IMG/VR virus record: IMGVR_UViG_3300020469_000038
Span: 6,169-70,168 of that record
From: a virus
Direction: 5' to 3' (one strand)
Length of the DNA stretch: 64,000 bases
Part shown: positions 1-64,000 of the stretch, piece after piece
How the letters are laid out: the number at the start of each line of letters is the position of its first letter
Numbering within the stretch: position 1 is the stretch's first letter
Program-made: the position numbers and the translations under genes
Notes under the pieces: generated by a model
Databases searched by the model: none
The model's input: only the letters and a program-made list of their open reading frames with translations
What the model was told of the DNA's origin: nothing

Positions 1-2350
1 GTGCTGCCGGTGTCGTTTGGGTAGGTTTATAATCCTTTTGACCTTGTGTTCTGTCTGGTCTTTGATATGGCTCTTCGGCCGAAGGTTCAGCGCCTGTAGT
101 GTCTTTTACTGCTGGATTATCGTCTTGTGGTGTAGTTGTAGCATCAGCACCTTGATCACCGCTTGTTGACGCTGTATCCGCGTCTGTGGCACCATCTGTA
201 GATGTTTTATCAGTTGCAGTTGATGTAGTTGATGTAGTTGAAGTAGTAGATTGGCTATTCATTTTATCACGCAATTCTTCTGCTTCACCTGGCTGTAATG
301 CAGCACCATTTTGAACAGGCTGATCTGTTTGCGTATCAAGAACATCATATGTTTTTGGATTTTGTGCATTTGGCTGCATAATAAATTTGTCGCCTTCAGC
401 GCCTGCATACTTGCCTGCTTCTTTATTCATTTTATCGCTCATAGGTTCTGCTTTTTCAGGAGCAAGAGCAACGCCATTCTTAATAGGCTTACTAGTTTGC
501 TTGTCAATAATATCTACTTTAGTTTCGTCTTTTGTATTTTTTTGTAGATAGTATCTTTCATCTTTACTTAATGTAGCATCACCTGTTGCTGGATCGGCAC
601 TAGATGTAGCAGTGTCCCCTGTTGGTGCTTCTGCATCACCTGTTGGTGCTTCTGCATCACCTGCTGGTGCTTCTGCATCACCTGCTGGTGTGTCAGTTGT
701 TGTGTCTGCTGCTGTATCAGTTGCTGTGTCTGCGTCTGCTGCTGGTGCGTCTGCATCACCTGTTGGTGTGCTTGTAGAAGTAGGAACGTCAATCTTCATT
801 GCATCATACGTGCCTTTAATAACATCATCTGCTACGCCTGCTGGCTTTAGAACTTTATCTGCAATTTCATTTGAATCTGTAGGTTCGCCTGCTTTAGTCC
901 AGGCCTTCATTAGTTTGTCTGCTGTAACTTTAGCAGTTAAATTTCTACCTGCTTTTTTAAGAGCACCGACACCTTTACCTATAGCACCTGCTGCTTTCTT
1001 TAATATTCCTGGTGCTTCGTTAACAGTTTGTCTATTATAATAAGTCACTGCATCAAATATACTTTCAAACATTAATTTGTTTTCTAGCATATGATTGTTT
1101 ACTTGTGTAATTTTATTGAACAGTAAATAAATCTGTCCTTCTGACAGTTTTTGTCCTTTGATTGCAATACTTTCTTGATTGCTTGTCTTTCTTTCTATAC
1201 CTGCTGTTGCAGCACCTTGTGCGGCTGCTGTTCCAACTTCAGCGGCTTGTTGCACTTGCTGAACTGTTTTTACTAAACTTTCTTTACTTGCGGCTATTAC
1301 TTCTAGTTGTGCATCTGTTAGATCTTTAGCATCTTTAAGATATTCAGCAGCCATATTCAAATCTCTATTTGTATCTGTTAGGCTTCTCATATATTCAACA
1401 TACTTGACTGATGCAGTGTTTAGTTCGTTACTGAAAGTACCAAACTCTGCTTTAGCGGAGTTCATTCCTCTAATAAGTTCGTTTAACTGATCAACTTGAT
1501 CTTGTTGTATAACACCACTGTATGATGCTCCGTATCCTGTTCCGAATGTTATATCTAAGTTAACCTTACTAGTGTATGCTTCTAAATTAGGATTTTTATC
1601 CCACACAGCGGCTACCTTATCTGGCATCTCTGCAAGACTGTCTTCTAGATTTGAATCTCTGACTAGTTCAACTTGATTAGCAATGTCTTCTGCGCCACCG
1701 CTTGCAATTGCTTCAATTTCATCTTTTGCAATGTATTCACTTGCCATACCAATTAACGCACCAATTGCTGCTGTCTTGGCTGACTTGCCAACTGCTGTTG
1801 AAAGGTCTTCGCCTTGTAATAAATCTTTAGTTGCTCTAGCAAGGAAACCAGCAACTGCACCACCAAATGGTCCTGTTGTCATTGCAGCCGCTGTTGTTAA
1901 AACAGCAACAGCAAGTGTTGCTTTGCCTGGATTTTCTTTTGCCCAGTCACTAACTGCTTTTACTGCACTTACAACTTTAGAATCTTTTTCGCCTATCTTT
2001 GTTTTTAGTTCAGCAAACTTAGCGTCTATGTTTTTTACTGGACCTGTTTCTTTTGCTGCTCTGCCAAGTTCGTTAATTTTGTTATTGATAAACTTAACTG
2101 CTTCAATAGGTAACGCTGCAATGTCTTTGCCTTTACCAATTGCTGTTCTGTTTCTTCCAGCGTCATCAGCACCTTTTTCAACAGTTGTAAACAGTTGTGT
2201 AATTTGTTCTTTTGATAAGTTTGCTTCTACAACGTATTTTTCAATATCGGCTAACCAAGGCTGAATAGTTTTTTGCTCTAGCAGTAGAAATGCTGGATCG
2301 TTCCAACCTTCACTAATATATTTTTTCTTTTGTAGTTGGCTTAGTCTCAT
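1..2350 (-). CDS. Large low-complexity virion/internal head protein, 3' end beyond window (>780 aa)
   Basis: ATG at 2350 overlaps the TGA of the upstream gene (ATGA). Manual translation MRLSQLQKKKYISEGWNDPAF... is open to position 1. Has a Gly/Ala hydrophobic segment and Thr/Asp/Ala-rich repeats. Absent from the ORF track because no stop lies in the window. Confidence 0.85.
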   Translation of the reverse strand, partial: MRLSQLQKKKYISEGWNDPAFLLLEQKTIQPWLADIEKYVVEANLSKEQITQLFTTVEKGADDAGRNRTAIGKGKDIAALPIEAVKFINNKINELGRAAKETGPVKNIDAKFAELKTKIGEKDSKVVSAVKAVSDWAKENPGKATLAVAVLTTAAAMTTGPFGGAVAGFLARATKDLLQGEDLSTAVGKSAKTAAIGALIGMASEYIAKDEIEAIASGGAEDIANQVELVRDSNLEDSLAEMPDKVAAVWDKNPNLEAYTSKVNLDITFGTGYGASYSGVIQQDQVDQLNELIRGMNSAKAEFGTFSNELNTASVKYVEYMRSLTDTNRDLNMAAEYLKDAKDLTDAQLEVIAASKESLVKTVQQVQQAAEVGTAAAQGAATAGIERKTSNQESIAIKGQKLSEGQIYLLFNKITQVNNHMLENKLMFESIFDAVTYYNRQTVNEAPGILKKAAGAIGKGVGALKKAGRNLTAKVTADKLMKAWTKAGEPTDSNEIADKVLKPAGVADDVIKGTYDAMKIDVPTSTSTPTGDADAPAADADTATDTAADTTTDTPAGDAEAPAGDAEAPTGDAEAPTGDTATSSADPATGDATLSKDERYYLQKNTKDETKVDIIDKQTSKPIKNGVALAPEKAEPMSDKMNKEAGKYAGAEGDKFIMQPNAQNPKTYDVLDTQTDQPVQNGAALQPGEAEELRDKMNSQSTTSTTSTTSTATDKTSTDGATDADTASTSGDQGADATTTPQDDNPAVKDTTGAEPSAEEPYQRPDRTQGQKDYKPTQTTPAA
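618..690 (+). repeat. 21-bp coding tandem repeat (~3.5 copies), GDAEAP[A/T] on the minus strand
   Basis: cctgttggtgcttctgcatca-like units at 618, 639 and 660, partial at 681; a related copy lies near 739-769. Confidence 0.9.
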
Positions 2351-3288
2351 AGCATTTTTCCAAGTTCAATTTTTTGTTTAGGTGTAAGCGAATCTAATTG
2401 TGCTTTAATATCTTTTGGAATTGCTTTATCACCTAGCGCACCTGTATACATACCTTTTAGAGCACCGCCTATTCCGCCTGATGCTGCTTGTCCAGTAAAA
2501 CTTGTGTCTGAAGTTTTTGCTTGTCCGCCTTGGTCACGTGCAATTGCATCTTGTACAGCAGCATAAAAAACATTATCAAGTTGTCCACCACTAAGTCCTT
2601 CTAGCAGTGTACCTACATTTGAAAAATCTATGCTTTGATTGACTGCAACTTTGTTACCACTTGGTGGTACAATTTTCTTTTTGCCCATACTTTTTACATT
2701 TACGGCGTCTTTAGGATCAGGTTCTGTTGTAGTTGGTGCAGTAGTTGTTGCACCCTGAGGCGCAGTTTTCTGTGCATTAGGATCATTATTAGGCGCAGTT
2801 TTCTGTGTATCTTGTGCTGTTGTTGGTGCTGGTGTTGTTGTCGCTGCAGGTTTAGGTGCGTTAGCATCTGCTGCTTTTTGAGCCATATCGTCATTTGCTT
2901 GTGATAGTTTATCGCCTGCTTGAGCAAGTTTGCCAACGGCTTTCGCTGCACCTTTTACTGTTCCGCCAACTACTTTACCTATTGCTCCGCCTACCTTAGC
3001 ACCTGTTGTAATTTTTTTCATTGCTTCTTTAGCACCGTCTGTAGGATATCCGTTTTTAGCAAGCCAGTTAAGTACCATATCAGGTGTTGCACCTTCGCCC
3101 TTATCTTGAGTTCCTAAGAACTTCATAAATTCTTTTTTCATCAAGTTGGCTTCTTTACCAAGTTCAAGTCTACCTGCTGCTTTATCACTGCCAACTTTTG
3201 CAAGTGCTTTGTCTTTCATCTTAGACAAGAAACCCATAGGTTTTTCATCTAGACGATCTGTTTCCACTAATATCTCATTAAGACGCAT
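2347..3288 (-). CDS. Hypothetical protein, probable internal head protein
   Basis: 313-aa ORF starting MRLNEILVE; Lys/Ala-rich, with a Thr/Pro linker; TAAATA box upstream. Confidence 0.75.
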   Translation of the reverse strand: MRLNEILVETDRLDEKPMGFLSKMKDKALAKVGSDKAAGRLELGKEANLMKKEFMKFLGTQDKGEGATPDMVLNWLAKNGYPTDGAKEAMKKITTGAKVGGAIGKVVGGTVKGAAKAVGKLAQAGDKLSQANDDMAQKAADANAPKPAATTTPAPTTAQDTQKTAPNNDPNAQKTAPQGATTTAPTTTEPDPKDAVNVKSMGKKKIVPPSGNKVAVNQSIDFSNVGTLLEGLSGGQLDNVFYAAVQDAIARDQGGQAKTSDTSFTGQAASGGIGGALKGMYTGALGDKAIPKDIKAQLDSLTPKQKIELGKML

Positions 3289-3328
3289 TGTATAATTCTC
3301 TCGTATGTAATATACTTTTACTTATTGT

Positions 3329-3334
3329 TATTTA
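3329..3334 (-). promoter_or_regulatory. T4-like late promoter core TAAATA
   Basis: Minus strand reads aagaaaTAAATAacaataag, ~40 nt upstream of ATG 3288; the same hexamer precedes many structural genes here. Confidence 0.6.
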
Positions 3335-3352
3335 TTTCTTATTGACTGTTTA

Positions 3353-3790
3353 AAGAGATCTAAAGATCTCTAGCGTTTTCGCTAAAGCTCAACGCTTTTT
3401 CTTCTCTAATGTTTATTAAGTGGTATAATATAAATTACGAAGTAATTTTTTAGCATCATCTAGATATTTGAGCCACAATTCGCCCGTTGCCGGACGAATT
3501 AGTGTGGATAACATCATCTGAGTTATCGTCGCCACATCTGTTTAAGAAGATTGTAATAAATTACACGGAGGCGGCGTACCGCATACCCCCTACTTCAGCA
3601 TTCGCATAATACGCGGAAAGCAGTTAATCCCAAACAGCGAAATCACTTACTCTGTGGTTGCTTTTTCTCAGAGCCACAATCTTTTTATACCTAAGTTAGT
3701 ATTGTCCTTGCAACGCACCAGAATCCGAACACACACGTAATGTGCCCTCAAGGTGAGTCGAGCATACTCGACCAAACTTTGTTGCTATGT
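3353..3790 (-). ncRNA. Candidate large structured non-coding RNA of unknown class
   Basis: Lies in a 510-bp gap with no tracked ORF. Contains many hairpins, a GCAA (GNRA) tetraloop on a 10-bp stem (3477-3500), G-U pairs favouring the minus strand and long-range helices. Confidence 0.6.
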
Positions 3791-3798
3791 AAATTAAG

Positions 3799-4251
3799 TT
3801 AAGCCTTGTTTTTGATGTGTCGTTCTAGGAGTGCCTGTCGCAGTTTGTCTGATCCGCCTACTCTAACATTAATAATACCGTTATAGTATTCGTTAGATTC
3901 TAGTACTCTGCGATCAAATTGTTCTCTAGCCTCAAGATAGGACATTTCGCCCCTGCCTGTACATAGGTAAAGTATTTCCCTTGTAAAGTTTTCTGACCCT
4001 AATGCGTCTACGTCTGCTTGAAGGTTATCAGATGAACCCCAGTAGGATTTCCAATCACTTTCTTTATATCCGCGTCTCTTGTTTTTTCTGCCTTTGAGTG
4101 GTGGCTTTGTAGTTTTAAACTTGGCTAGTTTCTTGCCTATATATTTTTTATTGTTGGTCTTGTTGGTAATAAGGTAAACAAACCCTTCGTATTCACTAGG
4201 AATAGTCTCTACAGGTTTATTGTTAAATGTCCAACTAGGTGTCTCCATCAT
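3799..4251 (-). CDS. Stand-alone GIY-YIG family nuclease
   Basis: GFVYLITN...KKYIGKK motif plus a conserved Glu (SYLEAREQ) and YYN; 150 aa, with no C-terminal DNA-binding domain. Confidence 0.85.
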   Translation of the reverse strand: MMETPSWTFNNKPVETIPSEYEGFVYLITNKTNNKKYIGKKLAKFKTTKPPLKGRKNKRRGYKESDWKSYWGSSDNLQADVDALGSENFTREILYLCTGRGEMSYLEAREQFDRRVLESNEYYNGIINVRVGGSDKLRQALLERHIKNKA

Positions 4252-4480
4252 TGTTACTTACTTTTGATGGTCTCCCTACCTTGCCTTTTCTGGCTTGTTT
4301 ACGATTTTGCCTCTTATCTTGTATCTCTATTCGCCTTACACTTGCGTGTCGTCTAATTTCTGATAACCAAAATCTTGCTTTTATGCCTGCTTCGTCACTT
4401 CCTTTATATTCAAAACGATCTTGCCACTTAAAGTAGTTTTGAAACGCTTCGATCATTTCGTCGTGACTGTCTGTACTCAT
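4235..4480 (-). CDS. Small basic protein, possibly Hc1/histone-H1-like DNA-binding
   Basis: GSDEAGIKARFWLSEIRRHASVRRIEIQ resembles the GNKAAGTRARK helix motif; K/R-rich tail. Confidence 0.5.
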   Translation of the reverse strand: MSTDSHDEMIEAFQNYFKWQDRFEYKGSDEAGIKARFWLSEIRRHASVRRIEIQDKRQNRKQARKGKVGRPSKVSNNDGDT

Positions 4481-5025
4481 CTCAAATTTGGGCCTGTAAA
4501 AAATAATGCCATTGACTTCCTAATACCAGAAGTTACTGGAGTTACTTTATGCTGTATCCAACTAGGAAACACTAAAAGTGATCCTGGTTTGTTAAATTCT
4601 GGAATTGGCCATTCGCCGTTTATAAAAAGTTTGAACTCACCGCCTTCGTATTCTGTATCACTACAATTTAGTAGTGCGGTCAACTTGATATCATACTGTT
4701 CCTCTAGTACACCGTCGCCGTGCCAACTGTATTCACCTTTGTAATATGCATCATATTCGTTATAAAGCATTGTTGTAAAGTTGTTTGGTTGATATAAATC
4801 AAATCCAAAGTTGTATTTGTTGATATCGTAAACAATGTTTACAATTCTGTCTACATCTTGTTTCAATTCACCATATTGCATTACACCTACACGACTTGTT
4901 TTCTTAACATTGTCAGCAGGCTCGTCAAATCCATCATTGACAATCTTGCTTTTAAATGTTTCAACTAGTTGTGGTAGTTGTTCCTGTGGGTGTGCATCTG
5001 GTGAACAAAAGTAACTTACCTTCAT
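4477..5025 (-). CDS. 2OG-Fe(II) oxygenase (prolyl-hydroxylase/PKHD-like)
   Basis: HxD (WHGD), YEGGEF, distal His (QHKVTPVTSGIRKS) and 2OG-binding Arg. Confidence 0.9.
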   Translation of the reverse strand: MKVSYFCSPDAHPQEQLPQLVETFKSKIVNDGFDEPADNVKKTSRVGVMQYGELKQDVDRIVNIVYDINKYNFGFDLYQPNNFTTMLYNEYDAYYKGEYSWHGDGVLEEQYDIKLTALLNCSDTEYEGGEFKLFINGEWPIPEFNKPGSLLVFPSWIQHKVTPVTSGIRKSMALFFTGPNLR

Positions 5026-6800
5026 TGCACAATCTCTACATCATTTGAGTAACTTGTAAAGCCATTCTCTTTAATAACTTTCAATACGTGATTAACACGA
5101 CCTGCTAAATCATCTCTATGCGAGATCAAAAATACATTTTTGTTACGTTCACGTGTCATTTTCTTAAGAATACTAATACTGCTTTCCACACCAGCACTAT
5201 CCATACCACTATCTACAAGTTCATCAATAAACAATAGATTGATACCGTGATATAGTGATTCCCATACATCTCTAAATGCCCAACTTAGACTTAATATGAG
5301 TCTATTTCGCTCACCTCTACTAAGGTTATCGAAGTCTAAGTCCTGTCCTAGTTGTGTAATAATCACTGTTAAATCGTTCTGAAACTCTACAATGTGCGGT
5401 AATCCTACCTTTGCCAAGTAGTAAGTTAAGCGTTGATTTAGATATGCTAAGTTCTGTTCAATAATTTTCTTACGTACAAAACTATCTTTGTTTGTAAGCA
5501 GTTTATACAAGAAATCCATATGATCTTTTACTTTGCTAAGTTCATTAAGTTCATCAAAACTTACTTCTTGCATTGCTGTTTCTTTTAAATCATCAATCTG
5601 TTCAAGATATGGATTTTCTTCTGCTTTCTTTTGTTCTAATTCTTTCTGCAAACTTTCTACAGTGTTACGATGGTTGTATGCTTCTTCAACACTATCATAT
5701 TGTGTTGTAGGACACGCTTCTAATTCACCAATGTCAGCAACAATCTTTGCGTGTTCTGCATATTTTGTTTCGTTTGTTACAATGTGTAGTGCTGCCTCTT
5801 GCAATAAACCTTCTTTGTCTTTAAGTATTACATCTTGTTTGCTGTCGTGTAAGTCCTGTCCACACGCATAGCACTTGTGATCCTTTAGATCAGCAATCTC
5901 TTTGTCTAGTTTAGCAATAGTTTTTTCTTGTTTCTGATTGTCAGCAGTAATATTCGCCATCCAACGCTGTGCTTCTTCTAATGAACGCTTTTTGTCATTA
6001 AAGTTCTCCCAACATTTGTGTGCTTCAATCTCTGCTTCGATATCAATCTTCTCTAGTTTAGCAATACCGTTTTCTAGATCCGTAATTGTAGAAAGTTTAG
6101 TATCTTCCCACATCTTTTGTTTACGTTCTAGACTTTCAATGTTTGCTTGTATTCTTTCATTAGATGCTTTTACAGTTTCTATACGAGTGTTCTCAGCATT
6201 TGTTGCATCACGGTTAATACGCATCTTCTCTTTAAGCCCATCTGCTTTCTCAGACAGCATAGTTATACCAAGTAACTGCTCAATAATGTTGCGTTGATCG
6301 TTATTCTTCATACTTAAGAACGGTTCAGTATAAGTGTTCAACGCAAGTATGTGTTTAAACATATCGTGACTCATTCCAAACAAGTCTTCGATTGCTTTCT
6401 GCGTTTCTCTACTATCACCTTGTGCTTCGTTATGATCAGTCGGCTCTTCTTCTGTGCCGTTTACAACAAATTTAAGAATATTAGGCTTGCGTCCTCTATG
6501 AATAGAATATTCAATCCCATTCTTTTCAAACTCAATTGAAACTAGCATACCTTTGCCGTTAATCTTGTTGATAAGATTATCACGTTTAATATTAGTAAGT
6601 GCGTTACCGTAAATTGCATAACTTAATGCATTGACAATAGTAGTTTTACCAGTGCCGTTTCTGGAACCACTATCGTCTCCGCCTAAGTCTAAGTTTTCAC
6701 CTAGTACAAGTGTCAGTTCTCCTTTGTCAAAATCAATTGCTTGAGTTTGATTACCAACACTCATAAAGTTTTTTACTGTTATATTTTTAATTTTTATCAT
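5022..6800 (-). CDS. gp46: Recombination endonuclease ATPase subunit (Rad50/SbcC-like)
   Basis: Walker A NGTGKT, coiled coils, zinc hook CYAC, signature LSRGE, Walker B LLFIDE, H-loop ISH. Confidence 0.95.
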   Translation of the reverse strand: MIKIKNITVKNFMSVGNQTQAIDFDKGELTLVLGENLDLGGDDSGSRNGTGKTTIVNALSYAIYGNALTNIKRDNLINKINGKGMLVSIEFEKNGIEYSIHRGRKPNILKFVVNGTEEEPTDHNEAQGDSRETQKAIEDLFGMSHDMFKHILALNTYTEPFLSMKNNDQRNIIEQLLGITMLSEKADGLKEKMRINRDATNAENTRIETVKASNERIQANIESLERKQKMWEDTKLSTITDLENGIAKLEKIDIEAEIEAHKCWENFNDKKRSLEEAQRWMANITADNQKQEKTIAKLDKEIADLKDHKCYACGQDLHDSKQDVILKDKEGLLQEAALHIVTNETKYAEHAKIVADIGELEACPTTQYDSVEEAYNHRNTVESLQKELEQKKAEENPYLEQIDDLKETAMQEVSFDELNELSKVKDHMDFLYKLLTNKDSFVRKKIIEQNLAYLNQRLTYYLAKVGLPHIVEFQNDLTVIITQLGQDLDFDNLSRGERNRLILSLSWAFRDVWESLYHGINLLFIDELVDSGMDSAGVESSISILKKMTRERNKNVFLISHRDDLAGRVNHVLKVIKENGFTSYSNDVEIVQ

Positions 6801-7807
6801 AGGTCTCGATAAATCTCCGTAAGCATACGCTTGTCATAAGAGTCGCTGTCTAATTGTTCGATTTGATTCATTACAATAGTATCAACACTTTCAAATGACA
6901 AATCGATAGGATCAATATTTGATTCTACTTCTACTTTCTCTGGAATCAACATAAGTTCACGAAGTTTAAACTGCGGAATAAACTGTTCCTTAATAAAGTT
7001 TGCTTCTTCAAAAGTAATTTGTACATCAATCGTAACACGACAATGCATATTTTCTTTTAGATGGTCTTCTGGTTTTTCTAAAAGTTGACTTAGTTTGAAT
7101 GTTCTAAACACAGGTTGTGCAGGCCAAGTCTTATATTCAGGCACCCCACCCCACTCTAAGAACATCATACCACGTTCATCATCCCACGCATCTGCATAGT
7201 TGTGCGGAAATGCATTACCCATATAGGTTACATTGCCTTTTGTTTGACGTTTGTGGAAGTGTCCTGAGAACACGTATTCTTGATTAGTAAAATGATCTGG
7301 CTGTAATTCTCCGTGATCAGGCATTTCAACCATTGCATTCATTTTAAAGTATGGTAATTCAAAGTGACCAAACACATATCTGCTTTTAATATTTTTAACA
7401 GCCTTCCATTCTTCTCCAACTAGCCAAGGCAACAATGTAACATCGCCTTCTGTTAGTTGTTCTGTGATCGGAATAATGTTAGGAAACAATCTCATAAATT
7501 CAATACTATTGATTTCACGTTTGTCTTTATAAAACAAATCGTGATTACCAACCATAAAGTAAGTTTTCTCGAATGTTTCGTTGAGTCTTTCTAAATTACT
7601 CACTGTGTAGTTCATTGTGCTGACATCTGTAGTCGCACGATTGTGGTGCCAGTCTCCTAAAAAGATGCAAGTTTCTGCACCAGCGGCTTTTGCTTCCTTG
7701 CAAAACCACTTTAGGAACTCTTCACAATCCATATTGTGTGTCCTACTTCCACTTTTCATTCCAAAGTGAATGTCTGTGAAGCAGGCTGCTTTTTTAAATA
7801 ACGGCAT
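6797..7807 (-). CDS. gp47: Recombination endonuclease nuclease subunit (Mre11/SbcD-like)
   Basis: Metallophosphoesterase motifs DIH, GD, GNHD, GH and SGHFH; adjacent to gp46. Confidence 0.95.
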   Translation of the reverse strand: MPLFKKAACFTDIHFGMKSGSRTHNMDCEEFLKWFCKEAKAAGAETCIFLGDWHHNRATTDVSTMNYTVSNLERLNETFEKTYFMVGNHDLFYKDKREINSIEFMRLFPNIIPITEQLTEGDVTLLPWLVGEEWKAVKNIKSRYVFGHFELPYFKMNAMVEMPDHGELQPDHFTNQEYVFSGHFHKRQTKGNVTYMGNAFPHNYADAWDDERGMMFLEWGGVPEYKTWPAQPVFRTFKLSQLLEKPEDHLKENMHCRVTIDVQITFEEANFIKEQFIPQFKLRELMLIPEKVEVESNIDPIDLSFESVDTIVMNQIEQLDSDSYDKRMLTEIYRDL

Positions 7808-7825
7808 TCTTTACTCCTATACTAC

Positions 7826-7854
7826 ATTTTACAGTAGTTTTGTTCATAAGTCAA
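7826..7854 (-). promoter_or_regulatory. Sigma70-type promoter for the gp47-gp46 operon
   Basis: TTGACT-17 bp-TAAAAT, then AGGAG RBS before ATG 7807. Confidence 0.7.
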
Positions 7855-8699
7855 GACTTTTTCTTAGTTTTTGTTGCAGGCGCAGCCGCAGGAGGCGTTT
7901 GACTGTCTCCTCGTCCTTGTTCCTGACGTGACCAACTAGGATTCATACCATTCATTTCTAAAATATCATCTCTAATATTTTGGTTACGTTTTTCGATATT
8001 AATGATACGTACAAAACTATTAGTAACAGCAGCGGTATAATAAGCAAAAGGATTATTACTTTTAGATTCATCAAACTGTAGTCCTATCTGTGCCAACTGT
8101 AATATTGCTTGGCCTTTCATTTCGTCATTGTATGTGTAACCTCTTACATTACCACGTGTTGCATATCGATCACACAACTTCATCCACATTCTTGCAAGGT
8201 CGTTAGTTGCTTTACCACATCTTCCGTCGAAGTATCCGTTTTCCATACCACCTACCCAATGACTTTTACCTACACAAATTAGGTTTCCTTTGTCATCGAA
8301 CTTCCAATGCTGGAAAGGCGGAAAGTTTACTTTTGTATGATGGTCTGCTACTGTTTTCTTTGTTTTCTTTCGTGTTAAGTCTTCTGGTATATGTTCAAAT
8401 GTCATTACCCTAAACACTACTTCTTCCTTGGTAATCTTTTTATAATCAATTTCAAACTGCTTTGCTGGTATCTTTTTCCCGGCTGCTTCAACTGCTTCAG
8501 CGTGTGCTTTCTTTGCTAATCTTGCTGCACGGTTGCGTTTTGCTTCGGCTGTAGTTCTAATGTTAATTTTTTCAAGACTTGGTACAATTAAGTCGTATTG
8601 ATGGTGTTCAGAATCGACAAACGAACAGAAGGTACTCTTACTGCGGTGTATTTCAGCAAGTAGGTCCTTATTTGTCAAATAATTTGTTCTTTTTGCCAT
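7851..8699 (-). CDS. gp55: Phage late-transcription sigma factor
   Basis: YLTNKDLLAEI N-terminus; GYTYNDEMKGQA...FDESKSNNPFAYYTAAVTNSF core; gp55-gp47-gp46 order as in T4. Confidence 0.85.
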   Translation of the reverse strand: MAKRTNYLTNKDLLAEIHRSKSTFCSFVDSEHHQYDLIVPSLEKINIRTTAEAKRNRAARLAKKAHAEAVEAAGKKIPAKQFEIDYKKITKEEVVFRVMTFEHIPEDLTRKKTKKTVADHHTKVNFPPFQHWKFDDKGNLICVGKSHWVGGMENGYFDGRCGKATNDLARMWMKLCDRYATRGNVRGYTYNDEMKGQAILQLAQIGLQFDESKSNNPFAYYTAAVTNSFVRIINIEKRNQNIRDDILEMNGMNPSWSRQEQGRGDSQTPPAAAPATKTKKKS

Positions 8700-8748
8700 A
8701 TTTCTATTCTCCTCTATGAATTAATATAATAGCACATTTCTCTTGAAA

Positions 8749-8754
8749 TAAATA
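8749..8754 (+). promoter_or_regulatory. Late promoter core TAAATA driving the tail/baseplate operon
   Basis: aTAAATA in the divergent gap, 27 nt before ATG 8782. Confidence 0.65.
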
Positions 8755-8781
8755 GAGTTATATATAGGAAATTTTACCAAA

Positions 8782-9945
8782 ATGTTAAATATAAATCCGT
8801 TAGCAAAATTAACCACACAAGTCAACAGTTCTGTCGCGGCCGATATAGCCGCTGCAACAGCAAAAGCAAATGCTGCAATTAACGTTGCAGGCAACTTACA
8901 AGATAAAATTGCACTCGATGGAAAGATCGACCAATTATCAGGTGGTTTAACAAGTGGTTTGAACCAAGCAGCAGCAGGTATGAACATTGCTGGTATGCTA
9001 TCTGGTGCAAACTCTGCATTAGAAACAGGGGCAGGTAAAGTAATCCAATCGCCAGTAGGTTCAGGTTCAATTGATTCTGCTGCAGAATCTCTAGGTACTC
9101 TAGGAAGTGTGTTTGGCGGCGTAGCAAGCCAACTTGAAAAAACAGCCGGAGATATTTCCGGTGCTCTTACAAAATTAACCGGCGGAGATTTAGCAGGTGG
9201 CTTCACAGACATTGCAGCGTCTATTGGACAAACTGCTGGCAATCTCAATGATATTTTAAGTTTAAAACGTGGTGCCAACTTACCTCCGGGCGGTGAATTG
9301 TTTACTACAACAGGGGAAAAGATAAAACTTAACCCTAGTGCCGACAATGACTGGCGTATCAAAATTAGTTGCAATTGGAGTAACTTTAACAGTGACTTGT
9401 TTTCAGTATTGCAGAAAACCGGCGGTGTTACTTGGCCAGTGTTACCTACAATGGAAATTAGAACAACTGCAAACTATTCAGAATTAGCACCAGTACATAA
9501 TAATTATCCGTATCTTGCTTACAAGAACTCACAAGTGGACGCAATCAATATTAGCGGAGACTTTATTTGTGAAACTGAATCAGATGCGGCATATTGGATT
9601 GCAGCAACAACATTCTTTAGAACTGTAACTAAAATGTTTTATGGTCAAGGAGCAAACGTTGGTAATCCTCCACCGGTTTGTATGTTAAACGGATACGGAA
9701 GTATGTTGTTTGAAAACACACCGATTGTAGTTAAAAGTTTTAGTGTTCAAATGCCTAACGATGTCAACTATATTAAAGTAAGTCCAAATCTTACAGGTAG
9801 TAATAAACCAACTTGGGTACCTATTAAAAGTAATATTAGTTGTGAAGTACAGCCTATCTACAACAGATCAAGTATGAGAAAATTCAGTCTTACAGATTAT
9901 GCCAATGGGCAGATGTCTAACAAAGGCGGAGTGGGGTACTTCTAA
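8782..9945 (+). CDS. Baseplate/tail-tube-associated protein (tube initiator/cap-like)
   Basis: Gly/Ala-rich N-terminus; C-terminal tube-like domain (YKNSQVDAINISGDF, NPPPVCMLNGYG); sits directly before the gp53-like gene. Confidence 0.6.
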   Translation: MLNINPLAKLTTQVNSSVAADIAAATAKANAAINVAGNLQDKIALDGKIDQLSGGLTSGLNQAAAGMNIAGMLSGANSALETGAGKVIQSPVGSGSIDSAAESLGTLGSVFGGVASQLEKTAGDISGALTKLTGGDLAGGFTDIAASIGQTAGNLNDILSLKRGANLPPGGELFTTTGEKIKLNPSADNDWRIKISCNWSNFNSDLFSVLQKTGGVTWPVLPTMEIRTTANYSELAPVHNNYPYLAYKNSQVDAINISGDFICETESDAAYWIAATTFFRTVTKMFYGQGANVGNPPPVCMLNGYGSMLFENTPIVVKSFSVQMPNDVNYIKVSPNLTGSNKPTWVPIKSNISCEVQPIYNRSSMRKFSLTDYANGQMSNKGGVGYF

Positions 9946-10244
9946 TGGCAAAATACGATCCATCATCACATTATAGTAGCACTCCTGTAACAAATTTTTA
10001 TCTTGACTTATTAAAAGTCAGACCTGTACCAAAAGAGGCTGATGATTTTGTATATACTATTGAGAGCCAATATAATCATCGACCTGATTTATTAGCATAT
10101 GATCTTTACGGTAATGAAAAACTTTGGTGGGTGTTTGTACAAAGAAATATGGATGTTCTAAAAGATCCAATATACGATTTTGAAACAGGAGTTACAATAC
10201 AAATTCCTAAGGATTCAAATCTTAAAAAATACTTAGGAGTCTAA
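9945..10244 (+). CDS. gp53: Baseplate wedge protein with LysM-like fold
   Basis: RPDLLAYDLYGNEKLWWVF motif; 99 aa. Confidence 0.8.
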   Translation: MAKYDPSSHYSSTPVTNFYLDLLKVRPVPKEADDFVYTIESQYNHRPDLLAYDLYGNEKLWWVFVQRNMDVLKDPIYDFETGVTIQIPKDSNLKKYLGV

Positions 10245-10245
10245 C

Positions 10246-13014
10246 GTGGCTGCCGAATTCACTGAACGCAGAATACAAAGCAACGGTAATACTGTCAATT
10301 TTAATATTGACCGAAGCCAGCCATATGTTGATGTTCAGAAGAACGGTCAAACCCAAAGAATTTACGGATCACAACAACAATTAGATGAGTATCAAAGTAA
10401 AAAACCAGACGGTACATCAAATTTAAACGGTCCTGCTAAAACTAAAATTAGTCAAGGAACAGCATTAAGAAAAGATGGCCTAATTAAAGTTAGCGAACTG
10501 GACAGACCTTCAAATTTTGTTGACAATATGATGTCAGATTCAGATTTCCAGAAAAGTATTGATGCGTTAATAGAAGGATTTGATAATTCTAGAAGAAAAG
10601 CTCAACTAGGTAACAGTCCTAGTAAATTTCCTAATCCTCTTGAACAATTTGCATCAATGGTACCTTTGTGGACATTGGCAGTGCTTACTCCTAAACAGTT
10701 TAACAAGCCGTCAGAATACAGAACAGATGATTTAAGTTTTTCAAGCCAAACGGATATAAGATCAACTGGCAGCGGTGGCCCAGGCCAGCCAGAAGGTACT
10801 GTAACTTTATCAAGTTCTATCATACTTTCAAGTGGTGGCAGAAGCGACAAAACTCGTACAAAGATATTTGGTACAGCAGCACCTGAATATTTTATTGATA
10901 ATTTTAAAATGAATGCAGTGGTTGCACCAAGTCCAAAAACAGGAAATACTAATGCAGTTGCTTTTGAATTTGATATCCTAGAGCCTTACAGTATGGGATT
11001 GCTTTTACAAAGTATGCAAGCCGCATCATTAAAAGCAGGCTATCCAGATTATTTGCTGGCTCCGTTTTTACTTAGATTAGATTTTAAAGGATACGATGAA
11101 AGAGGTCGTATTATTAAAAGTTTGAAACCTAAAAACTTTGTATTAAAGTTTAAAAAAGTTACTTTTAGTGTTTCAGAAGGCGGCAGCAAATATTCAGTTA
11201 CAGCATACCCTTATAATCATCAAGGCTTTGCTGATACTGTAGATATGCTATGGCAAGATATTAGTATTGCTCCAGAACCTGATAAAGATGCAACAGTTTA
11301 TAGTTTACTTGGAGATCCTGATAATCCTAAAAGTCTAGTTCGCACACTAAACGATAATGAACAATCATTAGTTGAGCAAGGAAAATATAAAATTAAAGAA
11401 CAATACGAAATACAGTTTCCTGAAAGAACTTATGATTTTATAGCGGTAGACAACTCAACATCATCGGATGAGCAAGGAACATCTTATAATCCTTACAATT
11501 ACGAATCAGGCCGTACAGTAGGAGGCGGCCCATCAGCAGGTACTACTACTGAAGCAGGAAAAAATCTAATAGGTGACAGTGGGTTTGATTATACTGCTCA
11601 AAAAGGCGGTAACTTTGCATTTAGAAAAGAAGACGATGTTATAAACGAAGAGACTGGTAGAATTGAAAGAGGTAAGTTAACAATCAATCCTACAGAGCGT
11701 GTGTTTAACTTTTCTCAAAAAATGAAACTTACTGATATCATTACACAAACTATTTTAAGTAGCCGACACAGTTCTAAAGCAGTAAATGGGGAATTACCAC
11801 TTACCGCAGAAGGTTATGTTAATTGGTTTAGAATTGATGTACAAGTAGAATTTATAGGGTACGATGATAGTGTAGGCGACTACGCTAAAAAATACACATA
11901 CAGAGTTGTGCCGTACTTGGCCCACGCTAGTGTGTTCGGTAACGCTACTGCTAAACCACCCGGTCAAAAAGAACTTAAAAAACAAATTGTTAAAGAATAC
12001 AATTACATTTATTCAGGACAAAATGCTGATGTAATTGACTTTGATATTAAAATTAACAACTTGTTTTATACAGGTATTAATCCAACAGTTGAAGGTAACA
12101 CACAAAGTGATGCCAACAAAGATAGCGCCGGTACAATTTATGATGGTACAAAAGATGTAACAGCAACTGAAGGTACAGATAAAAAAGCACAGGTTGCTAA
12201 TTTAGGAAAATCAAGACTCAAAAAAGATCCTGATGCATTTAGTGTTTTAAAAGGTGGTCCAGGAACACAATCTGTTGAACAACGAGTTGCAGAAAACTTT
12301 CATAATGCTCTTGTTAAAAATGCAAGTGCTGATTTAATCAAAGTAGAATTACAAATATTAGGTGATACATTTTGGCTTGTAGAAAGCGGACTAAGCAATT
12401 ATTTTGTACAGGCAGAAAAAGGGTCGCAGTATATGGCAGACGGAACCTGTAATTATGAAGGTAATGATGTTTTTATAAGAATTAATTTTAGAACTCCTGT
12501 TGATGTAAACGGATCAGGAGTATCTGGTCAAGATGAACCTAACGGACTTTACTCATTTAGTAAAGCAACTACCCTAAGTCCATTTAGTGGTATATACAGA
12601 GTGTTTAAACTTGAAAGCGAATTTGCGAGCGGCCTGTTTACACAAACACTACATTGTGTTAGAATGCAAGGCCAAGAAGAAGACTTTGATGGCGAAGCAG
12701 TAAAAGAAGAAGCAGGCAGCAATGCACTTGCAACTAAAATTGGCACAGAGAAACCACCAAAAACTAATGTATCTCAAAAACTTCCACTTGCTGATAAACT
12801 AGCAAATGTATTTGGATTTAACAGTATAGAAGAATTGCAGAAAAAATTTCCTGCAGGTCCTAAAGATAAACCTAAACAACCGGAAGGTCCTACTCTTACA
12901 GAAAGACGAAGACAGAGTAACGGTACATTGGTTAACTTTAACATTGATAGAACAAAACCATTTGTTGATGAAACAGACAAAGATGGAAATATATTAAGGG
13001 TATACGAAAGTTAG
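10246..13014 (+). CDS. Baseplate hub-like structural protein
   Basis: 922 aa between gp53-like and gp5-like genes; C-terminal ILGD...FSGIYRV...F.SGLFTQTL motif typical of hub/gpD proteins. Confidence 0.6.
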   Translation: MAAEFTERRIQSNGNTVNFNIDRSQPYVDVQKNGQTQRIYGSQQQLDEYQSKKPDGTSNLNGPAKTKISQGTALRKDGLIKVSELDRPSNFVDNMMSDSDFQKSIDALIEGFDNSRRKAQLGNSPSKFPNPLEQFASMVPLWTLAVLTPKQFNKPSEYRTDDLSFSSQTDIRSTGSGGPGQPEGTVTLSSSIILSSGGRSDKTRTKIFGTAAPEYFIDNFKMNAVVAPSPKTGNTNAVAFEFDILEPYSMGLLLQSMQAASLKAGYPDYLLAPFLLRLDFKGYDERGRIIKSLKPKNFVLKFKKVTFSVSEGGSKYSVTAYPYNHQGFADTVDMLWQDISIAPEPDKDATVYSLLGDPDNPKSLVRTLNDNEQSLVEQGKYKIKEQYEIQFPERTYDFIAVDNSTSSDEQGTSYNPYNYESGRTVGGGPSAGTTTEAGKNLIGDSGFDYTAQKGGNFAFRKEDDVINEETGRIERGKLTINPTERVFNFSQKMKLTDIITQTILSSRHSSKAVNGELPLTAEGYVNWFRIDVQVEFIGYDDSVGDYAKKYTYRVVPYLAHASVFGNATAKPPGQKELKKQIVKEYNYIYSGQNADVIDFDIKINNLFYTGINPTVEGNTQSDANKDSAGTIYDGTKDVTATEGTDKKAQVANLGKSRLKKDPDAFSVLKGGPGTQSVEQRVAENFHNALVKNASADLIKVELQILGDTFWLVESGLSNYFVQAEKGSQYMADGTCNYEGNDVFIRINFRTPVDVNGSGVSGQDEPNGLYSFSKATTLSPFSGIYRVFKLESEFASGLFTQTLHCVRMQGQEEDFDGEAVKEEAGSNALATKIGTEKPPKTNVSQKLPLADKLANVFGFNSIEELQKKFPAGPKDKPKQPEGPTLTERRRQSNGTLVNFNIDRTKPFVDETDKDGNILRVYES

Positions 13015-14769
13015 ATGGCATACGATAAACGAACTAGATATGATCAAACACGTAACATTGGATTAGGTTCTGGTGTTTATGTTGCTAAAGTTGTTAGCAC
13101 AATGGATCCTACATTTAACGGTAGATTAAAAGTAACTTTGTTGAAAGCACACGGTAACGAACTAGGTTCAGAAAACCAAACATATCTTGTAAATTATGCT
13201 TCGCCGTTTTTTGGAATGACTCCGTTTGAAGGAATGGGTTACAATGAAAATGATTTTAATGACACCCAAAAGTCATACGGTATGTGGGCTATTCCACCTG
13301 ACGTAGGCGTAACTGTACTTGTACTATTTGCAGACGGAGATCCTGGAAGAGGATATTGGTTTGCTTGTGTGCCTCCTGCATTTTCTAATAATATGGTGCC
13401 TGCAATTGGAGCAACAACAGAACTTGATATATCAGAAGAAGATAAAAAACGATACAATACAAGTCAACCCTTACCTGTAGGGGAAATTAATAAACTTCTG
13501 AATGCAGAAAAAGACAAAGAGATTGATGCTGAAAAAATTAAAAAACCTGTTCATCCAATCGCAGATAGATTTTTAAGACAAGGTACAATTGAAGATGACG
13601 TAAGAGGACCAAGTGTAAGTAGTGCTAGACGTCAAGTACCAAACACAGTATTTGGTATTTCAACTCCTGGTCCGTTAGATTATGGTACTAATGCAAAGCG
13701 TATGGCTATCGGCCCTGCAGAATCACAATCAAGAACTGCTGTACCTATCAGTAGACTTGGTGGTACACAGTTTGTTATGGATGACGGCGATGATAGATTC
13801 CAGCGTAAGACATCACCAGGCGTAGGACCTGTAGAATATGCAGATGTAAATGCAGGCGAAAAAGGCATACCTGATCTTCCATACAACGAATACACAAGGC
13901 TTAGAACACGTACAGGACATCAATTATTACTACATAATTCTGAGGACCTAATTTATCTTACAAATTCAGGCGGAACTGCTTGGATTGAAATGACCAGCAA
14001 TGGTAAGATTGATATTTACGGTGCTGACAGTATTAGTGTTCACAGCGAAAATGATTTAAACATAAGAGCAGATAGAGATGTAAACATCGAAGCAGGTAGA
14101 AATATTAATATGAAAGCCACTGCTGAATATGTTTCACCTGATGACCTACACCGCAGAGCAGAAGGCGACACAAAAACTATTTCTAAAATTGTTGATGGTG
14201 ACGAAATTGAAAGCGGTAGAATACAAATTGAAAGTGCATTTAACACAAATATTTTAATAGGTGCTAACGGAAAAATTGAAACACGTCAATACACAAATCA
14301 AGATGATGTTTCTACAAACGGTGACTTAGATATTAAGGTTGCAGGAAATCATAGACATACTGTAGGCGGCACTACTGACATTAACACAATAGGTGATAGG
14401 TCAGATACACAAGCCAATTGGGATATTAACACAGGCGGATACAATTATCTAACATCAGGTGCAAATACCGAAGTTGCATCAGGCGCAGATATCTTAATGT
14501 CAGCAAGTCCTAACATACACTTTAACGGGCCAGCGGCAACTAGTGCAGCACTTGCAGATCCAGCTCAATCAATTACTGATTTAATTACACACGATAACAT
14601 ATTCACTAATACTGTGTCAAACTGGAACCCAACAAAATATCAGCAAGGTGCCTTTAATAGTATTATGAAACGTATACCAATGCACGAACCTTGGGCATTG
14701 CACGAAAATCAAACCCCTAACTTCTTACAACCTTCTAACACAGATAGAGAAAGACCGAGCGAGGAATAA
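13015..14769 (+). CDS. gp5: Baseplate central spike, gp5/VgrG-like OB-fold and beta-helix
   Basis: DPTFNGRLKV, PPDVGVTVLVLFADGDPGRGYW, RTRTGHQLLLH, then beta-helical repeats; no lysozyme domain recognised. Confidence 0.75.
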   Translation: MAYDKRTRYDQTRNIGLGSGVYVAKVVSTMDPTFNGRLKVTLLKAHGNELGSENQTYLVNYASPFFGMTPFEGMGYNENDFNDTQKSYGMWAIPPDVGVTVLVLFADGDPGRGYWFACVPPAFSNNMVPAIGATTELDISEEDKKRYNTSQPLPVGEINKLLNAEKDKEIDAEKIKKPVHPIADRFLRQGTIEDDVRGPSVSSARRQVPNTVFGISTPGPLDYGTNAKRMAIGPAESQSRTAVPISRLGGTQFVMDDGDDRFQRKTSPGVGPVEYADVNAGEKGIPDLPYNEYTRLRTRTGHQLLLHNSEDLIYLTNSGGTAWIEMTSNGKIDIYGADSISVHSENDLNIRADRDVNIEAGRNINMKATAEYVSPDDLHRRAEGDTKTISKIVDGDEIESGRIQIESAFNTNILIGANGKIETRQYTNQDDVSTNGDLDIKVAGNHRHTVGGTTDINTIGDRSDTQANWDINTGGYNYLTSGANTEVASGADILMSASPNIHFNGPAATSAALADPAQSITDLITHDNIFTNTVSNWNPTKYQQGAFNSIMKRIPMHEPWALHENQTPNFLQPSNTDRERPSEE

Positions 14770-14772
14770 ACA

Positions 14773-15210
14773 ATGGCAAACATATACAACAAAAAAACAG
14801 TAGCAGTAAACAAAGCGTCCGTCGGTGATCAAACTTCTTCAACTTTTACATACAAAGGTTTTAGCAGTCAGAAACCTAAGGAAGGCTTTAAACTGTACGA
14901 TATTGATCTAGTAAAACAAGATCTAATCAATCATTTTTATATTAAAAAAGGTGAAAAGTTACAAAATCCTGAGTTTGGAACAATTATTTGGGATATGATT
15001 TTTGAACCATTTACTGAAGAAACTAAAAAACTAATAGCAGATGATGTGGAAACAATTGTAAATTACGATCCTAGAGTTGTAGTTAATGAAGTGTCCATTG
15101 ATAGCACCGAAATGGGTATGAGAATCGAAGCAAGTGTAACATATCTTCCGTTCAACGTAAGCGATAGTATGAGTTTTAATTTTGATAGGACTACGTCAAC
15201 AATTAAGTAA
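14773..15210 (+). CDS. gp25: Baseplate wedge/sheath initiator
   Basis: KQDLINHFYIKKGEKLQNPEFGTIIWDMIFEP...YDPRV motif. Confidence 0.9.
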   Translation: MANIYNKKTVAVNKASVGDQTSSTFTYKGFSSQKPKEGFKLYDIDLVKQDLINHFYIKKGEKLQNPEFGTIIWDMIFEPFTEETKKLIADDVETIVNYDPRVVVNEVSIDSTEMGMRIEASVTYLPFNVSDSMSFNFDRTTSTIK

Positions 15211-15228
15211 GCAGTTAATGATTAACGC

Positions 15229-15234
15229 TAAATA
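15229..15234 (+). promoter_or_regulatory. Late promoter core TAAATA
   Basis: Intergenic, 20 nt before gp6 ATG; AGGA RBS follows. Confidence 0.6.
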
Positions 15235-15254
15235 TTAGTAAGGAATAGGATGCA

Positions 15255-18200
15255 ATGAGTACTACAGCAAGACAAAATAATTTAATACTTAACGAGGACT
15301 GGACTCGTATATATCAGACGTTTCGTAACGCTGATTTCAAGTCTTATGACTTTGAAAACTTGCGTAGAGTTATTATTACATACCTACGTGAAAATTACCC
15401 AGAAGATTTTAATGATTACATTGAAAGTTCAGAATATCTTGCACTAATTGATGCAGTTGCATTCCTTGGACAGAGTCTTTCATTTAGACTTGACTTAGCA
15501 AGTAGAGAAAACTTTATTGAATTAGCAGAGCGTAAAGACAGTGTTTTACGTATTGCTAAAATGCTTTCGTACAACGCAAAGCGTAATATTCCAGCATCAG
15601 GATTAATGAAGTTTGTAAATGTTAGTACTACTGAAGATTTAACGGATAGTAACGGACGTAACCTTGCACAGCAATCAGTACGTTGGAATGATCCAACTAA
15701 TACAAACTGGGCAGAGCAATTTATCCTTATTCTAAATGCTGCAATGAGCGACAACACAGAATTTGGTCGAAGCCAAGGAACTGCAAACATTCAAAACATT
15801 CCTACAGAGCAGTATAGATTTAGATCTTTTTCAGCAGATGTTCCAATTTACTCTTTTAGCAAATCTGTTGCAGGAAGGAATATGGCATTTGAACTGGTTA
15901 GTACAACATTTAAAGATGCAGAAGAAATTTACGAAGAATCACCAACACCAGGTAACCAACTAGGTTTTGTTTACCGCCAAGATGGTCAAGGACCAGGCAG
16001 TGCAAACACAGGATTCTACTTACAGTTTAAACAAGGTAGTTTAGAACTTGCAGACTTTAGTATTGATGTACCTACTACAAATGAAAAAGTAGCAGTTGAA
16101 AGTCAGAACATTAACAATGATGATGTTTGGTTATACTCATTAGATGTTGATGGCGGCCAAGGTGCTGAATGGTTACAGGTATCAGACCTTGTAGGAAATA
16201 ATATTGCTTATAATAGTATTGTAGGCGGCAGCAGAAATATCTATGCTGTAAACACAAAAGAAAATGATAAAGTTGATTTAGTATTTGCTGACGGAGTATA
16301 CGGAAATTTACCTCGAGGTAACTTTAGAACTTACTATAGAGTTAGTAATGGTTTAAGTTACAGCATTAGTCCTAATGAACTAAGAGGAATTAACATTACA
16401 GTTCCTTACTTAAACAAAGCAGGACAAAGACACAGCATTACAATAGGACTTGCATTACAACAGACTGTAAGTAGTGCTACACCGTCTGAAGATATTGACA
16501 GCATTAGACAAAATGCACCTGCACAATACTATACACAAAACAGAATGATTACAGGAGAAGATTATAATCTTGCTCCACTATCAACATCACAAAATATTTT
16601 AAAAGTAAAAAGTGTAAACAGAACATCAAGTGGTATTTCACGTAACATTGATATTATTGATGCAAGCGGAAAGTACGGATCGTTAAATGTATTTGGCGAC
16701 GATGGATATGTTTATAAACAAGAATCAGAAAACACATTAAGTTTTAAATTTACAAGTAGAACTGATATTATTAACTTTATTAAAAACCGTGTTGAAAAAA
16801 TCTTTTCTAACACAGATGTTTATAACTTTTATATTACAAGATTTGAAAAAATACTTTTTTCAGAAACTACAATTGAATGGAACAGTATAACAAACGATAC
16901 TAATATTGGTACAGGTTACTTTGTTAACAACATTGATTTAAGTTTACTTAAAGTAGGAACATATGCTACTAACAACTTGAAATTTGTATTAGCAGGTGCA
17001 AGTATCAAATTTACAGCACCAGACGGTAAAGCATTTAAGAAAGGTGTTGTTGTAGATATAAATGACAATGACAGCGAGCAAACATCATACCTTTGGACCA
17101 AAGTACAAAGTGTTGTAGGTGACGGAACAAATGCAGGACGTGGAGTGCTTTCCACAGGGTTAGGTCCTATAACATTTACAGATAATATTCCATCTGGCGC
17201 AATTGCAACTAGGATTGTTCCTAAGTTTGTTACAGATATTAGTGATGCTATTGAAACACAAATGACAAACATTGCATTTGCTAATCTTAATTTTGGATTG
17301 CGTTATGATATTAATGCAGCACAGTGGAAAATTATTCAAGCAGAAAACTTAGATTTAACCACTGCATTTAGTTTAGGTAAAGCAGGCGATGTTACAAGTG
17401 AAAATGTTGATGCATCTTGGATCATTGCATTTGTAAAAGATAACGATCAGTATAATGTTAGAGTAAGAAAACTTGATTATGTATTTGGTAGTATTGCACA
17501 GAATAGATTTTACTTTGATAAAAATGATAAAGCATATAACAATATTACAGGTAAACTTGAAAAAGATGCTATTAAAGTATTAGGTATTAATAAAACTAAT
17601 ACTGGAATAGGTTCATTAGTACAAGATTATACGTTTGAAGTATCAGATACTATACAGTTTGATGACGGATACGAATCAAGTCAAGAAATTAAACTAGCGT
17701 TTAGCGATAAAGATAGCGACGGTGTTGTTGACGATCCGCAATCATTTGAAAATATTGTTGGTACTGATTTAGATCTAAACTTCTTATTCTTTAAGCAAGA
17801 AACTGATTCATACGGAACTAATATTTTTAATCTTATTGATAACAGTAACGACACTATTTTAATAGCACAAAGAGAATCACAAGTCAATATAAATGATTAC
17901 GTAGACGGACAGTTAATTTATTTTTATGATGCTAACGAAGACAGAGTAAAAAGTGTTAACAAAACAACAAATACATTTACTCTTGAAACTTCTTACAAAG
18001 CAGAAATTGGTAGAAGAGACCTTAAGTTTCAATACACTCACGCTGCAAGCACAGACAGAAGAATTGATCCTAGCGTAACAAATATTGTTGATATCTTTAT
18101 CTTAACAAGAGCGTACGATACTTCATTTAGAAACTATCTTGCAGGTGTTGGTACAAAACCAGATGAACCAACAACAGAGGATTTAAGAATTGCATTCGGC

Positions 18201-18653
18201 GGCGGATTGAATCAAATCAAAGCAATTAGTGATGAAATAATTTATCATCCTGTAAAATACAAAGTGTTGTTTGGTACTATAGCAGAGCAAAAAGTACAAG
18301 CACAATTTAAAGTAGTTAAGAATCCTAACAAAACAATTAACGATAACAATTTAAAAGTAAGAATTGTAAATGCTATGAATACATTTTTTAGTATTAACAA
18401 CTGGGACTTCGGAGATAGATTTTATCTAAGTGAATTAACAGCATATGTTATTAATTCAGTTTCACCGGATGTTACAAACTTTGTAATTTTACCAAGAGAC
18501 CCAACACAAGTGTTTGGTAGTTTATTCGAGATTCAAAGTAAGCCTGATGAAATTTTTGTAAGCGGAGCATCTGTCGATGATATAGAAATTGTATCTTCTA
18601 TCACTGCTGCTGAAATTCGTGCAGGAAGCGGAACAGTAGTGGATGATGCATAA
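15255..18653 (+). CDS. gp6: Baseplate wedge subunit
   Basis: FNDYIESS, ENFIELAERKDSVLRIAKMLSY, FADGVYG, EDIDSIRQNAP...QNRMITGEDY. Confidence 0.85.
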   Translation: MSTTARQNNLILNEDWTRIYQTFRNADFKSYDFENLRRVIITYLRENYPEDFNDYIESSEYLALIDAVAFLGQSLSFRLDLASRENFIELAERKDSVLRIAKMLSYNAKRNIPASGLMKFVNVSTTEDLTDSNGRNLAQQSVRWNDPTNTNWAEQFILILNAAMSDNTEFGRSQGTANIQNIPTEQYRFRSFSADVPIYSFSKSVAGRNMAFELVSTTFKDAEEIYEESPTPGNQLGFVYRQDGQGPGSANTGFYLQFKQGSLELADFSIDVPTTNEKVAVESQNINNDDVWLYSLDVDGGQGAEWLQVSDLVGNNIAYNSIVGGSRNIYAVNTKENDKVDLVFADGVYGNLPRGNFRTYYRVSNGLSYSISPNELRGINITVPYLNKAGQRHSITIGLALQQTVSSATPSEDIDSIRQNAPAQYYTQNRMITGEDYNLAPLSTSQNILKVKSVNRTSSGISRNIDIIDASGKYGSLNVFGDDGYVYKQESENTLSFKFTSRTDIINFIKNRVEKIFSNTDVYNFYITRFEKILFSETTIEWNSITNDTNIGTGYFVNNIDLSLLKVGTYATNNLKFVLAGASIKFTAPDGKAFKKGVVVDINDNDSEQTSYLWTKVQSVVGDGTNAGRGVLSTGLGPITFTDNIPSGAIATRIVPKFVTDISDAIETQMTNIAFANLNFGLRYDINAAQWKIIQAENLDLTTAFSLGKAGDVTSENVDASWIIAFVKDNDQYNVRVRKLDYVFGSIAQNRFYFDKNDKAYNNITGKLEKDAIKVLGINKTNTGIGSLVQDYTFEVSDTIQFDDGYESSQEIKLAFSDKDSDGVVDDPQSFENIVGTDLDLNFLFFKQETDSYGTNIFNLIDNSNDTILIAQRESQVNINDYVDGQLIYFYDANEDRVKSVNKTTNTFTLETSYKAEIGRRDLKFQYTHAASTDRRIDPSVTNIVDIFILTRAYDTSFRNYLAGVGTKPDEPTTEDLRIAFGGGLNQIKAISDEIIYHPVKYKVLFGTIAEQKVQAQFKVVKNPNKTINDNNLKVRIVNAMNTFFSINNWDFGDRFYLSELTAYVINSVSPDVTNFVILPRDPTQVFGSLFEIQSKPDEIFVSGASVDDIEIVSSITAAEIRAGSGTVVDDA

Positions 18654-21600
18654 TGGCAGATAAAAAAGTTTTTCCTAACAGTAATATTCCAATCAGAAAA
18701 ACTTCCGAGTTTTTACCTGATATCTTTAAAACTGAGGCTAATGATAAATTTTTAGCAGGAGTATTTGACCCGTTAATACAACCGGGTGCAACTGACAAAC
18801 TAGTTGGTTACATTGGTCGTAGATATGGTAAAACATATAACAGTAAAGACATTTATCTCGATGATGATGATACTCTACGCAGTAGATATCAACTAGAACC
18901 TGGTGTTACAATTGAAAAAGATCGTAAGGTAGAAAACTTTCACGATTATATTGATTTAAAAAATATACTTAATTTCTTTGGCAACTATAATGAGCGTGAT
19001 GATATTATCAACAAGCAAGAACATTATAGTTGGAACCCTGCAATTGACTGGGATAAATTTACAAACTACAGAGAGTATTTTTGGGCACCACAAGGACCAC
19101 CGTCAGTTCCAGTATATGGACAAAGCAGTGCAGTTACTTCTACATACAAAGTAACAACAAGTGTTGGTAGCAGTTGGATATTCACACCAGACGGTGCAAC
19201 AAACAATCCTAACGTTGTTTTGTACAGAGGTCAAACATATAGATTTGAAGTAAACAGTCCTACAGAAGGATTTGTTATTAGAACAAATTATGACACAGGT
19301 AGTTTAATTTACAATCCGCAAATCACTTACTTTGTAGGTGACTATGCAATTTTTGATGATAAGTTATGGCGTGCTAAAGTTGATGTATCGCCAGCAGACG
19401 GAAGTACTATTTCAGTTGATTCCCAAGATTGGGAATTAGTAGATAATAATGCAGTGCTTGACTCACTAACATACGGTGGCGGCATTGTTAACAATGGTGC
19501 TAAACGAGGTGTTATTGAATTTAAGGTTCCACAAGATGCCCCTGATATTTTGTATTACCAAAGTGATACTGATCCTAACAGACTTGGACAATTCATTATT
19601 GGCAACATCGAAGATGCAACATTCATTGATCCAGAGTTAGAAATTGTAGGTAAAAAAGATTATGTAAGTTCTAACGGTGTGCAACTATCAAATGGCCTTG
19701 TAATTGAATTCAGAGGACAAGTTGCTCAAGAAAAATATGCAACAGGTACTTGGTTGGTTGAAGGTGTTGGTAAAGAAATTTCACTTACAGCATTTACAGA
19801 TCTTATTGCGCCACCAGTAACTAGTAATGTTCCTGAGATACTTTTTGATAATGAAGGATTTGATAGTCAACCATACGATGATGCTACACAGTTTCCTGGT
19901 AGTAAAGACTACATTACAATTAACCGTACAAGTAGAGATTTAAATCCTTGGAGTAGATACAATAGATGGTTCCATAGAAGTGTTTTAGAATATGCACACA
20001 CTCAAAGAGGTGTAGACTTCGAAGCAACAGAAGAGACTAGAGCAAAACGTCCTATTATTGAATTCCATCCTAACATTCAATTGTTTAATCACGGTGGTGT
20101 AAGTAAAGCAACTGTTGACTACATTGATGACTTTACAACTGATATCTTTTCTAAGATTGAAGGTAGTACAGGTTACAGTGTAGACGGAGAGTTTTTATTC
20201 GAAGGTGCAAGAGTACTTGTAACTTCTGATACAGATAATTTAGCAAATAACAAAATTTACGAAGTAAAGTTTATTGTACACAACGGACGTAAACAACTTA
20301 CTCTAAAAGAAACATTAGATACAAATAGTGTTGAAAATGAATGTGTGCTTGTAAGACGTGGTAGCGTTAACGCTGGCAAAATGTTTCATTATAATGGATA
20401 CAAATGGGTAGCAAGTCAACCTAAAACTTCTGTAAACCAATATCCGCTGTTTGATCTTTATGACGAACAAGGTTATAGTTTTGGTGATGCTACAGTTTAT
20501 CCAGTAACTTCATTCACAGGTACTCCAATTTTAAGTTACGCTCAAGGAACTGGTAGAACAGATACTGAACTAGGATTTAAAATTAAATATCAAAACATTA
20601 ATAATGTTGGCGATATTACATTTGATTTTAACCTAGACAAAGATTCATTCCAATACACACAATTACAGTCTACAGTTACAGTACCAATTAACAAAGGTTA
20701 TCTTAAGATTGAAGGTGCGTATGACAATGGTTGGACAAAAACTGATGATGCTTACTTACAGCCAATTGTTAACACAGTCAAGATTACAGAAGACGATGTT
20801 TCAATACTTGACTGGTCAAACACTATTGACTGGGGCATAGTAACAGATAAATTAAAAGTTGTTTTTTATAAAAATGGACTTAAATTTAATGATACGTTTA
20901 CAAGAACTGGTGCAACGTTTACCTTTGAAACTAAGTTTGCAGCAGGCGATATTGTAACAATTAAAATTATTGATGATGTAGTTCCTGTAACAGGATACTA
21001 TGAATTTCCTGCAGGACTAGAAAAGAATCCACTTAACACACAGGTTAAGGAATTCACACTCGGACAAGCAACTGATCATTTAACAACTTCATTAGAATTT
21101 AATGACGAGTTTGAAGGTGTAATACCTGGAGTTTCAAATCTAAGAGATTTGTCAGGATTTCAAAAGTTTACAAAAAGATTTTTAAAACACAGTGGTGTTG
21201 CAGCAGCAGCAGTTACATTGCTTAATGATAAAAATTATAACTTAATTAAATCAATTCAATATTCTAAAAAAGCATATAGTGTTTTTAAAGATAACTTTAT
21301 TAAGAAAGCAAGCGAAATAGATTTTGAAGACGTACCAGCAGACTTTGTAGATAACATTATCGACGAATTAACTAGAACTAAAAGTGTAGCAAGTCCTTTT
21401 GCTGACACAGATGTAATTGGTTCTGGTGCGTTTACAAGTATTGATTACGAAGTTGATGATGTAGGTATTACTACATTTGCATTATCTACAGCATTTGATA
21501 TTAATGCACTTAATAGAAAAGCAGTATACGTTTATATTAACAACAGACAGTTATTACTAAACAGCGAATATACAGTTGACTCGGCATTCGCATTTGTTAG

Positions 21601-24600
21601 AATTAGCAAAGCATTAGTGCGTGGCGATCAAATACAAATTAGAGAATATGTATCAACATCATTTAGTTACATACCACCTACACCAACTTCATTAGGAATA
21701 TACAAAAAATATACACCTAAAAAGTTTTTAGACGATACTTACTTAGAGCCAAGAGAAGTAATCCAAGGACACGACGGAAGCATCACACAAGCATACGGAG
21801 ACTTCCGAGATGATCTTATCCTTGAACTTGAATATAGAATTTATAACAATATAAAAAATAACTATGATGAAAAAGTTTTTGATATCGATAGCGTTATCGG
21901 AAGTTACTATTATAGAACAGACTTTACAAAATCTAACATAGATGATATTGTTAACCAAGAATTTTTAAAGTGGGTAGCAGATACAAATCTAGGATACACA
22001 TTAAACACTTTCTTTGATAGTGAAACTCCATTTACATACACTTACAATCAAATGGCAAGTCCAGATGGTAAAGAAGACTTACCAGGTTGGTGGAGAGGTG
22101 TATACAAATATTATTACGACACTGACCGCCCTCATTCTCATCCTTGGGAATGTTTAGGATTTACTGAAAAGCCAACTTGGTGGGATAGTGAGTATGGTGA
22201 AGCACCATATACAAATGGTAACTTACTGCTATGGGAAGATATTAGAGATGGTAAAATTGTTCAAGGTGACAAAGCAGGAATATATCCACGCTATGCTAGG
22301 ACAACAATTATATCACATATTCCATCGGATGCTGACGGAAACCTTGTTGATCCGTTAACAAGCGGATTAGCACAAAACTTTGTGTTGTTTAACAACGCAG
22401 GAAGTTTTAAAATTGGTGACATAGGACCTGTAGAATATGCTTGGCGTTCTAGTTCAGAATTTCCGTTTGCGATTGCAATGGCAATGTGTTTACTTAAACC
22501 GTTTGAATTTATTACAAGCAACTTTGATAGAGCACAAACAAAGCGTAATCTGTCAAATCAAATTGTAGATAAAACAACAGAAACATTTATTACACCAGCA
22601 GACTTACAATTACCTGTTGCTGGTGGACAACAAACTAGCGGTCTTGCAAACTATATTAGTTGCTATGTTAAAAGTAGAGGACTTGATGTAGCAGATGTAC
22701 AAGAAGATATTACACACATTAATGTAAGACTTTCTTCAAGACTTAGCGGCTTTGTTGATCAAGATCAACAGCGATATTCAGTAGATAGTAAAAATCCTAA
22801 GTCGACATCAAGTAATGCGCTAATACCAAATGAAAACTTTAACATTATATTTGATGTAAGTTCTCCAATTGCAACATTAACATACAGTGGTATGATTTTT
22901 GAAAAAACTGCAAACGGTTGGACAGTATCAGGTTACGATGATGTAAAACCTTATTTTGAATATTACCAAGTTGTTCCTAACCAGAAAGATCCTGTAATTA
23001 GTATAGGCGGGTTGAGTGAAGCATTTACTTTATGGGAACCTAGCAAGTTATATCCTAATGGTAGCATTGTTGAAAACAGAGGTGTATATTACAGAGCAAA
23101 AGAAACTCATACAGCAGAAGATAAGTTTGATGAATTGTTTTGGACTAAATTACCTGCACTTCCTATAACAGGAGCAACTACAGCACAAAGACGTAGAAAC
23201 TTTAACACAACAGCAATTAAAAGATTATCGTATGGTGAGCAATTTACTACAATACAATCAGTTGCAGACTTTATTATTGGACACCAAGAATATCTAAAAG
23301 CAGCAGGGTTTGTGTTTGATAATTATGACGGTACAACACAATCAGTTCAAGACTGGGCAACTGCATTAAAAGAATTTATGTTCTGGACACAGCACAACTG
23401 GTCTCAAGGATCATTACTAACTGTAAGTCCAGGCGCACAAAAACTTACAATTACTGTGCCAGTTGGCGTTGCAGATAATCTACTAGACGGCTTCTACGAA
23501 TATAATGTATTAGGAAGCGATGGTGTTCCGTTAGACGTTAAGAATATTAATGTTAACAGACAGTTCCAAGAATTTACAATTACAACTTCTGGCACTGAAG
23601 ATGGATTATACTACTTAAAAGTAAATCTTGTTCTTAAAGAACACGTTACAATCTTTGACGACAAAACAGTGTTCAATGATGTTATATTTGACAAGCCAAG
23701 CGGATATAGACAAGAAAGAATTAGATCACAAGGCTTTAGAACAGTTGACTGGGACGGTGATTATACATCGCCAGGATTTATATTTGACAATGTTAATATT
23801 GTTGCGTGGCAACCATTTAGAAATTATAAACTAGGTGACATTGTACAATATAGATCAGTAAACTATACAAGTTTAATTTCACATACTAGTGAACAAGAAT
23901 TTGTACCTAATAACTGGACAGTGCTTGATAGTGATCCACAGAAGCAATTAATACCTAACTTTGATTATAGAATTAATCAAATTGAAGATTACTTTGAAGT
24001 AGATAGCGAAGGACTAGGCAAAAGCCAACGAGATCTTGCTAGACACACTGTAGGATATCAAACAAGAACATATTTAGAATCAATTGCTGAAGATCCAGTT
24101 ACACAGTTTCAATTGTACCAAGGCTTTATTAGAGAAAAAGGAAGTAAAAATCCTATTACAAAAGTTTTCAATAAAGCAACAAATAATAGTAATGGTGTAC
24201 AGTTAGACGAGCAATGGGCATTTAAAGTTGGAACACTTGGCGGCGAAGCACAGTCTTACAATGTTGAATTATCTTTAGACACAGATAAGTTTAGAATTAA
24301 TCCTCAGCCTGTTGTAATAACACCAGAAACAGGAGACTTCTTAGATAGGTATTATAGAGTAAATCAAAGCAACTTTGATTATGCTCCTATTCCTTATACA
24401 GATAATATTAATCCTGTATCAGATACTGTAAAGCCTACACAAACAGCAGGGTATGTTAAACTAGGACAAACAGAATATGTAATTAAACATTTTTCAGATA
24501 TTAGTTCTGAATTAAACGTTAATACAGTTAGTAACAATGAGCATATATGGATTACATTTAGTGGTCCTAGTTGGACTGTTAAACGTATTAATGTAGCATT

Positions 24601-27600
24601 TGAATTACCTATTATTTCAGTAATTCAAGCAGCAACAACAATAACTATTGACTTTGGTAAGCGTCACACATTCGCTGTTGACGAATTTATTGGTATTAAG
24701 AATCTTGATGATATCTCAGGATTTTATCAAATTACAGCAGTTACTAACAATACAATTACATACGAACTGCCACAGAAAGCACCTAATAAAACTTTTAATA
24801 CAACTTCAGCAATATATCCTATATACTTTTCAGATGTTAGGTACAATGATTTTAATGATATAGGCGAAGAAGAAATTGCACTGCTTCAAAATAAATCTAA
24901 ATTATGGATTGATCATAATGGAGAGTTGAAGTGGGAAGTAGTAGAAAAAAATAAAGTTTATACAGATAAACAAATTACTAACTACGGGTTATCAGAACCT
25001 GTTAGGGTTGGAGAGAAAGTTGTTTATAATCCTACACTTAAACAAGTAATTGCAAGTGCAACAGCAGCACCTCGTGTTATGGTATACTTAGAAACAACAC
25101 AAGGACTGTCAATTAAACAAATTTTACAGCCACCAGATGCATTTATTGATGGTAACATCAATTCGTTTGGTTTAGAAATTGCTATCAGTCCTGACAGCAA
25201 ATGGTTAGCAGTTGGCTCGCCTAAAGCAACAGGAATTAGTAGCAATTATAGAGGCGAATATAATCCTTATGTAAGTTACGGTACAAATCAAATTGTACTA
25301 TTTGCAGGAAGATTATATAAATCAAAAGTCGATATTGCACCAGACGGAAGCAGTATCAACATTTACTCACAAGATTGGGAAGAAGTTAAATCAATAGAAG
25401 CGGTTGCATTTGGCTCCAATGACGGTGAAACACAAATGGGTAGTGTTACATTATACGAATGGACACTGAATCAATGGAATTATAGAACAACGTTGCTCAG
25501 CCCACGTTTAGATGCGTTTGAAGAATTTGGACACGCAATAGCGATGAGTAAAACTGCTACCGGTTACGGTATGGCAGTAAGTGCTCCAGGATCTTTACAC
25601 ACTAAAGGTAGGGTATGGTTATACCATTACACTGAAGCAACAGGTTGGGAAACTATTCAAAACACAAATTATGTCGGTGAATATAATCCAGGCGAGATTT
25701 TTTACGAAGGTACAATTACAGATGACGTATTAACTGTAGCATCTACAGGTGATAGTACAGCTCTCGCAGGAAAATTAAAATCCGGAGCCAGTGTTACTGG
25801 CGAAGGCGTATTAGACGGAACATATATTCTGGAACAGCTCGATTGGCCTGTTTCAGATGATGGAACTGTCCATACCGAAAAGGGTGGAGTCGGAACTTAT
25901 AGAGTTTCAAAAAATCATACACCTCCTACTGAAAGTGTTAGAATGCAATCCAACTATTTTTATCCGTCGGGTTCAGTTGTAACATACAATGGAGAGTTTT
26001 GGCAAGCGCAGTATGATACCTATGGGGATGGCAGTACAATTAGTATAGACTCAAATGAGTGGGCCAAACTTGATGCAGTTGCCACTCAAGCATCGCTGCC
26101 GCAGTCAATTGCATTAGAAGATGATGGTTCTAGTTTATTTACTGGATTGCTAACCGACGGACAAGTTAGTGAACTAGTAATGAATGGCACAAGATTCGGC
26201 CAGTCATTGTCAATGAGTTATGATGGTAATGTATTAGTTGTCGGCGCACCCGACGCTGATAATCAGTTCTTCCCCAACTACAAAGGTGTGTGGAGACCAG
26301 ATTATGAATACATTCAAGGTGATGTTGTAAAATATCAAAATGCATTTCACAGACTATCTAACATTGGCCCATCTCAAGTACCGCAAGACAGTACCATAAG
26401 AAGTTATAACGAAGATCCAAGTAACGGTTATCCCTGGGTAGATGCAGGTGATAGTTCTGCAAGCATTACAGGTAAAATGTTTGTTTACAGAAAAAATACC
26501 GCAGGCAACTATGTGTTATCACAAACGGTTGCTGCTAATAATCTTAATGATTATAACGATCTGGATCAAGGACACCCGGATGTAATGGCAGCAGGCGATA
26601 AGTTTGGTTATGCTGTTGCAGTTGATTATTCAGGTAATAACATTGTTGTAAGTAGTCCTCAAGCAGATATTAACTATCAGAATCAAGGTAGTGCATACAT
26701 TTTTGAATACAAAAATGATTCTAGTGTGTTTGAGTATCGTATTGTACAGAAACTTGAAAGTTATGAAAAGTTTCCAAATGAATTCTTTGGACAATCTATA
26801 TGTATTAGTCCTAACACTAGTGTAATTGCAATCGGCGCAAACAATAGTCCGTATGTACAATCTACAATTTTTGATAATTCAGAATCATCATTTGATGAGA
26901 AACGTACTACATTTAAAAACTTTGACGGATTTACAGGTAGTGTTTATGTGTTTGAAAAGAAAGAACACAGTTACTATCTTACAGAAAAACTTGATGCTGA
27001 TTTATCATTGAACGAATCATTTGGTACATCTATAAGTTGTGAAGAAAATGTAGTTGTAGTAGGATCACCAGACTTTATTGAACCAATAAGTGAAGATAAT
27101 AACATTGTGTTTACAGGTACTAAAGTTGGTATGGTAAGAATGTTTAAGAAACCAGATGGTGTAAGTCCGCTTACAGTTATTGCATCGCAACCTCAGCATA
27201 CTGATCTCGAACAAATAAAACGTATTGCACTTTATAAAAAAGATGATGATGTAAAAATACAGGATTTAGAGTTTTTTGATCCTGCAAAATTAAAAATACT
27301 AAACCGCGCTGAAAGAGAACTTACTTATAAAGTACCATTTGATCCAGCAGTTTATACTATCGGAACTGAAAGTGTAACTGTTGATGAGCAGATTGCTTGG
27401 AACAACGGTAAGAATATTGGTAAACTATGGTGGAACATTGCTAATGCTAAATGGATTGATTATGAGCAAGGTGATATTTCATATAGAACATCTAATTGGG
27501 GCGCACAAGCAGTAGGAAGTTCAATTGATATTTACGAATGGGTAGAATCTAAGTTACTACCGAGTGAATGGTCATTAATTGCAGATACTACAGAAGGCCT

Positions 27601-30600
27601 TAACCTTAATGTATCAGGACAGCCACTATATCCGGATGATACAGTAATGGCAGTCAAGACTGTGCTTAACACAAATACAGGCGCAGCAACAGAAACACGT
27701 TATGGATATTGGGTAAGAAACAAAACTACTACACCTAAAGACGTGTTAGGTAGAACAATTAGTGCTTCCACAGTATCTAGTTTAATTGCATCACCAGGAA
27801 CAGTAGGAAATGCAATTATTGCACTCATAGATAAAAACAAATTCTTGTTCTATAATCTTAAAAGCATTGTAAATGCAGATCAAAGCATTTTAAATATTGA
27901 ATATTATGCAGATAAAGATAGAAAAAATGCTGTACATAACGAATACCAACTATTAACAGAAGGTGTTGAGGAAAGTTTACCTACAGATAAGTTAGAAACT
28001 AAATGGCTAGACAGTTTAATTGGATATGACGTCATTGGTAACAGAGTACCAGACACTGCGTTGCCGGCTAAACAAAGATATGGTATTAGTTTCCGTCCAA
28101 GACAAAGTATGTTTGTAAACAAAAGAAAAATTTTACAAATATTAATAGGTAACATTAATACAATTCTTAAAACAAATGCATTTGCAGATACTATTTCTTA
28201 CAACAGATTAGATAGTGTTGACCCAGCACCTAGTGATTTGTTAAAATTGTATGATACTAAAGTTGCATTTTATGATGATCTAGAAACAGTAGGTACAATT
28301 AGAGTTAAAAAAGCAGAATTATCAGTTAATATTATTGATAGTGAAATTAATAGCATAACAATTATTGAACCTGGGTACGGATACAAAGTTGCACCTAACA
28401 TTGAGTTTGAAGGTGACGGCACAGGCGCAATTGCAACTACTACAATTGATTCACAAGGTAGACTCAGTAGTGTGACAGTTGTAGCAAGTGGTAAAAAATA
28501 CGGATATGCTATTGCAAAAGTAAGAAACTTTAGTGTACTTGTTGAAAGCGACAGCACAGCAAATGATTATTGGAGTGTTTACGCTTGGGATGATATAAGA
28601 CAGATATTCTTTAGAAGTAGATCACAAGCATTTGATACTACAAACTACTGGTCAAAAATTGATTGGTGGAAAGAAGGATACGGCGAAACATCTAGAGTTG
28701 TTAAAGAAATTTTAAGTGTGTATCAAGAACCAACACTGTCTCTAAGAGAAGGCGACTTGTTAAGAATTAACGAATACGGTGCTGGCGGTTGGGCAGTATT
28801 TGAAAGACAAGCAGGCGAACCTAATGGTATAATACTTTCTAACTATGTGTTAGTAGGTAGAGAACGAGGTACTATTGAACTTTCAGATACATTATGGAAT
28901 ACAAAAACAAGCGGTATTGGTTTTGATATTGTAGACAGTTTTGATGCAGGGTTATATGACAAAGAAGTTGCTATTGAACTTAGAAATATCTTCAATGCAA
29001 TTAAAGAAGAAATATTTGTAGGCGACTTTGCAGTAGAATGGAATAAACTATTCTTTACAAGTATTAGATATTTGTTTAATGAACAAACTTACGTTGATTG
29101 GGCATTCAAAACAAGTTTCATTAATGCTATACATAATGTTGGAGCATTTAAAACTACTCCTACATACAAGAATGACAGTTTAACTGCATACTTAGATTAT
29201 ATTAATGAGATTAAACCTTATAGAACTACAGTTAAAGAGTTTGTTAGTAAGTACGATCAACTAGAAAACAGTTATACTTCAACAACAGATTTTGACTTGC
29301 CACCAGTTTATAGTGTAGCAGAAGGTAAAATTATTAATGTTGATGAACAGAACGAATTAATTAATACGTATCCTTACAATCAGTGGCGTGATAATAAAGG
29401 CTTTGGTATTACAAGCATAGAACTTAGCAATACAGGCGCAGGTTATACAAGTGTTCCTAGTGTGCTTATTACAGGTAATGGATCAGGTGCCAAAGCAACC
29501 GCTTACATTTCAAATGGCAAAGTTAGCGGTATTGTTGTTAATGAACAAGGTAGTGGTTATACACAAACACCAGTTGTAACTGTTGTAGGTGGTAACGGCA
29601 GCAACATTAGTGATGCAAAAGCAGTTGCAATTTTAGGCAACGGTAAAATTAGAACAAACAATGTTACAGTTAAGTTTGATAGATTATCTAAAGAAGGTAA
29701 ATTTACAAACTTTGATTTTACACAAACATTTACTTCATCAGGCGCAAGCGCAGTATTTGAATTATTATACCCTGCAACTATTAACAAGAACAATATTGAT
29801 ATATTACTAGATGGACAAGTTGTATTAGATGATGAATATACTGTATCATTGTATAAACAGAAAAATGATTTAGAAAATGTATTACGTTGCAGAATTATAT
29901 TCAATACAAATCCTGCAGCAGGAAGCATTATTAAAATTACATATGCTAAGAATGACGAGATACTTGATAGTGTAAACAGAATTACAAAATATTACAATCC
30001 GGGTGTAGGTATGCCAGGCAAAGAACTGCATCAGTTAATGACAGGTATGGACTTTGGCGGTGTACTTGTACAAGGTACAACGTTTGATGTTACAGGTGGC
30101 TGGGACGCTTTACCGTGGTTTACAGATAGTTGGGATAGTGTTGAAGCAGCAGCAGATCACTATGTAGTATGTGATGGTAGTACAGGCTTTATAACATTAC
30201 CATATGCTCCTACAGACGGACAAATTATTAACATTTACTTAAAGCGTGCAGGTGTTGAACGTTTACCAACAATTGATAACTTACAGTATTCAGAAGAAGT
30301 TGCTGAACCGCCAACACACAGAATTGACGATCCTAATTATAACGATGAATGGGATAGTTCTAGTGTTATTAATCCTCACGCTCAAATGCCAACATTTGTA
30401 GGTGATGGTAGTACTAAAGTTATTGAAATAGGCGAATATGTACAAACTAATGATGGTGATATATTAATATTCCGCCCATCAACTTCAGATGGTTCTGTAA
30501 CTATTAATGATCCAAACCTTGTTGATACAAACATATCAGGCGGATCACTATCATACATTCCAGCACCATACGGCGGCGGAGCATATGCTACTGCTACAGG

Positions 30601-32689
30601 AATTACATCAGAAGAAATTACTATAGACGGAAGTGCATTTACTACTCCGGATAACGTACCAGCACCAGAGGAAAACATTCCAGGACAAGTACTTGACAGT
30701 TTAAGTATTAAAGTATTCCAAGAAACAGGAAGTGGAGCAGCAACACTAAACAGTAAAATTGCTATTAGTGATGGTTCCACAGTGCTTTATGAGATTGGAC
30801 AAAACGTACTAGAAAGATCTAGTGTAATTGTTTATGTAGATGGTGTAAAACAAAACTTAGGTGATTATGCAATTAATATTGCTAACAACACTGTAGAATT
30901 TGTAAGTGCGCCAGTAGTGGATGCACCAATTGAAATACTATCATTTGGTATTGGCGGCGTAGAGATTTTAGATTATCAACAGTTTATTGCAGACGGCGAA
31001 ACTGGTTTATTCTTAACACAAGCAGACTTTGATAGAACTGCAATTGTTTATGTTACTGTAAATGGCGAACAGTTTGATGCAGGATTTATTGAAAGCACAG
31101 ATGTTGTTGACACTACAGATAAAACACTTGTGCAGTTTGGTACAGTACCAAATAAAAATGATGTAATTAAAATTGTTGTACTAGGCGCTTCAACTGATTT
31201 AGATAGCACACTTTCAAGTGTTGTTAGAGTTAACCAACAACAAATTATACACGATGGTAGCACAAGAAGTTATGACTTAGATAATTTTGTGCAATTAACC
31301 AGAGAAAGTTCAGCAGCAAGTACTATTGTAGAATTGAATAATAGTAAATTGCGTGGTGTTGATACTGTATATTATGTGTACGACGGAATTACTAACAAAT
31401 TTACAGTTGGTTCAGATCCTATTGAATCAGCAGGTTCAGTTCTACCACAGAACGTCAAAGTTTATATTAATGGTGTGCAGGCAAATTATATTGATGACTG
31501 GGTTTACAGTTCTACACAAAAAGAATTAACTTATGTTTCAGCACTTAATGTTGGCGATACAATAAAAATTGAAAATGATCTAAGAGCAGAATACTTCTTA
31601 GACAATAATAATATAAGAATAAAAGATAGTGTAGCATTAACAACAGGCGATTCAATTAACGTTACTTGGTTTGGTGAATATCCTTCAATGTCAGTTGTAA
31701 GCGATGATTATACAGGCGGAAAGATTAAGTACAGACTGCCATTTAAACCTGTGAATATTAGTTATGTATGGGTATATCTAAATGGAACTAGACTGAAGCG
31801 TGATATAGATTATACTATTGATATTGACAGACAAAGTTTGTATATAAAAAATAATACAACAGATGCTGACATTGTTTCGATTGTTGCATTTGGTAATAAG
31901 ACTTACAAATTGCCAAGTGCATATGAAATCAATAAAGATATGTTAAACATTACACGTTATAGTAGATACGCTGCTGATGCAGATGTAATTCTTACAAAAG
32001 ATTTACAATACTATGACAAAACTATAACAGTAACAGATGCTTCAGGATTATCAGATCCTATTGTAAGCAAAAATATTCCAGGCATTGTCATCATTAACAA
32101 CGAAAGAATTGAATATTTGGTTAAAGATGGTAATGTACTGAAACAACTACGTAGAGGTGCTTATGGTACAGGTATTGCAGATGTACACAGTAAAGATTCA
32201 CTTGTAATTGATGCTGGTACAAACAATATTATTTCATATGCAGACGAGCAAGTAAGATACGATTTTGTCAGCGATGGCAGTTCAAACTTAATTGGTCCAC
32301 TAGACTTTACTCCTAGTAAACAACTTGACAGTAACTGGTATGCAGGTACTATTCCAAGCGACTTTGGTAGATGTGATAGTTTAGAAGTGTTTGCCGGCGG
32401 CACACGTTTACGTAAAACTAGCCTGAAAATATACGATGAAACGCTTGGTTCTTACAGTCCTTTAGCAGATAAAACTCTTGAAGCGGAGTTTGCGGTTGAC
32501 GGATCAACTAAGTACATACGTATAACGAATCCTTTGCCAGCAGGAACAAGGATTAGCATTATAAAAAGGATAGGTAATACTTGGTACGATAGGGGCGAAA
32601 CAACCGCTACTACAGGCGTTACACTGCTTGAAAACACTACACCAATTAGTGTATTCATTGCAGAGAAGAGTACGAGATTACCTGAATAA
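18653..32689 (+). CDS. Giant (4678 aa) baseplate/virion structural protein, gp7-like position
   Basis: Single open frame after gp6 with CBM5/12-like motifs, FG-GAP-like propeller repeats and Ig-like beta repeats; YINEIKPY motif. Confidence 0.75.
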   Translation: MADKKVFPNSNIPIRKTSEFLPDIFKTEANDKFLAGVFDPLIQPGATDKLVGYIGRRYGKTYNSKDIYLDDDDTLRSRYQLEPGVTIEKDRKVENFHDYIDLKNILNFFGNYNERDDIINKQEHYSWNPAIDWDKFTNYREYFWAPQGPPSVPVYGQSSAVTSTYKVTTSVGSSWIFTPDGATNNPNVVLYRGQTYRFEVNSPTEGFVIRTNYDTGSLIYNPQITYFVGDYAIFDDKLWRAKVDVSPADGSTISVDSQDWELVDNNAVLDSLTYGGGIVNNGAKRGVIEFKVPQDAPDILYYQSDTDPNRLGQFIIGNIEDATFIDPELEIVGKKDYVSSNGVQLSNGLVIEFRGQVAQEKYATGTWLVEGVGKEISLTAFTDLIAPPVTSNVPEILFDNEGFDSQPYDDATQFPGSKDYITINRTSRDLNPWSRYNRWFHRSVLEYAHTQRGVDFEATEETRAKRPIIEFHPNIQLFNHGGVSKATVDYIDDFTTDIFSKIEGSTGYSVDGEFLFEGARVLVTSDTDNLANNKIYEVKFIVHNGRKQLTLKETLDTNSVENECVLVRRGSVNAGKMFHYNGYKWVASQPKTSVNQYPLFDLYDEQGYSFGDATVYPVTSFTGTPILSYAQGTGRTDTELGFKIKYQNINNVGDITFDFNLDKDSFQYTQLQSTVTVPINKGYLKIEGAYDNGWTKTDDAYLQPIVNTVKITEDDVSILDWSNTIDWGIVTDKLKVVFYKNGLKFNDTFTRTGATFTFETKFAAGDIVTIKIIDDVVPVTGYYEFPAGLEKNPLNTQVKEFTLGQATDHLTTSLEFNDEFEGVIPGVSNLRDLSGFQKFTKRFLKHSGVAAAAVTLLNDKNYNLIKSIQYSKKAYSVFKDNFIKKASEIDFEDVPADFVDNIIDELTRTKSVASPFADTDVIGSGAFTSIDYEVDDVGITTFALSTAFDINALNRKAVYVYINNRQLLLNSEYTVDSAFAFVRISKALVRGDQIQIREYVSTSFSYIPPTPTSLGIYKKYTPKKFLDDTYLEPREVIQGHDGSITQAYGDFRDDLILELEYRIYNNIKNNYDEKVFDIDSVIGSYYYRTDFTKSNIDDIVNQEFLKWVADTNLGYTLNTFFDSETPFTYTYNQMASPDGKEDLPGWWRGVYKYYYDTDRPHSHPWECLGFTEKPTWWDSEYGEAPYTNGNLLLWEDIRDGKIVQGDKAGIYPRYARTTIISHIPSDADGNLVDPLTSGLAQNFVLFNNAGSFKIGDIGPVEYAWRSSSEFPFAIAMAMCLLKPFEFITSNFDRAQTKRNLSNQIVDKTTETFITPADLQLPVAGGQQTSGLANYISCYVKSRGLDVADVQEDITHINVRLSSRLSGFVDQDQQRYSVDSKNPKSTSSNALIPNENFNIIFDVSSPIATLTYSGMIFEKTANGWTVSGYDDVKPYFEYYQVVPNQKDPVISIGGLSEAFTLWEPSKLYPNGSIVENRGVYYRAKETHTAEDKFDELFWTKLPALPITGATTAQRRRNFNTTAIKRLSYGEQFTTIQSVADFIIGHQEYLKAAGFVFDNYDGTTQSVQDWATALKEFMFWTQHNWSQGSLLTVSPGAQKLTITVPVGVADNLLDGFYEYNVLGSDGVPLDVKNINVNRQFQEFTITTSGTEDGLYYLKVNLVLKEHVTIFDDKTVFNDVIFDKPSGYRQERIRSQGFRTVDWDGDYTSPGFIFDNVNIVAWQPFRNYKLGDIVQYRSVNYTSLISHTSEQEFVPNNWTVLDSDPQKQLIPNFDYRINQIEDYFEVDSEGLGKSQRDLARHTVGYQTRTYLESIAEDPVTQFQLYQGFIREKGSKNPITKVFNKATNNSNGVQLDEQWAFKVGTLGGEAQSYNVELSLDTDKFRINPQPVVITPETGDFLDRYYRVNQSNFDYAPIPYTDNINPVSDTVKPTQTAGYVKLGQTEYVIKHFSDISSELNVNTVSNNEHIWITFSGPSWTVKRINVAFELPIISVIQAATTITIDFGKRHTFAVDEFIGIKNLDDISGFYQITAVTNNTITYELPQKAPNKTFNTTSAIYPIYFSDVRYNDFNDIGEEEIALLQNKSKLWIDHNGELKWEVVEKNKVYTDKQITNYGLSEPVRVGEKVVYNPTLKQVIASATAAPRVMVYLETTQGLSIKQILQPPDAFIDGNINSFGLEIAISPDSKWLAVGSPKATGISSNYRGEYNPYVSYGTNQIVLFAGRLYKSKVDIAPDGSSINIYSQDWEEVKSIEAVAFGSNDGETQMGSVTLYEWTLNQWNYRTTLLSPRLDAFEEFGHAIAMSKTATGYGMAVSAPGSLHTKGRVWLYHYTEATGWETIQNTNYVGEYNPGEIFYEGTITDDVLTVASTGDSTALAGKLKSGASVTGEGVLDGTYILEQLDWPVSDDGTVHTEKGGVGTYRVSKNHTPPTESVRMQSNYFYPSGSVVTYNGEFWQAQYDTYGDGSTISIDSNEWAKLDAVATQASLPQSIALEDDGSSLFTGLLTDGQVSELVMNGTRFGQSLSMSYDGNVLVVGAPDADNQFFPNYKGVWRPDYEYIQGDVVKYQNAFHRLSNIGPSQVPQDSTIRSYNEDPSNGYPWVDAGDSSASITGKMFVYRKNTAGNYVLSQTVAANNLNDYNDLDQGHPDVMAAGDKFGYAVAVDYSGNNIVVSSPQADINYQNQGSAYIFEYKNDSSVFEYRIVQKLESYEKFPNEFFGQSICISPNTSVIAIGANNSPYVQSTIFDNSESSFDEKRTTFKNFDGFTGSVYVFEKKEHSYYLTEKLDADLSLNESFGTSISCEENVVVVGSPDFIEPISEDNNIVFTGTKVGMVRMFKKPDGVSPLTVIASQPQHTDLEQIKRIALYKKDDDVKIQDLEFFDPAKLKILNRAERELTYKVPFDPAVYTIGTESVTVDEQIAWNNGKNIGKLWWNIANAKWIDYEQGDISYRTSNWGAQAVGSSIDIYEWVESKLLPSEWSLIADTTEGLNLNVSGQPLYPDDTVMAVKTVLNTNTGAATETRYGYWVRNKTTTPKDVLGRTISASTVSSLIASPGTVGNAIIALIDKNKFLFYNLKSIVNADQSILNIEYYADKDRKNAVHNEYQLLTEGVEESLPTDKLETKWLDSLIGYDVIGNRVPDTALPAKQRYGISFRPRQSMFVNKRKILQILIGNINTILKTNAFADTISYNRLDSVDPAPSDLLKLYDTKVAFYDDLETVGTIRVKKAELSVNIIDSEINSITIIEPGYGYKVAPNIEFEGDGTGAIATTTIDSQGRLSSVTVVASGKKYGYAIAKVRNFSVLVESDSTANDYWSVYAWDDIRQIFFRSRSQAFDTTNYWSKIDWWKEGYGETSRVVKEILSVYQEPTLSLREGDLLRINEYGAGGWAVFERQAGEPNGIILSNYVLVGRERGTIELSDTLWNTKTSGIGFDIVDSFDAGLYDKEVAIELRNIFNAIKEEIFVGDFAVEWNKLFFTSIRYLFNEQTYVDWAFKTSFINAIHNVGAFKTTPTYKNDSLTAYLDYINEIKPYRTTVKEFVSKYDQLENSYTSTTDFDLPPVYSVAEGKIINVDEQNELINTYPYNQWRDNKGFGITSIELSNTGAGYTSVPSVLITGNGSGAKATAYISNGKVSGIVVNEQGSGYTQTPVVTVVGGNGSNISDAKAVAILGNGKIRTNNVTVKFDRLSKEGKFTNFDFTQTFTSSGASAVFELLYPATINKNNIDILLDGQVVLDDEYTVSLYKQKNDLENVLRCRIIFNTNPAAGSIIKITYAKNDEILDSVNRITKYYNPGVGMPGKELHQLMTGMDFGGVLVQGTTFDVTGGWDALPWFTDSWDSVEAAADHYVVCDGSTGFITLPYAPTDGQIINIYLKRAGVERLPTIDNLQYSEEVAEPPTHRIDDPNYNDEWDSSSVINPHAQMPTFVGDGSTKVIEIGEYVQTNDGDILIFRPSTSDGSVTINDPNLVDTNISGGSLSYIPAPYGGGAYATATGITSEEITIDGSAFTTPDNVPAPEENIPGQVLDSLSIKVFQETGSGAATLNSKIAISDGSTVLYEIGQNVLERSSVIVYVDGVKQNLGDYAINIANNTVEFVSAPVVDAPIEILSFGIGGVEILDYQQFIADGETGLFLTQADFDRTAIVYVTVNGEQFDAGFIESTDVVDTTDKTLVQFGTVPNKNDVIKIVVLGASTDLDSTLSSVVRVNQQQIIHDGSTRSYDLDNFVQLTRESSAASTIVELNNSKLRGVDTVYYVYDGITNKFTVGSDPIESAGSVLPQNVKVYINGVQANYIDDWVYSSTQKELTYVSALNVGDTIKIENDLRAEYFLDNNNIRIKDSVALTTGDSINVTWFGEYPSMSVVSDDYTGGKIKYRLPFKPVNISYVWVYLNGTRLKRDIDYTIDIDRQSLYIKNNTTDADIVSIVAFGNKTYKLPSAYEINKDMLNITRYSRYAADADVILTKDLQYYDKTITVTDASGLSDPIVSKNIPGIVIINNERIEYLVKDGNVLKQLRRGAYGTGIADVHSKDSLVIDAGTNNIISYADEQVRYDFVSDGSSNLIGPLDFTPSKQLDSNWYAGTIPSDFGRCDSLEVFAGGTRLRKTSLKIYDETLGSYSPLADKTLEAEFAVDGSTKYIRITNPLPAGTRISIIKRIGNTWYDRGETTATTGVTLLENTTPISVFIAEKSTRLPE

Positions 32690-32692
32690 ATA
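32687..32692 (+). promoter_or_regulatory. Late promoter core TAAATA
   Basis: Overlaps the stop codon of the giant gene, 4 nt before ATG 32697. Confidence 0.55.
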
Positions 32693-32696
32693 CACT

Positions 32697-33359
32697 ATGA
32701 AACACGAAGAGACTGATATGCCAAAACAAACGGAAAATACTAAAGACCCTAAAAACCCTAATGAAGTAGGAGGGTTTAATTTCGAAGGTCACATTAAGAT
32801 TTTTGATCCAGAAACTGGCGAAGTTTTTGAAGATAAAAGGAATGCGATCCATTACGAAAATATGAGTATTGCTATGGTTAATGCGTTATCTAACCAAGGG
32901 CAAGGAACGATTTATGAAATGGCTTTTGGTAGTGGTGGTACTACAGTTGATCCAACTGGATTGATTACATACTTAACACCTAACACCGTTGGCACAAATT
33001 CAAGTCTATACAACCAAACATTTGTAAAAACTGTTGATCAGAATGCAATTGCAAACAGCGATCCAGTAAGAAACAAAATGGAAGTTAGACATATTAGTGG
33101 TGCTACTTATAGTGACATTATTGTAAGTTGTTTATTAGACTATGGTGAGCCAGACGAGCAACAAGCATTTGATAACAGTGTTGATATGGACGGCGATTTT
33201 GTATTTGATGAGCTAGGACTGAAATGGTATAACCCAGCAGGAACAGGCAAGTTACTTACACACGTTGTATTCCACCCTATTCAAAAGTCATTAAACAGAC
33301 TACTACAAATTGATTATACAATTAGAGTACAGAGTTTAACTGGCTTTACGGAGGTTTAA
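32697..33359 (+). CDS. Conserved baseplate/virion structural protein
   Basis: EGHIKIFDP...NAIH...FDELGL...LTHVVFHPIQKSLNR. Start is probably ATG 32697 or 32718, not TTG 32628. Confidence 0.7.
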   Translation: MKHEETDMPKQTENTKDPKNPNEVGGFNFEGHIKIFDPETGEVFEDKRNAIHYENMSIAMVNALSNQGQGTIYEMAFGSGGTTVDPTGLITYLTPNTVGTNSSLYNQTFVKTVDQNAIANSDPVRNKMEVRHISGATYSDIIVSCLLDYGEPDEQQAFDNSVDMDGDFVFDELGLKWYNPAGTGKLLTHVVFHPIQKSLNRLLQIDYTIRVQSLTGFTEV

Positions 33360-33362
33360 TAG

Positions 33363-35501
33363 ATGCCATATATTGTAAATTTTACAGATAGCGAAAATAA
33401 AACTCCAATTACAGTATTTGATAATACATCAAGTCAAGACACAAGTTTAACTTTTCCAGGACGTAATGTAACAGGCTACGGACAAATTATTGCAGAGAAC
33501 TTTCTAAACTTATTAGAAAACTTTGCAAGTGCTAACCAACCAGTTAATCCAACTGAAGGACAACTGTGGTATGATACAACTAACGGTGTTTTACAGTTAT
33601 GGGATAACACAAACTGGAAAGCAGCATCAAACATTCAAAAGTCACCAGTTGCACCTAGTGTAGAAACATCTAAAGTAGGTGAACTTTGGGTTGACACAAC
33701 TAACCAGCAGTTAAGAATTTATACAGGTACAAGATGGCTACTTGTAGGACCACAAGAAAGTTCAATTGACGGACTACGTTATGGACCAGCAGTTGAAACA
33801 ATTTCTGATAGTACAAACGCTGACAGAAGTATATTAATATTATACATTGGCGACAAACCAGTCGTTATTATTAGTAAAGATTCATTTACTCCTAAAATTA
33901 GTATTGCGGGCTTTGATGAAATTAAATCAGGTATCAATATTAGTACACCAGCCAATGATCAAGAAGCAAGTGAATTTGCAAGTATTTTCTTAGGCGGTAA
34001 CCTTCCAAGATTAGTAGGTACAGCAGCAAATGCTGATGCACTTAACATTGGTGGATTAGAAATTGCCGCAGGTAAATTTTTAAGATCAGATCAAGTTAAT
34101 ACAACAGACTTTGGAATCAACGTTAGAAACAACAGTGGTTTAACAATTGGTATTGATGGTAACTTTAATATTAATACTTCTGCTACTGCTGCTAAGATTT
34201 ATAACAGTGCTTCAGGAAGTTCAGTAGATTTACAAACAAACAGAAACGGTGTACCAACAACAATTTTACGTGTTGCTGATAACAAAGTAGGTATTAACGT
34301 TGCTTCACCAGATCAAGAATTAGACGTTGACGGTAATGCACAAATTACAGGTACAATTAGTGTCACTAACGACCAAGAAACAATTAACTTAGAGACAGGT
34401 GCAATTGTTACAGCAGGTGGTATTGCTGTAGGTAAGAACCTACTTGTTGGTAATGCTTTAAGTGTTGTAGGAAATACGTTTACTAAAAACATTGAACCAT
34501 CTACAACAGATACACATATCTTAGGTAGTTTAACAAAACGTTGGAGTAACGTTTATGCTAAGAAAGTTATTGCAGACGAAATTGAAGGAACTATTAACGG
34601 TAACATTACAGGTAATGCTAACACAGCAACTAACTTAAAAAATGTTACAAGTTTCCAACTTGCTGGAGACGTTATTTCAGATACAATTCAGTTTGATGGA
34701 CAAGTTGGCGCAACAAATAAAATTTTTACAACTGAACTAACATCAAATATTATTCAAGGTAAGGATACTCCTACTCCTAACGTATCAGAAATACGTGACG
34801 AAATATTAGTTTTTAGAGCAGTTTCAGACACAGGTGCAAGTACAGGTCTTTTAAGACAAAGTAGAAATACATTTATTGGCGACTTAGGTGTTCCAATAGG
34901 ATCAATTATGCCATTTGCAGGAAACAATGTACCATACGGTTATTTGTTATGTGACGGCGGCGAAGTTGAAAGAGCTAAGTTTCCGGATTTATTTGATGTT
35001 ATCGGAACAAGATACAACGGTGTATCATCACTTAATGGTGCAGGAACATATAGACTTCCAGACTTTAGAGGACGCTTTGGTTTAGGTAAACACAATATGG
35101 ATAATAATATTGATGTACCTAACGGCACAGGTGGATTTGTTGATAACGGTGGCGGCGAACCTGATACTGCTAGAGTAGAAGGTGTTGCGGCACAAACACT
35201 TGGTAGTACTAGTGGACAGAGTACTGTAACACTAGATAAGAACAATCTTCCAGAACACGAACACACATTTGTTAAAGACCGTATTCAATATGCATCAGTT
35301 GCAGTTGGTGGAGCAGCGGTTGGAGATGCTGACTTTGGACTTGGACCATCTATATCAAACGGCGCAGTGTATCAACCAAATACAGGTGGTATTGATGTTG
35401 ACGGTACGGTTGCATTTAGTCAACCAATTGGTGTTATGAATCCGTTCTTAACAGTAAATTATATAATTAGATCGGGACCACCGAAATTTACAACAACTTA
35501 A
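33363..35501 (+). CDS. Tail fibre protein with phage tail collar domain
   Basis: Shared N-terminal ENFL.LLENFA...GQLWYD domain; collar motif PIGSIMPFAG...GYLLCDG...LPDFRGRF. Confidence 0.85.
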   Translation: MPYIVNFTDSENKTPITVFDNTSSQDTSLTFPGRNVTGYGQIIAENFLNLLENFASANQPVNPTEGQLWYDTTNGVLQLWDNTNWKAASNIQKSPVAPSVETSKVGELWVDTTNQQLRIYTGTRWLLVGPQESSIDGLRYGPAVETISDSTNADRSILILYIGDKPVVIISKDSFTPKISIAGFDEIKSGINISTPANDQEASEFASIFLGGNLPRLVGTAANADALNIGGLEIAAGKFLRSDQVNTTDFGINVRNNSGLTIGIDGNFNINTSATAAKIYNSASGSSVDLQTNRNGVPTTILRVADNKVGINVASPDQELDVDGNAQITGTISVTNDQETINLETGAIVTAGGIAVGKNLLVGNALSVVGNTFTKNIEPSTTDTHILGSLTKRWSNVYAKKVIADEIEGTINGNITGNANTATNLKNVTSFQLAGDVISDTIQFDGQVGATNKIFTTELTSNIIQGKDTPTPNVSEIRDEILVFRAVSDTGASTGLLRQSRNTFIGDLGVPIGSIMPFAGNNVPYGYLLCDGGEVERAKFPDLFDVIGTRYNGVSSLNGAGTYRLPDFRGRFGLGKHNMDNNIDVPNGTGGFVDNGGGEPDTARVEGVAAQTLGSTSGQSTVTLDKNNLPEHEHTFVKDRIQYASVAVGGAAVGDADFGLGPSISNGAVYQPNTGGIDVDGTVAFSQPIGVMNPFLTVNYIIRSGPPKFTTT

Positions 35502-35515
35502 GGTAGAGAGACTAG

Positions 35516-37387
35516 ATGGCATATCAAATTAATAAAACAGACGGATCGATTGTAGCAACTGTTGCCGATGGTCAGATTGACAATATATCGACTGATATAA
35601 CTCTTATTGGTAAAAACTATAGTGGGTTTGGCGAATCACTTAACGAAAACTTTATTAAAATACTTGAAAACTTTTCAAGCATTGCACAACCAACACAGCC
35701 TGTTAGAGGACAGATTTGGTATGACGCATCGGAAGCAAAACTAAAAGTTTATTCTGGTACAGCATTTGTTCCTGTAAGTTCAGCAACTATTGCAGGTACA
35801 CAACCTGAAACACTAGGTGTTGGTGACTTATGGTTTAACGACAGTGACAAGCAGTTATACTTCTTTGACGGTACTAACACTATTTTGCTAGGACCAGACT
35901 ATTCAGATAGTCAGGGTGTATCAGGATTACGTGTAACAAGCATACTTGATACATTGAACCAAACTCGTGTTATTACAAGTTTGTTTAATAACGGTGTGCT
36001 ATTAGGTATATTTTCTAAAGATACATTTACACCTAAAAATAATATTGAAGGGTACGAAGGAAGTATTATTCCAGGCTTTAATGCAAGTACACTTTCAGGT
36101 ATTAAGTTTGATGTTACAACTACAAACTCAGAAAAACTTAACAATGTTGATGCTAGTTTATATGTTAGATCAGATACAGCAAACAGTTTACAAAATGCGT
36201 TACAAATTGAAAGTGATTTAGGCTTACAGTTTGGTGCAGGTGGACAGGGTGTTATTCAAGTTAGTAACGGTAACGTTCGTATGTCAAACCAGGCTACTGG
36301 TAAACAAATTATCTTTGACGTTAGATCAGATGCTACTACACAGGAAGAAGCAATTTCAATTAATCCAGAAACTAGAACTATTAAGTTGTATGACGGTCAA
36401 CCTACAAGTACTGTTGAAATTGATGGTAGTGCAGAAATTGGTGGCGACCTAACTATTAAAGGTAGACTTACAATTAATGATGGCGACATTGCTGTTATTA
36501 GAGAAACAGAATTAGAAATCGAAGACAAATACATTGTACTTGCACAAACAGGCGACAGTGCAAGTAACTCAAACACTATTGCAGACGGTGGCGGTATTGT
36601 TCTTAAAGGAACAACAGATCACGTATTGATGTGGTCCGACTTAGGACTACCTGGCACTCCAGAATATCCTGCACTTGCTGCTCAATCTTGGACAAGCTCA
36701 GAAAACTTTAACGTAGCATCAGGCAAAGTGTTTATGATTGATGGTATTCCTGTACTAACTGGAAACAGTTTAGGTGCTGGTATTACAAGTATTCCAGGTG
36801 TTACAGCCTTTGGTACACAGAACGTTATTAACGTTGGACCAGGCGTACCTCCAACAGCACAACTTAGAATTGAAAACACAAGACTTAGTACACTATCAGG
36901 CGCATTAGATCTTGAATTAGAACCACATACTGGAGGTAATGTTGCACTAGTTGGCGCTCCTAAAATTACAGGAGTAGCAGATCCTACTACAGCACAAGAT
37001 GCTTCTACAAAAGAATATGTAGATAACACAATTGAAACAAGAACAATACATTTTAGTATGGACTTATCAGATGGTAAACCAAACAGTTACATTGCAACAA
37101 ACGTACTTGCAAACTTAGCACCACCAAGCGAATACAGAGATGGTACTAATGCAAGAATCCTTTGTACACTATTAAGTAACTCAACAACAAGTTTAGATAT
37201 TAATCCGTTGGTAAATCAATCAACAGCAACATTTAATACTCCGTCAGGAACAGCGGCAGCGGTTACTAACGTTTCGGTATCACAGGCAACAGTTGATGCG
37301 CCAAGTGTTACAACTACAAGAATTATTAAAGTGTTCCAACTACTTGCAGGAGTTTGGACACACGTATCAGACACGGTGTTACCATAA
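35516..37387 (+). CDS. Tail fibre/baseplate protein (paralog family)
   Basis: Same N-terminal domain (GKNYSGFGE...ENF...GQIWYD); DASTKEYVD fibre motif. Confidence 0.75.
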   Translation: MAYQINKTDGSIVATVADGQIDNISTDITLIGKNYSGFGESLNENFIKILENFSSIAQPTQPVRGQIWYDASEAKLKVYSGTAFVPVSSATIAGTQPETLGVGDLWFNDSDKQLYFFDGTNTILLGPDYSDSQGVSGLRVTSILDTLNQTRVITSLFNNGVLLGIFSKDTFTPKNNIEGYEGSIIPGFNASTLSGIKFDVTTTNSEKLNNVDASLYVRSDTANSLQNALQIESDLGLQFGAGGQGVIQVSNGNVRMSNQATGKQIIFDVRSDATTQEEAISINPETRTIKLYDGQPTSTVEIDGSAEIGGDLTIKGRLTINDGDIAVIRETELEIEDKYIVLAQTGDSASNSNTIADGGGIVLKGTTDHVLMWSDLGLPGTPEYPALAAQSWTSSENFNVASGKVFMIDGIPVLTGNSLGAGITSIPGVTAFGTQNVINVGPGVPPTAQLRIENTRLSTLSGALDLELEPHTGGNVALVGAPKITGVADPTTAQDASTKEYVDNTIETRTIHFSMDLSDGKPNSYIATNVLANLAPPSEYRDGTNARILCTLLSNSTTSLDINPLVNQSTATFNTPSGTAAAVTNVSVSQATVDAPSVTTTRIIKVFQLLAGVWTHVSDTVLP

Positions 37388-37404
37388 AGAATCAGGAGCG
37401 ATAG

Positions 37405-39663
37405 ATGGCATATACAATTAATAAAAGTGATGGAACAGAATTAGCGGTATTACAAGATGCTACTGTTGATACTTCAACAAGTATTACACTTGTAGGTAAA
37501 AATTATATTGGCTACGGTGAAATACAAAACGAAAACTTCTTGTTCCTATTAGAAAACTTTGCAAACACTGCTGCACCTAGCACTCCTATCGCAGGACAGA
37601 TTTGGTTTGATACAACAACTAATCAAGCAAAAATTTATGATGGTGATAAATGGGTAGAAGCAGGTACTGCTAGTGTATCCGATGATGCTCCATTAAATCC
37701 GCCACTTGGCTCTTTTTGGTTTAAAACTCCTTACAAAACATTATATGTTTATACAGGAACAGACTGGCAATTAATTGGACCACAAGTTGCAGAAGGCTTT
37801 GGAAGAACAGAAGCAGTTTCAGATTCAGTATTTGCAACCAATGATGTTGAATACCCAATTATCAAGGTATTTGTAAATGATTTAATTATTGGAGTTATTG
37901 CAAGTAATACATTTAATATTAGACCAGATAATGCTATTACAGGTTTTAGTGCTATTAGAGCAGGTTTCAATATCAATAGCAACAATATTTTTGCTGGAAA
38001 CCTAGTTGGCAGTGCAACAGAAGCAGATAGATTATCAACAATAAGATTAATTAACGGCGTAGGATTTGATGGTAGTCAAGATGTTACAATTACATCATCA
38101 ACTACAAATGCACTTGAATCAGGACCATACATTGTAGGAAGCAACTTTGATGGTAGCAATCCTACTACTTGGACTATTGATGCAACATCATCTAACACTA
38201 TTGGTAAAATTGTAGTAAGAGATAGCGGCGGCGACTTTGCTGCTGGAACTATTACAGCAAACTTAGTTGGTGATGTAACAGGTAATGTTACAGCAGCATC
38301 AGGCACAAGTACATTTGACACTGTAACAGCAAATCAATTTATTGGAGCGCAACTTACAGGTAATTCATCTACAAGCACTAGATTAGTAACACCACGTGAT
38401 ATTAATGGAGTTGCATTTGACGGAACAGCAGATATTACTGTACCAGCAGACGGATCAACACTTACTGGTGTTTCTATTGCAAACAATATTAAAACTAGTG
38501 ACTTAGAAAGAGTTGGAACACTTACAGATCTTGACGTTGGAAGTAAAATTGAAATTAATAATAAAATTTTATTAAATGCAGTAACAGATCCTATTATTAG
38601 TGCAACAGCAGAACTAACAATTCAAGTACAAGATCCAAGTGATAATTTTGCTTTAAAACTTATTAGTAACGATACAGCAGTTACAGACGGCATTGGTCCT
38701 TTAGGCGGACTTGTTCCAGTTACTGACTTAGATGGTGACTTAGGTAAAACAACTTTACGTTTTAAAAATGCTTATGCTGAAACTTTTACAGGAAACTTAA
38801 CAGGTACAGCAACTAATGCTACTGCTGCTGTCGCAGCAGATAACTTGTCAGGTGGAGTTGCAGGCGGCTTTGTATATCAAAGCGGTCCAGGAGCAACTGT
38901 AATTACAGCCGCAGGTATACCAGGACAAACAATTATTTCAAATGGATCAGGCGCTCCGTATTGGGGTTCACCAAGTTTCCAACCATTGACATTTGGCAAC
39001 TACTTAGACGGTAATGGTAGAACAGAATATCCAGGTGCATATGCTGTAACACTTGATGTCGATGCAGATACTGCAAACACAGCAAACAAAGTTGTTGCTA
39101 GAGACGGCAGTGGTAATTTTAGTGCAGGAACAATTAGTGCATCACTTAATGGTAATGCAAGCACAGCAACATCTGCTTCAACATTATCAGGCAACAGAAC
39201 AATTAATGGTACAGTGTTTGATAACACAGGTAACATTACTATTACAGCAGAAGATCCTAATTCAGTTGATAGAGCAGGCGATACAATGTCAGGCTTTTTA
39301 TCACTGCACGCTGACCCTACAGCAAACTTACACGCTGCAACAAAACGTTATGTTGACAATGTAGCACAAAGTTATACGTTTGTATACAAAGATCAACAAG
39401 CAGTTGGAAGTTTTACTAACCAAGTAGGCAGTTTTAACGATAGTAGAAACTGGTTTGATGTTTATCCGCCAAGCGGAAAGACAATGAGTAACCTTACTGC
39501 ATTTATTGCAAGTATAGGTAGAATCCACTATGCAGGTGGAGTTGATGGAAACGACAGCATACGCTGTGAATGGGATATTAGATCAGATAGAATCCGTGTG
39601 TGGGTACAAGGCACAGAACAACGTGCTAAACCTAAAGGCAACTATTTGGCAATTTGGAGTTAA
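37405..39663 (+). CDS. Tail fibre protein
   Basis: Same N-terminal domain; three RxINGxxFD fibre repeats; HAATKRYVD. Confidence 0.8.
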   Translation: MAYTINKSDGTELAVLQDATVDTSTSITLVGKNYIGYGEIQNENFLFLLENFANTAAPSTPIAGQIWFDTTTNQAKIYDGDKWVEAGTASVSDDAPLNPPLGSFWFKTPYKTLYVYTGTDWQLIGPQVAEGFGRTEAVSDSVFATNDVEYPIIKVFVNDLIIGVIASNTFNIRPDNAITGFSAIRAGFNINSNNIFAGNLVGSATEADRLSTIRLINGVGFDGSQDVTITSSTTNALESGPYIVGSNFDGSNPTTWTIDATSSNTIGKIVVRDSGGDFAAGTITANLVGDVTGNVTAASGTSTFDTVTANQFIGAQLTGNSSTSTRLVTPRDINGVAFDGTADITVPADGSTLTGVSIANNIKTSDLERVGTLTDLDVGSKIEINNKILLNAVTDPIISATAELTIQVQDPSDNFALKLISNDTAVTDGIGPLGGLVPVTDLDGDLGKTTLRFKNAYAETFTGNLTGTATNATAAVAADNLSGGVAGGFVYQSGPGATVITAAGIPGQTIISNGSGAPYWGSPSFQPLTFGNYLDGNGRTEYPGAYAVTLDVDADTANTANKVVARDGSGNFSAGTISASLNGNASTATSASTLSGNRTINGTVFDNTGNITITAEDPNSVDRAGDTMSGFLSLHADPTANLHAATKRYVDNVAQSYTFVYKDQQAVGSFTNQVGSFNDSRNWFDVYPPSGKTMSNLTAFIASIGRIHYAGGVDGNDSIRCEWDIRSDRIRVWVQGTEQRAKPKGNYLAIWS

Positions 39664-39665
39664 TT

Positions 39666-40028
39666 ATGGCAGGATATGTATGTATAGAAAATAATGAAGT
39701 AACAGCGTTACTAGATTACGAGCCTAATGCTCCAGCAACAGTGCGTGTTGTTACAATTACAGACGCACAATACGATCAATTGCGTGCAGGAACACATATC
39801 TTTAATACTAGTAATGACAGTATTACTCCTGTATCTGCGGAAGAACAAGCAGCAGAAGCACAAGCGGATGCTAATGGTTTAGAGCGTGAATTTTTAAATA
39901 ACACAGATTGGAAAGTATTAAGACACATTAGAGAGCAGCATTTAGGACTATCAACTACACTTACTGCTGAAGAGTATACTGCTCTAGAGCAACAGCGCCA
40001 AGATGCGTCAGATAGAATAATTGAATAA
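39666..40028 (+). CDS. Putative tail fibre assembly chaperone
   Basis: Follows a fibre gene; REFLNNTDWKVLRH...RQDA motif; GGAG RBS before ATG 39666. Confidence 0.6.
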   Translation: MAGYVCIENNEVTALLDYEPNAPATVRVVTITDAQYDQLRAGTHIFNTSNDSITPVSAEEQAAEAQADANGLEREFLNNTDWKVLRHIREQHLGLSTTLTAEEYTALEQQRQDASDRIIE

Positions 40029-40031
40029 ATA
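40026..40031 (+). promoter_or_regulatory. Late promoter core TAAATA
   Basis: Overlaps the chaperone stop codon, upstream of ATG 40055. Confidence 0.55.
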
Positions 40032-40054
40032 CAGTAGTAAACTAGGAAAACAAT

Positions 40055-41836
40055 ATGGCTTATCAAGTAGACAAATTTAATGGACAGTTTTTAACTTCCG
40101 TAGAAGACGGTACAATCGACACAACTACGGATTTACGATTTGTAGGTAAAAACTACGCTGGATACGGCGAAGTTCAGAACGAAAACTTCCTACACTTACT
40201 TGAAAACTTTGCTAATACTACACAACCACCCAAGGCTGTAAAAGGACAAGTATGGTTTGATAGTGCAAATGCAAAACTAAAATTTTATGACGGTGGCAAA
40301 TGGAAAGCAGCAGGCGGCGCAGAAGTAAGTGCAACTGCACCTTCAGGACTAGCACAAGGTGACTTTTGGTGGGATTCTTCCGCTAAACAGTTATATGCTT
40401 GGGCAGGATCAGAATTTATTTTAGTAGGACCTGAAGCATCACCAGACTTAGGAAGTTCAGGTGTTACTGCGCAGGTTGTTAAAGACTCAGGTAATACTAA
40501 CCACAGTATTTTAAGAATTACTGCTGGTGGTAAAGTAATGGCGATTGTATCGCAAACAGAATTCACACTTAATACATCAGTTAATCCAATTGACGGATTT
40601 ACATTAATTAAGAAAGGCCTAACACTTGTAAACACAAGTTCAACAGGTATTACATCAAGTGACCATTATTATTGGGGAACAAGTAGTTCTTCATTAGGTT
40701 TAATTATTGATGGATCGTTTATCCAAGCATCAGAATTTTTAAGAGGCGATAATGTTACTTTTGAAAACTTAATTAGTTTCTTAGATAGCGGTTTAAAAAT
40801 TGGTGACCAAAGCGACTTAAAATTATTTGTTGAAAACGAAAACCAAATCCGAGTAGTATCACAACTAGGTAATCCAATTAACTTTAGAATTGTTGAAGAT
40901 GGATTAACAAATAGAGAAGTTGCAAACATTAATGTTGACGGTATATATCCTGGAGACGATAATGTTTATACACTAGGTAGACCTTCTAACAAATGGAAAG
41001 AAGTATACGGTGTAGACATTTTTGGTAACTTAACAGGAAATGTAACAGGTAACTTAACAGGTAATACTAACGGTAGTATAATTAGTACAGACGGTAGTAA
41101 CGCTATCTTAGTTAACGGTAGTACAAAACAAATTGGTTATGCTGGCGCAAATATTTTAGGTACATTAGTAGGTAACGTACAAGGTTCACTTACAGGTACT
41201 GCTACTAATGCTAGTGCTTTAAACAGTATTCAACCTTCTGCGAGTGTTCCTGCATCAGGAACGAGTATTCCAGTAAGAGATTCAAACGGTGATATTTACG
41301 CAACCACTTTCCAAGGTGTAGCAACTAGAGCAGACAGAATTAAAATTGATGACAGTGCAACTGACAGCGATCCTAACTACAAAACAGCAAAGACAACTGC
41401 CACTGCAAACACAATTACTGCTAGAGATGGCTCAGGAAACATTCTTGCAAACTTATTCCAAGGTACTGCAACCGCAGCACGTTATGCTGACTTAGCAGAA
41501 AAATATTTAACAGATGCAGAATACGAAGTTGGTACTGTAGTAGCAGTAGGCGGAGCAGCCGAAGTTACGAAATGCCAAGAAGGTAATAGAGCATTAGGTG
41601 TTATATCTGAGAGCCCTGCTTTTATGATGAATACCATCTTAGAAGGCGGACAGTATATTGCACTGAAAGGTAGAGTACCAGTTAAAATTTCAGGCAGTGT
41701 TAGCAAAGGCGACAGACTTGTTGCAGCAGCAGACGGAACTGCTAAAGTATCAGCAGCAAAAGATGCTGATGTATTTGCTATTGCACTTGAAGCATCTACA
41801 GAAGGTGTTGATTATATTGAAGCGGTGGTTCTTTAA
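40055..41836 (+). CDS. Tail fibre protein with C-terminal intramolecular chaperone (autocleavage-type) domain
   Basis: Shared N-terminal domain; C-terminal YADLAEKY...GTVV...GVIS..PA..MN...IALKGRVPVK. Confidence 0.8.
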   Translation: MAYQVDKFNGQFLTSVEDGTIDTTTDLRFVGKNYAGYGEVQNENFLHLLENFANTTQPPKAVKGQVWFDSANAKLKFYDGGKWKAAGGAEVSATAPSGLAQGDFWWDSSAKQLYAWAGSEFILVGPEASPDLGSSGVTAQVVKDSGNTNHSILRITAGGKVMAIVSQTEFTLNTSVNPIDGFTLIKKGLTLVNTSSTGITSSDHYYWGTSSSSLGLIIDGSFIQASEFLRGDNVTFENLISFLDSGLKIGDQSDLKLFVENENQIRVVSQLGNPINFRIVEDGLTNREVANINVDGIYPGDDNVYTLGRPSNKWKEVYGVDIFGNLTGNVTGNLTGNTNGSIISTDGSNAILVNGSTKQIGYAGANILGTLVGNVQGSLTGTATNASALNSIQPSASVPASGTSIPVRDSNGDIYATTFQGVATRADRIKIDDSATDSDPNYKTAKTTATANTITARDGSGNILANLFQGTATAARYADLAEKYLTDAEYEVGTVVAVGGAAEVTKCQEGNRALGVISESPAFMMNTILEGGQYIALKGRVPVKISGSVSKGDRLVAAADGTAKVSAAKDADVFAIALEASTEGVDYIEAVVL

Positions 41837-42762
41837 TGCCAGTATCATCCGGAAATCAAATACTTGCCGCAGACTTTAATGATCTAAGTACTCTAATCAC
41901 AACTACATTAGGTACTGGAGCAGGCCAGTATGGTTACGGACAAGCAATTGTAAGCGGAACAGTTACAGCAGGCCAAAGAATTGAAAAGCAAGAGTTTGAT
42001 AAATTAAGATTTGACTTAATGAGTGTGCTTATACATCAAACAGGTGTGTTACCTAGTCCTGTATTTGCAAATATTACAAATCCTATCCTTGCTACAGCAT
42101 CAGAACCTTTTCAAAGTTATACAAATTTAATACAAGCAGCAAGAGGTGATAGATTTGTTGTATCACAAAAGAACCAATCTGTTGATACTATTGATACAAA
42201 AACGTGTGGTACTTGGTCCAATTTAGCAGTTAGTGAATTAGAAATGACTTTTGCATCTGCAAATGATGCAAGATACTTTTGGAATTCAGGTAGTAGAATT
42301 AGGATTGATACTAATCTATTAGATGGTTATCCTTCAACACAACAAAACAATGATTGGAATACTATACTTGACAGTTCAGGTAATGTAGAATTTGGTGCAA
42401 ACGCACAGACTACTGGTCCTGGTGGCGGAGTACCAATTAACGCATACGACTTAACAAACTCATATCAAACATTTTATGAATTTACTTCATCGGCACCATA
42501 TGCTGCTAATAGGTATAAACTTTCAGCAAAATGCAATCAACCATCAAACTTAACAGGTGTAGCAACGGTTTTCACATTAAAAATTGAATTGATTGACGAT
42601 TATACAGACGATCCACAACCTGGTCCACTACCAGACGATGAAGTGTTTGGAGTTGAAATAGAATGTCAGCACGTTAAAGTTACCGGTACTTTACAACCTG
42701 ACTTAGATCCGTGGGTTTTACCTGTGCCAACTTTCAATATGTCCAACATCACAGCGGCTTAA
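41836..42762 (+). CDS. Virion structural protein
   Basis: GYGQ and FASANDARYFWNSG motifs; paralog of the next gene. Confidence 0.65.
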   Translation: MPVSSGNQILAADFNDLSTLITTTLGTGAGQYGYGQAIVSGTVTAGQRIEKQEFDKLRFDLMSVLIHQTGVLPSPVFANITNPILATASEPFQSYTNLIQAARGDRFVVSQKNQSVDTIDTKTCGTWSNLAVSELEMTFASANDARYFWNSGSRIRIDTNLLDGYPSTQQNNDWNTILDSSGNVEFGANAQTTGPGGGVPINAYDLTNSYQTFYEFTSSAPYAANRYKLSAKCNQPSNLTGVATVFTLKIELIDDYTDDPQPGPLPDDEVFGVEIECQHVKVTGTLQPDLDPWVLPVPTFNMSNITAA

Positions 42763-42765
42763 ATA
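42760..42765 (+). promoter_or_regulatory. Late promoter core TAAATA
   Basis: Overlaps a stop codon; GAGG RBS follows. Confidence 0.5.
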
Positions 42766-42782
42766 GTGTAAGAGGTAACTGA

Positions 42783-43829
42783 ATGCCAGCAACGCACGAC
42801 TTAATAGATCCAGATTATTACAACGATATGCAACTTAAGATACGCCGTGTCTTAGGCGACGGTAAGTCTGATGGATTTGGTTGGCTAGGATACGGACAGA
42901 CTGTGCTAAGTTCACAAGTTAGTACTAGTGATAAAGTTAGTGTCCAGCAGTATAGTGATTTACGATACGATATTTGGAACGCTTATAATCATCTTAACAA
43001 TGCATTACCAAGCGGATCAAGTCAAGTTAATATGCTTGAAGTTACAGAACGTAAAAAAATTAGGTATATGGATCCGACATCATCTACTACTCCAACAATG
43101 CCTGTTGATAAGTGGGGTGCTTTTGTAAACACCATTTATGCTAATGCAAGAAATTTAGCAGTAGCAGGACAACGTAGAACTGTAAATCACGGATCATCGT
43201 TTCAAACTTGGCCAAATGCAACATATGGAGATAATTGGAGCGATTCAGTTATTTGTATTGTACAGGTACAGTTTAGCGATTTAGATGAGAGTAGACATTT
43301 TTTTAACAGCGGTAGCAGTATTGATATTACGTCGACACGCACAGGCGGATCTAGTACAAATCAAAATGCATCTTGGACATCTATTTTAACATCTGCAGGA
43401 ACACAAAAATTTAGCGGTAATCATCCAGGCACTGGAGCAGGCCCTACATTTAACGGATCTAACTTTTACAAAACTACAAGCACATTTACAAATCCATTTG
43501 TTGATGTAGTAGGCAGTAGTCCTTATTCATTAAATAGATATAGAATATTTGCAAGAACACCCAACCAAGCAAATCCATATCTTACAGGCGCAGACACAAT
43601 TGAATTCCGCATTGAGTTTGTTGATGATCACGAAGAACAAGGCGGACCACCGGTTGGCGGACCACTTAATCCAGGTGATGGCGGTTATGGCCCTGACGTT
43701 GTAGACGGACAACTTACGGTTACTGTACAAACAACTGAAGCAACAGGTACTTTACAACCAGCAACATCAGGTAATTTTAACATTGCTACACCTACAGTGA
43801 ACATTGGCGCAGTAATAGAAATTAGTTAA
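42783..43829 (+). CDS. Virion structural protein
   Basis: GYGQ and FSDLDESRHFFNSG motifs; paralog of the preceding gene. Confidence 0.65.
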   Translation: MPATHDLIDPDYYNDMQLKIRRVLGDGKSDGFGWLGYGQTVLSSQVSTSDKVSVQQYSDLRYDIWNAYNHLNNALPSGSSQVNMLEVTERKKIRYMDPTSSTTPTMPVDKWGAFVNTIYANARNLAVAGQRRTVNHGSSFQTWPNATYGDNWSDSVICIVQVQFSDLDESRHFFNSGSSIDITSTRTGGSSTNQNASWTSILTSAGTQKFSGNHPGTGAGPTFNGSNFYKTTSTFTNPFVDVVGSSPYSLNRYRIFARTPNQANPYLTGADTIEFRIEFVDDHEEQGGPPVGGPLNPGDGGYGPDVVDGQLTVTVQTTEATGTLQPATSGNFNIATPTVNIGAVIEIS

Positions 43830-43872
43830 AACCTTCCTACCACAAATAGCACTTACACTCCTAATGTACCAA

Positions 43873-43878
43873 TAAATA
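43873..43878 (+). promoter_or_regulatory. Late promoter core TAAATA at the start of the glycan island
   Basis: Lies inside an 8-bp inverted repeat (taatgtac/gtacatta); AAGGAG RBS follows. Confidence 0.6.
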
Positions 43879-43907
43879 TATGCGTACATTATAAACAAGG
43901 AGTTATT

Positions 43908-44255
43908 ATGCAAAATGAATACAAAGATGCTTTAGAATTTTCAAAGTATCGTCAAACACTTGCTGTTCAGCGCAAAACACTAAAAGAAAAGATTGAAGCC
44001 AGACTTACATATGGTAAAAACGGCGGAATCTTTAAGATTGACAGAACTTTATTAAACTTTGTTGAAATGCTAATCTACAAAGATAGATCTGAAAACATTG
44101 TAATTTTAGATGAAAATGAAAATCCAATTTTAGTTGAAAACTTAGTTGAATTTAGAGATGAAATTTTTGATAGATATTTTAGTGCTACATTTGAGTATCA
44201 CGAAGAATATACAAAAATTAAAAAAAGCAGATCAGTAGAGTCATTAGTATCGTGA
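43908..44255 (+). CDS. Hypothetical protein
   Basis: 115-aa ORF with strong RBS; overlaps the next start. Confidence 0.75.
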   Translation: MQNEYKDALEFSKYRQTLAVQRKTLKEKIEARLTYGKNGGIFKIDRTLLNFVEMLIYKDRSENIVILDENENPILVENLVEFRDEIFDRYFSATFEYHEEYTKIKKSRSVESLVS

Positions 44256-45103
44256 AAAAAGGCGTAGTAATATTTGCACACAATAATAGGCAGATAGATT
44301 ATGCAAAGATGGCACTAGTCTCAGGCGGCCTTGCTAAAAAACATCTAGGTGTTCCTGTTAGTTTAGTAACAGACCAGTCAACAATTGATTGGTTACGTGA
44401 ATCTAACTTATGGGATAAAGCAGAAGAAACTTTTGAACACATTATTGATGTAGAACGTCCTACAGATTTACAACAACGCAAATTTAAAGACGGTAAAGAA
44501 TCTGTAACAGCACCATTTAAAAATAGTAATAGATCCAGTGTTTGGGATCTTACTCCTTACGATCGAACATTAATGATTGATTGTGATTACTTTATTTTCT
44601 CAGATTCACTAAATGAATATTGGGACTGTGACAGTGATATCCTTATTAGTACAAAGTACAATGATGTTCAAGGAGATAGAATAGGTTACCTTGATAGGTA
44701 CATCAGTGATACAGGTGTAAGGCTGTTATGGGCGACAACAGTAATGTTTACAAAAAATGAAGATACGAAAGTATTTTTTGAATTAGTAAAACATATTAAA
44801 GATAATTACAAAAAGTTTGCTGACATTTTTAGATTCGATAGTCGAATGTATAGAAATGACATTTCATTTGGTATTGCAAGACATATACTTTATGGTTTTG
44901 AAACAGACAATGATTATGCAATGCCTCCGGTATTATCAGTACCGGATATGGATCTTGTTTATGATGTTAACGAAAATGGAATACAAGTTCTCACAGCAAA
45001 TTTAAATGATTACACTTTATGTAATGTTAAAGATAGAGATATTCACATAATGAATAAACAATCTATTACAAGAAACATTGATAAGTTTATGGAGTTAGTA
45101 TGA
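44252..45103 (+). CDS. GT-A fold glycosyltransferase-like protein
   Basis: LTPYDRTLMIDCDY (DxD motif); RNDISF. Confidence 0.7.
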   Translation: MKKGVVIFAHNNRQIDYAKMALVSGGLAKKHLGVPVSLVTDQSTIDWLRESNLWDKAEETFEHIIDVERPTDLQQRKFKDGKESVTAPFKNSNRSSVWDLTPYDRTLMIDCDYFIFSDSLNEYWDCDSDILISTKYNDVQGDRIGYLDRYISDTGVRLLWATTVMFTKNEDTKVFFELVKHIKDNYKKFADIFRFDSRMYRNDISFGIARHILYGFETDNDYAMPPVLSVPDMDLVYDVNENGIQVLTANLNDYTLCNVKDRDIHIMNKQSITRNIDKFMELV

Positions 45104-45945
45104 TAGACTTTGGTTATTTAATTATTGTCAACGAAGGTAATGATACAAACTATACTCGGCTTGCTTATGCACTTGCATTAAGCATTAAGAATACACAAAA
45201 AGAAGGGTATGATAAAGTTGCTCTTGTGATTAATGACAAACAGCACATTAAAAACTTTACATCAACTTGGGTATTTGACCACGTAATAGAATATCAAGGA
45301 CCAGAAGGTTGGGATAGTAGATCCTATATGGATACTGTAACTCCTTTTGCAAATACAGTTTGCTTAGATGCAGATATGTTGTTTTTTAGAGATTACAGTC
45401 ACTGGGCAGAATACTTTATTAAACATAGCGAACTATATGTTGCAAACAATTCGTATACATATAGAGGAGACCTTGTAACAAGTGATCATTATAGAAAAAC
45501 GTTTACAGCAAATCAACTACCTAACCTGTATAGTTTTTACACTTTCTTTAAAAAGGATAGTGATCTAGCAAAAGAATTTTTTAATTTACAACGTCATATT
45601 ATTAAAGACCCGCATAAATTTAGCAATGAATTTTTACCTACTCACAAACCTAAAGTAGTAGGCACAGACGAAGCATTTGCACTAGCAGCAAACATATTAG
45701 ATATAGCAGATGATATTGCATATCCTTTAGAGTTTCCCCGTGTTGTACATATGAAAGGTATGATACAAAATTGGCCTTATCCTGCAGACACAGTAAGTGA
45801 TCACGTAGGCTTTTACTTTGATAGAAATGCACAAGTAAAGATAGGCAACTTTCAGCAAACAGATATTTTACATTATGTAGAAAAAGATAAAATAACACTA
45901 GAAACAATTAACATATTGGAGGAAATAGCGTGGAAGAAAAGATAA
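45100..45945 (+). CDS. GT-A fold (GT8-like) glycosyltransferase
   Basis: TPFANTVCLDADMLF (DxD), TDEAF, VVHMK; paralog of the previous gene. Confidence 0.75.
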   Translation: MIDFGYLIIVNEGNDTNYTRLAYALALSIKNTQKEGYDKVALVINDKQHIKNFTSTWVFDHVIEYQGPEGWDSRSYMDTVTPFANTVCLDADMLFFRDYSHWAEYFIKHSELYVANNSYTYRGDLVTSDHYRKTFTANQLPNLYSFYTFFKKDSDLAKEFFNLQRHIIKDPHKFSNEFLPTHKPKVVGTDEAFALAANILDIADDIAYPLEFPRVVHMKGMIQNWPYPADTVSDHVGFYFDRNAQVKIGNFQQTDILHYVEKDKITLETINILEEIAWKKR

Positions 45946-46574
45946 GAAATATTCCAGACCTTCCAGACTTTGATGAATGGATTGCTAATTGGAAGCCACC
46001 TGAATTAAATTACTTGGCAGCATTTGATCCTGAAACAGGAAAGGTAATGTGCGTAGGTCCTGACTATTCTATTGACAGAGATCGTTATAAGAAAACTATT
46101 GATATTGATACTGAAACTGCAATGGCAATCATTGAAGGTGAAATCAAAATGAATAAATGTTTTGTAGATGTACAGTCAGGTAGTTTAGAAATTACTGAAG
46201 TACAAAATTTATTTAAAATAGATGATGTATTACATAGAATTGTTAATATCAAGTGGGCTGAAATCGATGAGCCAGATATTGTTGTATCACGTAAAGGCGA
46301 TATGTTTACAGTTCAATTATCAGAAAAGTACGGTGGCACATATAAACTAAACAGCGACACTCCAGTAGCAATCAGAAAAATATTCTGGGACGGCGTAACA
46401 CTATTGAATTTTGATGTTTGCGAGTACAACGATCCACATACAAGTCATCATACTGCAACTGTAGCACTAGATGATCTAGTAGGAAAAAGTTTTGAATTTA
46501 CTTGCGAGTGTCCAGAAGATGCAAGTGTGTTTACACGCAGATTATTTAAAAATTATGTATTCGAGGAACTATGA
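45930..46574 (+). CDS. Hypothetical protein
   Basis: 214-aa acidic ORF with GGAGG RBS. Confidence 0.7.
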   Translation: MEEKIRNIPDLPDFDEWIANWKPPELNYLAAFDPETGKVMCVGPDYSIDRDRYKKTIDIDTETAMAIIEGEIKMNKCFVDVQSGSLEITEVQNLFKIDDVLHRIVNIKWAEIDEPDIVVSRKGDMFTVQLSEKYGGTYKLNSDTPVAIRKIFWDGVTLLNFDVCEYNDPHTSHHTATVALDDLVGKSFEFTCECPEDASVFTRRLFKNYVFEEL

Positions 46575-46732
46575 CAGAAGAAGAAGTTGGTAAGCGACTA
46601 ACAGAACAGTTTCCAAAGATGATGGCCGTTGTAAACGGTGATACAACACAAGAGGAAAAACTAAAAGCCGCTTTAGATTATACAGAAATATTAAAAGATT
46701 TAGAAAAGGTATTAAATGACAAAAGTAGTTGA
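46571..46732 (+). CDS. Small hypothetical protein (53 aa), not in ORF track
   Basis: GAGG RBS and ATGA overlap; MTEEEVGKRLTEQFPKMMAVVNG...NDKSS*; fills the gap exactly. Confidence 0.6.
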   Translation: MTEEEVGKRLTEQFPKMMAVVNGDTTQEEKLKAALDYTEILKDLEKVLNDKSS

Positions 46733-47621
46733 GTTTGATGTTTTCTTTTTAAGTTACGATGAACCTAATGCAGATTTACATTATGCTGATCTTTGTAATA
46801 AAGTTCCGTGGGCACAACGCATACACGGAGTAAAAGGATCTGACCACGCACACAAAGCAGCAGCAGAAGCATCAGAGACAGACTGGGTGTTAACTGTAGA
46901 TGCAGATAATATTGTAGATCCTAAGTTCTTTGATTTAGACTTAGATATGACAGATGAAAAAATACGTGCATACAGTTGGTGCGGAAGAAATAATGTTAAC
47001 GGATTGCGTTACGGAAACGGCGGTTTGAAGTTATGGCATCGTCAGCATATTCTTGATATGAAAACACACGAAAATGCAGACAGTGAAAGAGCGCAAGTTG
47101 ACTTTTGTTGGGAAGAAGGTTATAGAAACTTTCCTGTAACATTTAGCGATACAATTATTAACGACACACCTTTTATGGCGTGGCGTGCAGGCTTTCGTGA
47201 AGGAGTCAAGATGACACTAGACGGTGGACTACAAGTTCCACCTATGGAAATTGAAGAACGCATTTGGTGGCACAACCTACATAGATTACGAGTATGGAGT
47301 ACAGTTGGTTCTCATATTGAAAACGGATTGTGGGCTATCTACGGTGCAAGACTAGGAACATATCTTACAAATTGTACAGACTGGGATCATATACAAGTAA
47401 GAGATTTTGAAAAGTTACGTGACCTTTATGACAATACTTGTAAAAAATATGAAAAACAAGACGGGCTAGAACAAGAAGTAGCACGTTTAGGAACAGAGAT
47501 AAGAAGTGAACTAGGATTAGAATGGCCTGACTTTGATAAACAACAAAGTCGATACATTATGGCTCTATATGAAGAAACTATTAGATTAGGTACAACCTAT
47601 TATAGTAAAAAGTATGTATGA
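46716..47621 (+). CDS. GT-A fold glycosyltransferase-like protein
   Basis: FLSYDEPNAD, TVDADN (DxD), YGNGGLKLW, AWRAGFREGVKM. Confidence 0.75.
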   Translation: MTKVVEFDVFFLSYDEPNADLHYADLCNKVPWAQRIHGVKGSDHAHKAAAEASETDWVLTVDADNIVDPKFFDLDLDMTDEKIRAYSWCGRNNVNGLRYGNGGLKLWHRQHILDMKTHENADSERAQVDFCWEEGYRNFPVTFSDTIINDTPFMAWRAGFREGVKMTLDGGLQVPPMEIEERIWWHNLHRLRVWSTVGSHIENGLWAIYGARLGTYLTNCTDWDHIQVRDFEKLRDLYDNTCKKYEKQDGLEQEVARLGTEIRSELGLEWPDFDKQQSRYIMALYEETIRLGTTYYSKKYV

Positions 47622-48669
47622 TATCTTTTTTGTTAGCAATGGAGAGTGTGATAGTAATGCTTGGACAAGATTCAAGCAAAAGTTTTCTAATGCACAAAAA
47701 ATAGAAAACTGTAAATCGTTCGAGCAAGTTGCTAGTAAAAGTTTAACAAAACACTTTTGGGTTGTATGGGATAATTTAGAACTTGCACAAGACTTTCAAT
47801 TAGATTATCGTGTTCCTGAATGGGACGCTGACTATGTACACGTTTTCCGCAATGGAGAATATTACGATGGAATATGTATTTTTTCTAAAAAAGCACGCAT
47901 ACTACAACGTGAGTGGGATTACAGATTCTTTACAAGTAAAAAAGAAATAGATATACAAGCAAGCAGTCCTAGGTTATATGATGTTGCATTTATTTCCTAT
48001 CACGAACCTAATGCACAAGTAAATTATAACAAGTTACTAGAAAAAGCACCTAATGCAGTATGGATTAAAGATGTTAAAGGTATACATCAGGCCCATATAC
48101 AAGCAGCAAAGCAATGCACTACTGAACTATTTTATATTGTAGACGCAGACGCAGAGATTTTAGATAGTTTTACGTTTGATATGCAAATACCATACTATGA
48201 TTTCAACGCTAGAAAAAGTGTTTATGTATGGAGAGGCCGAAATCCAATTACAGATTTAGAATACGGATACGGCGGTGTTAAATTATTTCCAAGACAAGCA
48301 GCAATTGATATGGATGTGAACAGTCCAGATATGACTACAAGCCTTTCTGACAGTTTTAAAGCAATGCAAGAAGTAAGTAATGTTACAGCATTCAATACAG
48401 ACGGCTATAGTACTTGGAAAAGTGCATTTAGAGAATGTTGTAAGTTAGCAAGTAGAACTATTAAAGGTCAAAAAAATGATGAAACAGATGAAAGACTTAG
48501 TAAATGGTGTAGCGATTACGGTAGGGACAGGCCCTTTGGGGACTATGCTATACAAGGCGCCAGAGCCGGTAGGAAATATGGTGTTAGCAATAGTGCTGAA
48601 CCTGATGCACTACTCAAGATAAACGATTTCGAATGGTTAAAGGAACAGTTTGATGCACGACAAGGATAG
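47614..48669 (+). CDS. Glycosyltransferase-like protein (degenerate N-terminal plus intact C-terminal GT-A domain)
   Basis: FISYHEPNA, IVDADA, YGYGGVKLFP, WKSAFRECCKL; paralog of the previous gene. Confidence 0.75.
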   Translation: MYDIFFVSNGECDSNAWTRFKQKFSNAQKIENCKSFEQVASKSLTKHFWVVWDNLELAQDFQLDYRVPEWDADYVHVFRNGEYYDGICIFSKKARILQREWDYRFFTSKKEIDIQASSPRLYDVAFISYHEPNAQVNYNKLLEKAPNAVWIKDVKGIHQAHIQAAKQCTTELFYIVDADAEILDSFTFDMQIPYYDFNARKSVYVWRGRNPITDLEYGYGGVKLFPRQAAIDMDVNSPDMTTSLSDSFKAMQEVSNVTAFNTDGYSTWKSAFRECCKLASRTIKGQKNDETDERLSKWCSDYGRDRPFGDYAIQGARAGRKYGVSNSAEPDALLKINDFEWLKEQFDARQG

Positions 48670-50020
48670 AATAGAGAAGTTTATTCCTATAATGGATGAA
48701 ATATCTCCAACTTTCTGTATGGCTAAGTGGCATCATACTACTATCTACTTGCAAACAGGCGAAACACATAGTTGTTATCATCCTGCTCCGCACAAGATTC
48801 CATTAGAAGGCCTAAAAGAAAATCCAAGCCAACTACATAACACACCGCAAAAGAAACAAGAACGTCAACAAATGTTAAATGGCGAAAAGCCTAGTGGATG
48901 TCAGTATTGTTGGAACATTGAATGTATGGGTAAAGATTACATTTCAGATAGAAAAGAGCGTAATGCTAGTATTCATACCGAAGAAAGATTTGCTGCAATA
49001 AAACAAGACCCGTTGGCAGATGTAAATCCGCAGTATGTAGAAATTAGTTTTGGTAACGAGTGTAATTTTAAGTGCGGGTATTGCCATCCTAAACATAGTA
49101 GTTCATATCACAAAGAAATTAGAGACCACGGACCATACACGATGGTAAAAAATCATCGTAACGATATTGATTGGTTTAAGATCCATAAAGAAGAAGACAA
49201 TCCCTACGTTACAGCATTTTGGGAATGGTGGCCTGAACTGCGTAAGACTCTTACAATCCTACGTATTACAGGAGGCGAACCACTGTTACAACAAAGTACT
49301 TGGCGTATGTTTGATGAACTAGAAAAGAATCCAATGCCTAATCTAGAATTAAACATCAATAGTAACTTTGGTGTAAAGAGTATACTGATTGAACGTTTTG
49401 CAGACAAAGTAAACAGTCTTATTGCAAAAGGGTGTATTAAAGATTTCAAAGTTTTCACAAGTATGGACACTTGGGGTAAACAAGCGGAATATATTCGTAC
49501 AGGATTAGATTTAGAGTTATGGGAAAAGAACTTTGATATCTATATGAACAAAACAAATCATCCGTTAACCTTTATGGTAACATTTAATATTCTTACAGTA
49601 ACAAACTTTGATAAGTTTTTACATAAAGTATTAGAGTGGCGTAAAAAATATAATACAGATAATCAAACAAAATGGCAACGTATTAGATTTGATACTCCAT
49701 ACCTTAAAGAGCCATTACAGTATGATATGAATATTCTTCCTAAAGAAGAATTTATGCCGTATATGAAAAAACACTTACAGTTTATTGCAGACCAAGTAGA
49801 CGATGCAGACAGATACAAATTTAGTATAATGGAATATGAAAAGTTTAGACGTGTTGTTGATTATATGGCAAGCACAGAGTATACTGCACAAAAAATAACA
49901 GAAGGTCGCAGAGATTTTGCTGCTTGGTTTAGAGAATACGACAGAAGAAGAAATGTAAACTTTAGTGAAACTTTTCCAGACCTTGTAAATTTTTATGAGG
50001 ACTGTTGTGGCTTGGTATAA
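48653..50020 (+). CDS. Radical SAM protein with N-terminal Cys-rich (SPASM/twitch-like) region
   Basis: CNFKCGYC and ITGGEP; N-terminal C..W...SC.H...CQYCW. Confidence 0.9.
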   Translation: MHDKDRIEKFIPIMDEISPTFCMAKWHHTTIYLQTGETHSCYHPAPHKIPLEGLKENPSQLHNTPQKKQERQQMLNGEKPSGCQYCWNIECMGKDYISDRKERNASIHTEERFAAIKQDPLADVNPQYVEISFGNECNFKCGYCHPKHSSSYHKEIRDHGPYTMVKNHRNDIDWFKIHKEEDNPYVTAFWEWWPELRKTLTILRITGGEPLLQQSTWRMFDELEKNPMPNLELNINSNFGVKSILIERFADKVNSLIAKGCIKDFKVFTSMDTWGKQAEYIRTGLDLELWEKNFDIYMNKTNHPLTFMVTFNILTVTNFDKFLHKVLEWRKKYNTDNQTKWQRIRFDTPYLKEPLQYDMNILPKEEFMPYMKKHLQFIADQVDDADRYKFSIMEYEKFRRVVDYMASTEYTAQKITEGRRDFAAWFREYDRRRNVNFSETFPDLVNFYEDCCGLV

Positions 50021-50939
50021 TTCAAAACTACAATCTGATCCATCACACGGCTTTATGCACGACATCTATAGAGTAGATCTTCGCGATGACGGCATAAGAC
50101 CTGCTCACATAAAAATACCAGCACAAAATATAGAAATATTTGCAAAGAGACACAAAAAGAACTTGCTAATCAACATAGGTGAAAGTTGGACATATGGAGA
50201 AGGATTATACGGTGTTGCAACAGCAAAAGCAGAATTTGATTTAGGTAGTATGTTAAGGTTTAGTTATGGCGCAAAACTAGCAACTATGTTAGATACAGAT
50301 CTTTATCAATACGCTGTACCAGGCAACAGTAATCTTACAATGTCGTACACACTTAAACGTATAATGAAAGAACTTGATACAAGCAAGTACAACAAGATAT
50401 ATTTGAGCTTTCAGGTTACAGAACCTAGTAGGGAAATGCAGCAACTACAAGATCTTGTAAACTGGAATCATCCACTTAAAAACTTGTATGATAAGAGTTA
50501 TCTAAGAAGCAAAGAGTTGTCTTTACAAGGTTGGTTAGAAAAATATGACTCTTATTTGTTCAGTTACATTGATGACATAGTAAGCAAGTATAGCAATGTA
50601 AGCACCGTAGTATGGAAAAACTTCTGTAGTACTAACACACAAAACAATTATAGTTTTAATAACATTGATCAATCTTGGATACAGTTTAGTGCTGAAGTAA
50701 ATGGACACAAACTTAAAATGCCAAGTTTTTATAATGCAGGTTGGCTTGACGATTTAATGCGGTATGAAGAAATTAATTTTAGCAAACACAAATATATTCA
50801 AAAGCAATTACAAGCAATAGAAGAGTCTAACAAATACTTAGGCAAATGTCCAGATCATAGACCTCACCCTAATGAGGTGCAGCATAATTTATGGGCATTG
50901 AATGTGTATTTTAAATCAGGATGGGCTAATGAACAATAA
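49995..50939 (+). CDS. SGNH/GDSL hydrolase-like protein
   Basis: GESWTYG (block I), AVPGNSN, C-terminal HPNEVQH. Confidence 0.6.
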   Translation: MRTVVAWYNSKLQSDPSHGFMHDIYRVDLRDDGIRPAHIKIPAQNIEIFAKRHKKNLLINIGESWTYGEGLYGVATAKAEFDLGSMLRFSYGAKLATMLDTDLYQYAVPGNSNLTMSYTLKRIMKELDTSKYNKIYLSFQVTEPSREMQQLQDLVNWNHPLKNLYDKSYLRSKELSLQGWLEKYDSYLFSYIDDIVSKYSNVSTVVWKNFCSTNTQNNYSFNNIDQSWIQFSAEVNGHKLKMPSFYNAGWLDDLMRYEEINFSKHKYIQKQLQAIEESNKYLGKCPDHRPHPNEVQHNLWALNVYFKSGWANEQ

Positions 50940-52116
50940 AACATTTTGCATTTATCCTTGGATCCATATGTATGTAAATCCAGACGGCAGTGTTTTACCC
51001 TGTTGTGTAGGCGAATATGACAAACACCTAGGCAACGTTAGAGAAAACACAATCGAAGAAATTTGGAATAATGACAAATACAAAACTCTAAGACGTAATA
51101 TGTTAGAGGGTAAAAAATGTGCAGAGTGTAAGGCGTGCTATCAACAAGAAGATAGCGGTAACGAAAGTACACGCATAAGCAAGAATAAAGAATTTGCACA
51201 TCTAGTACCACTAGTACAAGATACACTAGAAGATGGAACATATCCGGAAATGACACTGCGACACTTTGATGTAAGGTGGAGTAACATTTGTAACTTTAAA
51301 TGTAGAAGTTGTTCTAGTACGTATTCAAGCACGTGGGCTCAAGAAGATAGTCGTAATGGTAAGCATAAAGAAATATTCATAATGGCAGATGGCGATGATA
51401 ACAGTCGTTTATATAAACAGTTTGAGCCGTACTTTAAAGATATAGAAAGTTTTTATTTTGCAGGCGGCGAGCCGTTAATGACTGACAAGCATTATGCAAT
51501 ACTAGAACATTTAATTGCAACTAATAACACAGATGTTAAGATTAGTTATAACACTAACATTAGTAATTTGCATTATAAAAATAAAAGTGTAATTGAGTTA
51601 TGGAAACAGTTTCCTAATATACAAGTATTTGCAAGTCTTGATCACTATGGCGATAAAGCAGAATATATTAGAGAAGGAACAAACTGGAGCAAGATTGAAA
51701 AAAATATTAGATTAATTAAACAAGAAACACCGCACGTTAGATTAAACTTTAGTGCTGTGATAAGTGCTTTCAATGTTTTTTCAATTACAGACTTTTTAGA
51801 TTATGTGCTTAGAGAAGGCTTATTTGACACTAATGTTTCCCCTACTTTTTATAATATTGTACATCCTGAATATTACAGTACTAGTATTATAAATGATAGA
51901 CTGAAGTGGAGTGTAATTAATAAAATAAAAGCAAAGTCGCACAAGTATAATGCACACGTACAAGGACTATTACGAGATGTAGTTAGACATTTAGAAAGTA
52001 GTGTATATGATGAAAGTCTTCAGGAACAGTTTATAGTACACACTGATTACTATGATAAAATACGCAATAGAAACTTTTTGAAAACTTTTCCTGAACTAAA
52101 GGAAATAATGGAATGA
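50929..52116 (+). CDS. Radical SAM protein with N-terminal SPASM/twitch domain
   Basis: CIYPW...DGSVLPCC...LGNV...CKACY, then CNFKCRSC and FAGGEP. Confidence 0.9.
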   Translation: MNNKTFCIYPWIHMYVNPDGSVLPCCVGEYDKHLGNVRENTIEEIWNNDKYKTLRRNMLEGKKCAECKACYQQEDSGNESTRISKNKEFAHLVPLVQDTLEDGTYPEMTLRHFDVRWSNICNFKCRSCSSTYSSTWAQEDSRNGKHKEIFIMADGDDNSRLYKQFEPYFKDIESFYFAGGEPLMTDKHYAILEHLIATNNTDVKISYNTNISNLHYKNKSVIELWKQFPNIQVFASLDHYGDKAEYIREGTNWSKIEKNIRLIKQETPHVRLNFSAVISAFNVFSITDFLDYVLREGLFDTNVSPTFYNIVHPEYYSTSIINDRLKWSVINKIKAKSHKYNAHVQGLLRDVVRHLESSVYDESLQEQFIVHTDYYDKIRNRNFLKTFPELKEIME

Positions 52117-53351
52117 AAATATACTTTGACAACTTAGAACTAGATCAATCCAACTTACCTCAGTTTGAAACACACGGAAATAACAATTGGTGGCTAACAA
52201 GTCCAGGTAGTATTCTTAAAAGAGAACTACGTAATATGGAAGTTGAATATCATAAACTGCTAGACTGGAATGAGTGCGGGTTATATTTCATTGATGTAAA
52301 TGGAGATCCTAATTGGTGGTCAGGTGAAAATAAAGGTACAGGTCCAAAGCACATACTACATATGGTACCAAGCGGTATTTTAGAATTAGTAAAAGCAAAG
52401 AAACTTAGACTTGTTATACTTGCAGACAAAGAAGGTGGCCCAATGGTCACTAATCATTATGATGTGTTTAGAGCAACAACTAACATAATGCGTGAACGTA
52501 AGTATCCGGCGAATAGTGTTTTAATATTACAAGGTAATACTAAAATTGAAGCAGACTATACTGCTTGGTTAGAAAAGAATATGGAAGACCGTTTGTTTGA
52601 TGTACAGTATAGCAATCATTTTGGTAAGATATTTTTTGATAACAAAATGCCAGAGCGTCCTTGTATATATGATGCAATGCATAATCCAGAATCAAATGAC
52701 TTTAACAGTTTAAACAGAGTATACAGGCCGCATCGTGGTGCACACTTACATTACCTTGCAAAAAACAATTTGCTTGATAAAGGTCGTGTAAGTTGTAATC
52801 AACTTAAAGATAATGATATTTTGTCTGCAAGGCTTGCGGGCGTTACTCCTAGTGAATTTACAGAATTAATGACACAGCATTATCCTTTATACCTTGATGG
52901 TAACTGGGAAAATACAAATGCTGCGTGGAACTATAATGCAGAACTATATCAAAATACATTGCTAACTGTAATTACAGAAACTATCTTTATAGATAATTCT
53001 AGTTTTGTAACTGAAAAAATATTTAAACCTATTGCACTAGGACATCCTTTCTTGTTAATTGCAGGCAGCGGCACACTTAACGGTCTTGAAGAATTAGGCT
53101 TCAAGTGTGACTTTTTAGGGTTCGGCACAGAGTATGATAGTATAGAAGATCCTAAAACAAGGTTAGATGAAATACATAATATATTAGAAACTTGGATATC
53201 TCTTGACAGAGATGAAAAACTAAAACGTGTCGGTGATAGTTTTGAAAATATAATTCATAACTGGGAACATCTACGTAAGTCAAATTTTTATCACGATGCT
53301 TTACACAAAGCAATTTTAAGAGGTAAGGAATATTTCAATGAAGCAGTTTAA
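52113..53351 (+). CDS. GT10 (fucosyltransferase-like) GT-B protein
   Basis: LNRVYRPHR and TETIF...FVTEKIFKPIALGHPF. Confidence 0.6.
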   Translation: MKIYFDNLELDQSNLPQFETHGNNNWWLTSPGSILKRELRNMEVEYHKLLDWNECGLYFIDVNGDPNWWSGENKGTGPKHILHMVPSGILELVKAKKLRLVILADKEGGPMVTNHYDVFRATTNIMRERKYPANSVLILQGNTKIEADYTAWLEKNMEDRLFDVQYSNHFGKIFFDNKMPERPCIYDAMHNPESNDFNSLNRVYRPHRGAHLHYLAKNNLLDKGRVSCNQLKDNDILSARLAGVTPSEFTELMTQHYPLYLDGNWENTNAAWNYNAELYQNTLLTVITETIFIDNSSFVTEKIFKPIALGHPFLLIAGSGTLNGLEELGFKCDFLGFGTEYDSIEDPKTRLDEIHNILETWISLDRDEKLKRVGDSFENIIHNWEHLRKSNFYHDALHKAILRGKEYFNEAV

Positions 53352-54117
53352 AGACTACAAAAGATTTTTTGCATTTGGTTGCAGTATGACAAACTATTTT
53401 TGGCCTACTTGGGCAGATATAATTGGTACCGAAGTACCTAACTACTACAACTACGGTAAAAGCGGTGCAGGTAATATGTTTATTAGTAATGCACTAGTAG
53501 AAGCAAACAAGAAGCATAAGTTTACACAAGATGATTTAGTTGTTGTTATGTGGAGCAGTATTTCACGTGAAGATAGATACAGAAAACGCAACTGGGTTAC
53601 ACCCGGAAACATTTATACACAAAATGAAATTGATCCCAAGTTTGTATATGAATGGGCAGACAGTAGATATTACTTGTTAAGAGATTTAGCAATCATTGAA
53701 ATGGCAACAGCATATTTAGATGCACTACCTTGTGATACAAAAATGTTAAGTATGAGTCCTATGATCGAATTACAAATAAGTGGCGAATACACAAGACCTT
53801 CAGAAGAATGGCATACAGGTGTAATTGATACATATCAAGATACAATAGACAAAATTAATGAACCTATTGTTAGTAATGTATATAATGGCCGCTGGCCGCA
53901 AACACCAATCCGTGGACATAACGGTAAAGGACAAACAGCGGACTATCATCCTACTCCATTAGGACACGCAGAGTATGTAAGTAATATGTTTAAGGATTTT
54001 GAATTTACAGAGAAGATGAGAAACTTTTCTGTAGAGATGGATGAAAAAGTTCATCTTTGTAAAACACTAGATGATACTAATAAGTTTTGGCAGCAAAGGC
54101 ATCAGACTAGATTATAA
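53338..54117 (+). CDS. SGNH/GDSL hydrolase-like protein
   Basis: FGCSMT, GKSGAGN and DYHP (DxH). Confidence 0.7.
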   Translation: MKQFKDYKRFFAFGCSMTNYFWPTWADIIGTEVPNYYNYGKSGAGNMFISNALVEANKKHKFTQDDLVVVMWSSISREDRYRKRNWVTPGNIYTQNEIDPKFVYEWADSRYYLLRDLAIIEMATAYLDALPCDTKMLSMSPMIELQISGEYTRPSEEWHTGVIDTYQDTIDKINEPIVSNVYNGRWPQTPIRGHNGKGQTADYHPTPLGHAEYVSNMFKDFEFTEKMRNFSVEMDEKVHLCKTLDDTNKFWQQRHQTRL

Positions 54118-55274
54118 TGGCGTGTTTGAATTCAACAAATCTAATATATTTGCAAACGTATAATCCACGTGAGCCACAAAAGATTAAGATCAATAGTAGT
54201 GTAGGTTCTCAAATTAAAACAAATGAGAAACTAGACTTTTATTATATTCAGTTTTCAGACAAAGAAAGTTTTAAAATTTACGACATTATTGATATTGTAC
54301 CTGCTGCTGACTTAGATAAAATTAAACAAGGTAAAGCATTTTTAGTTTTAGATAACGCATTAGAATATTTTACTGATACAGTAGATAGCATTTATAGAAA
54401 TATTATTCTTAAACATAATGTACCAGCAGAACAAATTATATTTTTAAGTGCTGTACCTAATATGATTGACACTATTAAAAGTGTAGCAGCAAAATACAAA
54501 TTACCGCAAATCAAAGTAGATTATTTTAATGTATTTGAAGCAACTGGTATCGATGCAATACATAAAAATAAAAACATAATTGGTATTACAAAAACAAAGA
54601 AATGGCCCAAGAAGTTTTTATGTCTTAATAGAAGATGGAGAGCTCATCGTCCGTTAATGATGTTAATGTTATATGAACGTAATCTAATTGATAAAGGACA
54701 CATAAGTTTTGGTAAGAGCGATAGAGGTGATAATTGGAATAGTTCATTTAGAGAGTTACGACACATATACAATGACAGCGATTTTATAAATCAATTAATA
54801 CAGAGTAATAAACAAATTGTAGATATGCCAAACCTTTACTTGGACACAAATGATCTTGTTACAAATAGAGCAGAGTACGAATCTAGTATTATAAAGTATT
54901 ACAAAGAAACGTATTTTAGTGTTGTAAATGAAACAACATATCACGAAGGCATTCCGTTCTTTAGCGAAAAAATATTTAAAGTTATGGCAATAGGACATCC
55001 GTTTGTGTTAGCAACAGTACCAAACAGTTTGCCTATTTTAAGAGGTTTAGGATACAAAACATTTAGCCCTTACATTAATGAAACATACGATAGTATACAA
55101 GATGACGGTGACCGTATGACAGCAATAATAGATGAAATTGAACGCTTGTGTAATATGGATAAAACCCAAACACTTGAGTTTATTGCTAGTGTAAGACCTA
55201 TTTTGGCACACAATTATAGTGTGCTTGTAGCAAAGAAAAACAAGTGGAATATTAGTACTAGAGTTAATTATTAA
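54117..55274 (+). CDS. GT10 (fucosyltransferase-like) GT-B protein
   Basis: CLNRRWRAHR and VNET...FFSEKIFKVMAIGHPF; paralog of 52113..53351. Confidence 0.6.
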   Translation: MACLNSTNLIYLQTYNPREPQKIKINSSVGSQIKTNEKLDFYYIQFSDKESFKIYDIIDIVPAADLDKIKQGKAFLVLDNALEYFTDTVDSIYRNIILKHNVPAEQIIFLSAVPNMIDTIKSVAAKYKLPQIKVDYFNVFEATGIDAIHKNKNIIGITKTKKWPKKFLCLNRRWRAHRPLMMLMLYERNLIDKGHISFGKSDRGDNWNSSFRELRHIYNDSDFINQLIQSNKQIVDMPNLYLDTNDLVTNRAEYESSIIKYYKETYFSVVNETTYHEGIPFFSEKIFKVMAIGHPFVLATVPNSLPILRGLGYKTFSPYINETYDSIQDDGDRMTAIIDEIERLCNMDKTQTLEFIASVRPILAHNYSVLVAKKNKWNISTRVNY

Positions 55275-55276
55275 GG

Positions 55277-55376
55277 CGCCTTAAACGCATTTTAAGCGTC
55301 ATACAGCAGTGTTATACACTAAGAGCTACAGTTACGCTATACTGCTATAAACCACGTTTAAATGCACTGTAAGACG
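55277..55376. repeat. Long imperfect inverted repeat upstream of the nucleotide-sugar dehydrogenase
   Basis: Arm 55277-55310 is imperfectly complementary to arm 55341-55376. Confidence 0.55.
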
Positions 55377-55417
55377 GAGATTGTAAATATGTTTATACCG
55401 AATTTGGGGGAAGTAAC

Positions 55418-56605
55418 GTGAAGATAGGATTTATTGGATTAGGAAAATTAGGTCTGCCTTGCGCAGAAGTAATTGCCAAAAAAGGGCATAGTGTGCTAGG
55501 ATATGATGTTAACAAAAACATCGATAGCGACTATGTAATTGTAGAAGACACAATTCAAGAAACAGTTAAAGATAGAGACATTGTGTTTATTGCAGTGCCA
55601 ACACCGCACGATCCTTCCTATGACGGTAGAGCACCTACAGCACATTTAGAACCAAAAGATTTTTCATATGATATTGTAAAAGAAGTTATGACTGAAGCAA
55701 ACAAGCATATGAACAACGATCAGTTACTTGTTCTTATTAGTACAGTATTACCAGGCACAGTACGTAGAGAGTTTGTACAGTTAGTTACAAATCCACGTTT
55801 TGTTTATAATCCATATTTAATTGCAATGGGAACAGTTGCTTGGGATATGGTCAATCCAGAGATGGTAATGATTGGTACAGAAGATGGAACTGAAACAGGT
55901 GATGCAAAACAACTGGTTGATTTTTACAAGTCCATAATGGATAACTTTCCACGTTATGTAATTGGTACGTGGGACGAATGTGAATGTATTAAAGTTTTCT
56001 ATAACACCTTTATCAGCACAAAAATAGGACTTGTTAATATGATACAAGATGTTGCACAACGTCAAGGTAATATTAATACAGATGTAGTTACTACTGCTTT
56101 AGCAGAAAGCACGCAACGTATTATGGGGCCAAGTTATATGAAAGCAGGTATGGGCGATGGCGGAGCGTGTCATCCAAGAGATAATATTGCACTGCGTTAT
56201 ATGGCAAAGAAACTAGATCTTGGTTATGATATTTTTGATGCAATTATGAATGCACGTGAAGTACAGGCAAAAAACATTGCACAAAAATTATGTGATATTG
56301 CAAAAGAAAAAGAACTTCCTATTCTTATTAACGGTATTGCTTATAAACCAGGTGTACCTTATGTTGACGGAAGTTATGCTTTACTAGTTGCACAATATTG
56401 TACAGAGTATGGCTATAATCCTATGCAGGTAGATCCATTAGTATATGGACCTGACAAAGGACCTTTCAGAGCAGTTGTTCTTCTTGCTCATCCAGAGATG
56501 TATGTAGATGTTACTGATGATAGTGTTGTAGTTGATCCGTGGAGAGAACATTCTTCAAGTAAGTATGAAGTTGTTCATTACGGTAATACTAGAGAATTGA
56601 TTTAG
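55418..56605 (+). CDS. ugd: UDP-glucose/GDP-mannose dehydrogenase family protein
   Basis: Rossmann GLGKLGLP, FIAVPTP, STVLPGT, catalytic GGACHPRD, GIAYKP. Confidence 0.9.
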   Translation: MKIGFIGLGKLGLPCAEVIAKKGHSVLGYDVNKNIDSDYVIVEDTIQETVKDRDIVFIAVPTPHDPSYDGRAPTAHLEPKDFSYDIVKEVMTEANKHMNNDQLLVLISTVLPGTVRREFVQLVTNPRFVYNPYLIAMGTVAWDMVNPEMVMIGTEDGTETGDAKQLVDFYKSIMDNFPRYVIGTWDECECIKVFYNTFISTKIGLVNMIQDVAQRQGNINTDVVTTALAESTQRIMGPSYMKAGMGDGGACHPRDNIALRYMAKKLDLGYDIFDAIMNAREVQAKNIAQKLCDIAKEKELPILINGIAYKPGVPYVDGSYALLVAQYCTEYGYNPMQVDPLVYGPDKGPFRAVVLLAHPEMYVDVTDDSVVVDPWREHSSSKYEVVHYGNTRELI

Positions 56606-56894
56606 TTCTTTTACTAATATCGTGTTTTAACAACTCAATATTAATTTTAAAATCTAATTTAGCGATTGTATCTTTATACTCAGATAGAGTATCTAATAAT
56701 TTTTTAGCAACTTCATCTGGATCAGTTTTGGCAGTTTGGGCTTTAACGTCTATTTCCCATATTCTGCCATCACTGAATTCCAGAATCATTGTGTCCACAT
56801 AAGCAATGGGCATCGTATTGATATACAAGTCCTCAAATACTTCAGGCCATTCCTTTACAATATGTGATGGAGGTCTAAAATATTTCTTATGCAC
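56589..56894 (-). CDS. Hypothetical protein
   Basis: 101-aa ORF ending the minus-strand operon; convergent overlap with ugd. Confidence 0.7.
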   Translation of the reverse strand: MHKKYFRPPSHIVKEWPEVFEDLYINTMPIAYVDTMILEFSDGRIWEIDVKAQTAKTDPDEVAKKLLDTLSEYKDTIAKLDFKINIELLKHDISKRTKSIL

Positions 56895-57504
56895 TTTCAG
56901 CGACTTTAGCCTTCTTAGTGGTCTTCTTCGCTGGTGGATCTAGTTCGTCTGCTTGTCTACGTAATTGAGCTGCTTCTTTATACATAGCATCTGCTTGACT
57001 ACGATATGATTTTGCAAGATCCGAATCACTTAATGCGCCTTCAGTTACTTGTGGAGCCTCTGGTGCTGGTGTTGGAGTATCTGCTACTGCCTGACCTGCT
57101 TGAGGTGCACCACTAACAAATGTATACAGTTGATCTACTGCTACATTTCTTTGTTCTGCGATTAGTGCATTAAGTTCTGATAGTACAACACTTTCATTAG
57201 TTGTTGGTGTCATTACTACGTCACTAGTTGCAACTTTATGCATTCTTCCTGATTGCTGCATTGCTTCTAGCATATTCTTTCCATCTGGAAATCTGCCTCG
57301 GAACATATACTCGCCAAGTTCAAAACTTTGTTGTGCTTGGTCTGTTTCGATTGCTGTCATAAGCGAATCGTGGTACATATCAGGTAAAGTTGCAGAATCA
57401 ATTACTAAACATTTATCTGACTCACCTGGTACTGTTCTAAACACAACAGCAACTCTGTTGCCTGTGTTTTTCATCTTTCCAGTGTGTTTAATTGGTTTTG
57501 CCAT
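56887..57504 (-). CDS. Hypothetical protein
   Basis: 205 aa, AGGAG RBS, basic C-terminal tail. Confidence 0.8.
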   Translation of the reverse strand: MAKPIKHTGKMKNTGNRVAVVFRTVPGESDKCLVIDSATLPDMYHDSLMTAIETDQAQQSFELGEYMFRGRFPDGKNMLEAMQQSGRMHKVATSDVVMTPTTNESVVLSELNALIAEQRNVAVDQLYTFVSGAPQAGQAVADTPTPAPEAPQVTEGALSDSDLAKSYRSQADAMYKEAAQLRRQADELDPPAKKTTKKAKVAESA

Positions 57505-57515
57505 AATGGTCTCCT

Positions 57516-57803
57516 TTAGTCCGTTGCCGGTGCATCTGATTGTGCTTGTTGTGCTTCTGCATTTGCAGATTGCGTTTTAGCAACGTGTTCTAAAAATGTA
57601 TTCAACTTGTTGTAAAGTTTGCCTACTGCTTCTAGTTCATTTGCTTTGAATGCACCACGTTGTGTGGCGATATCAATGATACTTTTTACCCCAGTCAGAT
57701 CAGATACATTAAGATCTGGTGCTGCCGGTGCTTGTTCTACACCTGGTGTAGGCACAGGACCACTTTGTGCGGCTACTGCGTCTTGTTTAACTTCTTCAGT
57801 CAT
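57516..57803 (-). CDS. Hypothetical protein
   Basis: 95 aa, AGGAG RBS; IIDIATQRGAFKANELEAVG core. Confidence 0.8.
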   Translation of the reverse strand: MTEEVKQDAVAAQSGPVPTPGVEQAPAAPDLNVSDLTGVKSIIDIATQRGAFKANELEAVGKLYNKLNTFLEHVAKTQSANAEAQQAQSDAPATD

Positions 57804-57806
57804 ATT

Positions 57807-58079
57807 TTAGTTTCTCCTTAAGTGTGGACAGGCTAACATAAAGTATGTTAGTTCTTTTTGGTCTTCAAACCCAATGTAAGTAGATGTTTGCAATTTTTCT
57901 GAACTGTCCAAATTCGGATAGTTTGCAACACAATATCTTCCATTAAGTTTGTCTCTCACCCATTCTTGTATAGTTTGTACTTCTCTACGAGAGTTAGTTA
58001 GTTTATGCTTTGCAAAGTGCGGTGGCAAAACGTCAACTTTACGCTCTTGCAGTACTTCTAATGGGTTTAAGTCTATCAT
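57807..58079 (-). CDS. Hypothetical protein
   Basis: 90 aa; TAAATA box 5 nt before the ATG. Confidence 0.75.
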   Translation of the reverse strand: MIDLNPLEVLQERKVDVLPPHFAKHKLTNSRREVQTIQEWVRDKLNGRYCVANYPNLDSSEKLQTSTYIGFEDQKELTYFMLACPHLRRN

Positions 58080-58112
58080 AATATTATTTATTAACTGCTA
58101 CTATTATATAAT

Positions 58113-58508
58113 TTAATTCTGATTCATTCTTTTGGATAATGCTTTGTTGTAACCAAACTTCTTTACGTCTCCGCTAAACAAATATAACTCAAAAGCACTG
58201 CGTTCTTTCAAAACAGTTATTGCTTTCTTAGTTATATAATACGGTGATTCTATGAAATTGTCAAGCCATAAAAGTACTTGTGGTGTCACACTAAAGCCTT
58301 TTGGGAAATCTATTTTGTAAGTTTTGATTTTTGCTTCGACTTGTATAAAGTTCAACCCTTCTTCGGTAAGTCTTAAGCCGCCGCTATCCTTAGTTCGTAC
58401 ATTCCACCACCACTGTAGTTTTTTTTGTTTTAATAATTCGGGTGTAATGTCTTGTGTAGTTTCAGCGGCTTTTAGAAATACTGAGGTATAGTTGTGCTTT
58501 TCGTCCAC
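58113..58508 (-). CDS. Hypothetical protein
   Basis: Probable GTG start at 58508 just after the upstream stop; WWWN...GGLRLTEEG motif. Confidence 0.7.
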   Translation of the reverse strand: MDEKHNYTSVFLKAAETTQDITPELLKQKKLQWWWNVRTKDSGGLRLTEEGLNFIQVEAKIKTYKIDFPKGFSVTPQVLLWLDNFIESPYYITKKAITVLKERSAFELYLFSGDVKKFGYNKALSKRMNQN

Positions 58509-58509
58509 A

Positions 58510-58791
58510 CTATTCTTTTTCTCCGTCTGTAAGTTTGTATACTGTAAAGTCATTTGTATCGAAAAGTTTGTTAAGTTTTTTTGCTAAGTTTCTAGCGTGT
58601 CCGGGATTGCTAAATGATACTTTTTTATATTTAGGTCCGGGGTAACTTGATATCATACTACCGCTTTTTAAATTGAAAGGCTTACCCTGATAAAACACTG
58701 CCCAAATGGCCTCGCTTTCAAGTATCTGTTCTAATTTAAAAGATTCTTTATTAGTATGTTCAAGAATCACATTTGGTTTAGGTCTGCTCAT
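58510..58791 (-). CDS. Hypothetical protein
   Basis: MSRPKP...YPGPKYKKVSFSNPGHA; RBS lies inside a hairpin. Confidence 0.8.
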   Translation of the reverse strand: MSRPKPNVILEHTNKESFKLEQILESEAIWAVFYQGKPFNLKSGSMISSYPGPKYKKVSFSNPGHARNLAKKLNKLFDTNDFTVYKLTDGEKE

Positions 58792-58827
58792 ATACGTAAT
58801 TTCCTTAATTAACTACGTATATATTTA
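58790..58827 (-). promoter_or_regulatory. Late promoter overlapping an RBS-sequestering hairpin
   Basis: TAAATA at 58827-58822; 9-bp stem 58814-58822/58790-58798 encloses AAGGA and pairs the AT of the ATG. Confidence 0.65.
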
Positions 58828-58834
58828 TCCAAAT

Positions 58835-59083
58835 TTAGAAGTCTCCACCATCAAATTTCACTTCAAGTTCTTCATTCTCCGCCTTCATTTTACGCAACAT
58901 AGTATGCACTTCTTGTACTGTAGTGCCTAATCTACTTGTAAGCAATGCTAAATCAGTTGTCAGTTCACGAGCTTCTTGTATAGTAATTCGTATCTCTTTC
59001 TGATTAGTTTTTTCTGCACTTGATATACGCTGTAGCAATCTTTGTATGCTAGGCATAGTTGTTGGAAGATTACTTGTTGACAC
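58835..59083 (-). CDS. Hypothetical protein
   Basis: 82-aa helical ORF ending DGGDF. Confidence 0.75.
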   Translation of the reverse strand: MSTSNLPTTMPSIQRLLQRISSAEKTNQKEIRITIQEARELTTDLALLTSRLGTTVQEVHTMLRKMKAENEELEVKFDGGDF

Positions 59084-59546
59084 GACTCAATACCTGCTTC
59101 ATTTCAATATCAGTTTTAAACGGACCTTTGTAGTTGTATCGCTGTAATGTAATTAGTTTAGGACAAAAACTCTTGACCCAACCTTTATCAAATTTAATTA
59201 CATAGTAACCTGCACAATATAAACTTTTACTATCTTTGCTTTTTGTAAACAACGGAAGTTTATTTTTTATATCGTACATTGCATTGTGTGGCATACTACT
59301 TGTACTAAAGCCGTGTACTTCTGATGGTAAACTGTCTTTGCTATCTCTAACTACTTTAGCAACAAAGAAGTCTTTGCCGAACTGTTCTTGTACTGCTTTT
59401 TTATCTTTGAAGCGTGTAACTGTACTTTCATTACTAAGGACAAAAAAGTTTTCCTCGTTCTTACGTAATGTTGCAACACGTTCACCGTTTTGTTCTACAA
59501 TCCAAAATTTGTTTGCAATGATAGGCTTTGCTTGAATTACTGTCAT
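59070..59546 (-). CDS. Hypothetical protein
   Basis: 158 aa; LPLFTKSKDSKSLYCAGYY...SFCPKLITLQRY. Confidence 0.8.
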   Translation of the reverse strand: MTVIQAKPIIANKFWIVEQNGERVATLRKNEENFFVLSNESTVTRFKDKKAVQEQFGKDFFVAKVVRDSKDSLPSEVHGFSTSSMPHNAMYDIKNKLPLFTKSKDSKSLYCAGYYVIKFDKGWVKSFCPKLITLQRYNYKGPFKTDIEMKQVLSRVNK

Positions 59547-60538
59547 ATTTTATACCTCGCATTTAATGGTTCTGCATATGCTTGTGCTTGATCTGATATC
59601 TTCTTCAAATCATACAAGTGACAGAACTTCATTAGTCTTACACCAACCTGGCTAATGTTTTTATCTGAATCAATTGCTGTTTGAATAGTACTGTTAATCT
59701 TGTCTCTAATATCTGCAGGTTGTGCAGTAAGATCAATAATAGTTTTGTTACGTTCGTAATCTTCTAGTACACGATGTTCTTCACCGTTATGATCAACCCA
59801 ACGTTGTAACATTAGGTTATTCCAATTAAATCCTTTAGTTGTTCTATCTGCAAATGCTTCAACAAGACCTACTTTGTTCTTAGAGCCTTTTTTACGTACA
59901 CCTGGATATGCACTAAACACATTATCACTAGTGTCGCCACGCATACATTTCTCAAACAACATCCATTCAGCATCTACTGTCTTAGGCAGTTTAGTCTTCT
60001 TGTCAATAACTAGTTCGCCTTTCTTGTCAAAGAAGCCTTCTGGCGTAGTAGTAACTTCTTGTACACCATTGTACAGTTTACAATTAGGAGCAATCAACTG
60101 TTGAAAGTCTGTGTCTGTACTAATAATAACGTGATCACTTTCTGGATGCGATTGTACCCAACCAGCAATAAGATCATCTGCTTCTAATTCTTTGTGTTGT
60201 AATACAGTACAATTAGTCTTATCACTTACAAAGTCTTTGAATGTATCAAACGCTTCCCAGAACACTTTATCTTCTTCTTGTTGTTGTTCTGTAAGTGCAT
60301 CACGTGCAACTTTTCTGTTACGCTTGTAAGGCTCATATACATCTTTACGCCAACTACGTCCTTCAAGACAAAAGATAACGTGAGTACCATCAAAGTCCTG
60401 CCACGCTTTCTTAATACTGTTTAGTGTAATATGAAAAGCCATTCCTAACTTAATGTCAGCATCACCATTAATAACGTGCCTTGCACGAAAGAAAGTGTTT
60501 GCTGTATCGACTATGATGTGTGTACCCATTTTATTCAT
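59543..60538 (-). CDS. rnh: T4 RNase H-like 5'-3' exonuclease (FEN/PIN fold)
   Basis: IVDTAN, SWRK...YKRNR, LEADDLIA, STDTDFQQL, GDTSDNV. Confidence 0.9.
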   Translation of the reverse strand: MNKMGTHIIVDTANTFFRARHVINGDADIKLGMAFHITLNSIKKAWQDFDGTHVIFCLEGRSWRKDVYEPYKRNRKVARDALTEQQQEEDKVFWEAFDTFKDFVSDKTNCTVLQHKELEADDLIAGWVQSHPESDHVIISTDTDFQQLIAPNCKLYNGVQEVTTTPEGFFDKKGELVIDKKTKLPKTVDAEWMLFEKCMRGDTSDNVFSAYPGVRKKGSKNKVGLVEAFADRTTKGFNWNNLMLQRWVDHNGEEHRVLEDYERNKTIIDLTAQPADIRDKINSTIQTAIDSDKNISQVGVRLMKFCHLYDLKKISDQAQAYAEPLNARYKI

Positions 60539-60875
60539 TCTCTTTCTTAACGGAACCGATATCTAAAGACCCGGTATCCAACGGTCCTCCGTAGTCACCA
60601 TCGACTACTACATTCGCACAAAGTTCTCTAAACCAACGATCAACTACTTCTTCATCTGGATCGCCTTCAACTCCGTATCCTTGTTGTTTTAATTGTACTA
60701 TGAAATGCTTGTTCCAGTCAAGCTCAAAGAAGCCATTTCGGACATTTTCTTTGTTCACGTGTGTGTTTAATACACCAACCCACGGCTCTTTCTTTCTAGT
60801 AGCAATTTCTTTTTCACTTAGTCCAGGCTTCTTTTCTTGTGTGCCTTTACCAAATAAGTTTTTTATAAAGTCCAT
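60531..60875 (-). CDS. Hypothetical protein
   Basis: 114 aa; EPWV...NGFFELDWN...VVDRWF. Confidence 0.8.
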   Translation of the reverse strand: MDFIKNLFGKGTQEKKPGLSEKEIATRKKEPWVGVLNTHVNKENVRNGFFELDWNKHFIVQLKQQGYGVEGDPDEEVVDRWFRELCANVVVDGDYGGPLDTGSLDIGSVKKENE

Positions 60876-60883
60876 AACTTTTC

Positions 60884-61795
60884 CTATGTTCCGATAGCAT
60901 TACCAAACAAGTATACGTGTACCCTTGCGGCTACATTATATCCACGTTCGAATGCCATCTTAGCAACTGCTCCGGCTGTTGCTGTTTGTTCTTCTTCTCT
61001 AGCACCTACAGGCATAACCCATACATTATAATTCACACCTTGTGCCTTAAATTGTGAGATAGCATCTTCCATCTCATCCCACTGTTGTTGTTCGGAACCT
61101 ACAACAAATTTTAATTGTCCTATAGACAACTTACTATACTGTGCAACTATCTCAGGCTTAATTGCCTTCTTTGCAGTTTCACCTGCTACACTCCACAGTT
61201 TAGGACTTACACTAAAGAACAGTTCGATTTCGTTATCTGCTTCATAAGTCCAGTAATTAATAAATTCTTGTGTTAATGCTTGTGTACCATTAGTTTCAAA
61301 TGTAACACTAGCAGGCATATTGCCCATACGCTTGAACTCACGCATAATACCAATGAACGCTTCTTGTCCATGCTTCATCAACGGCTCGCCACCTGTAACA
61401 CAAAAGTGTTGTCTTTGTTGTGTAACAGGATGTAGAAACAATCCTTCTGGATTGCTATCTGTTTTAAGTGTATCAATAATTTGCTGTGCTAGTTCAACAG
61501 CAGTCTTTTGACCCATCAAGTGTTTAAACTTCTTGCTCCAAGTGTAACTGCTATCACAGCCTTTGTCCCATACAGGTAAATCTTCTACACGTTTTACACT
61601 TGTAGTATCAAATGTTTCAAACGGCAAATCATATGTATCAGGATTAGTAGGATCAATCTGACCAAATCCGTTACACTGCAAATTACATAAGAAGAAACGT
61701 ATCCAAGCAGTAGGCACACCTGTGTAGTGTCCTTCACCTTGAATACTGTGAAAGATTTCGCTGTAGTAATATTTCTTATCAGTTGCTATTGTCAT
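60884..61795 (-). CDS. queE: 7-carboxy-7-deazaguanine synthase (radical SAM)
   Basis: EIFHSIQGEG..TGVP..WIRF..CNLQC...CDS, TGGEP, ETNGT, VSPKL, LKFVV, RVHVYLFGN. Start probably ATG 61795. Confidence 0.85.
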   Translation of the reverse strand: MTIATDKKYYYSEIFHSIQGEGHYTGVPTAWIRFFLCNLQCNGFGQIDPTNPDTYDLPFETFDTTSVKRVEDLPVWDKGCDSSYTWSKKFKHLMGQKTAVELAQQIIDTLKTDSNPEGLFLHPVTQQRQHFCVTGGEPLMKHGQEAFIGIMREFKRMGNMPASVTFETNGTQALTQEFINYWTYEADNEIELFFSVSPKLWSVAGETAKKAIKPEIVAQYSKLSIGQLKFVVGSEQQQWDEMEDAISQFKAQGVNYNVWVMPVGAREEEQTATAGAVAKMAFERGYNVAARVHVYLFGNAIGT

Positions 61796-61988
61796 TATAG
61801 TTATTATACGCTTTCTTATTGGATTTGTCAACCTTTTTAATAACTGAAACCGATCCATCGAAGTTGTCTGACCAAACTAAATCGTCTCCAATATCCCATC
61901 CCATCTGGTTTAATAACTCAGTGGGAATAGGAAGAACCAAATCTTTTGAATCCGGATCTTCCTTTAATTTGATTTTTTTACTAGTCAC
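61779..61988 (-). CDS. AbrB/MazE-like small DNA-binding protein
   Basis: DLVLPIPTELLNQMGWDIGDDLVW swapped-hairpin motif; probable GTG start at 61988. Confidence 0.65.
   Translation of the reverse strand: MTSKKIKLKEDPDSKDLVLPIPTELLNQMGWDIGDDLVWSDNFDGSVSVIKKVDKSNKKAYNNYNDNSN
61803..61831 (-). promoter_or_regulatory. Perfect-consensus sigma70 promoter for queE
   Basis: TTGACA (61831-61826), 17 bp, TATAAT (61808-61803); ATG follows after 7 nt. Confidence 0.85.
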
Positions 61989-62190
61989 CAAAATGCTTGT
62001 CCAGCATTTCGACTCTATCATGTGCAGTTGCCATTTTATCTAACTCTTTTTGGATAGTTTCGATAATATCGCTATGCTCACCAATTCCTACAACCTGTTG
62101 CATGTATACTTCAATATTGGCTTTATGTAGATCAATTTCTGCCTCAGCATGCTTTCTTGCTGCATTGATTAATGTTTGTTTCAATGTCAT
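61981..62190 (-). CDS. Small conserved phage hypothetical protein
   Basis: HKANIEVY...VGIGEHSDIIE. Confidence 0.75.
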   Translation of the reverse strand: MTLKQTLINAARKHAEAEIDLHKANIEVYMQQVVGIGEHSDIIETIQKELDKMATAHDRVEMLDKHFGD

Positions 62191-62570
62191 AACCTTTCCT
62201 TATAGTTTTGTTTTGATGGAATTACGCCGCGAACGCCGCCTTTAGGATTCTCCGTATCGCCATCACGACGGAAAATTAAGTGAACATGTGGATAAAAACA
62301 AGTTTGCCCTGCACTCTTGCCCATATTGATACCCACATTGTAACCTGTAATATCATTATTCTCTGACTTAATGTTGTCATTGCCCATTGAATTAGCAAAC
62401 TTAAAACATTTTAAAATTGCTTCTTCTGTATTTTGTTTAGGTACAACTAGTGTATGTCCTTCAGTAACAGGATAGATATCATTGTAAACAACAAAATCAC
62501 GTGTGTCCATTTCAACTTCTGTCCAAGGAGCTCTACCATCTTGTTGTGCTATTTCTAAAGTGTCTGTCAT
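62187..62570 (-). CDS. HIT family nucleotide hydrolase
   Basis: DIYPVTEGHTLVVPK, GYNVGIN.G..AGQT..YPHVHLI. Confidence 0.9.
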   Translation of the reverse strand: MTDTLEIAQQDGRAPWTEVEMDTRDFVVYNDIYPVTEGHTLVVPKQNTEEAILKCFKFANSMGNDNIKSENNDITGYNVGINMGKSAGQTCFYPHVHLIFRRDGDTENPKGGVRGVIPSKQNYKERL

Positions 62571-62887
62571 TCTTCTAGTCCTGAAACATATTCTTCAAAT
62601 TCTTCTTGTCCGTACCATGTTTTAAAATCTTCTTGAAAGTCTTCGTCTTCTTGAGCATAGTGCCAAATCACATCTTGTTGATCTTGCGGAAGTCCATTAA
62701 ACTCAGAACGGAAATACCCTGCTTGTTCATAAGAAGCGTCTTCTCTTGCTTCTTCAGCACGACCCCAATCTTCTTCATCATCGCTATCGCCAATCTCATC
62801 TGCTTCTGACCAACTATCATATGCCATTGAATGTGCTTCTTCATTTATGTCACTGATAATAGCATGTGCTTCTTCTTTAGTTAACAT
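62567..62887 (-). CDS. Highly acidic hypothetical protein
   Basis: AAGGAG RBS before ATG 62887; Asp/Glu-rich. Confidence 0.7.
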   Translation of the reverse strand: MLTKEEAHAIISDINEEAHSMAYDSWSEADEIGDSDDEEDWGRAEEAREDASYEQAGYFRSEFNGLPQDQQDVIWHYAQEDEDFQEDFKTWYGQEEFEEYVSGLEE

Positions 62888-63035
62888 TATTAATGTACTC
62901 CTTAATATACCATTCTTTAAATTGTGGATTATCGTTAAAAATAGCAACTACTTCAGGAGCAGAAATTTGTTCAGATCTAATACATACTGCTACACTTTTC
63001 CAATCTTTTTTATCGTAAATTACTTTTATCGTCAT
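62877..63035 (-). CDS. Small hypothetical protein (52 aa), not in ORF track
   Basis: MTIKVIYDKKDWKSVAVCIRSEQ...FKEWYIKEYINNVN*; TAATG overlap with the upstream stop; GAGG RBS. Confidence 0.65.
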   Translation of the reverse strand: MTIKVIYDKKDWKSVAVCIRSEQISAPEVVAIFNDNPQFKEWYIKEYINNVN

Positions 63036-63265
63036 TAAAATCCTCTACCTTTGTTAATTTGAAATATTCTAGGACCAGGTGTTGTAAATTCAAACCCCAT
63101 CTTATTACCAACATAAACCCTACCGTTATATTCCATATGTATTTTATTTGTTGCTAGAAAGATATCTAGAAACTCTTTTTCTTTGAATCTATCAACTTCT
63201 GCCTCTGCTACTTTGTCATTATCTGTGCAAGTAACTGTGCATACATTATCATGTCCTGTTGGCAT
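63035..63265 (-). CDS. Hypothetical protein
   Basis: AGGAG RBS before ATG 63265; VTCTDN...YVGNKMGFEFTTPGP. Confidence 0.7.
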   Translation of the reverse strand: MPTGHDNVCTVTCTDNDKVAEAEVDRFKEKEFLDIFLATNKIHMEYNGRVYVGNKMGFEFTTPGPRIFQINKGRGF

Positions 63266-63828
63266 TAATACTCTCCTACATTTTCCCAAGGATAAACTAA
63301 CCAAACATCTTCCTCAGATTTATTAACTTCATCACAATAGTAATTAACTAAACCAAATTCGCTTGATAAATTTTCTGTTAATACTGCAAAGCGAACATTA
63401 TCTCCCCATGCCTGATCCCATATAGGCGATTGAGGTAAACAACTTGCTTGCCAGTCTTGCCTAATCCAATTAAAAGTAGCACCAGTATCATTAATATCAT
63501 CTACAATAAGAATGTTTTTGCAGTTAGTATCGTGTTTAAACTGCCCCATCTCAGGAGCATAGTCTCCACTATCATCGTAACCATAAGCATCTTCAGCCAT
63601 CCATAGCATACTATCGCCAGTCTTTCCTGACTCTCCATCACGCAAACTTACTTTAAATGATTCACAACGTATGCCTGTCATGTTACTAATAATAGTAGCA
63701 GGCACATTACCACCACGTGTAATACCTACAATGTAATCAGGACGCCAATTGTCCTTATACATTTTGTTTACAATACTAACACACATACGTTCAATGTCAG
63801 CCCAACTATAATATTTCTTTTTAATCAT
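63265..63828 (-). CDS. Type I phosphoribosyltransferase (xanthine/hypoxanthine-guanine PRT-like)
   Basis: IVGITRGG, PRPP loop ILIVDDINDTGAT, WLVYPWE. Start probably ATG 63828. Confidence 0.9.
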   Translation of the reverse strand: MIKKKYYSWADIERMCVSIVNKMYKDNWRPDYIVGITRGGNVPATIISNMTGIRCESFKVSLRDGESGKTGDSMLWMAEDAYGYDDSGDYAPEMGQFKHDTNCKNILIVDDINDTGATFNWIRQDWQASCLPQSPIWDQAWGDNVRFAVLTENLSSEFGLVNYYCDEVNKSEEDVWLVYPWENVGEY

Positions 63829-64000
63829 TGCGTCCTTCCAAGTATTCTTCATTATGTATCCAACGGTATCCTAATGTTTTTACAAAAGGCATAAAGCCCC
63901 ATTCCTTTTGTTTCTTGCCCATAAAGAACAAACTCCAACAAGGAATCTCTTTACCGTCTTTATCTTTCTTAAGTTTTAGGTAATGCAGATCATCTGATGA
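63821..64000 (-). CDS. C-terminal fragment of a cupin-like hypothetical protein
   Basis: Open frame from the window edge: ...DLHYLKL...PCWSLFFMGKKQKEWGF...WIHNEEYL...*. Confidence 0.6.
   Translation of the reverse strand, partial: SSDDLHYLKLKKDKDGKEIPCWSLFFMGKKQKEWGFMPFVKTLGYRWIHNEEYLEGRND

What the first reader, a model, noticed from the sequence alone, without database searches (positions are those of the whole stretch)
3353..4251. Large structured ncRNA directly downstream of a minimal GIY-YIG nuclease: candidate RNA-partnered nuclease system
Seen: in a gene-dense phage, a 510-bp gap with no tracked ORF starts at the GIY-YIG stop codon and is packed with helices on the same (minus) strand. 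These include GUCGAG-uaug-CUCGAC (3772-3757), CCUUG...CAAGG, UGUGG-gcu..agc-CCACA, a 10-bp stem capped by a GCAA tetraloop (3500-3477), GAUAAC/GUUAUC, long-range CUGUUUGGGA/UCUUAAACAG and AAGAUUGU/ACAAUCUU, and a terminal AGAGAUCU/AGAUCUCU hairpin. The GNRA loop and G-U pairs favour the minus strand, which argues for RNA. The 150-aa nuclease has only the catalytic domain plus a K/R-rich insert (PPLKGRKNKRRG). Known: GIY-YIG homing endonucleases normally carry separate DNA-binding modules. I could not recognise tRNA, tmRNA, RNase P or group I/II intron signatures. Inference: the RNA is the 3' end of the gp47-gp46-GIY-YIG transcript and may scaffold or guide the nuclease, or act in recombination-dependent replication.
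Basis: partly seen in the sequence, partly recalled or inferred. Interest (0 to 1): 0.85.

Follow-up and report, generated by a model that had tools for sequence, protein, structure and literature searches.

The report
Twin-box structured phage RNA beside nuclease
The gene-free stretch behind a small nuclease gene of this uncultured, probably giant, marine phage encodes a real, knotted RNA of about 435 bases that many aquatic phages share; its job is unknown, and the nuclease looks like a fixed neighbour rather than an enzyme that the RNA guides.

Summary
Window 3354-3789 (minus strand) is a self-contained gene for a pseudoknotted non-coding RNA of about 435 nt. On 24 homologues, 98.7% of cells pair, against 36-46% in slid controls, and 23 pairs change on both sides. 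Indels break every frame.

Rfam does not recognise the window's RNA. At the same locus in freshwater relatives, the first third of the homologous RNA is the orphan motif Polynucleobacter-1, RF01718. Their 3' halves are homologous to the window's.

All 160 real RNAs examined carry one 7-nt word twice, and it always changes in step. No complement was found in cis.

In 196 loci found through the RNA, a nuclease gene always lies next door. In one locus it is a PDDEXK enzyme instead of GIY-YIG, five carry insertions in between, and one has the RNA cassette inverted. GIY-YIG homologues also occur without the RNA. A guide or scaffold role is therefore not supported.

My best reading, with moderate confidence, is a trans-acting RNA that presents its twin boxes to two copies of one partner. 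This scan has noted the same RNA family before, on other genomes.

The parts
3354..3789 (-). Whole RNA unit: 5' closing strand, knotted core, twin boxes, UUCG hairpin, AU-rich linker and two terminal hairpins
   Evidence: Conserved as a block directly 3' of the GIY-YIG gene. The whole block, terminal hairpins included, is inverted in L318.
3433..3789 (-). Covarying core (alignment A3)
   Evidence: Of 98 pairs in 18 helices, 98.7% of cells pair, against 36-46% in slid controls. 23 pairs change on both sides, against 1-8 when slid. 0 of 500 shuffles reach the covariation score.
3537..3686 (-). Central multi-helix junction domain, modelled as covariance model R1
   Evidence: R1 scores 162.3 bits here. 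It is the only copy in the 70-kb record.
3756..3773 (-). 5' hairpin GGUCGAG/CUCGACU
   Evidence: Seven pairs: one compensatory (G-C to A-U) and two that switch between wobble and Watson-Crick (helix 2).
3716..3755 (-). Helix CACC/GGUG enclosing a variable hairpin (3727-3746)
   Evidence: Two covarying pairs in the outer helix and 4 of 5 in the inner one. The hairpin varies in length among relatives.
3618..3652 (-). Two-part stem whose loop CUGUUU (3632-3637) pairs with AAACAG (3538-3543), forming a pseudoknot
   Evidence: Stem: 3 of 12 pairs compensatory. Knot: 2 of 6 pairs compensatory and 100% of cells paired (helices 10 and 11).
3654..3677 (-). Hairpin GUGG/CCAC with an A-rich loop
   Evidence: 3 of 4 pairs changed on both sides (helix 8).
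3553..3564 (-). Variable hairpin, the site of large insertions in relatives
   Evidence: 4 of 5 pairs compensatory (helix 16). Relatives carry insertions of tens of nt here.
3585..3606 (-). Invariant 22-nt stretch, partly unpaired
   Evidence: Identical in all 21 aligned sequences. Found as an exact match in 72 IMG/VR stretches.
3513..3519 (-). Box 1 (AGAUGAU), in the loop of a local hairpin
   Evidence: Twin-box identity holds in 160 of 160 real RNAs. Its strongest covarying partner is the same position of box 2.
3455..3461 (-). Box 2 (AGAUGAU), the same word as box 1
3477..3500 (-). Stem of 9-10 pairs capped by GCAA, between the two boxes
   Evidence: 100% of cells paired (helix 17). The stem is compensated and the loop varies in distant relatives.
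3433..3447 (-). UUCG-capped hairpin
   Evidence: Two compensatory pairs (helix 18).
3354..3395 (-). Two terminal hairpins
   Evidence: Compensatory changes in both (columns 515-557). Kept in distant relatives.
3327..3336 (-). AAUAAAUA-type motif between the RNA and the next gene, read as a T4-type late promoter for the 313-aa ORF
   Evidence: Conserved in relatives. The late-promoter consensus is recalled from memory, so this reading is an inference.
3799..4251 (-). GIY-YIG nuclease gene, 150 aa, catalytic domain only
   Evidence: Pfam PF19835 at 1e-35 and phrog_447. Motif residues are invariant in 15 homologues. The model has pLDDT 85.8, and its best fold match is the I-TevI catalytic domain, a weak match at E 0.26.
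4235..4480 (-). 81-aa basic protein, conserved between gp46 and the nuclease gene
   Evidence: tblastn hits in most related loci. No Pfam or PHROG family.

Best explanation
**What it is.** Window 3354-3789 (minus strand) is a self-contained gene for a pseudoknotted non-coding RNA of about 435 nt. It is a marine variant of a large RNA family of uncultured aquatic T4-like phages, probably jumbo ones. In freshwater members, the first third of the RNA is catalogued as the orphan Rfam motif Polynucleobacter-1.

**Shown.**
- The fold is under selection as RNA on the gene strand.
- The unit ends an early-gene block (gp55, gp47, gp46, small ORFs, GIY-YIG) and is followed by what looks like a late promoter.
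- Two identical 7-nt boxes flank a stable capped hairpin. They change in step across eight variants.

**Inferred.**
- The RNA is made as the 3' end of the operon transcript, or from a promoter of its own, and persists as a stable RNA.
- It works in trans as an RNA or ribonucleoprotein. It presents its two boxes to two copies of one fast-evolving partner, most simply a nucleic acid read by base pairing.
- The GIY-YIG nuclease is a conserved syntenic neighbour at a junction that mobile nuclease genes favour, not an enzyme that the RNA guides.

**My odds.** Real structured RNA, 0.97. Same superfamily as RF01718-bearing RNAs, 0.85. Neighbour rather than guide, 0.7. Twin boxes binding two copies of one partner, 0.3.
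For: **RNA-level selection.**
- Covariation: one search gives 98.7% of cells paired against 36-46% in slid controls, 23 pairs changed on both sides against 1-8, and 0 of 500 shuffles reaching the score. Searches give 17 and 21 compensatory pairs.
- Strand: conserved G-U pairs, and fold z -3.14 against -1.85 for the other strand.
- Not coding: non-triplet indels.

**Family.**
- The 3' half is found by nhmmer in 20 of 25 distant loci. Two more were found with a freshwater profile.
- 71 of the 80 loci found through the nuclease hold the RNA. Five of the other nine are cut off right after the gene.
- RF01718 is hit at 69-116 bits in 10 of 13 such loci, and in L214, L265, L163 and L167.

**Twin boxes.**
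- 84 of 85 and then 160 of 162 sequences carry identical boxes. The two failures in the second set (L198, L212) are not this RNA.
- The best mutual-information partner of box-1 position 1 is box-2 position 1, identical in 69 of 71 sequences.

**A self-contained cassette.** The block is inverted whole in L318.

**Neighbour rather than partner.**
- L146 has a PDDEXK_15 nuclease (2e-27) in the GIY-YIG position.
- Four loci have a second gene of homing-endonuclease type inserted between nuclease and RNA: phrog_314 at 6.8e-16 for L265's ORF, the only one of the four scanned.
- L214 has a radical-SAM gene inserted, and L075 has a 341-aa ORF there.
- In L131 the GIY-YIG reading frame is split.
- GIY-YIG homologues without the RNA occur in Melnitz, S-SRM01, ACG-2014f and phiM7.
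Against: - No transcript ends or RNA abundance are known. Contigs from RNA libraries cover the gene and, in one relative's 2.9-kb contig, both the gene and the RNA. Such libraries can hold DNA.
- No partner for the boxes was found. There is no complement within -1500 to +600 nt in 84 loci. No complementary covarying column stands apart from lineage effects. Nothing in the 64-kb window exceeds chance.
- The near-perfect linkage to a nuclease gene (196 of 196 loci) is stronger than mere neighbourhood predicts. The nuclease is under purifying selection. A functional tie therefore remains possible.
- The loci are not de-replicated, and recombination makes them mosaic, so the counts overstate independent events.
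- No promoter of the RNA's own was found in the window.
Confidence: 0.5

Rival explanations
1. The RNA is a working partner of the adjacent nuclease. It could be a scaffold, an activator, an inhibitor or decoy, or a short dual guide, so that RNA and enzyme act as one ribonucleoprotein.
For: - A nuclease gene lies next to the RNA in 196 of 196 loci found through the RNA, and on the same strand in 195.
- Adjacency survives even the inversion in L318.
- The nuclease lacks any DNA-binding domain and has a basic insert.
- Its catalytic residues are invariant over 50-92% identity.
Against: - In L146 a PDDEXK enzyme replaces the nuclease.
- Genes of 0.7-1.8 kb are inserted between the two in five loci (L265, L232, L273, L216, L214), and L075 has a 341-aa ORF there. 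Their products were scanned.
- Close homologues (69% identity in Melnitz) and distant ones work without the RNA. L043, L068 and L071 also lack it.
- There is no long variable guide segment.
- The family of stand-alone proteins of about 148 aa (phrog_447) is widespread.
Confidence: 0.15
2. The RNA is a cis-acting operon-end element. It would be a structured 3' UTR that stabilises or terminates the gp47-gp46-nuclease transcript, or that controls expression of the last gene or of the next, late, gene.
For: - The RNA lies on the same strand, downstream of the operon's last ORF, in 195 of 196 loci, whatever that ORF is.
- It begins within about 10 nt of the stop codon.
- It ends in two hairpins followed by a late-promoter-like motif.
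- The Weinberg 2010 table rates Polynucleobacter-1 as probably cis-regulatory (one table row seen).
Against: - About 435 nt with pseudoknots, invariant unpaired stretches and twin boxes is far more than a terminator or stabiliser needs.
- L318 has the cassette inverted, so there it cannot be that operon's 3' UTR.
- The downstream gene differs among loci and is separated from the RNA by its own promoter-like motif.
- No terminator-like site is found by the consensus scan.
Confidence: 0.12
3. The selected object is at bottom a DNA or R-loop element: a homing target or hotspot for free-standing endonuclease genes, or an RNA-primed replication origin in which the transcript re-pairs with its template.
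For: - The junction between nuclease gene and RNA attracts nuclease genes of two or three kinds.
- The element lies beside the recombination genes gp46 and gp47.
- Identical direct repeats flank a strong hairpin.
Against: - Compensatory changes and strand-specific G-U pairs show selection on folded RNA.
- No allele with the RNA but without any nuclease was seen in 196 loci. Homing into a conserved target would predict such alleles.
- No variant with one box and no hairpin was seen in 160 RNAs.
Confidence: 0.08
4. The RNA is a ribozyme or a self-processing RNA, for example one that cuts or joins at the two identical boxes.
For: - Its size, pseudoknots and long invariant unpaired stretches resemble those of catalytic or ligand-binding RNAs.
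- Two identical sites flank a stable hairpin.
Against: - No Rfam ribozyme or intron model matches, even at E up to 10.
- No interrupted host gene is present.
- There is no evidence of a joined or shortened form. The contigs show no joint at the boxes, but contigs are poor evidence on this point.
Confidence: 0.07

Closest known systems
Polynucleobacter-1 RNA motif (Rfam RF01718; Weinberg et al. 2010, PMC2864571; only its Table 1 row was seen)
   Same: - It sits at the same locus, directly 3' of the homologous GIY-YIG gene after gp46, in related phages.
- RNAs bearing the motif share the window's 3' half: twin boxes, capped hairpin, UUCG-type hairpin and terminal hairpins.
- Its function is likewise unknown.
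   Different: - The Rfam model covers only the first 141 nt of an RNA of about 470 nt.
- It does not score the window at all, even at E up to 10.
- The window's 5' half has diverged in sequence and partly in helices.
- In that table the motif is listed for Burkholderiales and for fresh water and estuary, and rated probably cis-regulatory. It is not described there as a phage RNA or as linked to a nuclease gene.
HEARO / omega RNA of IscB, and TnpB guide RNAs
   Same: A large structured RNA lies next to a small nuclease gene. HEARO was first catalogued as an orphan motif associated with a nuclease gene (recalled).
   Different: - There is no Rfam match.
- The nuclease is GIY-YIG, not RuvC/HNH.
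- There is no long variable guide.
- The nuclease can be swapped, displaced or absent.
- The element is not part of a transposon.
GOLLD and ROOL large ornate RNAs of phages and prophages
   Same: A large, intricately folded RNA that is phage-borne, widespread and of unknown function.
   Different: There is no sequence or model match. This RNA differs in size, context and motifs, and its twin boxes are a feature of its own. The comparison with GOLLD and ROOL rests on recall.
Free-standing GIY-YIG homing endonucleases of T4-like phages (Seg proteins), and intron-endonuclease pairs
   Same: - The nuclease matches the SegE catalytic-domain family.
- Its best fold match is I-TevI, weakly.
- It sits between conserved genes.
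- The junction also takes up other nuclease genes. In the same way, one intron can host endonucleases of different families (recalled).
   Different: - There is no DNA-binding domain.
- The gene is fixed rather than sporadic in this phage clade.
- The RNA is not an intron: no exons, and no group I or II match.
Two-piece tmRNA of Melnitz-like and pelagimyophages (PMC9004378; passages read)
   Same: A structured RNA of similar size, encoded by related marine myophages.
   Different: ARAGORN and the Rfam tmRNA models find nothing here. Frame-breaking indels rule out a conserved tag reading frame. In Melnitz the tmRNA lies elsewhere, and covariance model R1 finds nothing in that genome.

Membership tests
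Rfam RF01718 Polynucleobacter-1 | Covariance-model score at or above the gathering threshold (37 bits) | tested here: not met
   No match in the window at gathering, nor at E up to 10 in 3200-3900. Relatives at the same locus score 69-117 bits.
Rfam RF01718 Polynucleobacter-1 | Homology to RNAs that carry the motif | tested here: met
   nhmmer aligns the window-type profile to the 3' half of motif-bearing RNAs, with E from 1e-17 to 1e-2. Synteny is the same and the twin boxes are shared.
Guide RNA of an RNA-guided nuclease (omega RNA / HEARO type) | A variable guide segment of about 15 nt or more beside a conserved scaffold | tested here: not met
   The variable parts are compensated hairpins plus two 7-nt boxes.
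Guide RNA of an RNA-guided nuclease (omega RNA / HEARO type) | Obligate co-occurrence of the RNA with one nuclease family | tested here: not met
   A PDDEXK swap in L146, and GIY-YIG homologues without the RNA.
Group I or II intron with an endonuclease gene | Match to an intron model, and an interrupted host gene | tested here: not met
   No Rfam match at E up to 10. The flanking ORFs are complete, and the upstream ORF overlaps the nuclease gene's start.
tmRNA (one-piece or two-piece) | tRNA-like domain and a conserved tag reading frame | tested here: not met
   ARAGORN finds none, Rfam finds none, and frame-breaking indels occur in the candidate frame.
Free-standing GIY-YIG homing endonuclease (Seg-like) | GIY-YIG catalytic domain with its motif residues | tested here: met
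   PF19835 at 1e-35. The Tyr, Arg, Glu and Asn positions are invariant in 15 homologues.
Free-standing GIY-YIG homing endonuclease (Seg-like) | A separate DNA-binding domain | tested here: not met
   The 150-aa protein is covered by the catalytic-domain profile. The model shows one domain plus a C-terminal helix.
Free-standing GIY-YIG homing endonuclease (Seg-like) | Sporadic presence among related genomes | tested here: not met
   Present upstream of the RNA in 195 of 196 loci found through the RNA.
Type III toxin-antitoxin RNA | A tandem array of repeats upstream of an endoribonuclease toxin gene | tested here: not met
   Only two partly identical modules, inside a large fold downstream of a GIY-YIG gene. 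No tandem-repeat finder was run.

The most novel reading that the evidence does not exclude
The twin boxes are a programmable dual specifier. The RNA base-pairs through two identical, fast-evolving words of 7-10 nt with two copies of a nucleic-acid target (phage DNA, host DNA or an RNA). It thereby directs, or licenses, whichever small structure-specific nuclease is encoded next door, whether GIY-YIG or PDDEXK. That would be a new, minimal kind of RNA-directed nuclease system in jumbo phages.
Probability: 0.05. Interest if true: 0.9.

Novelty: new variant of a known kind. Interest (0 to 1): 0.62.

Why it matters
Large, intricately folded RNAs of unknown function are rare. Past examples have led to new biochemistry, as with guide RNAs, riboswitches and RNA cages.

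This RNA is widespread in uncultured aquatic T4-like phages and is more conserved than the proteins around it. It is represented in RNA databases only by a 141-nt fragment of its freshwater form, listed as a probable bacterial cis-regulator.

Three results here reframe that orphan motif and give experimenters a precise handle:
- The full unit is about three times longer than the catalogued fragment.
- It is phage-borne and tied to a nuclease-gene junction.
- It carries two boxes that always change together.

If the boxes read a target by base pairing, the family would be a new recognition device.

Tried and rejected
**Known RNA families.** Rfam gave nothing at gathering score for the whole window. 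At E up to 10 in 3200-3900 it gave only noise, sau-5971 and RMST_5. ARAGORN found no tRNA or tmRNA.

**Coding reading.** Rejected. The only ORFs are of 39 and 35 aa, and relatives break them with non-triplet indels.

**Cultured phages.**
- blastn of the window's RNA and of a freshwater homologue against 50,697 phage records gave no match.
- The nearest cultured kin by gp46 are PA5oct (49%) and Atu_ph07 (47%).
- The 4 kb on each side of their gp46 genes show no hit by nhmmer, by the twin-box pattern or by Rfam.
- The four ncRNAs of the PA5oct paper lie elsewhere in that genome (passages read).

**Covariance models.**
I built the 154-position model R1 instead.
- R1 finds only the window and L033 among 52 sources, so it is too narrow for distant kin.
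- RNAalifold on the 30-sequence 3'-domain alignment returned no structure, because MAFFT misaligned the central hairpin. I therefore built no second model.

**Box partner.**
- No reverse complement of the box lies at a consistent place within -1500 to +600 nt in 84 loci.
- Mutual information finds no complementary column apart from lineage-linked ones.
- In the window, the only 11-mer complements with at most one mismatch are the boxes' own opposite strand and a few scattered sites.
- By eye I also rejected anticodon-loop, codon, C/D-box, promoter -10 and palindrome readings of the boxes. None fits all eight variants.

**Promoter and terminator scan.** One promoter-like site and one terminator-like site, neither above the shuffles.

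**Bacterial genomes.** The freshwater pattern hit 26 stretches in bacterial genomes. Of the three scanned with Rfam (L157, L163, L167), two tiny contigs of one MAG hold RF01718. The other 23 were not scanned; the count is about what I expect by chance. I could not test whether the family lies on bacterial islands.

**RNA libraries.** Runs X1-X3 gave contigs over the nuclease gene only and none over the RNA. X4 gave a relative's contig over both. These are contigs, and DNA carry-over is possible, so nothing follows about expression.

**Protein relatives with structures.** Sequence searches of the PDB, with the protein and with a 15-sequence profile, found nothing. Foldseek gave only weak I-TevI matches.

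**Not run.** Complex prediction was not used, because it takes no RNA.

**Papers.**
- Searches for 'Polynucleobacter-1' (one paper), for GIY-YIG with noncoding RNA, covariation and phage, for GIY-YIG with structured RNA, bacteriophage and metagenom* and for pelagimyophage turned up no description of this RNA.
- One search was too loose and gave nothing useful.
Full report
**The locus.**

All genes in window 1-9000 read on the minus strand. In order they are:
- a gp55-like ORF (7851-8699);
- a gp47-like ORF (6797-7807) and a gp46-like ORF (5022-6800);
- a 2OG-Fe(II) oxygenase (4477-5025);
- an 81-aa basic ORF (4235-4480);
- the 150-aa GIY-YIG ORF (3799-4251);
- a gap of 510 nt (3289-3798);
- a 313-aa ORF (2347-3288).

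The nuclease matches Pfam SegE_GIY-YIG over residues 7-127 at 1e-35 and phrog_447. It has no second domain.

The window is part of a 70-kb IMG/VR record that CheckV rates 20% complete. I infer a genome of several hundred kb. By gp46, the nearest cultured relatives are the jumbo phages PA5oct (49%) and Atu_ph07 (47%).

Yes.
- The gap holds only two minus-strand ORFs, of 39 and 35 aa.
- As RNA, the minus strand folds at -130 kcal/mol, z -3.14, and 0 of 100 shuffles fold as well. The plus strand gives z -1.85.
- Of the 80 IMG/VR loci that encode a relative of the nuclease, 29 match the gap by blastn (71-95% identity; L061 only over 79 nt further downstream). 28 of these matches begin right at the end of the nuclease gene.
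- The alignments show hairpins whose two sides change together, hairpins that vary in length, and indels of one or two bases that break every frame.
- On 24 homologues of the core (window 3433-3789), a curated structure of 98 pairs in 18 helices has 98.7% of cells paired, against 36-46% when the 3' partners are slid by 1-3 columns. It has 23 pairs with changes on both sides, against 1-8 when slid. Its covariation score is 0.239, against 0.019-0.070. None of 500 shuffles reaches the observed values.
- Many pairs are G-U in most sequences. These would be A-C on the other strand, so the RNA is on the gene strand.

Most of them stand. Two do not. CCUUG/CAAGG is not supported, because those bases pair as CACC/GGUG with two covarying pairs. 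GAUAAC/GUUAUC exists only in close kin. The pairing of CUGUUU with AAACAG is real, with two compensatory pairs. It knots the loop of a covarying hairpin to a distant strand.

**Extent.**

The conserved unit runs from 3789 to the terminal hairpin at 3354. It comprises:
- a knotted core, including a central junction domain at 3537-3686;
- box 1;
- a GCAA-capped stem;
- box 2;
- a UUCG hairpin;
- an AU-rich linker;
- two hairpins with compensatory changes.

An AAUAAAUA-type motif follows and is conserved in relatives. I read it as a T4-type late promoter for the next gene. The consensus is recalled from memory, so this is an inference.

**What family is it?**

- Rfam 15 finds nothing in the window at gathering score, and only noise at E up to 10. 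ARAGORN finds no tRNA or tmRNA.
- The nuclease gene sits after gp46 in nearly all 80 loci. It is followed there by a stretch of about 450-550 nt without long ORFs.
- A profile of 36 window-type RNAs aligns to the 3' half of that stretch in 20 of 25 distant loci. A freshwater profile adds two more.
- Over all 80 loci, 71 hold the RNA. Five are cut off within 21 nt of the gene. Four give no hit: L043, L068, L071, and L032, which is borderline.
- In 10 of 13 distant loci, the first 141 nt after the stop codon match Rfam RF01718, Polynucleobacter-1, at 69-116 bits against a threshold of 37.
- That motif comes from Weinberg et al. 2010. I could see only its Table 1 row, which gives Burkholderiales and fresh water or estuary, and rates it probably cis-regulatory. 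It is the only paper in the library that names the motif.
- The freshwater RNAs are about 470 nt long. They share with the window the central G-rich hairpin region, both boxes, the capped hairpin, the UUCG-type hairpin and the terminal hairpins.

The window's RNA is therefore a marine variant of a superfamily of which only a fragment is catalogued. It fails the RF01718 model itself.

**The twin boxes.**

- Two modules of about 24 nt flank the capped hairpin. Each ends in the same heptamer, AGAUGAU in the window, at 3513-3519 and 3455-3461.
- Across 85 distinct sequences, the first six positions of the two heptamers agree in 84. The 85th, in L106, I take to be a chance match. The 84 fall into nine pairs of words.
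- In a second count, 160 of 162 sequences with enough 3' sequence have matching boxes. The two failures (L198, L212) are chance pattern hits without RF01718.
- Within 71 freshwater RNAs, the column that shares most information with box-1 position 1 is box-2 position 1 (MI 0.81, identical in 69 of 71).
- The two bases before each box also agree between the modules.
- In several lineages box 1 sits in the loop of a local hairpin (by inspection).
- I found no complement. None lies at a consistent place within -1500 to +600 nt in 84 loci. No complementary covarying column stands apart from lineage effects. Nothing in the 64-kb window exceeds chance.
- No member lacks one box and the hairpin.

Identity covariation of two single-stranded words is most simply explained if both are read by the same partner through base pairing. 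That partner is unknown.

**Partner or neighbour?**

*Sampling through the RNA.*
- The invariant 22-mer finds 72 stretches. Of these, 64 hold at least 650 nt upstream. In 63 of the 64 the GIY-YIG ORF abuts the RNA, though in L131 it is split between two frames. In L146 a 182-aa PDDEXK_15 protein (2e-27; phrog_244) takes its place.
- A freshwater pattern finds 116 stretches, of which I analysed 114. Two are chance hits and two lack upstream sequence.
- All the other 110 have the GIY-YIG gene upstream on the same strand, and in 105 it abuts the RNA.
- Four of the 110 have a 0.68-kb insertion that encodes a second protein of homing-endonuclease type (phrog_314, 6.8e-16; only L265's ORF was scanned).
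- One of the 110 has a 1.8-kb insertion with a radical-SAM/B12 gene.
- A third pattern adds 26 new loci. In 21 of the 22 with enough sequence the gene abuts the RNA. In L318 the whole RNA cassette is inverted and lies 53 nt from the start of a divergent GIY-YIG gene.

In sum, a nuclease gene is next door in 196 of 196 loci. These loci are not de-replicated.

*Sampling through the nuclease.*
- Homologues lie in other contexts, with no gap and no R1 hit anywhere in the record, in Melnitz (69%), S-SRM01, ACG-2014f and phiM7.
- L043, L068 and L071 lack the RNA.

The dependence is therefore one-sided. The RNA is almost never without a nuclease neighbour, whereas the nuclease family does well without the RNA.

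The swap, the insertions and the inversion argue against a specific ribonucleoprotein. They argue for a self-contained RNA gene at a junction that mobile nuclease genes favour. On the other side, the nuclease is fixed and under purifying selection in this clade. A functional tie cannot be excluded.

**The nuclease itself.**

The GIY, YIG, Arg, Glu and Asn positions are invariant in 15 homologues of 51-81% identity. An AlphaFold model (pLDDT 85.8) finds only weak Foldseek matches. The best is the I-TevI catalytic domain (E 0.26, probability 0.92). Sequence searches of the PDB find nothing.

**Expression.**

Metatranscriptome runs hold parts of the stretch. When laid, three runs give contigs identical to the nuclease gene. 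A fourth gives a relative's 2.9-kb contig that spans both the RNA and the gene. These are contigs from libraries that may hold DNA. They show presence, not transcription, ends or abundance. No sigma-70-type promoter or intrinsic terminator stands out.

**Mechanism.**

Shown: a folded, strand-specific, self-contained RNA with two co-varying boxes.

Inferred: it is released from the operon transcript, or made from its own promoter as L318 requires. It then acts in trans, presenting the boxes to two copies of one partner.

The rivals, with my odds, are:
- a working partner of the nuclease (0.15);
- a cis-acting operon-end element (0.12);
- a DNA or R-loop element (0.08);
- a ribozyme (0.07).

**Novelty and earlier notes.**

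My literature searches found no description beyond the RF01718 table entry. After I had reached the results above, I looked up the scan's notebook. It shows that the same family has been noted many times on other genomes: 157 notes by words and look-alikes in 13 genomes by sequence. Those notes describe the same twin boxes and the same closest known family. They agree with my reading and did not shape it.

Three of their further claims I could not confirm. I saw no case of the RNA without any nuclease: 0 of 196 loci. Look-alikes in cultured giant phages did not turn up near gp46 of PA5oct or Atu_ph07. Presence on bacterial islands I could not test.

Noticed in passing
L318:1123-2161 (my re-oriented coordinates): The whole RNA cassette, terminal hairpins included, lies inverted between the oxygenase gene and the GIY-YIG gene. 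Its 5' end is 53 nt from the start of the nuclease gene and diverges from it, so the RNA must have its own promoter there.
   Followed up: partly
L146:5007-5555 (-): A 182-aa PDDEXK_15 protein (annotated as a RusA-like resolvase) replaces the GIY-YIG gene directly upstream of the RNA. The same RNA also has changes in the strands that may close the fold.
   Followed up: partly
L265:2924-3544, also L232, L273 and L216; L214:4681-6488; L075:4436-5461: Extra genes are inserted exactly between the nuclease gene's stop codon and the RNA's start. They are a second gene of homing-endonuclease type (phrog_314), a radical-SAM/B12 gene with a 151-aa ORF, and an unassigned 341-aa ORF.
   Followed up: partly
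window 3553-3564 and 3727-3746; relatives L003, L016, L028, L088, L111: Two hairpins of the RNA accept insertions of tens of bases in relatives. Identical insertions turn up in otherwise different lineages, which points to mosaic recombination within the RNA gene.
   Followed up: no
window 4235-4480 (-): An 81-aa lysine- and arginine-rich protein is conserved between gp46 and the nuclease gene across the clade. It belongs to no Pfam or PHROG family. It could bind nucleic acid.
   Followed up: no
window 4477-5025 (-): The 2OG-Fe(II) oxygenase gene between gp46 and the 81-aa ORF is present in some related loci and absent in others.
   Followed up: no
L163:586-719 and L167:1036-1169: RF01718 occurs on two contigs of 1.5-2 kb binned into a Bacteroidetes MAG. 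This is probably phage DNA that was mis-binned.
   Followed up: partly
L323:6520-8530 (PA5oct, record 75169-77180): Next to gp46, the cultured jumbo phage PA5oct has a RusA-like resolvase gene followed by about 1.5 kb with only tiny annotated ORFs. My profiles, the box pattern and Rfam find nothing there.
   Followed up: partly
window 2-2350 and 2347-3288 (-): The two ORFs after the RNA are rich in low-complexity Thr/Ala/Asp/Pro runs. They begin after a late-promoter-like motif and belong to no family (the 313-aa ORF was tested).
   Followed up: no
L131, GIY-YIG region: The nuclease gene is split between two reading frames. This is either a pseudogene or an assembly error.
   Followed up: no
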